Shown one piece after another: positions 1 to 47,302 of a DNA stretch of 47,302 nucleotides. This DNA is from an uncultured Candidatus Saccharibacteria bacterium (lineage in GTDB: Bacteria > Patescibacteriota > WWE3 > 2-01-FULL-39-13), in assembly GCA_964506905.1 (NCBI GenBank), contig CAZDNW010000044.1, forward strand, positions 1 through 47,302, read 5' to 3'. The notes below the pieces were generated by a model. The model was not told where the DNA came from, made no database searches, and was given only the letters and a program-made list of their open reading frames with translations. How positions within the stretch are numbered: the stretch's first letter is position 1; each line of letters opens with the position of its first letter. The position numbers were made by a program, and so were the translations under genes.

Positions 1-285
1 AAAATATGTATATCCAAAGCTATAAATTAAAATCGCAAAAAATAAACCTAATGCAGAAATTACTAGAGATATTTTTCGCCCATACAAATCAGCAAAATAA
101 CCACTAGGAATTTCTAATAGAACAATTAATATCGAAAAAAACGATTGCAAAATCATTATTTGAGTTAAAGATAATCCATTGTCTTTCCAAAACAAAACCA
201 TTACTGGCACAGCAAAAAACATTGCACTAAAAATTTCAAATAAATAAATCTTTTTTATGTTGGAATTTAAAGAGGTATTAAACAC
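1..285 (-). CDS. MFS-type transporter, N-terminal part (gene runs off the window start)
   Basis: Manual reverse-strand translation is open from base 1 to a GTG at 283-285. It reads ..IKKIYLFEIFSAMFFAVPVMVLFWKDNGLSLTQIMILQSFFSILIVLLEIPSGYFADLYGRKISLVISALGLFF.. This gives hydrophobic helices plus a G-x-x-x-D-x-x-G-R-K loop typical of major-facilitator TM2-TM3. Not in the ORF track because it is truncated. Confidence 0.55.
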   Translation of the reverse strand, partial: MFNTSLNSNIKKIYLFEIFSAMFFAVPVMVLFWKDNGLSLTQIMILQSFFSILIVLLEIPSGYFADLYGRKISLVISALGLFFAILIYSFGYTYF

Positions 286-1079
286 TATCTCATCACAATA
301 TTAAAATCAACATACAAAGAATAATGATCTGATAAATATCTTTCAGCTTTAGCCTCTTGCACATCAAAGTATATTGGGGTATATAAAATATGATCTAATT
401 GTTCATGCCCATCTACTAATGTTGTTTCAGTGACAATACTTTCTGCTAACCATCCATTTTCAAATAATTCAGGGAACAAGACATCTAGAGATTCATCTTT
501 ATTATTGAAATCCCCAACAACCAATGTAGGGTACCTTTTACCTTTATTTTTAAAGTATTTTATTAATGCATTTCTAGATTCAATCATTTCTGGATCACTT
601 AGTTTCCTATTAAAGTGATGCAAAGGGAAGTAATGTAAATGAAAAATATTTATATCTAAGCCACTTACATTTACCTTTGCTGATTGTGCATACTTATCAT
701 GTAATATCCAGTGTTCACCATTTGGTCTATCTACCTCAAATTTTGGATTAGGTAACTTAAATATTTCATAATTATTTAGGTTATATTTAGAAAAAATCCC
801 CATACCATACATTCTCCCTACATACAACCAAGATTTTTCAGTGACTAATACTCTATAATCTCTAAAATTACATTTTTTAACTAACTCATCAGCAAATTCG
901 GAATTCCCATTATTATTCTCTATTAACAATTCACTAATAAATAATAAGTCTGGATCTAAAGAAACAAAATATTCTACATATTCCTCTATAGAAAATCTTT
1001 TAAATATCATTGATTCTGGTTTGTGTAAAACATCAGCATAAACAAAACCTTGTAAAACATTTGCAAAAACAACTTTCAT
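285..1079 (-). CDS. Endonuclease/exonuclease/phosphatase (EEP) fold protein
   Basis: 264-aa ORF with ordered EEP-like motifs: FANV near the N-terminus, ISE, VVGDFN, LDHIL, and C-terminal SDHYSLYVDF. Confidence 0.7.
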   Translation of the reverse strand: MKVVFANVLQGFVYADVLHKPESMIFKRFSIEEYVEYFVSLDPDLLFISELLIENNNGNSEFADELVKKCNFRDYRVLVTEKSWLYVGRMYGMGIFSKYNLNNYEIFKLPNPKFEVDRPNGEHWILHDKYAQSAKVNVSGLDINIFHLHYFPLHHFNRKLSDPEMIESRNALIKYFKNKGKRYPTLVVGDFNNKDESLDVLFPELFENGWLAESIVTETTLVDGHEQLDHILYTPIYFDVQEAKAERYLSDHYSLYVDFNIVMR

Positions 1080-1126
1080 AAGAACATATTAATAAAAAAC
1101 TAATTTAAATTAAATACTTTATTTCT

Positions 1127-1203
1127 TGGTCGGGGTGGTGGGACTTGAACCCACGACCTCACGCACCCCATGCGTACGCGCTAGCCAACTGCGCCACACC
1201 CCG
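1127..1203 (-). tRNA. tRNA-Pro (anticodon GGG), CCA encoded
   Basis: The reverse complement reads CGGGGTG-TG-GCGC-AGTTGGCTA-GCGC-G-TACGC-ATGGGGT-GCGTG-AGGTC-GTGGG-TTCAAGT-CCCAC-CACCCCG-A-CCA. This is a full cloverleaf with a 7-bp acceptor stem (C1-G72), a TTCAAGT T-loop, and anticodon loop A-T-GGG-G-T. It is a GC-rich island in AT-rich flanks. Confidence 0.9.
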
Positions 1204-1217
1204 CTAAGCACTAATAA

Positions 1218-2165
1218 TTATTTATTATCGTATTCTTCGTCAAATACATTACTTAACTGAGAAATTTTAACACCATCACCATTATAATTCCAATCAATTT
1301 TAGGTGGTATATAATTTGGAACTCTAAAGTCATCTATTCTTTTAATGTCTTTTTTACTTAATTTTAAGTTAATTGACTTAAGATTTTCGTCTATATGCTC
1401 TTTATTTTCACTTTTAACTAATGGTAAATAACCTTTTGCAATTAACCAACTTAAGATAACCTGATTTTGAGTAGCATCATACTCGTTAGCAAGTTCATTC
1501 AATAATGGCCAATTTCTTTTAGCAGTTCTATTTCTTCTTAATGGTTGATAAATCACATTTAATATATTGTTTTCAGTTGCATATGGAATTACACCGTTAT
1601 CATAATTTTCACGGGTTTCAAAATTAAAACCAATCTCATGCGCAAAAGTTGCATCTTTAAATTCCCTATAAAAATCTTCTAAATAATTTTTATTTAAATT
1701 GGTTACACTTACAAATTTAGTAATTTTATTTTGCAATGCTTTATGCAAAAATTCATACATTCTAGCTTTATCATATTTTATAAACATTTCGTGAGTAAAT
1801 TGAATAGCATTGACATATTCAGTATTAAATATTTCTAAAAATCGCCTATTCTCATCTTCAATGTCGCTTACTGATTCATTAGTATACGGATATATAGCTT
1901 GCACCAAAAATATATCTTGTCTATTAACACCAAATTCTTTTAGGGCAATAGAAAGCAATTTTGCAGAATATCCATCAGCATAGAATAAATTACCTTCTAT
2001 ATAATTCATACCCTTAGACAACATATGAATTAGAGCGTCTACTTGTTTTTTATCATTATTATTTGAATCTTTATGCAACAACCCACCAATACCCCATGTT
2101 CCAATGCCTATTGGAAATAATTTTAAATCTTTGTAATCAATGTATTTGGGAGTTTTTACAGACAT
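1218..2165 (-). CDS. Aldo/keto reductase family oxidoreductase
   Basis: 315-aa ORF with GIGTWGIGG near the N-terminus and YADGYSAKLL. Length and layout are AKR-like. Confidence 0.7.
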   Translation of the reverse strand: MSVKTPKYIDYKDLKLFPIGIGTWGIGGLLHKDSNNNDKKQVDALIHMLSKGMNYIEGNLFYADGYSAKLLSIALKEFGVNRQDIFLVQAIYPYTNESVSDIEDENRRFLEIFNTEYVNAIQFTHEMFIKYDKARMYEFLHKALQNKITKFVSVTNLNKNYLEDFYREFKDATFAHEIGFNFETRENYDNGVIPYATENNILNVIYQPLRRNRTAKRNWPLLNELANEYDATQNQVILSWLIAKGYLPLVKSENKEHIDENLKSINLKLSKKDIKRIDDFRVPNYIPPKIDWNYNGDGVKISQLSNVFDEEYDNK

Positions 2166-2174
2166 ACTGCAACA

Positions 2175-2183
2175 ATTATATCA
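2175..2183 (-). promoter_or_regulatory. Extended -10 element TGATATAAT upstream of the AKR gene; would give a nearly leaderless mRNA
   Basis: The reverse complement of 2175-2183 is TGATATAAT. Only 9 nt separate the -10 from the ATG at 2163-2165. No good -35 element is present. Confidence 0.3.
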
Positions 2184-2232
2184 AATTGAGCATATAAAAA
2201 TATGTGTAAATCAACTTGTGTAAAATATGATT

Positions 2233-2694
2233 TTAACGCTTTGAATATTGAGGTTTCTTTCTTGCTTTTCTGAAGAAAGGTTTCTTTCGCTCAACTTGTC
2301 GTGGATCTCTTGTTAGTAACCCGGCGGTTCTTAATACTGCTTTATTTTCTGAATCTAATTCTACCAATGCTCTTGCTAAGCCTAGCCTTACTGCACCTAA
2401 TTGTCCACTTTTACCTCCTCCATGCACTTTTATTGAAGCACTAAATTTAGATTGAGGATGTGAAATTCCTATTGCATGAAATGGCTTTACCCATTCTAGA
2501 GTTTCTTCTCTGCTTGTAAAGTATTCTTTAATCGGCTTACCATTTACCGTGAACTCTCCCTTTTCATCATATAACCATACTCTGGCAACTGATTCCTTTC
2601 TTCTACCAGTACCAGCATAAAATTTCTTTTTACCTTTTGTAACTTTTTTTGTTGTTGTTTCTTCTTTTAATGGTTTTTCTTTTGCTTCTGCCAT
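2233..2694 (-). CDS. rpsI: 30S ribosomal protein S9 (uS9), Lys-rich N-terminal extension
   Basis: GTGRRKESVARVWL, GGGKSGQLGAVRLGLARAL, and a C-terminal ..KKPQYSKR. Follows rplM. Confidence 0.95.
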   Translation of the reverse strand: MAEAKEKPLKEETTTKKVTKGKKKFYAGTGRRKESVARVWLYDEKGEFTVNGKPIKEYFTSREETLEWVKPFHAIGISHPQSKFSASIKVHGGGKSGQLGAVRLGLARALVELDSENKAVLRTAGLLTRDPRQVERKKPFFRKARKKPQYSKR

Positions 2695-2712
2695 ATTTTT
2701 TATTAATTATTA

Positions 2713-3135
2713 TTACTTTTTTATTTGAGCCTCATGTGGGTGTTCTGCACCCTCGTATATTTTAAGATTTGCTAATCTTGCTTTTCTTAATTTGTTTTTA
2801 GGTAACATCCCTTTTACAGCTAAATAAATTAATTTATTTGGGTTTTTTGCCCTGATTTGTGATGCCGTTAATGATTTTAAGTTACCAACTTTTCTTGAAT
2901 GTCTGTAATATACTTTCCCCAATTCTTTATTTCCTGTTAATACTACTTTTTTAGAATTTGTTACTATCACGCCGTCCCCCATATTCATATTTGGCGAATA
3001 ATTTACTTTGTGTTTTCCCATTAACAATTCAACAATTTCATTTGCTAATTGCCCTAATACTCTATTTTCAGCATCGAGGTGGTGCCATTTTTTTACTACT
3101 TCTTTCTTTTTTGTTGCACTAGTTGTTTTTGTCAT
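2713..3135 (-). CDS. rplM: 50S ribosomal protein L13 (uL13)
   Basis: KWHHLDAENRVLGQLANEIVELLMGKHK and AVKGMLPKNKL match the L13 family. Confidence 0.95.
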   Translation of the reverse strand: MTKTTSATKKKEVVKKWHHLDAENRVLGQLANEIVELLMGKHKVNYSPNMNMGDGVIVTNSKKVVLTGNKELGKVYYRHSRKVGNLKSLTASQIRAKNPNKLIYLAVKGMLPKNKLRKARLANLKIYEGAEHPHEAQIKK

Positions 3136-3137
3136 TT

Positions 3138-3620
3138 TTATTTACCTTTCTTTTCAACTTTTTCTTTTTTACTAGTTGTATTTTCTTTTTTTGTAGTCTT
3201 TTTATCTACAACATCTTTTTTAGTCGGGTTTTTATTAGTTTTTTGTGTATCCACCTTAGGTTGCACAACTTCAACAAATGATATTTCCGCCATTTGTGCA
3301 GCATCACCTTTTCTTACTTCGGTTCGTCTAATTCTTAAATAACCACCATTTACTTTTTTGTATTTTGGTGCAATATCCTTTAATAATTTATCTACTAATT
3401 TTTTGTCATCAATTCTCTGAATAAGTAATCTTCTTGTTGCTAAATCGTTCTTTTTTGCTTTTGTTACCAGTTTTTCAACCTTTGGTCTTATATATTTTGC
3501 TTTCATTAAGGTTGTTTCTACAGATCCATATGCAATGATTTGTTTAATCAAACCTCTTTCTAAGGCTATTCTTCCATCTCTATCTCTGTTTAATTTTGTC
3601 TTTTTTACTCTATGTCTCAT
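3138..3620 (-). CDS. rplQ: 50S ribosomal protein L17 (bL17) with ~43-aa Lys/Thr-rich C-terminal tail
   Basis: MRHRVKKTKLNRDRDGRIAL.. and GGYLRIRRTEVRKGDAAQMAEISFV. Lies downstream of rpoA. Confidence 0.95.
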   Translation of the reverse strand: MRHRVKKTKLNRDRDGRIALERGLIKQIIAYGSVETTLMKAKYIRPKVEKLVTKAKKNDLATRRLLIQRIDDKKLVDKLLKDIAPKYKKVNGGYLRIRRTEVRKGDAAQMAEISFVEVVQPKVDTQKTNKNPTKKDVVDKKTTKKENTTSKKEKVEKKGK

Positions 3621-3646
3621 ATTTATTATGAGGAATTCAAACTAAC

Positions 3647-4648
3647 TTACTTTTTTAAACCCTCTTTCTCTAATAAAGCAATGATTTCTCTTATTGATTT
3701 CTCACCAAGGTTTCTAACCCTTAACAATTCGTCTTCAGATCTTTCAGATAAATCTGCTAAAGTATTTATTCCTGCTTTTTTAAGTGCGTTTACAGTTCTT
3801 GTTGGAAGTCTAAGTTCTTCTAATGAAACTTCTTCTAACGCAATCCCGCTTTGTGTTGTTACACCCGCCGCATTTGCTTGTGCTTCCTTTTCATCTTCTA
3901 ATGCTGAAGCTTGAGCTAATAACGCATCTTGTTCATCGTTATATTCTTCTCCTGTTTCAACTTTATAGAAAAACTCTTTTAATATCTTTGCTGCATTTCT
4001 AACCGCTTCTTCTGGTTCAACAGAACCATCTGTTTCAACTGTTAATACCAATTTATCAAAATTATCATCTCTTCCAACTCTTGCTACATCAACATCATAA
4101 CTTACATTAACAATTGGTGTGTAATTAGCATCTAATAAAATCGTACCTCTTGGGACATCGGCATCTTCATCAACTTGTTCATATCCATAACCTGGTTTAA
4201 CAAGTAAAGTGGCTTTAAATGTATCTTTTGCTGTATTTAATGTGGTTATAACAAAATCCTTGTTTATTATTTCAACTCCTGCATCTTCTGAAATATCGCC
4301 TGCTGTAACATCCCCTGGTCCTTTTACATCAATCTTAAGCTCTACTGTATCGTCTAATTCAAATTCTGGTGACATTTTAACAATAACTTTCTTTAACTTT
4401 AATAATATTTGTAATACATCATCAGTTGCACCCTCTATTGTTGAAAATTCATGTGAAACCCCATCAATAGAAACAGATACAATAGCAGCTCCTCTTGTTG
4501 AGGAAAAAAGTGTTCTTCTTAAACCACTACCTATTGTATATCCAAACCCCTTAACTAATGGTGTTATTTCAAAAACCCCTTTTGTTGAGGTTTTTTCTAC
4601 TGTATTAAAATTTATTTTTTTAAGATTATACATATCTTTTTTTAACAC
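3647..4648 (-). CDS. rpoA: DNA-directed RNA polymerase subunit alpha
   Basis: The NTD has PLVKGFGYTIGSGLRRTLFSS. The CTD has LEELRLPTRTVNALKKAGINTLADL (helix-hairpin-helix). Sits in the alpha-operon position. Confidence 0.95.
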   Translation of the reverse strand: MLKKDMYNLKKINFNTVEKTSTKGVFEITPLVKGFGYTIGSGLRRTLFSSTRGAAIVSVSIDGVSHEFSTIEGATDDVLQILLKLKKVIVKMSPEFELDDTVELKIDVKGPGDVTAGDISEDAGVEIINKDFVITTLNTAKDTFKATLLVKPGYGYEQVDEDADVPRGTILLDANYTPIVNVSYDVDVARVGRDDNFDKLVLTVETDGSVEPEEAVRNAAKILKEFFYKVETGEEYNDEQDALLAQASALEDEKEAQANAAGVTTQSGIALEEVSLEELRLPTRTVNALKKAGINTLADLSERSEDELLRVRNLGEKSIREIIALLEKEGLKK

Positions 4649-4675
4649 TAACAGAAAGATAATTAGGTCTCTCTA

Positions 4676-5278
4676 TTAGCGTGAATAATATTCAACTATT
4701 AATTGCTCATTGATTTCTGAACTAATATCATCTCTTTCTGGCAATCTTGATATCTTTATTCCCTTTTTGTTTTTATCCCATTCTAACCAAGCGGGCATTT
4801 CAGCGTCATCCTTCGGTTTTGCTTCAACAAAGTCACATTCTACCATATCTCCCGTATTAACTTGGTATGATGGAATTGTAACCACATTCCCATTTACTTT
4901 AACTTTTCCTTGTCTAACTAATTTTCTAGCATGCATTCTTGACAATCCTAATCCACTTGAATATACAACATTGTCTAACCTTCTTTCTAACATCTGAAGT
5001 AGTAATTGCCCTGTAACACCTTTTTTTCTTGCTGCTTTATCATAATATCTTCTGAATTGTGTTTCTAAAACACCGTAGATTCTCTTTACTTTTTGTTTTT
5101 CTCTTAAGTGTCTACCATAATCAGATAGTCTTCTTCTTCGTAATGGACCATGTTGTCCAGGTGGATACGATCTTTTATTCATAGGACATTTATCGCTATA
5201 ACATTTTGCACCTTTTAAGAACAACTTTGTGCCTTCTCGTCTGCATAATTTACATTTTGGTCCTAAGTATCGTGACAT
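4676..5278 (-). CDS. rpsD: 30S ribosomal protein S4 (uS4), zinc-ribbon type
   Basis: MSRYLGPKCKLCRREGTKLFLKGAKCYSDKCP and YGVLETQFRRYY. I prefer the start at M16 of the track ORF (ATG 5276-5278), 1 nt after the rpsK stop. Confidence 0.93.
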   Translation of the reverse strand: MSRYLGPKCKLCRREGTKLFLKGAKCYSDKCPMNKRSYPPGQHGPLRRRRLSDYGRHLREKQKVKRIYGVLETQFRRYYDKAARKKGVTGQLLLQMLERRLDNVVYSSGLGLSRMHARKLVRQGKVKVNGNVVTIPSYQVNTGDMVECDFVEAKPKDDAEMPAWLEWDKNKKGIKISRLPERDDISSEINEQLIVEYYSR

Positions 5279-5279
5279 T

Positions 5280-5675
5280 TTATATTCTCCTTCGTTTCTT
5301 TGGTCTACACCCATTATGTGCAATAGGTGTAATATCTACTATTTTGTTTATAACTAACCCACCGTTTCTAATAGCCTTTACGGCTTGTGATTTTCCACTT
5401 CCTATACCTTTTATGTACGCTGTAACTTCCTTCATTCCTAAAGATACTGCTTCTTTTGCTGCATTTTCACCAACAACTGAAGCCGCATAAGGTGTTGATT
5501 TTCTTGATCCTTTAAATCCACTTGTTCCTCCTGATGCCCAACATACTGTATTGCCATCTAAATCTGTAACTGTAACAATTGTATTATTATATCCTGAAAA
5601 TACATATACATTTCCAATTTGTGGAATTTGCTTGGTTCTCTTTGTCTTTTTAACTGTTTTTTTAGCTTTTGCCAT
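5280..5675 (-). CDS. rpsK: 30S ribosomal protein S11 (uS11)
   Basis: GNVYVFSGYNNTIVTVTDLDGN, GFKGSRKSTPYAA, and C-terminal DITPIAHNGCRPKKRRR. Confidence 0.95.
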   Translation of the reverse strand: MAKAKKTVKKTKRTKQIPQIGNVYVFSGYNNTIVTVTDLDGNTVCWASGGTSGFKGSRKSTPYAASVVGENAAKEAVSLGMKEVTAYIKGIGSGKSQAVKAIRNGGLVINKIVDITPIAHNGCRPKKRRRI

Positions 5676-5686
5676 AATATAAAATA

Positions 5687-5708
5687 GTCACGACTAAACT
5701 ACCGTGAC
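5687..5708 (-). other. Intercistronic hairpin between rpsM and rpsK
   Basis: GTCACG (5687-5692) and CGTGAC (5703-5708) form a 6-bp stem with a 10-nt loop. On the minus strand it is followed by TATTTTATATT. Confidence 0.3.
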
Positions 5709-5722
5709 AATTCATCTAATAA

Positions 5723-6112
5723 CTAAGTTTTAGCTGCCGCTTTTGGATTTGCTCCACCAACAGCAACTCTTTTACCTCTTTTTGTTCTTGCATTTTTTTG
5801 TGTTTTCTGACCTCTTACCGGCAAGTTTCTAATATGCCTAATTCCCCTATAACATTGAATATCTTTTAATCTCTTAATATTTTGACTTACAACTCTTCTT
5901 AATTCACCTTCAACCATGTATTGCCCTTTTTCTATCACATTTCTAATAGAAGCTAACTGTTCATCTGTTAAGTCTTTTGCTCTTATATTTTCATCAACTT
6001 TAGCTCTTTCTAATATTTCTTTAGATGTAGACAGTCCAATTCCATAAATATATGTTAATGCTATTACGATTCTTTTATTATTTGGAATATCAACTCCTGC
6101 TATTCTTGGCAT
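5723..6112 (-). CDS. rpsM: 30S ribosomal protein S13 (uS13)
   Basis: [26 protein letters not shown] and [26 protein letters not shown]. Confidence 0.95.
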
Positions 6113-6114
6113 AG

Positions 6115-6231
6115 TTATCCTTGTCGTTGCTTGTGCTTTGGATTTGCACTACAAATTATGTAAACTTTCCCCTTTCGGCGAACTACTTTACAATGTCTAC
6201 ATCTTTTTTTTACGCTTGCTTTTACTTTCAT
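6115..6231 (-). CDS. rpmJ: 50S ribosomal protein L36 (bL36); absent from the supplied ORF track
   Basis: Manual translation gives [38 protein letters not shown] followed by TAA (6115-6117). The ATG at 6229-6231 overlaps the infA TGA (6228-6230) as ATGA. C-x2-C..C..H zinc motif present. Confidence 0.95.
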
Positions 6232-6452
6232 TTTTTTAATCTATATGTAATACGACCGTTTTCTAAATCGTATTTACTAAATTCTACTTTTACCCTATCA
6301 CCAGGCAATATATATATCTTAAACTTTCTCAATTTTCCAGCGATGTATCCGACAATTTCTTTGTCTTCATCATCTAACTTTATCTTAAATTTTCCATCAG
6401 GCAAAGCTTCTACAACAGTGCCCGTATATTCGATTAAATCTTTTTTAGCCAT
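6228..6452 (-). CDS. infA: Translation initiation factor IF-1
   Basis: [53 protein letters not shown] prefer the start at M11 of the track ORF, which is the canonical MAK.. N-terminus. Confidence 0.93.
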
Positions 6453-6526
6453 AAATATACTGTGCGTTTTGCCAAACGGCATTGCAGGAAAAGGTCTTAT
6501 AAGTTAAGAACCTAGTTTACTGCATT

Positions 6527-6554
6527 ATTGTAGCACAATTGTTAAAATTGTCGA
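6527..6554 (-). promoter_or_regulatory. Candidate sigma70-type promoter for infA-rpmJ-rpsM..: TCGACA-16 nt-(TGC)TACAAT
   Basis: The reverse complement of 6549-6554 is TCGACA. The reverse complement of 6527-6535 is TGCTACAAT, an extended -10. It sits in the 199-bp map-infA spacer, about 70 nt upstream of the infA ATG. Confidence 0.4.
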
Positions 6555-6681
6555 TATCTTAATCGTTATGTTGATTTGTCTATAAAATAGCAAATTTATA
6601 CTACAATCAAAATAAAAAACAATACATCACTTAATTGTGCGACTTTTAATATAATATAGTAATATTTCGCATAGTCAATAA

Positions 6682-7470
6682 CTATTTCGTTAAAATCACT
6701 GGACCATTTTCAGTTACAATTACTGTATGTTCAAACATACCTGTTTTGCTTTTATCTTTTGTAACAATAGACCATCCGTCGCTTTTGTCAACAAACCATT
6801 CTCCATCACCCATTGCATACATAACTTCAATAGCCAATCCCATGTTTTTCTTAATTTTCTTACCAGATCCTTCATATCCATGGCATGGAATATGTGGGTC
6901 CATATGAGCATCATAGCCTATTCCATGCCCCCCGTATCCATCCATCACTGAATACCCAGCACTTTCCACTATATCCTGCATTACAGACGATATATCACCT
7001 ATCCTATTTTTGGGGTATGCTCTTTCAATTGCAGAATTTAAAGCATATACTCCTGTTTTTAAAAACCTTTCCACCTCAGAATCACTGTTTGAAAATTGAT
7101 CCCTAATTGTATCTATAGAATCATATTTTTCTTTAACAGATATTGTCCAACAATGATCTATATAATGATCTTTATACTTTACCCCAAGGTCAATTGATAC
7201 AATATCATCAACTTTTAAGACAGTATCGTTGGGAATTCCATGCAACCATACTTCATTAACAGAAATACACGATGCATATTTATAGTCATCAACTTCTTTA
7301 AACCACGGTTCGACACCATATTTATCCATTTTATCTTGTATAAAATCGTTTATTTCTATGGTTTTTGTTCCAGCTACAGATATAAACAAGGCAGAATTCA
7401 TGATATCAACCGCATATTTAGCTGCTTCTTGCATTATATCTATTGATTCTTTGGATAATATATTATTCAT
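6682..7470 (-). CDS. map: Type I methionine aminopeptidase
   Basis: Metal ligand pattern DIVSIDLG..YIDHC, GGHGIG, LAIEVM, FEHTVIVTENG. Confidence 0.92.
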   Translation of the reverse strand: MNNILSKESIDIMQEAAKYAVDIMNSALFISVAGTKTIEINDFIQDKMDKYGVEPWFKEVDDYKYASCISVNEVWLHGIPNDTVLKVDDIVSIDLGVKYKDHYIDHCWTISVKEKYDSIDTIRDQFSNSDSEVERFLKTGVYALNSAIERAYPKNRIGDISSVMQDIVESAGYSVMDGYGGHGIGYDAHMDPHIPCHGYEGSGKKIKKNMGLAIEVMYAMGDGEWFVDKSDGWSIVTKDKSKTGMFEHTVIVTENGPVILTK

Positions 7471-8071
7471 AATTATTTCTTCTCACTTCTTCTAAATATT
7501 CATTCATTATATCTTGCAACTCGTCTTGAATTTCCTCTATTGTTCTTTCTCCATCAATTCTTACAAGAACTCCTAAGTCCTTATATGCTTCCAATAATGG
7601 TGCAGTTTCTGAAAAATAAATATCTAATCTCTTTTTTACTGCTTCTTCACTTTCATCAGGTCTGTTTTCAATCTCTCTTCTGAGTTTTATTCTGTTTAAA
7701 CATTCATTTAAAGATACATCTAAATAAAAAACTTTTACTAATGAATAGTCGTTTATTTTTAAGAATTCCAAAAAATCTTTTAATTGGTTTTTATTTCTGG
7801 GAAATCCATCAATTAAGAATCCGAAATGCTCTGATTTATTCATCTCATCAAACAGCATTTTTTCTATAATATCATCAGGAACAAGCTCGCCTTTTAATTG
7901 ATAAAACTGAATCTTTTTAGCTAATTCAGTACCATTTTTACTTTCTCTACGCACAAGTTCACCTGTTGATATAAATTTATAATCTAAATAATCTGCTAAA
8001 AGTTTTGCCTGAGTAGATTTACCAGAACCTTGCGGTCCTAATACAAGTATTATTTCTTTTTTCATATACAA
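7463..8071 (-). CDS. adk: Adenylate kinase, short-LID form
   Basis: P-loop LGPQGSGKSTQAKLLA, STGELVR, LIDGFPRN. The LID region is only ..LRREIENRPDESEE.. Overlaps the map start by 8 nt. Confidence 0.9.
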   Translation of the reverse strand: MYMKKEIILVLGPQGSGKSTQAKLLADYLDYKFISTGELVRRESKNGTELAKKIQFYQLKGELVPDDIIEKMLFDEMNKSEHFGFLIDGFPRNKNQLKDFLEFLKINDYSLVKVFYLDVSLNECLNRIKLRREIENRPDESEEAVKKRLDIYFSETAPLLEAYKDLGVLVRIDGERTIEEIQDELQDIMNEYLEEVRRNNYE

Positions 8072-8083
8072 TCTTTAAACTTT

Positions 8084-8359
8084 TTATAATCCAGGTATTC
8101 CTAGATCACCCATTTTACCTCTCATTTGTTTAGCTACTTTCTTTTGCGACTCTTTTACTGCCTTATTAAATAATTTCTTCAATTCTGGCATTTCTTCACC
8201 ATCTTTATAAACTGCTACTACGGTTTGGTCACCTCGCATAATGATTCTGTAATCACCTTCAAAAACTTCAACTTGTATTTTTTCCATTTCTTTTTTCATT
8301 GCATCTGCTTGTTTTTTTAATGCATATAAGTCTTTCATTTGACCTAATTTATCTATCAT
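8084..8359 (-). CDS. ybaB: YbaB/EbfC-family nucleoid-associated DNA-binding protein
   Basis: 91 aa. An N-terminal K/Q/M-rich helix (LKKQADAMKKEMEKIQ), a central beta region, and a C-terminal ..KMGDLGIPGL resemble the YbaB ..GMNMPGLF ending. Confidence 0.65.
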   Translation of the reverse strand: MIDKLGQMKDLYALKKQADAMKKEMEKIQVEVFEGDYRIIMRGDQTVVAVYKDGEEMPELKKLFNKAVKESQKKVAKQMRGKMGDLGIPGL

Positions 8360-8378
8360 AATTTATTAGCCAATATAA

Positions 8379-9674
8379 TTAACGTGTGAATGTTTCGTAT
8401 TCACGCGTAATTACTTGCGCTTCAATTTGTTTAACTGTTTCTAATACTACTGAAACTACAATAAGTAACCCTGTACCACCAATTGCCAAAGATGTTATAC
8501 CCGTAAAGTTTTGCACAACTAATGGCAAAACAGCTATAGCACCTAAAAAGATTCCACCTGCGAAAGTTAATCTAGTTATTATGTAACTTAGATAATTTTC
8601 TGTAGATTTACCCGGCCTAACGCCTGGAATAAATCCACCAGACCGTCTTACATCATCAGCAATTTTTTCGGGATTAAATGTAACCGCAGTATAGAAATAA
8701 GTAAAAATAAATACTAAGAAAAAGTACAACACGGTATAAAACGGTTTACCAGGAGTAAAGTTCATAGATAACCACAACCCAAAATCTTGTAATTGTTGAG
8801 AACTAGTTTGCTGTAAATAACCTGCAAAAAAGCTTGGTAATAATACGATGGAAACTGCAAAAATTATAGGAATAACACCCGCTTGATTTATTTTAACTGG
8901 TATATAACTTGACCCTCCGCCTGTTGTTTTACTTCCAGATACTCTTGCGGAATACTGAATTTCGATTTTGCGATATGCCTCGTTTACATAAACAACTCCG
9001 GCAATAACAACTAATGAAATGGCTACAAATACTAATATATTAAACATTTGTGCAGCATCTGCTCCAACTAAGGTTATATTGCTTAAACTAGAAGGAATTC
9101 TTGCTAATATACCTGCAAATATAATAATAGAGACACCATTTCCAACACCATAATCTGTTATTAAATTAGCTATCCACATAAGTAAAAACGCACCACCAGT
9201 CATAATAGTAACCATCATTAATATATCAAATGGCCCCATATTTCCCATTATTGATAAATTACCAACTTGTTGTTTTGAAAATATAAAATATAAACCATAT
9301 GATTGAATTATTGCCAATGGTAATGTCAGAAATTGTGTATATTGATTTATTTTTTCTCTACCGTACTGTCCCTCTTTTGATAATTCTTCTAACTGAGGCA
9401 CAACCATTGTTAATAGTTGCATTATAATCGATGCTGTAATATAAGGGCCAACACCCAAGGATATAATTGAAACTTGAGATAATCCACCACCAGAAAATAA
9501 ATTTATCACATTAAACAGTTGGTTTTGTTCAAATATTGTTTTTATTGCGTTTAAATCAACGTTTGGTACTGGAATATGAACTAAAAATCTGTACAATGCC
9601 AAAATTGCAAATGTTACAAATATTTTTTTTCTTACATCCGGAATGTGAAATGCCTTTTTTATTACATCAATCAT
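8379..9674 (-). CDS. secY: Preprotein translocase subunit SecY
   Basis: 431 aa with about 10 hydrophobic helices. Contains LFSGGGLSQVSIISLGVGPYITASIIMQLL and GGFIPGVRPGKSTENYL. Confidence 0.95.
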   Translation of the reverse strand: MIDVIKKAFHIPDVRKKIFVTFAILALYRFLVHIPVPNVDLNAIKTIFEQNQLFNVINLFSGGGLSQVSIISLGVGPYITASIIMQLLTMVVPQLEELSKEGQYGREKINQYTQFLTLPLAIIQSYGLYFIFSKQQVGNLSIMGNMGPFDILMMVTIMTGGAFLLMWIANLITDYGVGNGVSIIIFAGILARIPSSLSNITLVGADAAQMFNILVFVAISLVVIAGVVYVNEAYRKIEIQYSARVSGSKTTGGGSSYIPVKINQAGVIPIIFAVSIVLLPSFFAGYLQQTSSQQLQDFGLWLSMNFTPGKPFYTVLYFFLVFIFTYFYTAVTFNPEKIADDVRRSGGFIPGVRPGKSTENYLSYIITRLTFAGGIFLGAIAVLPLVVQNFTGITSLAIGGTGLLIVVSVVLETVKQIEAQVITREYETFTR

Positions 9675-9702
9675 ACTTATAAAATGAGTGTATCACACAA
9701 AT

Positions 9703-9740
9703 TTTAGTTGCTAAACCGTAAAATATTATTAGCAACTAAA
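9703..9740 (-). promoter_or_regulatory. Perfect 12-bp inverted repeat (hairpin) in the rplO-secY spacer
   Basis: TTTAGTTGCTAA (9703-9714) and TTAGCAACTAAA (9729-9740) are separated by a 14-nt loop. The following tract on the minus strand is only weakly U-rich. Confidence 0.4.
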
Positions 9741-9793
9741 TTTATAATAAACTTTATAGATTATATTGTAAGATTAACAACAAGAGAAGAATT

Positions 9794-10246
9794 TTATTGA
9801 GCTTTTCCACCAGCTTTTTCTATTTTTTCTTTAGCCTTTTTGGAATATGTAAACCCAGAAAATTCTACCTTTTTTGTAATCTCACCTTTGGACAATATTT
9901 TAATCTCATCGTACAATCCTGCTTCTATTACACCACTATCCATAAGTAATTCTGGTGTAATTTTATCTGTTTCATTTATTACTGCAACTAAATCATAAAA
10001 GTTAACAGCTACTACATCTTTTTTGTTGGGATTATTAAACCCTTTTCTATAAGGCAATCTTCTAACTAATGGTGTTTGTCCACCCTCAAACCAAACTCTT
10101 GTTTTTCCACCTGATCTAGACTTTTGACCCTTCATACCTCGTGTTGCAGTGTGACCTCCTTTTGTTGACCCATAACCTCGCCCAACTCTTTTTGCCTTTT
10201 TGGGAATTCCATCTTTTTTTGTTAGATTTGATAATATCTTGCTCAT
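9794..10246 (-). CDS. rplO: 50S ribosomal protein L15 (uL15)
   Basis: KRVGRGYGSTKGGHTATRGMKGQKSRSGG and FEGGQTPLVRRLP. Confidence 0.95.
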   Translation of the reverse strand: MSKILSNLTKKDGIPKKAKRVGRGYGSTKGGHTATRGMKGQKSRSGGKTRVWFEGGQTPLVRRLPYRKGFNNPNKKDVVAVNFYDLVAVINETDKITPELLMDSGVIEAGLYDEIKILSKGEITKKVEFSGFTYSKKAKEKIEKAGGKAQ

Positions 10247-10247
10247 A

Positions 10248-10769
10248 TTAATCCTTTCTTAAACTTTTTAATGCTTTTACTAATGCATACGAGTTATTAA
10301 TTTGATTGTTAGTACCAATTATTTTTGCCGATACATTTTTGTATCCCGCTAATTCTAGTATATGTCTTAAACTTCCTCCCGCTATAATACCTGCACCTTC
10401 TGGAGCTGGTTTTAAATATAACACTGATGACCCATCTTTAATATAAACTTCGTGAGGTATACTACCGCTTTCAGTAATTGGAACATTAAACATTTCTTTT
10501 CTTGCTTTATCTTTTGCTTTTTGAATTGCCAATGTATTTTCTTTTGATTTTGCTATTGCAACACCGACATTTCCGTTATGATCACCTGCCACAGCTAAAA
10601 CTGAAAAATGAAAAGATGATCCACCAGCTCTTTTTGTAGAAACTCTTCTAACTTTAAGTAATCTTTCTTCGATTCCGGTTTCTTCTTGATTGTCAAAGTT
10701 TTTATTCTTCGGTGAAACTTCTTTTTTCTTTATTTCTTTTTTTGTTGTTTCTTTTTTAATGTCTTTCAT
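10248..10769 (-). CDS. rpsE: 30S ribosomal protein S5 (uS5), Lys-rich N-terminal extension
   Basis: ERLLKVRRVSTKRAGGSSFHFSVLAVAGDHNGNVGVAIAKSKE and PAPEGAGIIAGG. Only 1 nt separates it from rplO. Confidence 0.95.
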   Translation of the reverse strand: MKDIKKETTKKEIKKKEVSPKNKNFDNQEETGIEERLLKVRRVSTKRAGGSSFHFSVLAVAGDHNGNVGVAIAKSKENTLAIQKAKDKARKEMFNVPITESGSIPHEVYIKDGSSVLYLKPAPEGAGIIAGGSLRHILELAGYKNVSAKIIGTNNQINNSYALVKALKSLRKD

Positions 10770-10789
10770 GTTAAATCAAATATTTAAAC

Positions 10790-11146
10790 TTAAAATTTTA
10801 CACCTGCTTTTCGAATTCCATCTGCTAAAGCTTTTACTCTACCATGGTATCTGTAAGAAGATCTGTCAAATACTCCTGTATTAATTCCTTTCTTTATTAG
10901 TAATTTTCCAAAATTCTCTCCGACTAAGATTGCTTGTTCGGTTTTGGTCTTGTTTAAGTCTTTTTTATCAAGTTTTAATGAAGAAAAAGATGTAATCGTA
11001 ACACCTTTTACATCGTCTATTGCTTGTACATATATATATTTATTAGATCTAAAAACGTTAAATCTTGGTTTTTTCGCATTACCACGAATTTTATTTCGTA
11101 TTTTTGCTTGTCTTCGTTCTCTTGTAGTTTTATATAAATTAACCAT
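10790..11146 (-). CDS. rplR: 50S ribosomal protein L18 (uL18)
   Basis: RERRQAKIRNKIRGNAKKPRFNVFRSNKYIYVQAIDD and FDRSSYRYHGRVKALADGIRKAGVKF. Confidence 0.95.
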   Translation of the reverse strand: MVNLYKTTRERRQAKIRNKIRGNAKKPRFNVFRSNKYIYVQAIDDVKGVTITSFSSLKLDKKDLNKTKTEQAILVGENFGKLLIKKGINTGVFDRSSYRYHGRVKALADGIRKAGVKF

Positions 11147-11161
11147 AATTATTAATAACTA

Positions 11162-11710
11162 TTACGCTGCTGACTTAGCGGCTTTGCCTTGTTTTCTTCT
11201 AATTATTTCATCAACATATTTGATTCCTTTGCCTTTATATGGTTCAGGTTTTCGTATTGCTCTAATGTTTGCAGCCACTTGACCGACTTGTTGTTTATCA
11301 ATTCCCGACACTTTTATCTTTGTATTACCCTCGACATCAAATGTAATTCCTTCTGGTGCCTCAACTATTACATCATGCGAATATCCAACAAATAACTTAA
11401 GATTATTACCAACTTTTTCGACACGATAGCCTATTCCAACTAATTCCAATTCTTTTGAAAAGCCCTCGGTAACACCTATTATACAGTTTTGGATTAATGA
11501 TCTTACTAATCCCCAATATGCCTTTGCATTCTCTTCATTCTCATCTTTTATGCTTAAAATTACTTGATTATCTTTAACTTCCACATTAACCATTGGCATA
11601 TTATTTACAGATAATTCACCCTTTGGACCTTTCACTTTAATTTTGTCATCTTCAATTGTTACTTCAACTCCGCTTGGTATATCAATTGGAGTTTTTCCTA
11701 ATTTGCTCAT
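11162..11710 (-). CDS. rplF: 50S ribosomal protein L6 (uL6)
   Basis: MSKLGKTPIDIPSGVEVTI, GIGYRVEK, and RAIRKPEPYKGKGIKYVDE. Confidence 0.95.
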   Translation of the reverse strand: MSKLGKTPIDIPSGVEVTIEDDKIKVKGPKGELSVNNMPMVNVEVKDNQVILSIKDENEENAKAYWGLVRSLIQNCIIGVTEGFSKELELVGIGYRVEKVGNNLKLFVGYSHDVIVEAPEGITFDVEGNTKIKVSGIDKQQVGQVAANIRAIRKPEPYKGKGIKYVDEIIRRKQGKAAKSAA

Positions 11711-11714
11711 AATA

Positions 11715-12116
11715 TTAAAAAACTTTACAAATAACTTCTCCTCCTAACTTTTTTCTTTTTGCTTCTGTGCTAGACATAACACCTCTTGATGTTGATATAA
11801 CATACATACCATAACCACTTAATACCGGCTTGATTTCATCATATTTTTTATAAACTCTTAAACTTGGTTTAGATACTCTTGATATGTGCTGAATAGCAGG
11901 TTTACCCTCAGCATTATATTTTAATTTCAAGCTCAACCCTTTGTATGCCTTATTATCATATTTAAATACTTTTACATCTTCTATATACCCCTCATCTTTA
12001 AGTACTTTAGCAATGTTTTCTAATTTTTTAGAATAAGGCATTTCAACAACTGCATCTTGCCTTTCTTGGGCATTTCGTATTCTTGTTAACATGTCTGATA
12101 TTGAATCTGTCATCAT
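11715..12116 (-). CDS. rpsH: 30S ribosomal protein S8 (uS8)
   Basis: MMTDSISDMLTRIRNAQERQ.. and ..GGEVICKVF. I prefer the start at M13 of the track ORF, 1 nt after the S14 stop. Confidence 0.93.
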   Translation of the reverse strand: MMTDSISDMLTRIRNAQERQDAVVEMPYSKKLENIAKVLKDEGYIEDVKVFKYDNKAYKGLSLKLKYNAEGKPAIQHISRVSKPSLRVYKKYDEIKPVLSGYGMYVISTSRGVMSSTEAKRKKLGGEVICKVF

Positions 12117-12117
12117 A

Positions 12118-12303
12118 TTACCAGCTTGCTTTTCGTACTCCAGGAAGTACACCTTGGTGAGCGAGTTCCCGGAAACAAATTCTACATAATTTAAACTTTC
12201 TCATGTAACCATGCGATCTACCACATCTTTCACATCTGTTATATTCTCTCACTTTATATTTTTTCGGTTTTTTCCATTTTTCTACTTGTGATTTCTTTGG
12301 CAT
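12118..12303 (-). CDS. rpsZ: 30S ribosomal protein S14, zinc-binding type Z (61 aa)
   Basis: [38 protein letters not shown]; the C-x2-C..C-x2-C form. Confidence 0.95.
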
Positions 12304-12315
12304 AATTTTCTTAAA

Positions 12316-12891
12316 CTATTTTTTACTTTGATTAACTTTTTGATTTTCACTTTTGACATCTTTGAATGGCATATATAAAGCTTTTAATAATTTATATCCT
12401 TCCTCATCATTTTTAGCACTTGTACTAATTGTAACTTGTAACGGTTTTATATATGACACTTTATTAGCGTCAATCTCTGGAAATATAATGTGCTCTGTAA
12501 ACCCAATATTATAATTTCCATTTCCATCAAAAGACTTAGGTGAAATTCCCCTAAAATCCTTCATTCTAGGAAAAACTATTTTAACAAGTTTTTCATAAAA
12601 ATCCCACATTCTATCGCCTCTTAATGTTACAGAGATACCCGCTAACTGCCCTTGTCTTAACTTAAAGTTAGAAATAGATACCTTTGCTTTTCTTAACGAT
12701 GGTTTTTGTCCAGAAATCATAGTAACATCGTTTATCGCTTCTTCAATAAACTGTTTATTATCTCTGTTTCTTCCAACACCCATATTTATTACAATCTTCT
12801 TTAATTTAGGAACAGCTAACTTAGAACTCAAATTAAGTTCTTTCATCAATTGTTCTGAAATTGTTTTTTGATACTCTTCTTTTAAAGTCAT
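12316..12891 (-). CDS. rplE: 50S ribosomal protein L5 (uL5)
   Basis: VPKLKKIVINMGVG, GQKPSLRKAKVSISNFKLRQG, and FDGNGNYNIGFTEHIIFPEI. Confidence 0.95.
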   Translation of the reverse strand: MTLKEEYQKTISEQLMKELNLSSKLAVPKLKKIVINMGVGRNRDNKQFIEEAINDVTMISGQKPSLRKAKVSISNFKLRQGQLAGISVTLRGDRMWDFYEKLVKIVFPRMKDFRGISPKSFDGNGNYNIGFTEHIIFPEIDANKVSYIKPLQVTISTSAKNDEEGYKLLKALYMPFKDVKSENQKVNQSKK

Positions 12892-12893
12892 AA

Positions 12894-13199
12894 TTATTTA
12901 ATAACTTCTCCACATTTTTTGCAATATCTATACTTTTTGTTGTTTTCTACTTTATATCCTACCCTTGTAGGTTTTCCACACTTTGGACATACTAACATAA
13001 CATTTGATATATCAATAGGTCTATTTACTTTAATAATCCCTCCTCCTGCCTTAGCTGTGGGCTTCATATGTTTTGTAACAACATTAACACCTTCAACCAA
13101 AACTTTAGACTCGTCTGAATAAACTCTTTCAACAGTCCCTTTTTTACCTTTATATTTACCTGTTATTACCATTACGGTATCACCTTTTTTTATTTTCAT
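12894..13199 (-). CDS. rplX: 50S ribosomal protein L24 (uL24) with C-terminal Cys4 ribbon
   Basis: [23 protein letters not shown] is the KOW motif. [19 protein letters not shown] is the same Cys pattern I recall from Thermus L24. Confidence 0.95.
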
Positions 13200-13202
13200 A
13201 AT

Positions 13203-13574
13203 TTACCAAACTTCAGGAGCTAATGACACAATTTTATTGTAGCCATTATCTCTTAACTCACGGGCAACTGGTCCAAAAATTCTAGTTGCTCTTGGTGCCT
13301 TGTTTTTATCTATAACAACTGCAGCATTATCATCAAACCTTATATACGAACCGTCTCTTCTTCTAATTTCTTTTCTAGTTCTAACAATTACAGCTCTAAC
13401 AACTTCATGATCTTTAACATTTGTACCTACACCCGTAGTACCTCTTACTGAACAGGTTACTACATCTCCAATTTGAGCAAATCTCTTTTTTGAATACCCG
13501 GGAATTCCGATTACATTTAATCTTTTTGCTCCCGAGTTATCTGCACATTTTAATACCGATTGTTTTTGTATCAT
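13203..13574 (-). CDS. rplN: 50S ribosomal protein L14 (uL14)
   Basis: [24 protein letters not shown] and [30 protein letters not shown]. Confidence 0.96.
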
Positions 13575-13807
13575 GACAACTTTTCAATAACTATAAAATT
13601 TTTATGCTTACTTATCGGTGCTACTTCTCTTATTACAACTGTGTCACCCTCTTTTAAATCAATTCCATCATAATGTACTTTATATTTTTTATGTGAAGTA
13701 TATCTTTTGTTATACTTCTTATGTTTTTTTGCTGTACCAACCTCAACAACACATGTTTTTTGCATTTTGGTTGATACAACTTTTCCCGTTAATGTTTTAC
13801 CCTTCAT
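13571..13807 (-). CDS. rpsQ: 30S ribosomal protein S17 (uS17)
   Basis: [49 protein letters not shown]. Its TGA stop overlaps the rplN ATG as ATGA. Confidence 0.94.
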
Positions 13808-13997
13808 TTAATACCTCCTTTTCACGAATTACTGTTTTTATTTGCGCAATTTCTTTTTTTAATTTTTTTACAATCGATGTGTTTTTTTCTTTTCCAATTT
13901 TAAGCTCTAACTTTTTATCAATTAATTCTTTATTCTTTTCTACAAGTGTTTTTTGTAATTCTTTTTTATCTTGTTGTCTTAATTCTTTTACCGTCAT
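13797..13997 (-). CDS. rpmC: 50S ribosomal protein L29 (uL29)
   Basis: 66 aa; VKELRQQDKKELQKTLVEKNKEL..IAQIKTVIRE. Sits between rplP and rpsQ. Confidence 0.9.
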   Translation of the reverse strand: MTVKELRQQDKKELQKTLVEKNKELIDKKLELKIGKEKNTSIVKKLKKEIAQIKTVIREKEVLNEG

Positions 13998-13999
13998 AA

Positions 14000-14410
14000 T
14001 TAATCCTCATCTGAAACAAATACTGTTTTCATTGGCAATTTTGCAGAAGCTATTCGAAACGCTTCTTTTGCCACACTTTCTTCAACACCTGCTAGTTCAA
14101 ATAATATCTTTCCAGGTTTTACCCTAGCTGTATATTGATCGACAGCACCTTTTCCCTTACCCATTCTAACTTCTAAAGGTTTTTTAGTTACAGGCCTATC
14201 TGGAAAAACTCTAATGTATACCTTTCCACCTCTTTTTGTTGTACCTGTTATAGCTCTTCTTGCAGCTTCAATTTGCCGTGATGTTAGATAACCTCTCTCT
14301 ACTGCTTTTAACCCATATTCACCAAAATTTAATTCATAGCCACGAGTACTTATACCTCTGTTTTTTCCTCTCATCTGCTTTCTGTATTTTGTCTTTTTTG
14401 GCATTAACAT
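14000..14410 (-). CDS. rplP: 50S ribosomal protein L16 (uL16)
   Basis: [34 protein letters not shown], and [25 protein letters not shown]. Confidence 0.96.
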
Positions 14411-14431
14411 AATAATCTCCTTAGTATAAAA

Positions 14432-15061
14432 CTATTTTTCTTCTCCTTTATAAATCCAAACTTTTATTCCTATCGTTCCACCTCTTGTGTAAGCTACTGT
14501 TTTTGCATAATCAATATCAGCCCTTAATGTTTGCGTAGGAACAGGTCCTCTTGATGTTGTTATAACTGTTCCCATACTATTTGGGCCAAATAAAGTTCCA
14601 CCGGCCTCAATTTTTATACCCTTAGCCCCTGACTCCATTGCTTTATCTGCCGCTACATTAATCGCCCTCTTAGGGCTAACTCTTTTTTCAATTTGCATAG
14701 CTATAGTTTCTGCCACAACAGGTGCACTTAATTCTGGTTGTTTTACTTCTTCTATCAAAAGATCTATGTCATCCTTTGTTATCTTTTTTATGCTTTCTCT
14801 TATTTGCGACAATCCAGTACCTTTTCTTCCAATAACAACCCCAGGTCTTGTTACGCGAATTATTATTTTAACAGATTTTATTGATCTTTCAATCAAAATT
14901 GAATCTAACCCTGCTGTTCTTAGTTTTTTTCGCAACACAGCTCTTATTTTGGCATCTTCAACAACTCTATCTGCATATCTATCACCTTCAGCAAACCATG
15001 AAGATAACCATGGTTTTGTAATACCAACTCTTAAACCTATTGGGTCTATTTTTCTACTCAT
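14432..15061 (-). CDS. rpsC: 30S ribosomal protein S3 (uS3)
   Basis: KIDPIGLRVGITKPWLSSWFA, a KH domain (VTRPGVVIGRKGTG), and GTIGIKVWIYKGE. Confidence 0.95.
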   Translation of the reverse strand: MSRKIDPIGLRVGITKPWLSSWFAEGDRYADRVVEDAKIRAVLRKKLRTAGLDSILIERSIKSVKIIIRVTRPGVVIGRKGTGLSQIRESIKKITKDDIDLLIEEVKQPELSAPVVAETIAMQIEKRVSPKRAINVAADKAMESGAKGIKIEAGGTLFGPNSMGTVITTSRGPVPTQTLRADIDYAKTVAYTRGGTIGIKVWIYKGEEK

Positions 15062-15458
15062 TAGGTTCCTCCTTCTTTTCTATTTTTTTAGAACTATTTA
15101 TCACTCCTAATTCAATTGTTATATTTGACCATCTCTTTAGTATTGGATGAATATGTCCGTGTGAACCATATCTGTACCTTTTTAAAGTTAAACCTTTTCC
15201 CAATTTAACATCTTTTACATATAAGTTATCCATTTCATATCCTTTTTGATTTGCATTTGCTACTGCAGACATTAAAACCTTTTTTAAAATTTTCGATGCT
15301 TTATTGTTGTAAAAAGTAAGTTTATTTAATGCTGGTCTTACTTCGTTTCCTCTGATTTCATTAGCAGTTAACCTAACTTTACTCGGAGAAATATGAGCAT
15401 TTTTGTAGGTACTTTTAATAACTTCTTTTTTTGTTGCGTTACTTTTTTCTTTTAACAT
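15054..15458 (-). CDS. rplV: 50S ribosomal protein L22 (uL22)
   Basis: HISPSKVRLTANEIRG, KILKKVLMSAVANA, and KRYRYGSHGHIHPILKRWSNITIEL. Confidence 0.93.
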   Translation of the reverse strand: MLKEKSNATKKEVIKSTYKNAHISPSKVRLTANEIRGNEVRPALNKLTFYNNKASKILKKVLMSAVANANQKGYEMDNLYVKDVKLGKGLTLKRYRYGSHGHIHPILKRWSNITIELGVINSSKKIEKKEEPNE

Positions 15459-15460
15459 AA

Positions 15461-15730
15461 TTATTTACCTTTCTTTTTAGCATGCGATCTAAACGTTCTT
15501 GTTGGAGCAAATTCACCCAACTTATGCCCAACCATAGATTCAGTTACATAAACAGGTATATGCTTTTTACCATTATGAACCTCAAATGTTAAACCAACCA
15601 TTTCTGGCGTAATACTTGAAGATCTTGCCCATGTTTTAATAGGCGTTCGATCACCTGTTTCTTTTGCCTTATTCACTTTTTTCATAAGCTTTTCGTCCAC
15701 AAATGGACCTTTCTTTAATGATCTTGACAT
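15461..15730 (-). CDS. rpsS: 30S ribosomal protein S19 (uS19)
   Basis: [67 protein letters not shown]. Confidence 0.96.
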
Positions 15731-15774
15731 AAGTGCCTATAGTAGCAGAAAACTCTTTATTTGAAAAGATTTTT

Positions 15775-16599
15775 CTACTTAATTCGTCTGTCTTTAACTA
15801 TATACTTATCAGTATGCTTTCTTTTTCTGGTTTTCTTACCTTTTGCTAAATTACCCCATTTATCAACAGGATGTCTACCAACTCTTCTACTGTACGAACC
15901 TGCTAATGGGTGTGAATCAGACCTTGCTTTACCTCTTGTTTTTGGCCTTTTACCCATATGATAACTTCTGCCTGCTTTACCTAATTTAACCAATTTCCAT
16001 TCGTCTCTACCTAATTGTCCAATTGTAGCTTTACACTCAGATAAAAACTTTCTAACCTCGCCACTCGGCATTTTAACATTAACATATTTGCCTTCTTTTG
16101 CTGTAATATAAGCTGCTGTACCAGCACTTCTTACAAATTTACCACCAGCATTTGGATATAATTCGATATTATGGATTGGTAAACCAATTGGTATATTCTT
16201 CATTTGCATAGCGTTTCCAACCTTTGCTTCTAACTTTTCCCCAGACATAACAACATCACCTACATTTAGTTCAGTAGGTCGCAGAATATATGCCTTATCT
16301 CCATCTACATAAGAAATTAACGCTATGTCACATGTTCTATTTGGATCGTAATCTATAGAGACCACTTTACCCTCAACATTAAATTTATTTCTTTTAAAAT
16401 CTATTTGCCTGTACCTCTTTTTTGCACCAACTCTTTTTTGGTATACCGAAATTCTACCGTGTGATCTTCCAGCATCTCTTTTGACAACTTTACTAAACTT
16501 CTTTAGTATTCTTTTGTCTGCTTTTTTATTACTGGCTTCAGAAATCAATATTGTTTGATTTCTCCGTCCTGGACTTGTTGGTTTATATTTTTTTATCAT
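15775..16599 (-). CDS. rplB: 50S ribosomal protein L2 (uL2)
   Basis: KPTSPGRRNQT, DYDPNRTCDIALISY, GNAMQMKNIPIGLPIHNIEL, and HPLAGSYSRRVGRHP. Confidence 0.96.
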   Translation of the reverse strand: MIKKYKPTSPGRRNQTILISEASNKKADKRILKKFSKVVKRDAGRSHGRISVYQKRVGAKKRYRQIDFKRNKFNVEGKVVSIDYDPNRTCDIALISYVDGDKAYILRPTELNVGDVVMSGEKLEAKVGNAMQMKNIPIGLPIHNIELYPNAGGKFVRSAGTAAYITAKEGKYVNVKMPSGEVRKFLSECKATIGQLGRDEWKLVKLGKAGRSYHMGKRPKTRGKARSDSHPLAGSYSRRVGRHPVDKWGNLAKGKKTRKRKHTDKYIVKDRRIK

Positions 16600-16898
16600 T
16601 ACTTACCTCCTTCGAAAATTTTAATACTGTTTTTTTCTGCAAGTTGAACTACAGCTTTTTTTGTATCTTTTGATCTGTACTGCAACCTTCTGCCGACTAA
16701 ACTTCTTTTTAATCTACCACGATTTTTTAAAACATTTACTTGTTCTACCTTAACATCAAAAATATCTTCAACTGCTTTTTTAATTTGTCCTTTTGTTGCA
16801 TCGTTTGCAACTTCAAATGTATACTTATTCTCTAGCTCAACAAGCTTTATGCTTTTTTCTGTAATTATTGGACCGATTATTACCTTTCTATAATTCAT
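16599..16898 (-). CDS. rplW: 50S ribosomal protein L23 (uL23)
   Basis: 99 aa; IIGPIITEKSIKLVELENKYTFEVANDATKGQIKKAVEDIFDVKVEQVNV. Confidence 0.93.
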   Translation of the reverse strand: MNYRKVIIGPIITEKSIKLVELENKYTFEVANDATKGQIKKAVEDIFDVKVEQVNVLKNRGRLKRSLVGRRLQYRSKDTKKAVVQLAEKNSIKIFEGGK

Positions 16899-16900
16899 AA

Positions 16901-17527
16901 TTACGCAACTTTCTTAGAAACTAAATCAACTGACTTACCTTCAAAAACAACAACATCGGCTAGTAATAAATCATAAGCCGACAACTCATCCACATTTCTT
17001 ACAAAAACGCCTTTTATATTTCTAAACGACTTATTTACTAAATCTGATTTATCATGAACGATCAACACTTTACCGTTCAATTTAGCATTTTTTAAGAATT
17101 TATTTGCATCTTTTGTTGATATTTCTTTAGAATCTTTTAAATAATCCACCACTAACAATTGATTCTCTTTTGCTTTAATCAATAAAGAATCATTAAATAC
17201 TCTTTTTTTCATTTTTTTATTCAACGATTTATTCCAATTCTTAGGAACAGGCCCATGAATAACACCACCGCCTCTCCACAATGGCGATCTGATAGAACCA
17301 GCTCTTGCTCTTCCCGTACCTTTTTGCCTCCACGGTTTTCTTCCACCACCTCTAACTTCAGATTTAGTCTTCACCTTAGCTGTACCTTGCCTTTGATTTA
17401 ATTGATAAATCCGCACATATTGAGCTATTAAGTCTGTGTTAATCTCCCAATCTTTTATGGGGAAATCAACCTCTTTTATTTCTTTGCCTTGTTTATCTAT
17501 TACTTTAATTTTCATTTGTATTTTCAA
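16901..17527 (-). CDS. rplD: 50S ribosomal protein L4 (uL4)
   Basis: QRQGTAKVKTKSEVRGGGRKPWRQKGTGRARAGSIRSPLWRGGGVIHGP. The start could instead be M5 (17515). Confidence 0.94.
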   Translation of the reverse strand: MKIQMKIKVIDKQGKEIKEVDFPIKDWEINTDLIAQYVRIYQLNQRQGTAKVKTKSEVRGGGRKPWRQKGTGRARAGSIRSPLWRGGGVIHGPVPKNWNKSLNKKMKKRVFNDSLLIKAKENQLLVVDYLKDSKEISTKDANKFLKNAKLNGKVLIVHDKSDLVNKSFRNIKGVFVRNVDELSAYDLLLADVVVFEGKSVDLVSKKVA

Positions 17528-17984
17528 TATATAAATAAACTTTTCCTCCTTTACTTCCTGGAACGGATCCTAATACCCTAACCGCATTTCTACCTTTATC
17601 TAACCCTACTATCTTTGTTTTTGTAGTAACCTTGTGATTTCCCATTCTTCCTGCCATCTTTTTACCGGGAATAACTCTACCTTGTCCTTGTGTACCAATC
17701 GAACCCGGTGATCTACGCTTTATCTGACCATGAGTATTTGGTCCAGCTCTAAAACCCCATCTTTTTACAGTACCAGCAAACCCTTTACCTTTTGCATTTC
17801 CAACAACTAATACATGTTTGATTTCCTCATAATTAGATAAGTCGTCGATCTTTACATCTTCAACAATTTCAAGCACAGTAAACGGTATAACTTTTCCGTC
17901 TTCATTGAATTGCTGTGACATTTCTTTTTTTACAGCTTCGTATACAGTATATTCAGTTTTATTGACAGTTTTTATTCTATTCAT
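17505..17984 (-). CDS. rplC: 50S ribosomal protein L3 (uL3), unusually short (159 aa)
   Basis: KGKGFAGTVKRWGFRAGPNTHGQ..RSPGSIGTQGQGRVIPGKKMAGRMGNHKVTT is the canonical C-terminal half. The N-terminal half retains only ..QQFNEDGKVIPFTVLEI.. See findings. Confidence 0.9.
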   Translation of the reverse strand: MNRIKTVNKTEYTVYEAVKKEMSQQFNEDGKVIPFTVLEIVEDVKIDDLSNYEEIKHVLVVGNAKGKGFAGTVKRWGFRAGPNTHGQIKRRSPGSIGTQGQGRVIPGKKMAGRMGNHKVTTKTKIVGLDKGRNAVRVLGSVPGSKGGKVYLYIENTNEN

Positions 17985-18016
17985 AGCAATAATATATTCA
18001 TTAGCAGGGAATAATT

Positions 18017-18343
18017 CTATTGTTTTATCTCTATCCCAACGCCTGTAGGCAGTTTCAAATTAGATAACTCAGATATAGTATTTGCAGTCGGCTCAATAAT
18101 ATCAATAATTCTTTTATGCGTTCTTCTTTCAAATTGTTCAAACGATCTTTTATCGTTAGAAGCAGCTCTTTGATAACTAAAAATTTCTGTTTTTGTTGGC
18201 AATGGAATTGGACCAGAAATTTTAGCACCTGTTCGTATAGCTACTTCAGCAATTCTTTGAGCACTTTGGTCAATCGTATTTGTATCATACGACTTAAGTA
18301 ATACTCTGAGTTTGTTTTTGCCATTTTTTTTCTTATCCGCCAT
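18017..18343 (-). CDS. rpsJ: 30S ribosomal protein S10 (uS10)
   Basis: KLRVLLKSYDTNTIDQSAQRIAEVAIRTGAKISGPIPLPTK..FERRTHKRIIDI. The track ORF begins at a TTG (18359-18361). I prefer ATG 18341-18343 (MADKKK..). Confidence 0.93.
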   Translation of the reverse strand: MADKKKNGKNKLRVLLKSYDTNTIDQSAQRIAEVAIRTGAKISGPIPLPTKTEIFSYQRAASNDKRSFEQFERRTHKRIIDIIEPTANTISELSNLKLPTGVGIEIKQ

Positions 18344-18359
18344 AATGTGCTTTATACTC

Positions 18360-18389
18360 AAGAAGCCCTCTTAGTAAAGAGGGCTTCTT
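18360..18389 (-). terminator. GC-rich perfect hairpin between tuf and rpsJ (attenuator, stabiliser or terminator-like; no clear U-tract)
   Basis: AGAAGCCCTCTT (18361-18372), loop AGTA, then AAGAGGGCTTCT (18377-18388), plus one flanking A-T pair for 13 bp. It stands out in AT-rich sequence. Confidence 0.45.
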
Positions 18390-18406
18390 AGTCGAAATTC
18401 TTTTAA

Positions 18407-19585
18407 CTACTTAAGAATTTTTGTAACAACTCCAGCACCTACTGTTTTGCTACCTTCTCTAATTGCAAATCTAAGACCCTCTTCGATTGCAATAGGTGTA
18501 ATCAATTCAACTGTGATATTAACATTGTCTCCTGGCATCACCATTTCTGTACCCTCTGGTAATGTTACTGTTCCTGTAACATCAGTAGTTCTCACATAAA
18601 ATTGTGGTCTATAACCATTAAAGAATGGTGTATGTCTACCACCTTCTTCTTTCTTTAGGACATAAACCTCAGCTTCGAATTTTGTATGAGGTGTTATGCT
18701 ACCTGGTGCTGCAATAACTTGACCTCTTTCAATTCCATCTCTTTCTATACCTCTTAGTAAAATACCGACATTATCACCAGCTAAACCTTCGTCTAATTGT
18801 TTGTTAAACATTTCGATTCCAGTGACAACTGTCTTTTTGGTTTCTTTTATACCAACAATTTCAACCTCTTCATTAAGGTTAATTTTTCCTCTTTCAATTC
18901 TACCTGTTGCAACTGTACCTCTACCTTGAATAGAAAACACATCTTCTACTGGCATTAAGAAAGGTTTGTCTAAATCTCTTTCTGGTGTAGGAATCCATTC
19001 GTCTACTGCTTTCATTAATTCTTTTATACTCTCAATAGCTTCTGCATCGCCTTCCAACGCTTTTAGTGCAGAACCAACAATAATTGGTGTTTCTCTTTCG
19101 TATCCGTACTTTTCTAATAAATCTCTTACTTCTTCTTCAACGAGTTCAATCAAGCTTTTATCTTCTACCATATCTGCTTTATTTAAGAAAACCACAAGCT
19201 TAGGAACACCTACTTGCCTTGCAAGCAATATATGTTCTCTTGTTTGAGGCATAGGACCATCGGTTGCTGCAACAACCAAAATTGCACCATCCATTTGAGC
19301 TGCACCTGTAATCATATTTTTGATATAGTCAGCGTGACCTGGTGCATCAATGTGTGCGTAGTGTCTTTTATCTGTTTCATACTCAACATGAGATACATTA
19401 ATTGTAATACCTCTTGCTTTTTCTTCTGGAGCATTATCGATTTGATCGAACGCTTTGAAGTTTGCCTTACCTTCATCAGCAAGGACTTTGGTAATTGCCG
19501 CAGTTAACGTTGTTTTACCATGGTCTACATGTCCAATGGTACCGATGTTGACATGCGGTTTTGATCTGTCAAATTTGTCAGCCAT
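18407..19585 (-). CDS. tuf: Elongation factor Tu
   Basis: [45 protein letters not shown], and NKADMV. I prefer the start at MADKFDRSK (ATG 19583-19585). An in-frame ATG also exists at 19598-19600. Confidence 0.96.
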
Positions 19586-19680
19586 TTTTAATTTAAACAT
19601 GAGAGAGGCAAAACAACTACTTTTTACCTTCTCAACAATAAATAACTAAATTTTATACTTTATTTTTAAAGTCAAATGTT

Positions 19681-19708
19681 ATTCTAACAGAAATTAAAGC
19701 AAATTCAA
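19681..19708 (-). promoter_or_regulatory. Candidate promoter for tuf: TTGAAT-16 nt-(TGT)TAGAAT
   Basis: The reverse complement of 19703-19708 is TTGAAT. The reverse complement of 19681-19689 is TGTTAGAAT, an extended -10. It lies in the 233-bp fusA-tuf spacer. Confidence 0.35.
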
Positions 19709-19833
19709 CACTAATCTTTAATTTCAACACAAGTTTAAAGAATACTACAAAACGAATCGTAACGCAACGCTATTATTTTGTTGTTATAACAGCATTTTTC
19801 TTAAATAATCTGCTACTTATAAACACCTAATCA

Positions 19834-21930
19834 TTATGCGGAAGTTTTTAATTTTTCTGCTATATTAGCAGGAACTACTTCATAATGACTTGGCTCAATT
19901 GACGGTGCCGCTCTTCCTTGCGTTAAACCTCTCAAAATTGTTACATAACCAAATAGTTCTGACAATGGAGCCAATGCTTTAACTACTTGTATGTTACCTC
20001 TTTGCTCCGTACCTTCAATCATGCCTCTTTTTGAAGATAAATCTCCTATAACATCACCAACAAATTCTTCTGGTGTAACAACTTCAACTTTCATAATAGG
20101 CTCTAATAGTACCAATCCTGCGCTTTTAGCTGCTTGCTGAAATGCTTCTCTCGCAGCTAACTGGAATGCAATTTCAGATGAATCAACTTCATGATATGAA
20201 CCGTCATACAATTCCACCTCAACATCAACAACAGGATAGCCCCATTCTACACCTTTTTCCATAGCCGCTTTAACACCTTTTTCTACTGCTGGAATATATT
20301 CTCTAGGAATCGTACCACCTACAATACTATTTACAAATTTAAACCCTTCACCTCTTTCTAACGGTTTAACTCTTAACCAAACATGTCCATATTGCCCCCT
20401 ACCACCAGATTGCTTAATATACTTACCTTCTGCTTCTGCTGTTCCAGTTATTGTTTCTCTATATGCAACTTTAGGTGCTCCAACATTAACATCTACGCCC
20501 ATATCTCTTCTTAGTGTCTCAACCTTTATTTCTAATTGAAACTCACCGACACCAGAAATAATAGTTTGCCCTGAATCATCATCTGTACTAACTTTAAAAG
20601 TAGGATCCTCATCAGTTAATTTTTTCAAAGCAATACCCATTTTCTCTTGATCAGATTTGGTTTTTGGCTCAATTGCCATCGAGATAACAGGTTCAGCAAA
20701 AGATATACTTTCTAATACAACATTCATACCTTCTTCTGTTATTGTGTCACCTGTAGCAGTATCCTTTAAGCCAACAACTGCTGCAATTTCCCCTGCATAG
20801 ACTTGCTTTATCTCTTCTCTGTCATTTGCATGCATTAAAACGATTCTACCAACTCTTTCTTTTTTACCCTTTGTAGTGTTATAAATATACGATCCAGACT
20901 GAAGTGTACCTGAATATACGCGAATGTATACTAACCTACCAACATACGGATCGGTCATAACTTTAAAAGCCAATGCAACAAATGGTTCATTTTTGTCTGG
21001 TTTGCAAATATATGTTTCACCGGTTTTTGTATCAACACCTTGAGCAGGCATTGTATCTAATGGTGATGGTAAATAATCCACAACCGCATCGAGTAAATGT
21101 TCTACAGCTACACCTCTATAATCCCCACCAAAAACTGGATAAAATTCTATTTCTAAACTTGTCGTACTTTTTCTAATAGCTTCTTTTATTTCATCAACTG
21201 ATAATTCTGCACCAGATAAATACTTTTCCATAAGTTCTTCATCTGCTTCTATTGCCTTTTCTATCATTTGAGTTCTGTATATTTGAGCTTCACTTTTCAT
21301 ATCCTCTGGAATTTCTTCTTCTGTTAATTCTTTATCTGTATAATCTTTGTATGTATATGCTTTCATAGTAACTAAATCCACCCAACCTCTAACTTCTTTT
21401 TCTTTTCCAATAGGTAACATGACCGGGTATGCATGCTCGGTAAGCCTTGATTTTACTGATTCTAATGTTTTATAAAAATCTCCTCCAATTTGATTTATTT
21501 TATTAAAAGCAAACATTCTAGGAACTTTATATTTATCTGCCTGTCGCCACACGGTTTCGGTTTGTGCCTCAACACCCATTTTTGAATCTAAAACAACGAT
21601 TGCTCCATCTAAAACCCTCAAGGACCTTTCTACTTCTGCTGTAAAATCAACATGCCCAGGCGTATCAATAATATTAATTCTATGATCTCTCCAAAAAGAA
21701 GTAACAGCAGCTGAAACAATTGTAACCCCCCTTTCTCTTTCTTGATCCATCCAATCTGTAGTTGTGTCACCTTCGTGAACAACACCTATTTTATGTCGCA
21801 ATCCTGTTGCGTATAAAATCGCCTCTGTTGCAGTTGTTTTACCTGCATCAATGTGTGCGATAATTCCAATATTTCTAATTTTTTCAATTGGGTATTGTTG
21901 TGCCTTATCGGCTACATGAACTTCTGCCAT
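19834..21930 (-). CDS. fusA: Elongation factor G
   Basis: 698 aa; NIGIIAHIDAGKTTATE, DTPGHVDFTAEVERSLRVLDG, NKINQIGG, and the domain IV/V motifs ..GGRGQYGHVWL... Confidence 0.96.
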   Translation of the reverse strand: MAEVHVADKAQQYPIEKIRNIGIIAHIDAGKTTATEAILYATGLRHKIGVVHEGDTTTDWMDQERERGVTIVSAAVTSFWRDHRINIIDTPGHVDFTAEVERSLRVLDGAIVVLDSKMGVEAQTETVWRQADKYKVPRMFAFNKINQIGGDFYKTLESVKSRLTEHAYPVMLPIGKEKEVRGWVDLVTMKAYTYKDYTDKELTEEEIPEDMKSEAQIYRTQMIEKAIEADEELMEKYLSGAELSVDEIKEAIRKSTTSLEIEFYPVFGGDYRGVAVEHLLDAVVDYLPSPLDTMPAQGVDTKTGETYICKPDKNEPFVALAFKVMTDPYVGRLVYIRVYSGTLQSGSYIYNTTKGKKERVGRIVLMHANDREEIKQVYAGEIAAVVGLKDTATGDTITEEGMNVVLESISFAEPVISMAIEPKTKSDQEKMGIALKKLTDEDPTFKVSTDDDSGQTIISGVGEFQLEIKVETLRRDMGVDVNVGAPKVAYRETITGTAEAEGKYIKQSGGRGQYGHVWLRVKPLERGEGFKFVNSIVGGTIPREYIPAVEKGVKAAMEKGVEWGYPVVDVEVELYDGSYHEVDSSEIAFQLAAREAFQQAAKSAGLVLLEPIMKVEVVTPEEFVGDVIGDLSSKRGMIEGTEQRGNIQVVKALAPLSELFGYVTILRGLTQGRAAPSIEPSHYEVVPANIAEKLKTSA

Positions 21931-21992
21931 AAATATATTTATTACGCATAGTTACAGTATCTATAACCTACTATAATATGCGTGAAAACTAC

Positions 21993-22009
21993 TTCGAATA
22001 TCATTCGAA
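21993..22009. promoter_or_regulatory. Perfect palindrome TTCGAAT-ATC-ATTCGAA in the fusA / GT2 divergent spacer
   Basis: Read directly: 7-bp arms at 21993-21999 and 22003-22009 with a 3-bp centre. Lies 63-79 nt upstream of the fusA ATG. Confidence 0.3.
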
Positions 22010-22141
22010 AACTATTCACAAGTTTCTATATATATAATAGAAAAACTAACGGCATAAATTTTAGTTACTAAAACAATAACTAAAACTTAGCGACTGTAAT
22101 TATTACACGAATAAACTCAAAGGGCAATAACTTTTACAATG

Positions 22142-22150
22142 TGATATACT
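22142..22150 (+). promoter_or_regulatory. Extended -10 element TGATATACT upstream of the GT2 gene
   Basis: 22142-22150 reads TGATATACT, 53 nt before the ATG at 22204. No convincing -35 element. Confidence 0.3.
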
Positions 22151-22203
22151 CTCAAATTAGTTAGTTATCCTGCTTAACATTTGTATTATAATCACAATTA
22201 ACA

Positions 22204-23763
22204 ATGATTGATCCGAAAAAACCATCCGACAGATTTTTTATGTTTTTACCTGGCTTTTTGTCGTGGGCAATGATTTTAATGCCTCTTTGGCTGGGTTATT
22301 TATATCCAAAAGCGGCTACATTTATATTAACATTTATTGCTATCTACTGGTTATACATGGCTGTTACCCATGCATATGGGCTATTAAAAGGATATAAAAC
22401 ATTTCAAGAGGCGATTAAAACTAAATGGATTAAGAAAGTTGAGAAATTAGATTTCGAAAAACTTCCCAATAAAAAAACTTTGCCTGATAGTTATGAGGGC
22501 TTAAAACATATTCTTTTAATTCCAACTTATAAAGAAACAATAGAAATATTAGAACCTACATTTAAGGGAATTATGAACCAAACTGTTGGTAGAGATAAAA
22601 TAATTGTAATTGTTGGAACTGAAGAAGCCGGTGAAGAAATTGTAACAAAAGCATTAGATGAAATTGAAGAAAAATATGGAGATAAATTACCTAGAATAAT
22701 GCAATTTATACACCCCAAAGGGTTGCCACACGAAATAGTTGGTGTTGCGTCACCAAATAGAACCTGGGCTGCTAAACATGGTATAGAGCAATTAAAAAAA
22801 GAAGGAATAAAAGTTAAGAATTGCATTTTTACAACATTTGATTCTGATGCAACCTTACATCCTGAATTTCTTGCTTGTGTAACTTATAATTACTTAACCG
22901 ATGAGAAAAGATATAACAGATTTTACGAAACAGCTGTTCATTTATTTTCCAATAATATATGGGAAGTTCCACTACTTGCTAGAATAGAAGCCGTTAACTT
23001 AACGCTTGGGCTTCTCTCTAGTTGGACTACTCAATCAAGGTTATCTGAAACTTTTGCATGTTATTCGGTTGCATTAGATACACTTATCGCTGCTGATTAT
23101 TGGGATGTAAGATTTATTGATGATACTTTATTTTACTGGAGAGCATTTGAAGTTAGAAAAGGCGATTTTTCTGCAAAATATTTTCACATACCAATTTATA
23201 GCGATGCTACAGGCGGAGCTAATTATGTACTAGCACATAAGAATTTGTTTAAGCAATTAGTAAGGTGGGGCTGGGGAAGTGTATCTACGGCAATTGCATT
23301 TAAGATGTTCTTTACAAAAAAATTAGAAAATCTAACCACTGACCAAAAATTAGTTTGGTTATACTTAAAGATAGAAAGACATCTATTAGTAAGAACTTCA
23401 GTATTTTTAATTACATTCGGCTTTACAATTTTAACTTTTGTTAATACTAATTTTAGATTACAAGCTGCAACATATGGTTTACCTAAAATTATTAGTATAT
23501 TTTTAACTGCTGGTGTTTTTATGTTTATTCCTCTAACTTATGTTAAACAAAAGCTATACCCTGTTCCTAAAACATTTCCAAAATGGAGAAAATACACTTC
23601 ATTGTTAGAAGCACCATTTGTAATGATAAATATGTTAACTTATGGCTTAATACCCTGGCTTTATGCTGAAACTATGATGATGTTTGGATACTTACCAAAA
23701 GTCACGCACTATACTGAAAAAACTAGAGAACCTAAAAAACATAAGGTTGAAGTACCTGCTTAG
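22204..23763 (+). CDS. Membrane-embedded family-2 glycosyltransferase, processive synthase-like (cellulose/chitin/PNAG/hyaluronan-synthase architecture)
   Basis: 519 aa. Two N-terminal TM helices, a cytoplasmic GT-A core (LLIPTYKE.., FDSDATLHPEF = DxD, FIDDTLFYW), then KQLVRWGWGS = QxxRW, then about 4 C-terminal TM helices. Confidence 0.6.
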   Translation: MIDPKKPSDRFFMFLPGFLSWAMILMPLWLGYLYPKAATFILTFIAIYWLYMAVTHAYGLLKGYKTFQEAIKTKWIKKVEKLDFEKLPNKKTLPDSYEGLKHILLIPTYKETIEILEPTFKGIMNQTVGRDKIIVIVGTEEAGEEIVTKALDEIEEKYGDKLPRIMQFIHPKGLPHEIVGVASPNRTWAAKHGIEQLKKEGIKVKNCIFTTFDSDATLHPEFLACVTYNYLTDEKRYNRFYETAVHLFSNNIWEVPLLARIEAVNLTLGLLSSWTTQSRLSETFACYSVALDTLIAADYWDVRFIDDTLFYWRAFEVRKGDFSAKYFHIPIYSDATGGANYVLAHKNLFKQLVRWGWGSVSTAIAFKMFFTKKLENLTTDQKLVWLYLKIERHLLVRTSVFLITFGFTILTFVNTNFRLQAATYGLPKIISIFLTAGVFMFIPLTYVKQKLYPVPKTFPKWRKYTSLLEAPFVMINMLTYGLIPWLYAETMMMFGYLPKVTHYTEKTREPKKHKVEVPA

Positions 23764-23778
23764 ATTATTTGCGATATT

Positions 23779-24825
23779 TTAAAATAATTCTGGTTGATCT
23801 TTATCCGTTGATGAATCAAGATCATTTGGATTTTCATTACTGAGTTCCCCGTAATAATCTTTCTGATAAAAACTTCTTTTTAGCCATTTATGATAATCAG
23901 TGAAATCATTACCGGTTTGATATTCTTTTTCTATATGTTTTACGGCTTGATTCATACTTGCACTAGCATCATCAATTTGGCTTAAAACTAATGATTCTAT
24001 TAATTGTGGAACTACTGGGCTTCCATGTTCTAATGATCCTTGATGGCTTAAAATCATATGATAAACCTTATTTTTTAAATCTTCAGGAAAATCCGGAATT
24101 TGACTTATTAGTTTATCAACAAATAATAAACCCTGCCCAATATGAGCAACTAATCTTCCTGAATTGGTTCTGATTATAGTGGCACCAACAATATCAAGTT
24201 CATTTAATTTACCAACATCATGGAAAAATATACCAGTAAAAAGTAAATCTCTGTCTAAATTAGGATATAATTTTAAGTAAGGTTTGGATAACTCATTCAT
24301 TTCCCAAACATGCTCAATTAACCCGCCGACATAACCATGATGTACATACTCGGCAGCTGGGAAATTTACAAATTTATCACGGTATTCATCATTATTCCAA
24401 AATAGTTCTAATAATTTCTTAAGATGAGGGTTTTTTGTTTTTGAAATTTCGCTAGAAAGATCGCTCATCATTTGATCTCTATCTCTTGTTGTTACCACCA
24501 AAAATTCCTCTGGTGCAATATCATCAACTACTTCTAATTTTTCAACAATAATTTGCGGTTTTCCTGCATATTCTTGTACCTTGCCTGTAATTGCTACAAT
24601 ATCGCCATTTTTAGCATTTGTGTCGATGTTTGGAATTGCTTCTGTCCACGCCTTTGCTCTTATTCGTCCAGTTTTATCTCCAAGCTCGATATTAAAATAT
24701 GGCTTTTGCTGTTTACTAAGTTTTTTCTCTAATTCTAATAAGGCAAATGGTTCATCTATTAACTTTTGGTCTAACTGTAAATCAGTAATATTGTTTTTCT
24801 TTTGCATAGTTACATTATAATACAT
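23779..24825 (-). CDS. yhaM: YhaM-like 3'-5' exoribonuclease (OB-fold + HD domain)
   Basis: The OB region has GDKTGRIRAKAW..GDIVAITGKVQEYAGKPQIIVEKL. The HD region has HHGYVGGLIEHVWEM..LFTGIFFHDVGK..ILSHQGSLEHGSP..IDDASA. It is collinear with B. subtilis YhaM as I recall it. The start may be M7 (24807). Confidence 0.75.
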   Translation of the reverse strand: MYYNVTMQKKNNITDLQLDQKLIDEPFALLELEKKLSKQQKPYFNIELGDKTGRIRAKAWTEAIPNIDTNAKNGDIVAITGKVQEYAGKPQIIVEKLEVVDDIAPEEFLVVTTRDRDQMMSDLSSEISKTKNPHLKKLLELFWNNDEYRDKFVNFPAAEYVHHGYVGGLIEHVWEMNELSKPYLKLYPNLDRDLLFTGIFFHDVGKLNELDIVGATIIRTNSGRLVAHIGQGLLFVDKLISQIPDFPEDLKNKVYHMILSHQGSLEHGSPVVPQLIESLVLSQIDDASASMNQAVKHIEKEYQTGNDFTDYHKWLKRSFYQKDYYGELSNENPNDLDSSTDKDQPELF

Positions 24826-24847
24826 TATTTAAGGTAACTATAGACTT

Positions 24848-25564
24848 TTAATCTAATAGGTTTTTATCTTTCAAAGAGATGAAATCAGTATCAGATAATA
24901 TCAAATGATCTATGAGAGGAATTCCAATCGTATAAGATACATCAAGTAATCTTCTTGTTAAACGAAGATCGTCTGATGACGGTTCTATATCACCTGAAGG
25001 GTGGTTGTGTGCAATAACTACATAAGTTGCGAGTCTATCTATAGCCACTTTAAAAACCTCTCTTGGATGTGCAATTGTTTCGTTTATAGTTCCTATTGAG
25101 ACAACATCGATTGCTATTATCTTTTTTCTTGAATCTAATGAAGTTACAATTAAATGTTCTTTATTTTTTCTTAAGTAGTAAGGTCGTAACAACTTGAAAA
25201 GCGTTTTCGCGGAATATAAATCACCATTTGAAGTATTTTGCTTTATCGAATCAAGGCGGTTTACTAATTCAAATGTTGCTACTAACTGGCAAGCTTTTGT
25301 AGTACCAATACCTTTTATTTGCGTTAAATCGGTAATATTAGCGTCTTTTAATTTATTAATTTGTGGGAATTTTGAAAGTATTTCATACGCAACATCGACT
25401 ACTGAAGTGTTATTTGAACCCTTGGATATGATGATTTCTAACAATTCTATTAAAGATAAAGAACTTGGGCCTTTAGATATTAACCGTTCTCTTGGCCTTT
25501 CTGCTAATGGTATATCGCGAATTGAATTTTGATTATTAAATTCGTTATATTGTTTCTTCTGCAT
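24848..25564 (-). CDS. radC: RadC-family JAB/MPN domain protein
   Basis: N-terminal HhH region (LIELLEIIISKGS.., IKGIGTTKACQL). C-terminal JAMM motif VVIAHNHPSGDIEPSSDDLRLTRRL. Confidence 0.88.
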   Translation of the reverse strand: MQKKQYNEFNNQNSIRDIPLAERPRERLISKGPSSLSLIELLEIIISKGSNNTSVVDVAYEILSKFPQINKLKDANITDLTQIKGIGTTKACQLVATFELVNRLDSIKQNTSNGDLYSAKTLFKLLRPYYLRKNKEHLIVTSLDSRKKIIAIDVVSIGTINETIAHPREVFKVAIDRLATYVVIAHNHPSGDIEPSSDDLRLTRRLLDVSYTIGIPLIDHLILSDTDFISLKDKNLLD

Positions 25565-25614
25565 AAGTATATTTTATGTAAATGAATTAACAGGTTTTCT
25601 ACAAAAGAATTAAG

Positions 25615-25628
25615 AATTGTGAACAATT
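25615..25628. promoter_or_regulatory. Palindrome AATTGT-GA-ACAATT upstream of radC
   Basis: Read directly: 6-bp arms with a 2-bp centre, 51-64 nt upstream of the radC ATG. It lies between the tandem array and radC. Confidence 0.25.
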
Positions 25629-25647
25629 TAAAAGTAACAAGGAGTGA

Positions 25648-26005
25648 GGCTTTCTTGGTTAAAGTCAATGTTGTGAAAGTAATCTAGTAGAAACAATCTA
25701 CCAACGAAAGTGTGCGAAAGCCTTGCGACCACCAGGGCGAAGGCTTTCTTGGTTAAAGCCAATGTTGTGAAAATAATCTAGTAGAAACAATCTACCAACG
25801 AAAGTGTGCGAAAGCCTTACGACCACCAGGGCGAAGGCTTTCTTGGTTAAAGTCAATGTTGTGAAAATAATCTAGTAGAAACAATCTACCAACGGAAATG
25901 TGCGAAAGCCTTGCGATGCGAAGCAACGAAGGCTTTCTTGGTTAAAGTCAATGTTGTGAAAATAATCTAGTAGAAAACAATCTACCAACGAAAGTGTGCG
26001 AAAGC
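25648..26005 (-). repeat. Tandem array, 3.8 copies of a 94/95-bp unit that reiterates the 3' end of rpsG plus downstream hairpins
   Basis: Units start at 25648, 25742, 25836 and 25931. The last unit merges into genuine rpsG coding sequence at 26005. Copies A and B differ at 3 of 94 positions. The only strongly variable segment is a 15-16-nt hairpin loop. Confidence 0.95.
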
Positions 26006-26449
26006 TTTATTCGCCTCCGCCATCTTATGTGTATTTATCTTCTTTGTGATAGCTGCTCCTTCGTTATTATACGCCATCTTGATTTCTTCTGTTAATTTTT
26101 CTACCATTGGTTTGCCCTTTCGTGACTTAGCAGCTTCAATTATCCATCTTAATGCTAATGTTTCTGATCTGTCATGCCTTACAGGAATTGGGATTTGATA
26201 ATTTGCACCACCGATTCTTCTGCTTCTTACTTCAACCTCAGGCATAACATTTTTTACCGCGGTTTCAAAATATATTCTTGCCTCTTTTATGTCCGGATCT
26301 AAATTTTCCATCATTCCATAAACAATGTCTCTTGCGATGCTTTTTTTACCATCAACCATTACCATATTTATTAATTTAGTAACAACTCTTGATTTATATT
26401 TTGAATCTGGTTCTTTTAATCTTTTATGTACTTTTCTTGATCTTGGCAT
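25982..26449 (-). CDS. rpsG: 30S ribosomal protein S7 (uS7)
   Basis: MPRSRKVHKR, KLINMVMVDGKKSIA, EVRSRRIGGANYQIPIPV, and C-terminal KMAEANKAFAHFRW. Confidence 0.96.
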   Translation of the reverse strand: MPRSRKVHKRLKEPDSKYKSRVVTKLINMVMVDGKKSIARDIVYGMMENLDPDIKEARIYFETAVKNVMPEVEVRSRRIGGANYQIPIPVRHDRSETLALRWIIEAAKSRKGKPMVEKLTEEIKMAYNNEGAAITKKINTHKMAEANKAFAHFRW

Positions 26450-26473
26450 AATAATTTATAATAACTAACTAAA

Positions 26474-26911
26474 TTAAGCTTCTTCAGCTACTCCTGCATT
26501 ATTTGAACTCTTTTTAGTACCATATCTTGATCTGCTATTTTTTCTACCTTCTACACCTTGCAAATCAAATGTTCCTCTAACAATTGTATACCTTACACCA
26601 GGTAAATCTTTAACTCTACCACCTCTTACCAAAACAACAGAGTGTTCTTGTAGATTATGACCTTCTCCTGGTATGTATGCGGTTACTTCTCTACCGTTTG
26701 ACAATCTAACTCTAGCAACTTTTCTTAAAGCTGAGTTTGGCTTTCTTGGTGTAGTTGTTCTAACACTTGTACATACGCCTCTCTTAAAAGGTGAATATAC
26801 TTTTACATACTCTCTTTTTTTAGCGTTGTACATTACAGACAATGCTCTTGTTTTTGGTTTTCTTGTTTTTCTTTTTCTTCCTTTTCTTATTAATTGATTT
26901 ATTGTTGGCAT
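26474..26911 (-). CDS. rpsL: 30S ribosomal protein S12 (uS12) with short C-terminal extension
   Basis: [69 protein letters not shown]. Confidence 0.96.
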
Positions 26912-26913
26912 TT

Positions 26914-29900
26914 TTATACCTCCTCTTTTTTAAGTCGAGCGGCTTCACCTACTGGAATTCGTCGACCGATTATCACATTTTCTTTTAAACCTATAAGTTT
27001 GTCAATACTTCCTGCTATGGATCTTTCTGTAAGTACCCTGCTTGTTTCTTCGAAAGACGCGGCATCAAGCCAACTTTCTGAGTTTATGGATACCTTAGAA
27101 ATTCCTAATAATAACTTCTCATAAGTTGCTTCTTGCCCACCTTTTTTAACTGCTTTTTCATTTTCTTCCCTTAATTTATAAATTGTGACTATATCACCTG
27201 GCAATAATTTAGTATCACCAGTGTCTATTATTTTAACACGATTAAACATTTGTCTAATAATAGCTTCTACATGTTTATCATCGATTTCAACACCTTGAGA
27301 AGCATAGGTTTTTTGAACTTCATTTAAGATGTACTCTTTAGTTCCTTCTTCACCAACGGTTTCATACATCTCTTGAAGATTTCTTGCACCTTGTGTAATT
27401 TGATCACCAGGCGCTACCAAATCACCATCGTTTACTGCTAAATCTGCAGTTTTATCTAATTCATATACCTCTTCTAAATCCTCCTTTTTGGTTGGGACAA
27501 TTTTAACAATTAATTTATCTTCTTCTTCGTTTATTACAACCTTACCTGCTATATGTGTCATTATTGATTGATTCTTTGGTTTTCTAGCTTCAAAAAGTTC
27601 GTCAATTCTTGGCAAACCTTGTGTAATGTCTGATTGTGCAATACCACCACTATGGAATGTTCTCATTGTTAACTGAGTACCTGGTTCACCAATTGATTGT
27701 GCAGCCATAATTCCCACTGCAGCACCAATTGCAACATCTTTTTTGTAAGATAAATCTAATCCATAACATTTCGTACATACACCATATTCACTTTCACAAG
27801 TTAAAACAGATCTTATTTTAACCTCTTCCACATCAGACTCGCCTATCTTTTTAGCAATATCTTCTGTAATCAATTCGTTTCGCTTTACTATCACATTGCC
27901 TTTTTTATCTTTAATTGTTTCTGCAGCATATCTACCTACAACCCTATCATTCCATTCAACTAATGTTGTATTGTCATCTCTTTTAACGGTTCTGTAATTC
28001 TTTGTCCCACAATCTTCTTCTCTAACCAATATATCTTGAGCAACATTAACAAGCCTTCTTGTTAAATAACCGGCATCTGCTGTACCAAGTCCCTTATCCA
28101 TATAATTCTTTCTGACACCTCTTGCTGATAAGAAATAATCAAAACTTGAAAGTCCGTTTGCATAATTTCCAATAACAGGAAGTTCGATTACTTTACCTTT
28201 TGGATCCGCAATTAGACCTTTCAGTGCTGCAATCTGTCTTATTTGAACAGCCGACGCTTTACCTGCTTTAGCTCTAATAATTATATTAACTGGATTCTCA
28301 TGTTCCAAATTAGAAAGTATAGTTTCGTCAAAATGGTTTTCAACTTGTTTCCATACTTTAAATGACAACTTAATCATTTCATTTCTTGTAATAAGCCCCA
28401 TGTAATAATTTTGCTCAATCTTACTAACTTCCTCTTTTGCTTTCTTTAACACTTCATCCATATCAGCTGGTTTTTTAGTATCAAATATTGATAAAGAAAC
28501 ACCTGACTTTGTGGAATATATAAATCCATATTTCTTTAAATCATCAATGAAATCGATTGTTCTTTCTACTCCAACCTTTTCTAAAGCTTCTTTTACTAAT
28601 TTTTTAACACCAGATTTACCACCTATTTCCTCATTAACAAAACCGAGCTCATCTGGAACAAAACTATTAAATATAATTCTTCCTGCAGATGTTTCTATTA
28701 TTTCATCACCTTTTAGGTATCTTATTTTTTGCCTAATTTCAATCACATCATTTCCTAGTGCTTGAAATACTTCTGATTCATCAGCAAATACGCTTTTATG
28801 CATTTCAAAGTTGGGATTAATACTTGTTAAATAGTAAATACCCAAAAGCATTTCTTTTGATGGTACTGTTATAACTTCACCATTTGCTGGTTTTAGTAAG
28901 TTGTTTGTGGAAAGCATAAGTTCAATACTTTCCATTACCGCTTCTTCGGATAATGGCAAATGTACAGCCATCTGGTCTCCATCAAAATCAGCATTAAATC
29001 CTGCACATACAACTGGATGCAACTGTATTGCTTTGTCATGAACTAATTTCGGATAAAACGCTTGAATACTAAGTTTATGTAAAGTTGGAGCACGATTAAG
29101 AAGTACAGGTCTTGTTTTAACAAGTTCTTCTAGTATATCGTAAATCGCTCCAGATCTTTCTTCTAATACCCTCTTTGCTGTCTTCATATTAGGTGCTAAA
29201 CCTCTAGCCATTATTTCTCTTAGTAAAAATGGCCTAAACAATTCAAATGCAATATCAACTGGTAATCCACATTCATGCATTCTTAAAGAAGGACCAGAAA
29301 CAATAACTGAACGACCTGAATAATCAACTCTTTTACCTAATAAATTAGCTCTAAAATAACCTTGCTTACCTTTAATTGTATCTGCTATAGATCTGTAGGT
29401 TTTTCTTTCTCTCGTTCTTGATTTTCTTACCTTTGAAGAATCTATTAGCGCATCAACTGATTCTTGTAACATTCTTTTTTCATTTCTGATAATTATGTCT
29501 GGCGCACCTAAATCTAGTAATCTTTTTAAACGGTTATTTCTGTTTATGATTCTTCTATACAAATCGTTTAAATCTGAAGCCGCAAATCTTCCGCCCTCTA
29601 ATTGAACCATTGGTCTAAGATCAGGTGGAATTACAGGTAAAACTTCTATAATCATATTCTTTGGATCAACCTCACCGTTAATAAAACTTTTGATAACCCT
29701 TAATCTTTTCTTTAACTTATCAACTTGAGAAGATTTTGCGGTTTCTATTTGTTCTTCAACCTCTTTTTCCAAAGCTTTAACATCTAAATCAGCTAATATT
29801 TTTTCTATGGCTTCTGCACCTATTGAGACTTCACAAAATTCATCTAAGTATTCTTCTAATGAAACATATTCTCTGTCTGTCATTATGGTATGTAATTCAA

Positions 29901-30624
29901 CTTCTTTTAATTTCTTCTCTATTTTTCTTATCTCTAATTCTGCTTTTTCTTGTTCTATCAATTGTTTGTTTCTAAGATCGCCAATTTGTTCTTCAGCAAG
30001 CTTTCTTATCTCTTCTGCTTTTTTCTTTAACTTGTCATCCCATTTATCTTCTGGGTCTTTTGATAATGCTTTAATTTTTGCTTCAGTGTTTTCATAAATT
30101 TCGCTGATTTGGTTTTCAATTTCTAAACCTGCGGTTTCTCGTGCTTCATTTGCTAGTTCATCAAACTGCTCCAATACTTTCTCTTTAGCATCATAGTCTA
30201 TATCGGTAACTATAAATGAAGAAAAATAAATCACTAATTCTAAACTTCTAGGTGGAATTCCCAATAAAGTTGCTAAAACTGACGGTATATTTTTGAAATA
30301 CCAAACATGTGCAACCGGAGAAACAAGCTTAATATGCCCCATTCTTTCTCTTCTTACTTTAGAAGATGTAACTTGCACACCACATCTGTCACAAACAACA
30401 CCCTTAAATCTAACTCTCTTGTATTTACCACAAGCACATTCATAATCTTTTACAGGTCCGAATATTCTTTCACAAAATAAACCATCTCTTTCTGGCTTGA
30501 AAGTTCTATAGTTGATTGTTTCTGGTTTAGTAACTTCTCCATAAGACCAAGACAATATCTCATCGGGTGAAGCTAACGAAATTTTTAATGCGTCTAGGTC
30601 GCGTAAGTTATTTAAATTTTCCAT
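26914..30624 (-). CDS. rpoC: DNA-directed RNA polymerase subunit beta-prime
   Basis: 1236 aa. Zinc ribbon CACGKY..CDRCGV, catalytic [12 protein letters not shown], and a trigger-loop region ..[16 protein letters not shown].. A charged coiled-coil insertion lies at about residues 150-330. Confidence 0.97.
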
Positions 30625-30625
30625 T

Positions 30626-33600
30626 TTAATCCTCCTCCTTACTAACTAAGGAACTTTCAACGAGTTTCTTTTTATTCTCGTCATAAATGATAGGCGTTAT
30701 AGATAAACACAAACCATTTAATTGTCTTACTAATAACTTAAATGATTCTGGTATATGTGGCTCTGGTATTTTAAGCCCTTTAATGATTGATTGAAATGCT
30801 GAATATCTACCTTTTATATCATCAGATTTAATTGTTAACATTTCATTTAATACACTGTCAGCCCCATATGCTTCTAATGCCCAAACTTCCATTTCTCCAA
30901 ACCTTTGACCTCCCATTTGAGCCTTACCTCCTAACGGTTGTTGTGTAATCAATGAATAAGGACCTGTCGATCTAGCATGGATTTTTTCTTCAGCCATATG
31001 ATGTAACTTAAATACATAGATATTACCTACAGCTACCTTTTGTTCTAACCTTTCGCCAGTTCGTCCATCGTAAAGGTAAACCTTTCCGTCTTCTGGCAAA
31101 CCTGCATCTTTAAGTTCTTTTGCTATTTCTCTTCTAGTAACTTTTCTAAAAGGTAATATTGCATATTTTTTACCAGTTAAACTTCCAACCCATCCTAAAT
31201 GTGTTTCAAGTATATTACCCATATTCATACGTCCTAAAACGGATGATGGGGAAATCATAACATCAACTGGCGTACCATCTGCCATATGTGGCATATCTTC
31301 AACTGGTGCAATTTTAGCAATGACACCTTTTTGGCCATGCCTACCAGATAACTTATCACCTACAGATATTCTTCTAAATTCCGCTACCTTAACAGTAACT
31401 TCTTTTATAACACCTTTTGCCATTTGCTCTTTATCTTTTGGTGTTAAAACTTGTACATCTATAACAACACCAGACCTGCCGTGTGGCAATCTTAATGAAT
31501 TATCTTTCACATCTTTGACTCGCTCCCCAAATACAGCTCTTAATAATCTTTCCTCTGCAGAAAGTTCTGACTGGCCTTTTGGTGCAATTTTACCCACTAA
31601 TATATCACCTGATTTTACATGCGAACCAATTGTAACAATACCGTTTTCGTCTAAATTTCTTAAGGCTTCTTCTGAAACATTAGGAATATCAGCTGTTAAT
31701 TCTTCAGGGCCAAGTTTTGTTTCTAAAACTTTAATGCTGTAATCAGAAATATTAACAGAAGATAATAAATCATCTCTTAAAACTCTATCTGAAATTATAA
31801 ACGCATCTTCGTAATTAAACCCTTCGTAACTCATAAATGCCACTCTTAAATTTACTCCAAGTGCAAGTTCTCCATTATTACTTGAAGGACCTTCTGCTAA
31901 CAAATCTCCCTTTTTAACTTTATCGCCTTTTTTAACCTTTGCTATTTGTGTATAACATGAATCACTATTAGATTGCATAAAGTTTACCAATTGGAATTCA
32001 TGTGTTTCTTTTTTACCTTTTAATACAATTTTACTTGCATCAGCATATTCAATAACACCATCTTCAGGTGCTCTAACTGTTAAACCAGCATTATCTGCAA
32101 TAAATTCTTCCATACCTGTTCCAACAATCGGTTCTTGTGGTTTAACTAATGGAACAGCCTGAGATGATTGCTGAGCAGTAATTAAAGCTCTTGCAACATC
32201 ATCATTTGCAATAAAAGGAATTAATGAAGTAGAAACACCTAATATTTGTTGTGGTGAAATTTCAATATAGTCTGCATCTTTAGTAAAACCTAGAAAGAAT
32301 TCAATACCTCTTCTCATAGGAGCTCTTTCTGAAAGAATGAATCCTTTATCGTCAACTTCTACATCGCCACCAATAATATTATATTTTTCTTCATCGTAAG
32401 CAGCTAAATATTCTACTTTATCAGTAATTCTTATTTTTCCATCTTTTGTATGCTCTATCTTTGCGTATGGTGTTTCAAGAAAACCATATTCATTAAGCCT
32501 TGCATATAAAGCTAAATATGTAACTAAACCAATGTTTGTACCTTCTGGGCTTCTTATAGCATCAATTTTACCGTAGTGTGTTGGATGTGCATCTCTAACA
32601 GCATAACTTGCTCTTTCTCTTGTTAAACCACCCTTACCTAAAACACTAAGTCTTCGCTTGTGGTCAAGTGAATCTAGTGGATTGAACTGCCCTAATAACT
32701 GAGATAACTGACCAGATGCTAAAAATGATACTAATCTAGAAGATACAGGCCTTGGTGAAGTTAATAACGATGGATCTGGTAAAGTTTCTCTTGGTTGAAG
32801 TGCCATTTTTTCTCTAGCTAATCTTTCAAGTTGATAAAAACCATATCTCATTTCTGACTGTAATAATTCACCAACAGCTCTAACCCTTCTATTTTTTAAA
32901 CTATCAATATCATCAATTTCATATCCTTCATCACCTTGCCACAAGTGGATGATATATCTTACAATTTCAACTACATCTTTTTGTTGCAAGATAAAATATT
33001 CTTCTGTTTCTGGAAAATCTAAACCTAGTTTTTGATTTATTTTAAACCTTCCGACTTTACCTAAACTATATCTTTTAACATTAAAAAACATATTATCAAC
33101 AAGAGCTTTAGCTGCATCAACAACTAATGGCTCTCCTGGTCTCATCTTTTTGTAAATTTCTAACGCAGCCTCTTCGTAATTAGTAGACACATCTCTTTCT
33201 ATTGTATTTAAGATTATATTATCTGTAGGATCTTTTATATCTTCTGCAAATGTTTCTAGTATTTTTTCGTCTGTATCTAATCCAAATATTCTTAATAATG
33301 TTGTAACAGGAATCTTTCTCTTTCTGTCAATTTTAACTGTTAATACACCGTACCTATTTGTTTCAAAATCTATCCAAGCACCCGAGAACGGAAGTATTTT
33401 AGCGTTTGGCAACATTCTGCTACTCGTGTTGTCAGCGTCATAACCAAAAAATACTCCTTGGGCTCTTGATAACTGGTTAATAACAACTTTTTGAACACCA
33501 TTTATAATAAAAATTCCCTCGTCAGTCATTAGAGGGAAATCACCCATGTAAATTTCTTTTTCTTTCTTTTGATTTGTACCTTGTTTTTTTATTGTCGCTG

Positions 33601-33862
33601 TAATATACCAAGGTGCATCATATGTAACACCCATCTTAATAGCTTCTGATGGTGTTCTTGATGGTTTATCAATTCTAGGGTTTGAATATGTTAGTACCCA
33701 ATTTCTTCCTGTATTATCATAAATATCTCCTATCCCTTTTAGTGTTTCTTCTATACCTTGTTCAACCAACCACTTAAAAGAATCAAGCTGTATTTGAATT
33801 GGATTTACAGGTGGGAAGTCAACGTTGTGTTTAGAGAATGCAATTCTCATTAATATTAACAA
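30626..33862 (-). CDS. rpoB: DNA-directed RNA polymerase subunit beta
   Basis: 1078 aa; GRFKINQKL, SQLSQLLGQFNPL (Rif region), NMGNILETHLGW, and GGKAQMGGQRFGEMEVWALEAYGA. The start could be M5. Confidence 0.97.
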   Translation of the reverse strand: MLILMRIAFSKHNVDFPPVNPIQIQLDSFKWLVEQGIEETLKGIGDIYDNTGRNWVLTYSNPRIDKPSRTPSEAIKMGVTYDAPWYITATIKKQGTNQKKEKEIYMGDFPLMTDEGIFIINGVQKVVINQLSRAQGVFFGYDADNTSSRMLPNAKILPFSGAWIDFETNRYGVLTVKIDRKRKIPVTTLLRIFGLDTDEKILETFAEDIKDPTDNIILNTIERDVSTNYEEAALEIYKKMRPGEPLVVDAAKALVDNMFFNVKRYSLGKVGRFKINQKLGLDFPETEEYFILQQKDVVEIVRYIIHLWQGDEGYEIDDIDSLKNRRVRAVGELLQSEMRYGFYQLERLAREKMALQPRETLPDPSLLTSPRPVSSRLVSFLASGQLSQLLGQFNPLDSLDHKRRLSVLGKGGLTRERASYAVRDAHPTHYGKIDAIRSPEGTNIGLVTYLALYARLNEYGFLETPYAKIEHTKDGKIRITDKVEYLAAYDEEKYNIIGGDVEVDDKGFILSERAPMRRGIEFFLGFTKDADYIEISPQQILGVSTSLIPFIANDDVARALITAQQSSQAVPLVKPQEPIVGTGMEEFIADNAGLTVRAPEDGVIEYADASKIVLKGKKETHEFQLVNFMQSNSDSCYTQIAKVKKGDKVKKGDLLAEGPSSNNGELALGVNLRVAFMSYEGFNYEDAFIISDRVLRDDLLSSVNISDYSIKVLETKLGPEELTADIPNVSEEALRNLDENGIVTIGSHVKSGDILVGKIAPKGQSELSAEERLLRAVFGERVKDVKDNSLRLPHGRSGVVIDVQVLTPKDKEQMAKGVIKEVTVKVAEFRRISVGDKLSGRHGQKGVIAKIAPVEDMPHMADGTPVDVMISPSSVLGRMNMGNILETHLGWVGSLTGKKYAILPFRKVTRREIAKELKDAGLPEDGKVYLYDGRTGERLEQKVAVGNIYVFKLHHMAEEKIHARSTGPYSLITQQPLGGKAQMGGQRFGEMEVWALEAYGADSVLNEMLTIKSDDIKGRYSAFQSIIKGLKIPEPHIPESFKLLVRQLNGLCLSITPIIYDENKKKLVESSLVSKEED

Positions 33863-33972
33863 CTGGCACTAATAATCGAGCTTTGACTATTTAGCTACTA
33901 CATACAAAGAAAGACGATCATAAAAGACCGCCAACATAATGTATGTTATTAATGCCGCTGCGCGCGAATGTA

Positions 33973-34002
33973 AATATAACAAATAAAACTGCTAGTTGTC
34001 AA
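33973..34002 (-). promoter_or_regulatory. Candidate sigma70-type promoter for rpoBC: TTGACA-18 nt-TATATT
   Basis: The reverse complement of 33997-34002 is TTGACA. The reverse complement of 33973-33978 is TATATT. It lies about 105 nt upstream of the rpoB start, immediately downstream of a terminator. Confidence 0.45.
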
Positions 34003-34018
34003 CATAGAAAATTGGGCA

Positions 34019-34052
34019 AATCAAAAACCAACCGATTTCTTCGGACTTGGTT
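34019..34052 (-). terminator. Intrinsic terminator downstream of mraY
   Basis: The minus strand reads AACCAA-GT-CCGA-AGAAA-TCGG-TTGGTT followed by TTTGATTT. That is a 10-bp stem with a 2-nt bulge, a 5-nt loop and a U-tract. Confidence 0.55.
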
Positions 34053-34089
34053 ATACGCGATATCAACCTAATCGTAGATTCATATCGCT

Positions 34090-34141
34090 AGTTTTAGTGG
34101 CCTTTTTAATAAAATCTAATTATATAAATTCCACTAAAACT
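34090..34141. repeat. 11-bp inverted repeat AGTTTTAGTGG / CCACTAAAACT with 30-nt AT-rich spacer
   Basis: Read directly: arms at 34090-34100 and 34131-34141, about 60 nt downstream of the mraY stop. Confidence 0.5.
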
Positions 34142-34197
34142 TATTAAATTTAAATTACATATATCTAAACAAAGTTGTTGGTATTATACACACTTTC

Positions 34198-35295
34198 TTA
34201 AATTAGTGCAACAACAACTCCTATCAACCCTGAAATTATTGTAAAAAGCCAAAATCTTTCTACTACTTTATTTTCGGACCATCCGAGTTTTTCAAAATGA
34301 TGATGTATTGGTGCTACTAAAAAAATTCGTTTTTTTCTTAATTTCACAGACCATTGTTGTCCGACACTTGATAATATTTCAATTATAAACAAGGAACCGA
34401 TTAAAAGTAACGAAACTTCTCTATATATCAAAATAGATACAATTACAAAAAACATACCTATTGGCAAAGTTCCCACATCTGACATTTCCATTCGTGCAGG
34501 TTTAATATTAAAGTATAAAAACGCAAGTTCTGCACCAACAATGATAAATGATAAGGTTGCCACTTCTTTATACCCTAAGTATGCGGCAATTAATCCAAAC
34601 ATTGTAAATGATACACTATGAGTTCCAGCAGATAACCCATCTAAACCATCTGTAATTCCAAAAGCAGTTGCAAAACCTATCAAAAGGAAAATTACTATTG
34701 CATAATAAAACCAACCAAAATCAATTACTCCTAAATATGGAATGTAAAATGCTGGTTGATGGTTATTAACAATTAGAAAGTAAACTACGACGAATGTTAT
34801 AAGCAAATACATTAAAAATTTATAGTGACTTTTTAAACCTCGTTGTTCACTACCCATAACTCTTAATGCTTCTTCAAACCATTTCCAAGGAATTAAAACA
34901 ACTTTTTTGACATTTGCCCATATACCATGAGCTTTTATTAAACTTTCGCTTGGATTAGGGCGGCTTTTTCTTATTGCTAAAATAGTTCTACCAAGTGTAT
35001 TTGTATATTCATCTATTCCTCCTAATATTGCCCCAAAAATTCCTACTGCCAATATCATATATAAATATTCCCAATCAGGCATAAATAAAACTGATAAGAC
35101 CACAACCGAAGCAATTATTACAGCACCTCCCATTATTGGCGTACCCATTTTTATTTTTTTCCCTGGCATAACTCTATCCAAATCTGTTTTTGAAATTCTA
35201 CGAATATTAAATTTATAAAGAAGTTTAATATATGGAACACTTATTAATAGTGTTAGAAAAAATGATGCAAGAATCGTAAGTATGTAATTTAACAT
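34198..35295 (-). CDS. mraY: Phospho-N-acetylmuramoyl-pentapeptide transferase
   Basis: 365 aa, polytopic; KMGTPIMGG, ITDGLDGLSAG, MSDVGTLPIG, and APIHHHFEKLGW. Confidence 0.93.
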   Translation of the reverse strand: MLNYILTILASFFLTLLISVPYIKLLYKFNIRRISKTDLDRVMPGKKIKMGTPIMGGAVIIASVVVLSVLFMPDWEYLYMILAVGIFGAILGGIDEYTNTLGRTILAIRKSRPNPSESLIKAHGIWANVKKVVLIPWKWFEEALRVMGSEQRGLKSHYKFLMYLLITFVVVYFLIVNNHQPAFYIPYLGVIDFGWFYYAIVIFLLIGFATAFGITDGLDGLSAGTHSVSFTMFGLIAAYLGYKEVATLSFIIVGAELAFLYFNIKPARMEMSDVGTLPIGMFFVIVSILIYREVSLLLIGSLFIIEILSSVGQQWSVKLRKKRIFLVAPIHHHFEKLGWSENKVVERFWLFTIISGLIGVVVALI

Positions 35296-35383
35296 ATTTT
35301 ACTTTTGGCAAGTAGGTTTAAAGCGTTTTAAAATTATTTAACAAAAATAACGCTGTTTACTTTTATTAATTATATCACTATTT

Positions 35384-36430
35384 TTACTTAAACTCCCCAA
35401 TTAAAAATATTTCTGGTTTTAATTTAATATCCAATTCTTCTTTTGCTTTTTGTTGTACCAGTTTAATTAAATCATATACATCTTTAGCCTTTGCTGTATT
35501 ATCTGTAACTATAAAATTCGCGTGGTTTTCATATATTTTTGCACCACCTATTTTATAACCTTTTAAATTTAATTTTGCATCAATTATATATCCTGCTGAC
35601 AAATTTTTTAAACCTGCTTTATCTCTTTCTTCTTCTGTTATATTTGAAAATGTTGATCCTGCAGAATTAAACGGCTGTATCGATTTTCTTTTTTTCCATT
35701 CGTTGTATGTGTATAAAGCTTTTTGGGAATTCCCCTCATATAGCCCTAATTCCACTTCTAAAATACACCCGTTAATTTTTTGAAATATTGATTGGTTATA
35801 TCCAAAATTCAATTCGTTATGTGATAATGTTATGACTTCCCCATAATTATCTATATATTTTACTTTTTCTATATACTCACTAAACAATCTGTTAGCACCA
35901 TGAATATTATTATAAACCGCCCCACCTATCGTGCCCGGAATTCTGGAAAACCATTGCAACCCAACAGAATTATTTTTTATTGTTTGCAATATCAATTTTT
36001 GTAAATTTGTACCAGACGAAATCTTATAAAGATGTTTTTGTGTAGTTCTATCGTTATAATCTAAATCGTTAAATTTTATAAAGCCTTTTTTAAAATGCGT
36101 TTCTTGTTTTCTTGTATTTTTATCGTCGTAAATTTGGCCTTTGTATTTTCTTTCGAATTTAATGTTTTCTATATTATTTTTTATTGTGATTCCTCTTATC
36201 CCTTTATCACTAATTAAAATATTTGTTCCATCACCTAAAATAAATACTGGTATATTTTCTTTTTGGGAAGTTCTATATATTTTTATTAAATCATCTTGAG
36301 TTTGTGGGATACAAAATAAATCTGCATTTCCCCCAACACCTAGTGATGTGTGACGATTCAACGGATAATTTTCATATATTTTTATTGTAGTAGTTTTAGA
36401 TAAAATGCTTTTAATTTGATTCAAATTCAT
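35384..36430 (-). CDS. murB: UDP-N-acetylenolpyruvoylglucosamine reductase
   Basis: NRHTSLGVGGNADLF, ILGDGTNILISDKGIRG, RIPGTIGGAVYNNIHG, and SAGSTFSN..AGYIID. Confidence 0.9.
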   Translation of the reverse strand: MNLNQIKSILSKTTTIKIYENYPLNRHTSLGVGGNADLFCIPQTQDDLIKIYRTSQKENIPVFILGDGTNILISDKGIRGITIKNNIENIKFERKYKGQIYDDKNTRKQETHFKKGFIKFNDLDYNDRTTQKHLYKISSGTNLQKLILQTIKNNSVGLQWFSRIPGTIGGAVYNNIHGANRLFSEYIEKVKYIDNYGEVITLSHNELNFGYNQSIFQKINGCILEVELGLYEGNSQKALYTYNEWKKRKSIQPFNSAGSTFSNITEEERDKAGLKNLSAGYIIDAKLNLKGYKIGGAKIYENHANFIVTDNTAKAKDVYDLIKLVQQKAKEELDIKLKPEIFLIGEFK

Positions 36431-36433
36431 TAT

Positions 36434-37741
36434 TTATAACAATTCAATATTTACACCAAGTGACTTATAAACCTCATATATATTTGGGTACCTTCTTTTT
36501 AACACTTCAGTACCGTGTAAAACTGTTTCAACAGGGTCACAAAGTGATGCTAGAAACACAGCCTTACACGCTTGAATTATAGCTGGTGTATAAATTTCAC
36601 TCTTTTTGAATTTGGTTGGACCTGTAACAATAACTTTTTGTGGATCACACATCATAATATTTGCTCCCATTTTGTTAAGTTCTCTTATAAAATCTAAACC
36701 TGTTTCGTACATCCAGTTTTGAATTAAGATTTGCCCCTTAGTTCTTGTTGCAAGCGTTACAACAGGAGGTAAACAATCAACAGGAAACCCAGGCCAAGGT
36801 CTTGGTGAAAATTTTGGTAATGTTGCTGTTGCCATTGGAAACCCAGATTTAATGGGATCTATTTTTAATTCACCTTTTTTACTAACAACTAGGTCGTTAC
36901 CTTCTTCCTTTATATCAATGTTAAATTTTCTAAACCAGTTTACAAAACCGCCAACCACTTCGAAAACATTAGCGCCTTTTATTCTTATGTTACCGTTTGT
37001 AATTGCACTAGCTACTATCAGACCAGCAATGTCAACAAAATCGGGTAACGGTGTGTAGTCTGCAGATTTTAACGACTGATTTCCACTTATATTAATAACA
37101 TTAGCACCAATACCACTAATTTTTGCTCCCATAGAATTTAACAATTCTAACAATTGCGTAACATGAGGTTCACTTGCAGCATCTATTAAAGTATATGCGG
37201 AATTTGTACCGGCAGCATAAAGAGCAAAATTTTCTGTTGCAGTAACACTGGCTTCTGATTGCCATATTTTATATTCTTTTTCTAATTTTTTGGGTGCTGT
37301 AAATGTAACATAATTTTCGCCATAGTCGGTTGTTACCCCAACTTTTGAAAACACATCAATATGTGCAGATATTGACCTTTTACCCAAAACACACCCACCC
37401 GGTAACGGAATTTCAGCTTTACCAAACCTAGCAAGCAAAGGCCCTGCAAACATTATTGAGGCACGAACTCTAATTCCTAAATCATGATCTACTTTTGTCG
37501 ATTTAACATTTTTGCAATTAATTGTTAGGTTATTAAAATCTGTTTTGTCTATTTTTGCTCCTAATTTTTCTAGTATTTCTAACAGAATATTAACATCGGT
37601 TGTATCTGGAACATTATGGTATGTAACAGCTTTTTCTGTAAGTATAGAAGCAGGTAATGCCGATAAAATAGCGTTTTTGTTTGGTATAGGTGTAACCTCA
37701 CCAATAAGTGGGTTTCCACCAATTATTTTTATGGTATCCAT
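36434..37741 (-). CDS. murA: UDP-N-acetylglucosamine 1-carboxyvinyltransferase
   Basis: IIGGNPLIGEVTPIPNKNAIL, active-site loop LPGGCVLGKRSISAHID (Cys present), and GFPVDCLPP. Confidence 0.94.
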   Translation of the reverse strand: MDTIKIIGGNPLIGEVTPIPNKNAILSALPASILTEKAVTYHNVPDTTDVNILLEILEKLGAKIDKTDFNNLTINCKNVKSTKVDHDLGIRVRASIMFAGPLLARFGKAEIPLPGGCVLGKRSISAHIDVFSKVGVTTDYGENYVTFTAPKKLEKEYKIWQSEASVTATENFALYAAGTNSAYTLIDAASEPHVTQLLELLNSMGAKISGIGANVINISGNQSLKSADYTPLPDFVDIAGLIVASAITNGNIRIKGANVFEVVGGFVNWFRKFNIDIKEEGNDLVVSKKGELKIDPIKSGFPMATATLPKFSPRPWPGFPVDCLPPVVTLATRTKGQILIQNWMYETGLDFIRELNKMGANIMMCDPQKVIVTGPTKFKKSEIYTPAIIQACKAVFLASLCDPVETVLHGTEVLKRRYPNIYEVYKSLGVNIELL

Positions 37742-37795
37742 TTAAATATTGTAACGAATAAGTGTGGATTTGTATCACAAGATCTATAATCTCTT

Positions 37796-38683
37796 TTATT
37801 TTTTATTTCTAAATTTTCTCATAAATATAACCAATAAAGGAGAAGCTACAAATGTTGATGAATAAGTTCCTGCTATAGTTCCAACTAATAATGCAACAAC
37901 AAACCATCTAATAGTTACACCACCAAGTAGAGCTAAAGTTGTTAACACAAAAATTATTGTTAAAGAATTGTTTAATGATCTTGGCAATGTTTCTGTAACA
38001 GCTTTATCTACAATTTGTTCAAAACTTAAAGGTACTCCTCGCTTTAAAGATTCTCTTATTCTATCAAACACGACAATCGTATCGTGAACACTGAAACTTA
38101 AAGTCGTAAGTAGTGCAGTAACAAATAACACATCGACTTCCACATTATAAAAATGTCCCAACAATGAAAATGTTCCAAGCAAAATTATTGTATCGTGAAA
38201 CATTGCAAGTATTGCAGAAATCCCATACATTTTATCTTTAAACTGATGTGCAACATATAAAAGTATAGCCATCGAAGCTAGTAAAACCGACACACCTGTT
38301 TTCATTAATAATTCTTTTCCAAGAGTTGGACCTACCGTTTCAAATCTTAATTCTGTGATGTTGCTACCATAATCTTCTTTTACCTTATCTAATATCTCGT
38401 TTTTCTTCGGCTCATCAATGTAATTCATTTTAATTATGTAATTGTTTTCATTTGTAACGGTTTGAATTGCATATACATCTATATTTTCTATCTGGTTAAT
38501 ATTTTCTGTTAGTTTATCTGTATCTACTTGCTTATCTGTATCTATGTGGACTTCAAGCAATGCTCCACCTGTGAAATCTATTGCTGGTTTTAATCCAAAT
38601 AATGCTAGAGAAATTAGTGAAACAGTAACAAGTATTGCCGATATTCCTAAATATACATATTTATATTTCATAAAATGAATCAT
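37796..38683 (-). CDS. secF: Protein-export membrane protein SecF
   Basis: IDFTGGALLEV, FETVGPTLGKEL, and FSVHDTIVVFDRIRE. Overlaps the secD stop by 4 nt. Confidence 0.93.
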   Translation of the reverse strand: MIHFMKYKYVYLGISAILVTVSLISLALFGLKPAIDFTGGALLEVHIDTDKQVDTDKLTENINQIENIDVYAIQTVTNENNYIIKMNYIDEPKKNEILDKVKEDYGSNITELRFETVGPTLGKELLMKTGVSVLLASMAILLYVAHQFKDKMYGISAILAMFHDTIILLGTFSLLGHFYNVEVDVLFVTALLTTLSFSVHDTIVVFDRIRESLKRGVPLSFEQIVDKAVTETLPRSLNNSLTIIFVLTTLALLGGVTIRWFVVALLVGTIAGTYSSTFVASPLLVIFMRKFRNKK

Positions 38684-40272
38684 TTTTTATCCTCCTTACC
38701 TTTTCTAAAAAATTTACTCTTTGATTTTGTTGAATTCTTTTGTTTGTTTTCTTTTTTGATTGATTTCTCTAAGCTTGTTTTCTTATGTTTTTTTGGTTTC
38801 TTATAGAAAACTCTAACTAAGTTTCTTGTAATAATTACACCTGTAAAAAGACTAATAAATATACCCAAACTCAATGTTAATGCAAAACCTCTTACTGGTC
38901 CTGATTGTGGTAAAAAGCTCCAATTGAATGGGTTAAATAATATAAATGCCGTTATTAAGGTTGCGACATTTGCATCTCTGATTGAATCCCATGATCTACC
39001 AAAACCATTTTCAAACGCAATATCTCTTGGTTTTCCTTCTCTTAATTCTTCTTTTATTCTCTCAAATATAAGAATATTGGCATCAACAGCCATACCAATT
39101 GATAACACAAACCCTGCAAGTCCAGGCAAAGTTAAAACAACTGGTATAAATTTGTATAATGCAAGCGTAATAATTCCATATATTACAAGGGAAATACTAG
39201 CAAACACACCTAACCAACCGTAATATGCAATCATAAACAAAACTACTAGCGCTAAGCCGATTCCACCTGCAATTAAACTTTTATTAACAGATTCTTGGCC
39301 TAATGTTGGCCCAACAGTTCGCTGTTCTAAAACTTCAACAGGAACTGGTAAGGCACCAGCATTTAATTGTGTTGCAATGTTTTTTGCTTCATCTACTGTA
39401 AATTGCCCTGTTATTACAGCCTGTCCGTTAGAAATAACAGAATTTACTGTAGGAGCCATTAACATCTGTTCATCTAAAAAGATAGCAATTCGTTTATTTA
39501 AGTTTTCTTCTGTTAGTGTTTTGAATTTTTTAGCCCCTTCTGCACTAAATTGAAGTTGTATTTCTGGTTGACCTGTTTGAGGATTTAAAACGACAGATGC
39601 TTTTCTTAAATCCGCACCTGTTAAATCACTTGATTTCCAATCCGGGATTTCTATGTATCTTTGTTGCGGAATATCTTTTAGTTCTTCTTCTGATTTACCT
39701 TCTTCTACTGCTTTTTGGTATTCTTCTAATGCTTTTTTATTTGCTTCTTCAAAATCTGCTGGTTTTTCATATAAAAATTTTGTGTCTTTTGTATCGTAAT
39801 AAATTGTTGGCGCTTCAGTTTTAAATTCTAATTGAGCAACTTGTCCAATAACATCAAGTGCCTTAGTAGTATCAAAAACACCTGCTAACTCAACAATTAT
39901 TCTGTACTCATCACCAACTTTTGATGTTTGTACATTTGACTCTGAAATTCCTAATAAATTAACTCTTTTTTCAATTACATCTCTTAAAGACTTTAACGCT
40001 TCTTCTCTGTCTTCTTCTGGAATTTTAGACATATCTGCCTTTAATAAGACACTAACACCACCCGCAATATCTAATCCCTGTTTTAATTCCAAATCACGAT
40101 GTATTCTTCCGCCAAATAAATTGATATCATACCCACCTATCGTTGTATCTATATTTATATTTTTATAATGAATCTTTACAGGAGTTTTTGGCATTGCAAT
40201 TGCAACACCTATCATTGTTATCAAAAATACCAAAAATAATGTAAACCTAGGATTTTTAAAAGGGTTTCTCAT
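38680..40272 (-). CDS. secD: Protein-export membrane protein SecD (Lys-rich C-terminal tail)
   Basis: LKQGLDIAGGVSVLL, RTVGPTLGQESV, and GMAVDANILIFERIKEE. Confidence 0.93.
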   Translation of the reverse strand: MRNPFKNPRFTLFLVFLITMIGVAIAMPKTPVKIHYKNINIDTTIGGYDINLFGGRIHRDLELKQGLDIAGGVSVLLKADMSKIPEEDREEALKSLRDVIEKRVNLLGISESNVQTSKVGDEYRIIVELAGVFDTTKALDVIGQVAQLEFKTEAPTIYYDTKDTKFLYEKPADFEEANKKALEEYQKAVEEGKSEEELKDIPQQRYIEIPDWKSSDLTGADLRKASVVLNPQTGQPEIQLQFSAEGAKKFKTLTEENLNKRIAIFLDEQMLMAPTVNSVISNGQAVITGQFTVDEAKNIATQLNAGALPVPVEVLEQRTVGPTLGQESVNKSLIAGGIGLALVVLFMIAYYGWLGVFASISLVIYGIITLALYKFIPVVLTLPGLAGFVLSIGMAVDANILIFERIKEELREGKPRDIAFENGFGRSWDSIRDANVATLITAFILFNPFNWSFLPQSGPVRGFALTLSLGIFISLFTGVIITRNLVRVFYKKPKKHKKTSLEKSIKKENKQKNSTKSKSKFFRKGKEDKK

Positions 40273-40336
40273 AAATATCTTTTAACAATTACACAACTTA
40301 AGGCAAATAACCTTTATCGTTGATGTTACTCTAGCA

Positions 40337-40921
40337 TTATGCAAACGACAAGTATTTTTCTGGATCACCAACAAGCAATATATGTGGTGATGCTATAAAT
40401 GATAATAGGAATATGTCTCGTCTGCTTTTTAGATAATTAAATTCCTCTTCACCTAAAACTGTATAATTTATTTCTCTACCCATTTCTATACTTGCCTCTC
40501 TAACTACTTGAGCTAATGCATCAAGATTAACTTCTCCTATTATAAGTAAATCTAATTCGTTTTGTGATGATTGTCTGCCTTCTGCAAACGCGGTTGAAAG
40601 AACTGCTAATTTTAATTTACCTACCTTGTTTTGGTTATCCAATATTTTTCTTCCGATGCCTTTTTCCTTAGCAACCATTGAAACTAATTCATAATAAAAT
40701 GGGTGATCTTTTCTTACTAGATAATACAAACGATTTCCTCGTTTTTCTTTTTTAACTAACCCTGCTTTTACAAATCTTTTTAATTCGCGTCTAACTGCAT
40801 TGATTTCAGTATCAACTCGGCGAGTTAGTTCACGAACATATAAATGCTGTTTTGTTTCAGAATAAAGCTCTATTAATATTCTAATTCTTACTTCTGAAGT
40901 TATTATGCTTTCTAAAAACAT
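40337..40921 (-). CDS. Winged-helix (ArsR/MarR-like) transcriptional regulator with uncharacterised C-terminal domain
   Basis: RIRILIELYSETKQHLYVRELTRRVDTEINAVRRELKRFVKAGLVKKEKRGNRLYY fits an HTH plus wing pattern. Confidence 0.5.
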   Translation of the reverse strand: MFLESIITSEVRIRILIELYSETKQHLYVRELTRRVDTEINAVRRELKRFVKAGLVKKEKRGNRLYYLVRKDHPFYYELVSMVAKEKGIGRKILDNQNKVGKLKLAVLSTAFAEGRQSSQNELDLLIIGEVNLDALAQVVREASIEMGREINYTVLGEEEFNYLKSRRDIFLLSFIASPHILLVGDPEKYLSFA

Positions 40922-40966
40922 ATTACTATTTTGAATTAAACAAATGGTTAATTAGCAACCAATGGT

Positions 40967-43015
40967 TTAATTCTGTTGGGCTTCTTTCTGAGCAGGTTCA
41001 CTATTTTGACTATTATTTGCTTCGTTTGTTGTTTCAGTTTGTTTTCCTGTATCATCTTTTATTTCTAAACTAGGCTGTTTCGGTTCATACGTAATTGGAT
41101 TTCCAGTCGGTACTAATTGTATCCAAATTTGCCCTCTATTAAAAGCAATTTGATTTCCGTTTTCGTCAGTATAAACATCTCTATCTTCGTGTGTACCTCT
41201 TGTCCACTTACCTTTTATAACTTTACCGTCTTGAAACACTAACGCGTCTCCGCTTCCAACTATTTTATGGTATAAATGATTCTTTTTATCACCTACAGGT
41301 GATTGTTCTGTAAATCTTATAACAATTACCTTTGCTCTAAGTTCTTCACCGTTAGCAGCATCTACTTGTTTAACTTTACCTTGATATCTAATGTAATTAT
41401 TTTGATCTTTATCATATTTCCAATCTACTGCAAAAGCTGCTGGGGTTTGCCAATAGTAATACGAAATCATTGGATCAATTCCTATATCGCCTCTTTCTTC
41501 TATTGGTGCATCATCTTTAAATTTCCATTCTACAATTGGAACATATTTATGCCACGAGGCATCTGGACGAATTTCTTTTGCAAGTTCTAATGCTAATGGG
41601 ACTCTAACAAAACCAGTATGCTCAATTGGATAACCTTGTTTTATTCTTTCTGTATCTCTACCAAACGCACAAGATGGTGCATCATCAGTACATGCATAAT
41701 TTCCACCATCTAAATTTGGCAATCCTAGTTCAACAATTCTATCGTATGCATCAACTTTTGGATTGGTTTCAACTTTACCATTTACTGGTGGGCAATAGTT
41801 AGGATTGTCATGTGGCAATTTTTGACATGCGGGAACATGCGCACCACCCCAATGGAAATAGTGTGCTTTGTAACCTGATGCAAGTTCAGCAAAATAATAT
41901 CTTGCAGAACGAACCGACTCTACTAATTCAGGTATTTGTGAATGATAAATTGGCATCAATCTTGTGATTCCACCTTCTGCAACTGCTTCGTATATAACAT
42001 CGGCTTTTGATAAACCATAGCTTGGTCTTGCTTGCTCAAAATTATTTACCATTATTGCAATTGGTTTTTTATCTTTAAATTTAGCTGCTTCTTCGTTTGA
42101 AAAATAAACACCGTTTATAGGATTTTCGTAATCTCTAGATGTGTTTGGCGTTGCGTTATCAACTTGTTCTTCTTGTTTTTGCTCTTCTGGGTAAGGTGTT
42201 ATGTAATCATTTGCTTTAATGTAATATTCATATACAAGTACACCTATTAATGCAAAGATTGCTAATCCAAGAAGTATTAATAACTTTTTATTAAACTTCT
42301 TTTCAGTAGGGTCTTTAGGCGGATTGTTTGAAAGATTAACAACTGCTCCACTTGATTCTGCAGCTTTTTCGTTGCTGGTTTTATCTGTTTCTTTTTTGGT
42401 TGCGTCAACTTTTGTTTCTGTGGAATTTAATATTGGCTTATTTAAATCAACAGGTTCATCGGTTGGTGCACTTGTAGAATCAGAATGGTTTTGTGTATTG
42501 TCAGATTGTTGTTTTTTATTTGATGTTTCTTCTGATACAGGTGTTTGTGTGTTATCCTTTGTTTCTTGAGATTTTGATGTGCTTGCAACTGTACCAACTG
42601 TACCAGCGGACATAACTTTTGCTGTGTCATCTGGTGATTGATTATTTATTGTTGACACTTCTTTTTCAATATCTTCATTAAGCCACAATGATGTAACTTT
42701 TTCTCTATTTGCTTGAGAAACTTCATCGTCTGTAGGTTTTATTACAAATTCACTTGATTGAGGCGGTACGCTTGCATCGGTTGGTTGTTCTGTAATCGTT
42801 GTAGTTTTTTTTGTAGGTTCAGTACTTTTTGGTGCTTTATTGGTAGCACTTTTAGTAGCTTTTGTACTTTTTGTTGTTTTTCGTGTTTTAGAATTAGACT
42901 TTTTACTGGTTGATTTTGCACCAGTTTTAGTTGCGGTAGTCTTTTTTTCTTTCTTTTTGGTATCTTTGCTAGTTGAAGTTGCCATTGGGTATATTTTATA
43001 ATCAAAAGCAGTCAT
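40967..43015 (-). CDS. Single-pass membrane protein: ~240-aa Lys/Thr/Ser-rich N-terminal tail, TM helix, C-terminal DUF3048 (YerB-like) domain
   Basis: PIAIMVNNFEQARPSYGLSKADVIYEAVAEGGITRLMPIY resembles the DUF3048 core as I recall it. The TM helix is LLILLGLAIFALIGVLVY. The true start may be M11 (42985). Confidence 0.6.
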   Translation of the reverse strand: MTAFDYKIYPMATSTSKDTKKKEKKTTATKTGAKSTSKKSNSKTRKTTKSTKATKSATNKAPKSTEPTKKTTTITEQPTDASVPPQSSEFVIKPTDDEVSQANREKVTSLWLNEDIEKEVSTINNQSPDDTAKVMSAGTVGTVASTSKSQETKDNTQTPVSEETSNKKQQSDNTQNHSDSTSAPTDEPVDLNKPILNSTETKVDATKKETDKTSNEKAAESSGAVVNLSNNPPKDPTEKKFNKKLLILLGLAIFALIGVLVYEYYIKANDYITPYPEEQKQEEQVDNATPNTSRDYENPINGVYFSNEEAAKFKDKKPIAIMVNNFEQARPSYGLSKADVIYEAVAEGGITRLMPIYHSQIPELVESVRSARYYFAELASGYKAHYFHWGGAHVPACQKLPHDNPNYCPPVNGKVETNPKVDAYDRIVELGLPNLDGGNYACTDDAPSCAFGRDTERIKQGYPIEHTGFVRVPLALELAKEIRPDASWHKYVPIVEWKFKDDAPIEERGDIGIDPMISYYYWQTPAAFAVDWKYDKDQNNYIRYQGKVKQVDAANGEELRAKVIVIRFTEQSPVGDKKNHLYHKIVGSGDALVFQDGKVIKGKWTRGTHEDRDVYTDENGNQIAFNRGQIWIQLVPTGNPITYEPKQPSLEIKDDTGKQTETTNEANNSQNSEPAQKEAQQN

Positions 43016-43324
43016 ATGTCAAAGAAGAATAAATCAAAAACCAAACAACTTGAAAGAAGAAAAAAAGAGATATTAAAAGCTCAACAGGTTAGTGGCGTGG
43101 ATATAGCACAAACTTCTACTTCTGTTGAGAACAAACAAGAGAATTCCGCACCTAAAAGTACTAGTGTAAAAACTAAAACTAATGTTTCTGAAATCGATAA
43201 AAAAGAAAATTTGAATGATAAGTTAATAAAACGTGATTTATATAAAACTTTTGGATTAACAATACTTGCATTTTTAATTATTTTTTTAGTTTGGAAATTT
43301 GGCAGTAATTATTTGCCAATTTAA
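43016..43324 (+). CDS. Hypothetical tail-anchored membrane protein (Lys/Ser-rich N-terminus, C-terminal TM)
   Basis: 102-aa ORF. Its composition matches the neighbouring gene's tail. C-terminal TM helix is FGLTILAFLIIFLVW. No family recognised. Confidence 0.4.
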   Translation: MSKKNKSKTKQLERRKKEILKAQQVSGVDIAQTSTSVENKQENSAPKSTSVKTKTNVSEIDKKENLNDKLIKRDLYKTFGLTILAFLIIFLVWKFGSNYLPI

Positions 43325-43431
43325 AATTGTCGACTCTTGCTGGGTTTGGTAACATTGTTGAGGTATTATTTCTATTTTCGGTCGGTAAATAGCTTCATAA
43401 ATATTACTTTTATTACAATTCTTTAGTTAGG

Positions 43432-45024
43432 TTAATATATTTGAAACTGTTCGTCTTTGTTTTTGGGTCTGAATTTTATTGCCGTTTCTACATGTTTTTG
43501 ATTAACTACTGAATCAGATCGCAATCCAGAATTGTTTTGTAAGTCTGCAATTGTTTGTGAAATTTTTATTAGTTTATGGTAAGACCTCATTGAAAAATTA
43601 GTTTTGGCCATATGTTTAAGAAGTAACTGTTTAGCTTTTGGCGTAATTTTAATGTAAGTTTCAATTTGTTTTGGTGATAATGAACCATTATATTGCAGGT
43701 TTTCTGGCAGGTTTTTGTATCTTTTTTGTTGAATTTTTCTTGCTTTTTCTACGAGTTTTTTCATGGTTTCACTTGTAAAATTTTTATGTGGAATTTTAAC
43801 AATATCTGCAATAGAAATATTTTCTACAATAACATGTAAATCAATACGATCTAATATTGGACCGCTTAATTTTTCTTGGTATCGTTTAATTTGATTTGGC
43901 AAACAAACACATTCTTTGTGTGGGTTATAAAGATTTCCACAAGGACAAGGGTTTGAAGCTAAAATTAGTAAAAAATCAGCAGGAAATGTAATTTTTTGTG
44001 AAATTCTACTAATTGTTACTTTTTTATCTTCTAAAGGTTGCCTTAAAGATTCAATAATATCTCTTGATAGTTCTGGAAACTCGTCTAAAAATAATACACC
44101 ATGTGTTGCTAATGTTATTTCTCCTGGTTTTATTGGGTTTCCTCCTCCTAATAGGGCTGATTTGCTGAGTGTGTGGTGTGGTGATCTTATTGGTGGAATT
44201 CTTTTTAATATTTTTTCAAAATTTAAATTTGCCACCGAATATATTTTTGAAAGTTGGATTAGTTGGGGTTGGGTGAGGGGCGGCAGGATTGTTGGTAAGG
44301 TTTTTGCTAGCATACTTTTTCCTGTTCCTGGAGATCCAATTAATGAGATATGATGCAATCCTGCCGCCCCTATAACCATCGCTAATTTTGCAGTTTCTTG
44401 CCCTTTTATATCCTCAAAACGAGTATCACTTAACGCATTATTTTGGGTTGATATTTTTAAAGATTTTCTATAACTATCTGATAAACTTTTGAATTCCTCA
44501 TAAAAATCTTTTGAAAAGTTATTGATTTTATAAACACAATCTTTTAACGACTTAACAAGAATTAAATTTGTATTTTTAATTTGCGAAACCTCTTGATAAT
44601 TATCGTAGGGTATAAAAATTTGTTGGTTTGTATCGTCAATTGAATGCACAATTGGAAAGATTCCTGATACTTTCTTTACATCTCCGTTTAACGAAAGTTC
44701 ACCAACTAAAAATAAATTTGTTTGATTTTGCTTAATTTGATTAGTAGCAAGCAAGATACCTATTGCTATTGGTAAATCGTAAAGCGAACCTTTTTTGGGG
44801 ATATCTGCAGGTGAAAGATTTACTGTTATTCTACCTTCTGGAAATTTAAATTTAGAATTTTTAATTGCTGATCTTACTCTCTCTTTTGCCTCTTCTACTT
44901 CACGAGAAGCCAACCCTACAATTGTAAATCTTGGTAATGATGTTTTATCTAAATGAATTTCTATACTAATATTTTGAGAATTAATACCTAAAATTGCCCC
45001 ACTATTTACTTTGGAAAAAGACAT
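43432..45024 (-). CDS. comM: ComM/YifB-family Mg-chelatase-like AAA+ ATPase
   Basis: N-terminal Lon-protease-like region (LPIAIGIL). Walker A LIGSPGTGKSMLA, Walker B VLFLDEFPE, and a Cys-rich CPCGN..CVC motif. Confidence 0.9.
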   Translation of the reverse strand: MSFSKVNSGAILGINSQNISIEIHLDKTSLPRFTIVGLASREVEEAKERVRSAIKNSKFKFPEGRITVNLSPADIPKKGSLYDLPIAIGILLATNQIKQNQTNLFLVGELSLNGDVKKVSGIFPIVHSIDDTNQQIFIPYDNYQEVSQIKNTNLILVKSLKDCVYKINNFSKDFYEEFKSLSDSYRKSLKISTQNNALSDTRFEDIKGQETAKLAMVIGAAGLHHISLIGSPGTGKSMLAKTLPTILPPLTQPQLIQLSKIYSVANLNFEKILKRIPPIRSPHHTLSKSALLGGGNPIKPGEITLATHGVLFLDEFPELSRDIIESLRQPLEDKKVTISRISQKITFPADFLLILASNPCPCGNLYNPHKECVCLPNQIKRYQEKLSGPILDRIDLHVIVENISIADIVKIPHKNFTSETMKKLVEKARKIQQKRYKNLPENLQYNGSLSPKQIETYIKITPKAKQLLLKHMAKTNFSMRSYHKLIKISQTIADLQNNSGLRSDSVVNQKHVETAIKFRPKNKDEQFQIY

Positions 45025-45097
45025 ACAGATAAGTTATCAAAATAAGATTAAATTTAATTTAATGATTTATAGCAAAAGGATAACGAGCTTTTAAATT

Positions 45098-46162
45098 TTA
45101 TTTTAGGTATTTATGCACATTTTGATTATGCTCTTCTAATGTTTCTGCATAATGAGTTACACCATTATTGTCTGTAATGTAAAACCAGTAAGGAGTCTCT
45201 TTATAATAAATTACCGATTTTAATGCATCTAAACTTGGATTACAAATTGGTGCTAGTGGCAACCCTTTGTTTAAATAAGTATTGTATGGGGAATTTATAG
45301 ATTTAGTATCACCCGCTTTTAATTTTGGCCACCAATCACCTTCTTTTCCTTTTGCATATTGAACTGTAGCATCCGCTTGTAATGGCCAACCATTTTGTAA
45401 TCTCTTAATTAGTATTCCCGCGACCACAGGCCGATCTTTTTTTATATTCATCTCTCGCTCAACAATTGAAGCTAAAATTACTACTTCGTCTTGTGTAAAT
45501 CCCTTTTTTATCGCATCTTCTTTCATTTGATTGGTAAATTTTTTATCAAAAGTATTTCTCATCCATGATGCAAGTTTATTTGCAGAATCAGTTTTCTCAA
45601 TTATATATGTATCAGGAAACATGTATCCTTCTTTTGTATACTTTGAATTTAAAAAATTTTGAGCAAAATCTTCTGTCATCTCATCTCTTAAATAATCTGC
45701 ATATTCTTCTATTCTCCAGCCTTCTATAAATGTAAGTTTTTGTTCAAAACTTCCTTTTTGAAATTCATCTATTAATTTAGCAAATGTTAAACCTTTAGTA
45801 GGAATTTTATAGTATCCTGCTTGAATTTGCTTGTCAGGATGCTGTTTCATATATGCGTACATAATATATTTTGTTGGGACTACACCTAAATCTTCTAACT
45901 TTTGAGCAATTTCTTTTGTTGAGGTTCCCTTATCTATCGTTAAAGTTAAATATTTATCATTTACCATTACAGGTCTTTCAGTTTCTGCTTTGTAATAAAA
46001 GTACGAAAGAATTCCCCCTAATACTAACAAAAGTAAAACAAATATAAACAAAATCACAAAAATTTTAGTTATTTTTTTAGATGCAGACTCCTTGTTATTC
46101 TCTTTGTTTTGGGCATTATCGTCTTGTTGTATATTGTTCTCTTGGCTATCTGAATTTGTCAT
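45098..46162 (-). CDS. mltG: Endolytic murein transglycosylase MltG (YceG-like)
   Basis: N-terminal TM helix, then ..LASIVEREM.., QADATVQYA, and SPYNTYLNKGLPLAPICNPS. Confidence 0.88.
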   Translation of the reverse strand: MTNSDSQENNIQQDDNAQNKENNKESASKKITKIFVILFIFVLLLLVLGGILSYFYYKAETERPVMVNDKYLTLTIDKGTSTKEIAQKLEDLGVVPTKYIMYAYMKQHPDKQIQAGYYKIPTKGLTFAKLIDEFQKGSFEQKLTFIEGWRIEEYADYLRDEMTEDFAQNFLNSKYTKEGYMFPDTYIIEKTDSANKLASWMRNTFDKKFTNQMKEDAIKKGFTQDEVVILASIVEREMNIKKDRPVVAGILIKRLQNGWPLQADATVQYAKGKEGDWWPKLKAGDTKSINSPYNTYLNKGLPLAPICNPSLDALKSVIYYKETPYWFYITDNNGVTHYAETLEEHNQNVHKYLK

Positions 46163-46180
46163 AGGTATAATACTAACAAA

Positions 46181-47032
46181 ATGAATGACCGCAATCTATA
46201 TTTTTTATTAAAAGATAAATATGGCTGGACACAAACCCAAATATCTGAATATTTAACAAGGGCTTGTGATAGTAATAGTTGCCAAACGATGTATCTAACA
46301 GATGAAGAAAAAGCTGATATAGAGTTACTAAACAAAGGTGTGCCTGTAGATTATTTAATAGGTTATGTGGAATTTTTAGGTTACCACATTGATTTATCGT
46401 ATAAACCGTTAATACCTAGAACAGAAACAGAATATTGGGTTGATTTAGCAATAAGAAAGATAAAAAACGAGTTAAAATCAAATTCAAAAAATAGAACTGG
46501 GTACAATTATAAAAAAGATATTAAAATACTTGATATGTTTTCTGGGTCTGGGTGTATAGGAATTGCTGTATATAAAAGATTGTATGAAGAAAATATTAAA
46601 AATTTAAAAATAATTTTTTCTGATATAGATAAAAATGCAATAAACCAAATTCGAAAAAATGCGAAAATAAATAAAATTTCAAAAAAAGATTACAAAATAA
46701 TAAAAAGTAACTTATTTGAAAACATAAACGAAAAGTTTGATTATATTTTTGCGAACCCTCCCTATGTATCAAAAAATGACGAAATAGATAAAAGCATTAA
46801 ATATGAACCTGAAATCGCTTTGTTTGCTAATGAAAATGGCTTAAGTGTTATTAAAAATTTTATAAAAAAAGTACCTAATTACTTAAAAACTAACGGATTC
46901 GTTTTTATGGAATTTGGATTAAATCAAGAAAAAGAAATTGAAAACCTATTAAAAAATGTGAACATAACTGAATTTGAATTCGTAAAGGATCAGTTTGGTA
47001 AAAATAGGTTGGTGATTTTTAGAAACAGTTAG
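46181..47032 (+). CDS. prmC: Release-factor glutamine N5-methyltransferase (PrmC/HemK)
   Basis: SAM motif ILDMFSGSGCIGIA, catalytic FANPPYVS, and YEPEIALF. Confidence 0.85.
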   Translation: MNDRNLYFLLKDKYGWTQTQISEYLTRACDSNSCQTMYLTDEEKADIELLNKGVPVDYLIGYVEFLGYHIDLSYKPLIPRTETEYWVDLAIRKIKNELKSNSKNRTGYNYKKDIKILDMFSGSGCIGIAVYKRLYEENIKNLKIIFSDIDKNAINQIRKNAKINKISKKDYKIIKSNLFENINEKFDYIFANPPYVSKNDEIDKSIKYEPEIALFANENGLSVIKNFIKKVPNYLKTNGFVFMEFGLNQEKEIENLLKNVNITEFEFVKDQFGKNRLVIFRNS

Positions 47033-47034
47033 AT

Positions 47035-47301
47035 TTATTTTTTTGCAATTGTTTTTAAGTATTCTAATATCAGCCTAACTCCAGACTTAGCACTATCGAC
47101 ATTTTCTGGTAAATCAGCTCCCGAAGCTAAATCGTGTCCTCCACCTCCAAAATGTTCTGCAATTTCACGAACATTAATAGAGTTTGGAATAGCTCTAAAT
47201 GAAACAGAATAACCCCCAGCAGGTTTTGGTCTTACCATAAATCCCCAATCAGCTCCATATATAGACTTTATTACATTCTTAAAACTATTTATACCTCCTA
47301 A
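47035..47301 (-). CDS. DHH/DHHA1-family phosphoesterase (NrnA-like), C-terminal part; continues beyond the window end
   Basis: The DHHA1 signature is FGGGGHDLASGA. Manual translation shows the frame stays open upstream of the track's Met to the window edge (..LGGINSFKNVIKSIYGADWGFMVRPK..). Confidence 0.7.
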   Translation of the reverse strand, partial: LGGINSFKNVIKSIYGADWGFMVRPKPAGGYSVSFRAIPNSINVREIAEHFGGGGHDLASGADLPENVDSAKSGVRLILEYLKTIAKK

Positions 47302-47302
47302 G

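Follow-up and report, generated by a model that had tools for sequence, protein, structure and literature searches.

In the pilE/pilS system of Neisseria, untranslated partial copies of a gene are recombined into the nearby expressed gene, and thereby diversify the protein. The MIRUs of mycobacteria are a single repeat family, dispersed at about 40 loci. In MIRU-VNTR arrays, units of 40-100 bp follow one another head to tail in an intergenic stretch of a polycistronic operon, oriented as the genes are, and their copy number varies between strains; within the units are GC-rich inverted repeats as well as small ORFs that overlap the ends of the neighbouring genes (PMC3184786, PMC3635867). At icd, e14 supplies a second copy of the gene end downstream of the first; most differences between the two are silent, and the gene can be completed by either (PMC6379469).

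The array discussed here lies between rpsG and a radC-like gene in the window, by which we mean the whole 47,302-nt stretch of DNA that was analysed. Among known kinds of repeat, it comes closest to the MIRU-type minisatellites of mycobacterial operons. As with MIRUs, the units are head to tail, with a period of 94 in the window, 82 in the related contig L085 and 95 in L182 and L184, and the copy number differs between related strains (1 vs 2 units in the lineage that carries the S7 protein P0002). Unlike the MIRU, the unit is found only at rpsG (in the 47-kb window, the fetched loci and the contig collections searched), it repeats the last eight codons and the stop of an essential upstream gene, its spare tails can become the working gene end, and these spares carry a signal of codon-level purifying selection. 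The array shares with the att duplications of prophages and islands (e14 and phage 21 at icd; tRNA and tmRNA ends) a downstream substitute end with silent differences, but no element, integrase or cargo separates the rpsG tails, the intervening DNA is native, and the tails form a regular tandem array at distances of 82-96 nt. Partial gene copies beside an expressed gene, moved in by recombination or gene conversion, are also the hallmark of the pilS silent cassettes; the rpsG cassettes, in contrast, encode the same peptide with one exception, and exchange among them does not alter the protein. The array recalls REP/BIME elements in its GC-rich hairpins, which form a cluster shortly after a stop codon within AT-rich intergenic DNA; unlike those elements, the rpsG junction hairpin occurs nowhere else in the window, its 3' arm is derived from coding sequence, and the units are direct repeats rather than alternating palindromes. 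A literature search on rpsG tandem repeats returned nothing relevant.

We favour, with about as much confidence as doubt, the reading that the array is an old intercistronic minisatellite of the rpsG-radC interval, recombinationally active, in which the spare tails are kept by their exposure as working gene ends. Its rivals are, in descending order of weight, cis-acting hairpins, translation of the spares as mini-ORFs, integration scars and artefact.

Anatomy of the array

The array is located by TRF at positions 25647-26005, with a period of 94, 3.8 copies, 93% matches and a score of 616, and is by far the strongest repeat of the window. As assembled, positions 25647-26008 contain four copies of the last eight codons and stop of rpsG, of which one is the real tail and the others are three spares. 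On the minus strand, the 24-mer GCTTTCGCACACTTTCGTTGGTAG is present at 25982, 25886 (with 2 mismatches), 25792 and 25698, four occurrences where shuffled sequences lead one to expect none, and a 28-mer from the non-coding part of the array likewise occurs four times. All four tails read KAFAHFRW-stop, and the three nucleotide differences among them are synonymous. An earlier note, made from the sequence alone, had described a tandem array that reiterates the end of rpsG with synonymous differences only; the repeat is real, and so is the synonymy. The unit starts that it gave (25648, 25742, 25836 and 25931, with periods of 94, 94 and 95) are right for the phase it had chosen. When counted from tail to tail, starting at rpsG, the periods are 96, 94 and 94 nt; unit 1 has one extra T in its first hairpin loop and a junction that is 1 nt longer.

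Each unit, of about 94-96 nt, has three parts (Table 1). The first, T (27 nt), reproduces the end of the S7 gene in full and in frame, with its last eight codons and the stop. The second, X (about 44 nt), is AT-rich native intergenic sequence. The third, J (23-24 nt), is GC-rich and opens with a partial copy of the Lys-Ala-Phe-Ala codons. As the earlier note had it, the only strongly variable part of the unit is the loop of the junction hairpin, and the gap between rpsG and radC measures 417 nt. The segment between the last full spacer and radC is homologous to the region of a terminal mini-ORF in L183, a relative with a single tail; it is without the ATG of that mini-ORF and has about 14 nt deleted.

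Table 1. Features of the rpsG-radC interval (positions in the window).
Feature	Position	Strand	Remarks
rpsG, ribosomal protein S7, 155 aa	25982..26449	-	Pfam PF00177, E 9e-52
Tail T1, working last 8 codons and stop: AAA GCT TTC GCA CAC TTT CGT TGG TAG	25982..26008	-	
Spacer X1, 45 nt	25937..25981	-	AT-rich, native intergenic; with the last codons of T1 holds hairpin A
Junction J1, AAAGCCTTCGTTGCTTCGCATCGC	25913..25936	-	Partial Lys-Ala-Phe copy and GC-rich loop
Spare tail T2: AAG GCT TTC GCA CAT TTC CGT TGG TAG	25886..25912	-	
Spacer X2, 44 nt	25842..25885	-	
Junction J2, AAAGCCTTCGCCCTGGTGGTCGT	25819..25841	-	Variant loop
Spare tail T3	25792..25818	-	
Spacer X3, 44 nt	25748..25791	-	Private G in ATTGGCT
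Junction J3, AAAGCCTTCGCCCTGGTGGTCGC	25725..25747	-	
Spare tail T4	25698..25724	-	
Spacer X4, 44 nt	25654..25697	-	Private C in GATTACTTT
Terminal junction remnant (AAAGCCTCACTCCTTGTTAC...) and radC leader	25565..25653	-	
radC-like gene, next gene downstream	24848..25564	-	Pfam PF04002, PF20582
Hairpin A, TGGTAGA-TTGTT-TCTACTA, overlaps T2 stop	25873..25891	-	-7.5 kcal/mol
Hairpin A equivalents	25968-25987, 25779-25797, 25685-25703	-	
Hairpin B1, GAAAGCCTTCG / CG-AAGGCTTTC, J1 paired with T2 start	25904..25937	-	-17.7 kcal/mol
Hairpin B equivalents	25810-25842, 25716-25748	-	

Other classes of repeat were considered and rejected. A CRISPR array does not fit a conserved part of 77 nt beside a variable part of 17-18 nt, two of the three variable parts differing by 1 nt, and Pfam gives no cas match among rpsL, rpsG, radC, the OB/HD gene, the 519-aa ORF and fusA. 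A replication origin with iterons is set aside on the GC skew, which is monotonic across the window, and a MITE or REP element on there being no other copies of the unit within the 47-kb window.

Locus and assembly support

By its S7 protein, the window belongs to candidate division WWE3, within the candidate phyla radiation. On the minus strand, the genes run rpoB, rpoC, rpsL, rpsG, array, radC-like gene and a gene with OB-fold and HD domains; beyond the latter come a 519-aa ORF on the opposite strand, which matches no Pfam family, and then fusA, again on the minus strand. rpsG and radC are on the same strand, with the array alone between them. The order rpsG-radC-OB/HD(-519 aa)-fusA is common to the relatives L003, L163, L164, L006, L007, L087, L173 and L182. 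The genes that the earlier note had taken for a non-canonical insert are thus ancestral in the clade and no recent island, and the radC/OB-HD block is also present in relatives without arrays.

A repeat of this kind could be an assembly artefact, or a neutral and very recent slippage without history, and we give that explanation hardly any weight. Units 3 and 4 are nearly identical, short-read assemblers can miscount repeats of 94 nt, and L003, the closest species-level relative, has no array, its rpsG-radC gap being 53 nt. An independent assembly, however, breaks at both edges of the array. Two Logan contigs from SRR8542060 (L001 and L002) come from this strain (blastn, one mismatch over 1480 nt and one over 4453 nt) and end, on either side of the array, precisely where the last unique 31-mer does, which indicates that the repeat is present in an assembly of other reads. 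The two very different junction sequences among the three, together with a private SNP in each unit, tell the units apart and argue against simple collapse or expansion. Three other samples yield homologous arrays, and a further four contigs contain analogous ones. The earlier note had reserved the neutral recent slip for the case that all close relatives are without the array; related arrays exist, and that interpretation falls away. Judging by where L002 starts, SRR8542060 lacks the private C of unit 4 or is polymorphic for it. For annotation, the array belongs to a class of repeat that pipelines mishandle, in that contigs break and spurious small ORFs appear.

Relatives with and without arrays

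Repeats of the S7 tail are found in two further groups by a motif scan of all fetched loci. The first is a sister lineage with protein P0002, 88% identical to the S7 of the window, which is represented by three contigs from three samples (L182, L183 and L184). All three encode the same S7 protein, with rpsG genes at 97-98% identity. L183 has one tail with a unit of type a, L184 has two tails with types a-b, and L182 has two tails with types b'-c; the rpsG-radC gaps in the lineage measure 131 vs 226 nt. A comparison of copy number across strains, which the earlier note had proposed, thus gives a difference of 1 vs 2 units at an identical S7 protein, and array length can serve as a strain-resolving marker for WWE3 populations. 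The unit of this lineage is 95 nt long and can be aligned with that of the window. The internal junction of L182, AAAGCTTTCGCTGCTTCGCATCGT, is identical to J1 of the window at 21 of 24 nt; because the same junction occurs in both, a single ancestral duplication would have founded the arrays of the window and the P0002 lineage.

The second group is another WWE3 clade. L085 has three tails with a period of 82, an identical array is found in L179 from another sample, and L180 is a variant of it; L083 and L181 have two tails with a period of 88. Partial or decayed copies of the tail are present downstream of rpsG in L007, L127 and perhaps L008. No array is found in L163, L164 or the P0009, P0018 and P0010 groups, nor in 80 species-level genomes scanned at the nucleotide level with the last 24 nt of rpsG at up to 5 mismatches. 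When 1295 ORF tails from all fetched loci were tested, the top genuine matches were rpsG in the window, L085, L083 and L127, which indicates that repetition of the tail is specific to rpsG.

In a neighbour-joining tree of S7, a single gene of 155 aa, the window falls outside the pair formed by L003 and the P0002 lineage. Since it branches there, the array would be older than the split between those two and would have been lost in L003, as far as a tree of one gene can be followed.

The variety of arrays and of their surroundings bears on the proposal that the tails are stacked att-like scars, left by small integrative elements or horizontal fragments that entered at the 3' end of rpsG, each with its own tail, and pushed older ones downstream. 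Tails of one array differ as much as do orthologous tails from different lineages; copy 2 of L085 is identical at 27 of 27 nt to the working tail of L004, and copy 1 resembles that of L005. Gene content downstream of rpsG varies across WWE3 (0 kb vs about 5 kb of other genes), and in L083 the genes downstream of rpsG are convergent. A precedent is e14, which at icd brings in a replacement for the gene end (PMC6379469). We nevertheless consider such scars quite improbable. Pfam searches of the flanking ORFs of the window, L083, L085 and L005 yield no integrase or transposase, no cargo lies in or beside any array, and in the window no copy of the tail is found at the far end of the radC block, which is itself ancestral rather than an island. 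The units are 82-96 nt long, with one common junction and native intergenic sequence. The repeat pattern is also absent from the viral and metagenome collections: exact searches with the unit give 0 matches in both, and a degenerate S7-tail pattern retrieves from viral contigs one ordinary rpsG-fusA contig and no isolated phage-borne tail.

The native origin of the unit is seen in L164, which has an S7 72% identical to that of the window and no array. Its sequence after the rpsG stop, TAGATTGGCAGACTC...TTCACAACTCGAG, is homologous to the start of the window unit, and spacer X1 is homologous to intergenic DNA of L164 and L182. Judged by this homology, and by that to the units of L182 and L184, the array unit is built from native intergenic DNA. 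The repeated integration and excision at the rpsG 3' end that the earlier note had suggested is therefore unsupported at each of these points.

Conservation of the spare tails

Among the tails of the three array groups we count at least 27 substitutions, 26 of which keep the peptide and the stop; the sole non-conforming substitution is H>Y in L083. Random single-base changes keep peptide and stop in 16-24% of cases, and the observed pattern has P<1e-15. The changes include Arg codons AGG/CGA/CGT and the stops TAG/TAA/TGA. The X spacers of types a, b and c are 57-73% identical, from which it follows that the units are old and that, over all this time, the spares have kept their nonsynonymous positions unchanged. 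Conservation is higher in the junctions than in the spacers, and the junctions show no coding pattern.

A synonymous-only pattern is what translation would yield, and the spares could be translated in place, as the C-terminal ends of mini-ORFs reached by termination-reinitiation, selection acting on that translation. Its purpose could be to keep ribosomes on the rpsG-radC spacer, with coupling to radC and prevention of polarity. The internal units of L182 and L184 read ATG-KAFAASHR-KAFAHFRW-stop and ATG-KAFAALRR-KAFAHFRW-stop, respectively. In window units 2-4, a TTG located 1 nt past the stop (TAGATTG) opens a frame of 30 codons that ends at the stop of the next tail, the frame being open across the unit because the period is 3n+1. 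Several observations make this explanation distinctly unlikely. The window has AAG in place of the ATG of its relatives, and the TTG frame from the real rpsG stop, where the period is 96, meets a TGA after 11 codons. Frames upstream of the spares in L085 and L083 close after 4-12 codons, and for copy 3 of L085 the only candidate TTG start is out of frame. The linker codons change nonsynonymously (S>L, H>R) and the tail does not, there is no reason for such a peptide to need the S7 tail, and the small ORFs of the array are not on record as called genes.

Recoding at the rpsG stop was dismissed as a general mechanism. A ribosome that read through the real stop in frame would reach a second TAG 4 codons later, and one that shifted by +1 at that stop would run into a TGA; the +1 frame is open for window units 2-4 only and closed in L085 and L083.

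Junction hairpins

The earlier note had proposed two hairpins per unit, with a 9-bp stem at the junction. Both fold (Table 1), and the junction stem, GAAAGCCTT/AAGGCTTTC, extends to 11 bp. Hairpin A, which overlaps the stop, has a z of -2.9; it is specific to the window lineage, and is absent from the units of L182 and L184. The junction hairpin has a z of -3.8 to -4.4, and its 11-bp stem occurs three times in the window, always within the array. A junction hairpin whose 3' arm runs into the AAGG of the tail is present in both array families, with predicted energies of -17.7 kcal/mol in the window, -14.3 in L184 and -13.9 in L085. The fold of the whole array is better than those of shuffled sequences (z -4.4).

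Much of the junction hairpin can be traced to a point that the earlier note had overlooked. The Lys-Ala-Phe codons, AAAGCTTT, form a perfect palindrome. The junction opens with AAAGCYTTCG, a partial direct copy of these codons; its complementarity to the beginning of the following tail, and to the rpsG codons A-E-A-N-K-A-F upstream, then comes automatically. Because AAAGCTTT is its own complement, J repeats the beginning of the following tail in direct and in inverted orientation alike, and the strong junction hairpin results. The hairpin would thus be largely a consequence of the palindrome. In the single-copy contig L183, the junction pairs with the A-E-A-N-K-A-F codons of rpsG itself, and a long stem enclosing the stop codon is predicted. 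The C-terminal codons of S7, palindromic as DNA, appear to be a recurrent hot spot of rearrangement in genomes of the candidate phyla radiation.

The hairpins may affect the stability of the rpsG mRNA 3' end or termination. An S7-binding decoy RNA, which the earlier note had also suggested, would be a further hypothetical role. That the array as a whole is a cis-acting RNA or DNA device is an unlikely explanation, although we would allow it a modest chance. Its stacked hairpins would partially terminate transcription, stabilise the 3' end of the rpsG mRNA, or form an attenuator or insulator ahead of radC; the elements would be the A-tract, the GC stem and the UUU of the Phe codon, the copy number would tune the effect, and conservation of the tail would reflect a requirement at the nucleotide level. 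Besides the strong junction hairpins of both families, the z of the whole-array fold and the L183 stem around the stop, the conservation of junctions over spacers is in keeping with such a device. An RNA or DNA motif, on the other hand, does not predict tail variation that is confined to third codon positions and to changes from one stop to another. The intrinsic terminator consensus has no site in 24800-26600, where the junction stem ends in just TTT followed by C, and the covariance models of Rfam 15, including ribosomal-protein leaders, have no match up to E=1 in 19000-27500. Covariation, which the earlier note had put forward as a check on the stems, amounts in the window/P0002 family to a single compensatory pair (C-G vs U-A) and is not significant. 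Hairpin A is not conserved, close relatives manage without the array, and the stem is largely automatic from the AAAGCTTT palindrome. Promoter-like sites found by a consensus scan are at chance level. If the hairpins also terminate or stabilise the rpsG transcript, the copy number would tune expression of the radC block in the str operon.

Proposed turnover of the array and exchange between tails

In the minisatellite model that we favour, the array would grow and shrink by unequal recombination or slippage within T or J. A contraction within T would join the body of rpsG to a downstream tail, and every spare would thereby be exposed occasionally as the true end of an essential protein. A damaged spare would give rise to dead deletion progeny, and the spares would be under purifying selection without being translated in place. 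The argument, which is one of population genetics, requires that the deletion rate exceed the per-tail mutation rate in a large population. The three nearly identical units of the window would represent a recent local expansion. The model would account for the synonymous-only pattern, the swap of tails described below, the shuffled order of units and the near identity of the recent window units, and a separate cellular function would not be required. The conservation of the junctions is left unaccounted for, unless the hairpin or recombination itself is constrained.

A wider claim, to which we incline a little less than halfway, is that an essential, universally conserved gene is accompanied here by a tandem series of stand-by 3' ends, that recombination keeps changing which of them serves as the end of S7, and that turnover alone keeps untranslated DNA under codon-level purifying selection. 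The arrangement may recur in two WWE3 clades or more, and its seed may be the palindrome AAAGCTTT in the codons for the S7 C-terminus. If true, silent gene-end cassettes would be subject to a kind of selection that has not been described before, and the array would be a clean natural case of DNA that is kept translatable only through occasional recombination into an essential gene.

Two observations count against the minisatellite model. The tails of L085 show differences at 4-6 of 27 positions, a divergence at which homologous exchange ought to be rare, and the internal J and T of the P0002 lineage form an intact ORF of 17 codons from an ATG, which may be translated directly.

Exchange of tails is apparent in the P0002 lineage. 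The working tail of L182 and its first spacer are of b type, that is, they correspond to the second unit of L184. Between L182 and L183 there are 4 differences in the 27 positions of the tail vs 4 in the 441 of the gene body (Fisher p=5e-4). That tails get replaced, as the integration scheme of the earlier note would have it, is borne out by the swap between L182 and L184; the route would be recombination within the array. The terminal junction of L183 opens like the internal junction of L184, with AAA and not AAG, as would be expected from a deletion between two junctions.

Outside this lineage, L180 is the same as L085 through two units, and its third tail differs at four synonymous sites. 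Each of these sites is in the state of copy 1 or copy 2, which suggests that the third tail is a mosaic produced by gene conversion. In the population of the window, the Lys codon of the working tail is AAG in L001 (SRR8542060) and AAA in the window, AAG being the state of the spare tails; we count this as support for exchange of the working tail with a spare-type state.

Gene content downstream of rpsG

Within the str operon, a radC-like gene and an OB-fold/HD-domain gene are inserted between rpsG and fusA (22204-25564 in the window). The block is conserved across the window's WWE3 clade and is also present in the related loci L003, L163, L164, L006, L007, L087, L173 and L182. In the closest relatives of the window (L003 and L163) it includes an additional ORF of 515-527 aa on the opposite strand; the window copy matches no Pfam family, and its L003 counterpart is 83% identical. 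In L004, L084, L085 and L005, which belong to the second WWE3 clade, rpsG and radC are separated by other genes spanning about 3-5.5 kb (Table), and convergent genes lie downstream of rpsG in L083. In this clade, synteny thus breaks at the 3' end of rpsG.

In the P0009 group (L166-L172), an S7 group in which no array was found, the same end point, 136 nt past the rpsG stop at ...GATGATAAGCGAAGC, is shared by five Logan contigs that come from different runs. This is suggestive of a further repeat, or of a junction that varies between strains, 3' of rpsG in the P0009 lineage.

Partial S7 tails

The S7 tail (the last eight codons and stop of rpsG) recurs in partial or decayed form 3' of rpsG in loci from other candidate-phyla-radiation lineages (L127, L007 and perhaps L008; Table). 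Duplication of the tail at rpsG may therefore be more widespread, with decay usually following.

Intervening genes and partial or decayed S7 tails in loci of relatives
Feature	Locus	Position
Genes between rpsG and radC: purF-like amidotransferase and PsbP_2-like protein	L085	about 4683-7397
Genes between rpsG and radC: unknown ORFs	L005	6481-11177
Partial/decayed S7 tail CCGCTTTGCTTGGTAA	L127	about 86 nt past rpsG stop
Partial/decayed S7 tail AAAGCATTTGTCGGATTCTATTAA	L007	about 30-55 nt past rpsG stop
Partial/decayed S7 tail CATTTCAGATAGAGATGG	L008	directly upstream of fusA start

Motifs and small ORFs at the arrays

Every spare tail in L083 and L085 is preceded by a TTCTCCCTTG-plus-hairpin motif, which on the opposite strand reads as a Shine-Dalgarno-like AAGGGAGAA. 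Past the second tail of L083 (3673-3760) there is a third TTCTCCCTTGG motif, then a GC-rich hairpin (GTCCGC...GCGGAC), with no tail after it; the arrangement in L181 is identical.

The sister P0002 lineage carries a mini-ORF between the array and radC, ATG-KAFAASPHLLYKLKVYV-stop (917-973 in L182, and at the terminal junction of L183 and L184), even in the single-copy strain. The mini-ORF is missing from the window because, in the corresponding region (25565-25653), AAG replaces the ATG and about 14 nt are deleted.

Antisense to the array exit, on the plus strand of the window (25641-25700), a Shine-Dalgarno-like AAGGAG is followed by a 10-codon TTG ORF (TTG GTT AAA GTC AAT GTT GTG AAA GTA ATC TAG). 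A similar GAAGG-TTG layout is seen antisense in all units; this arrangement is probably incidental.
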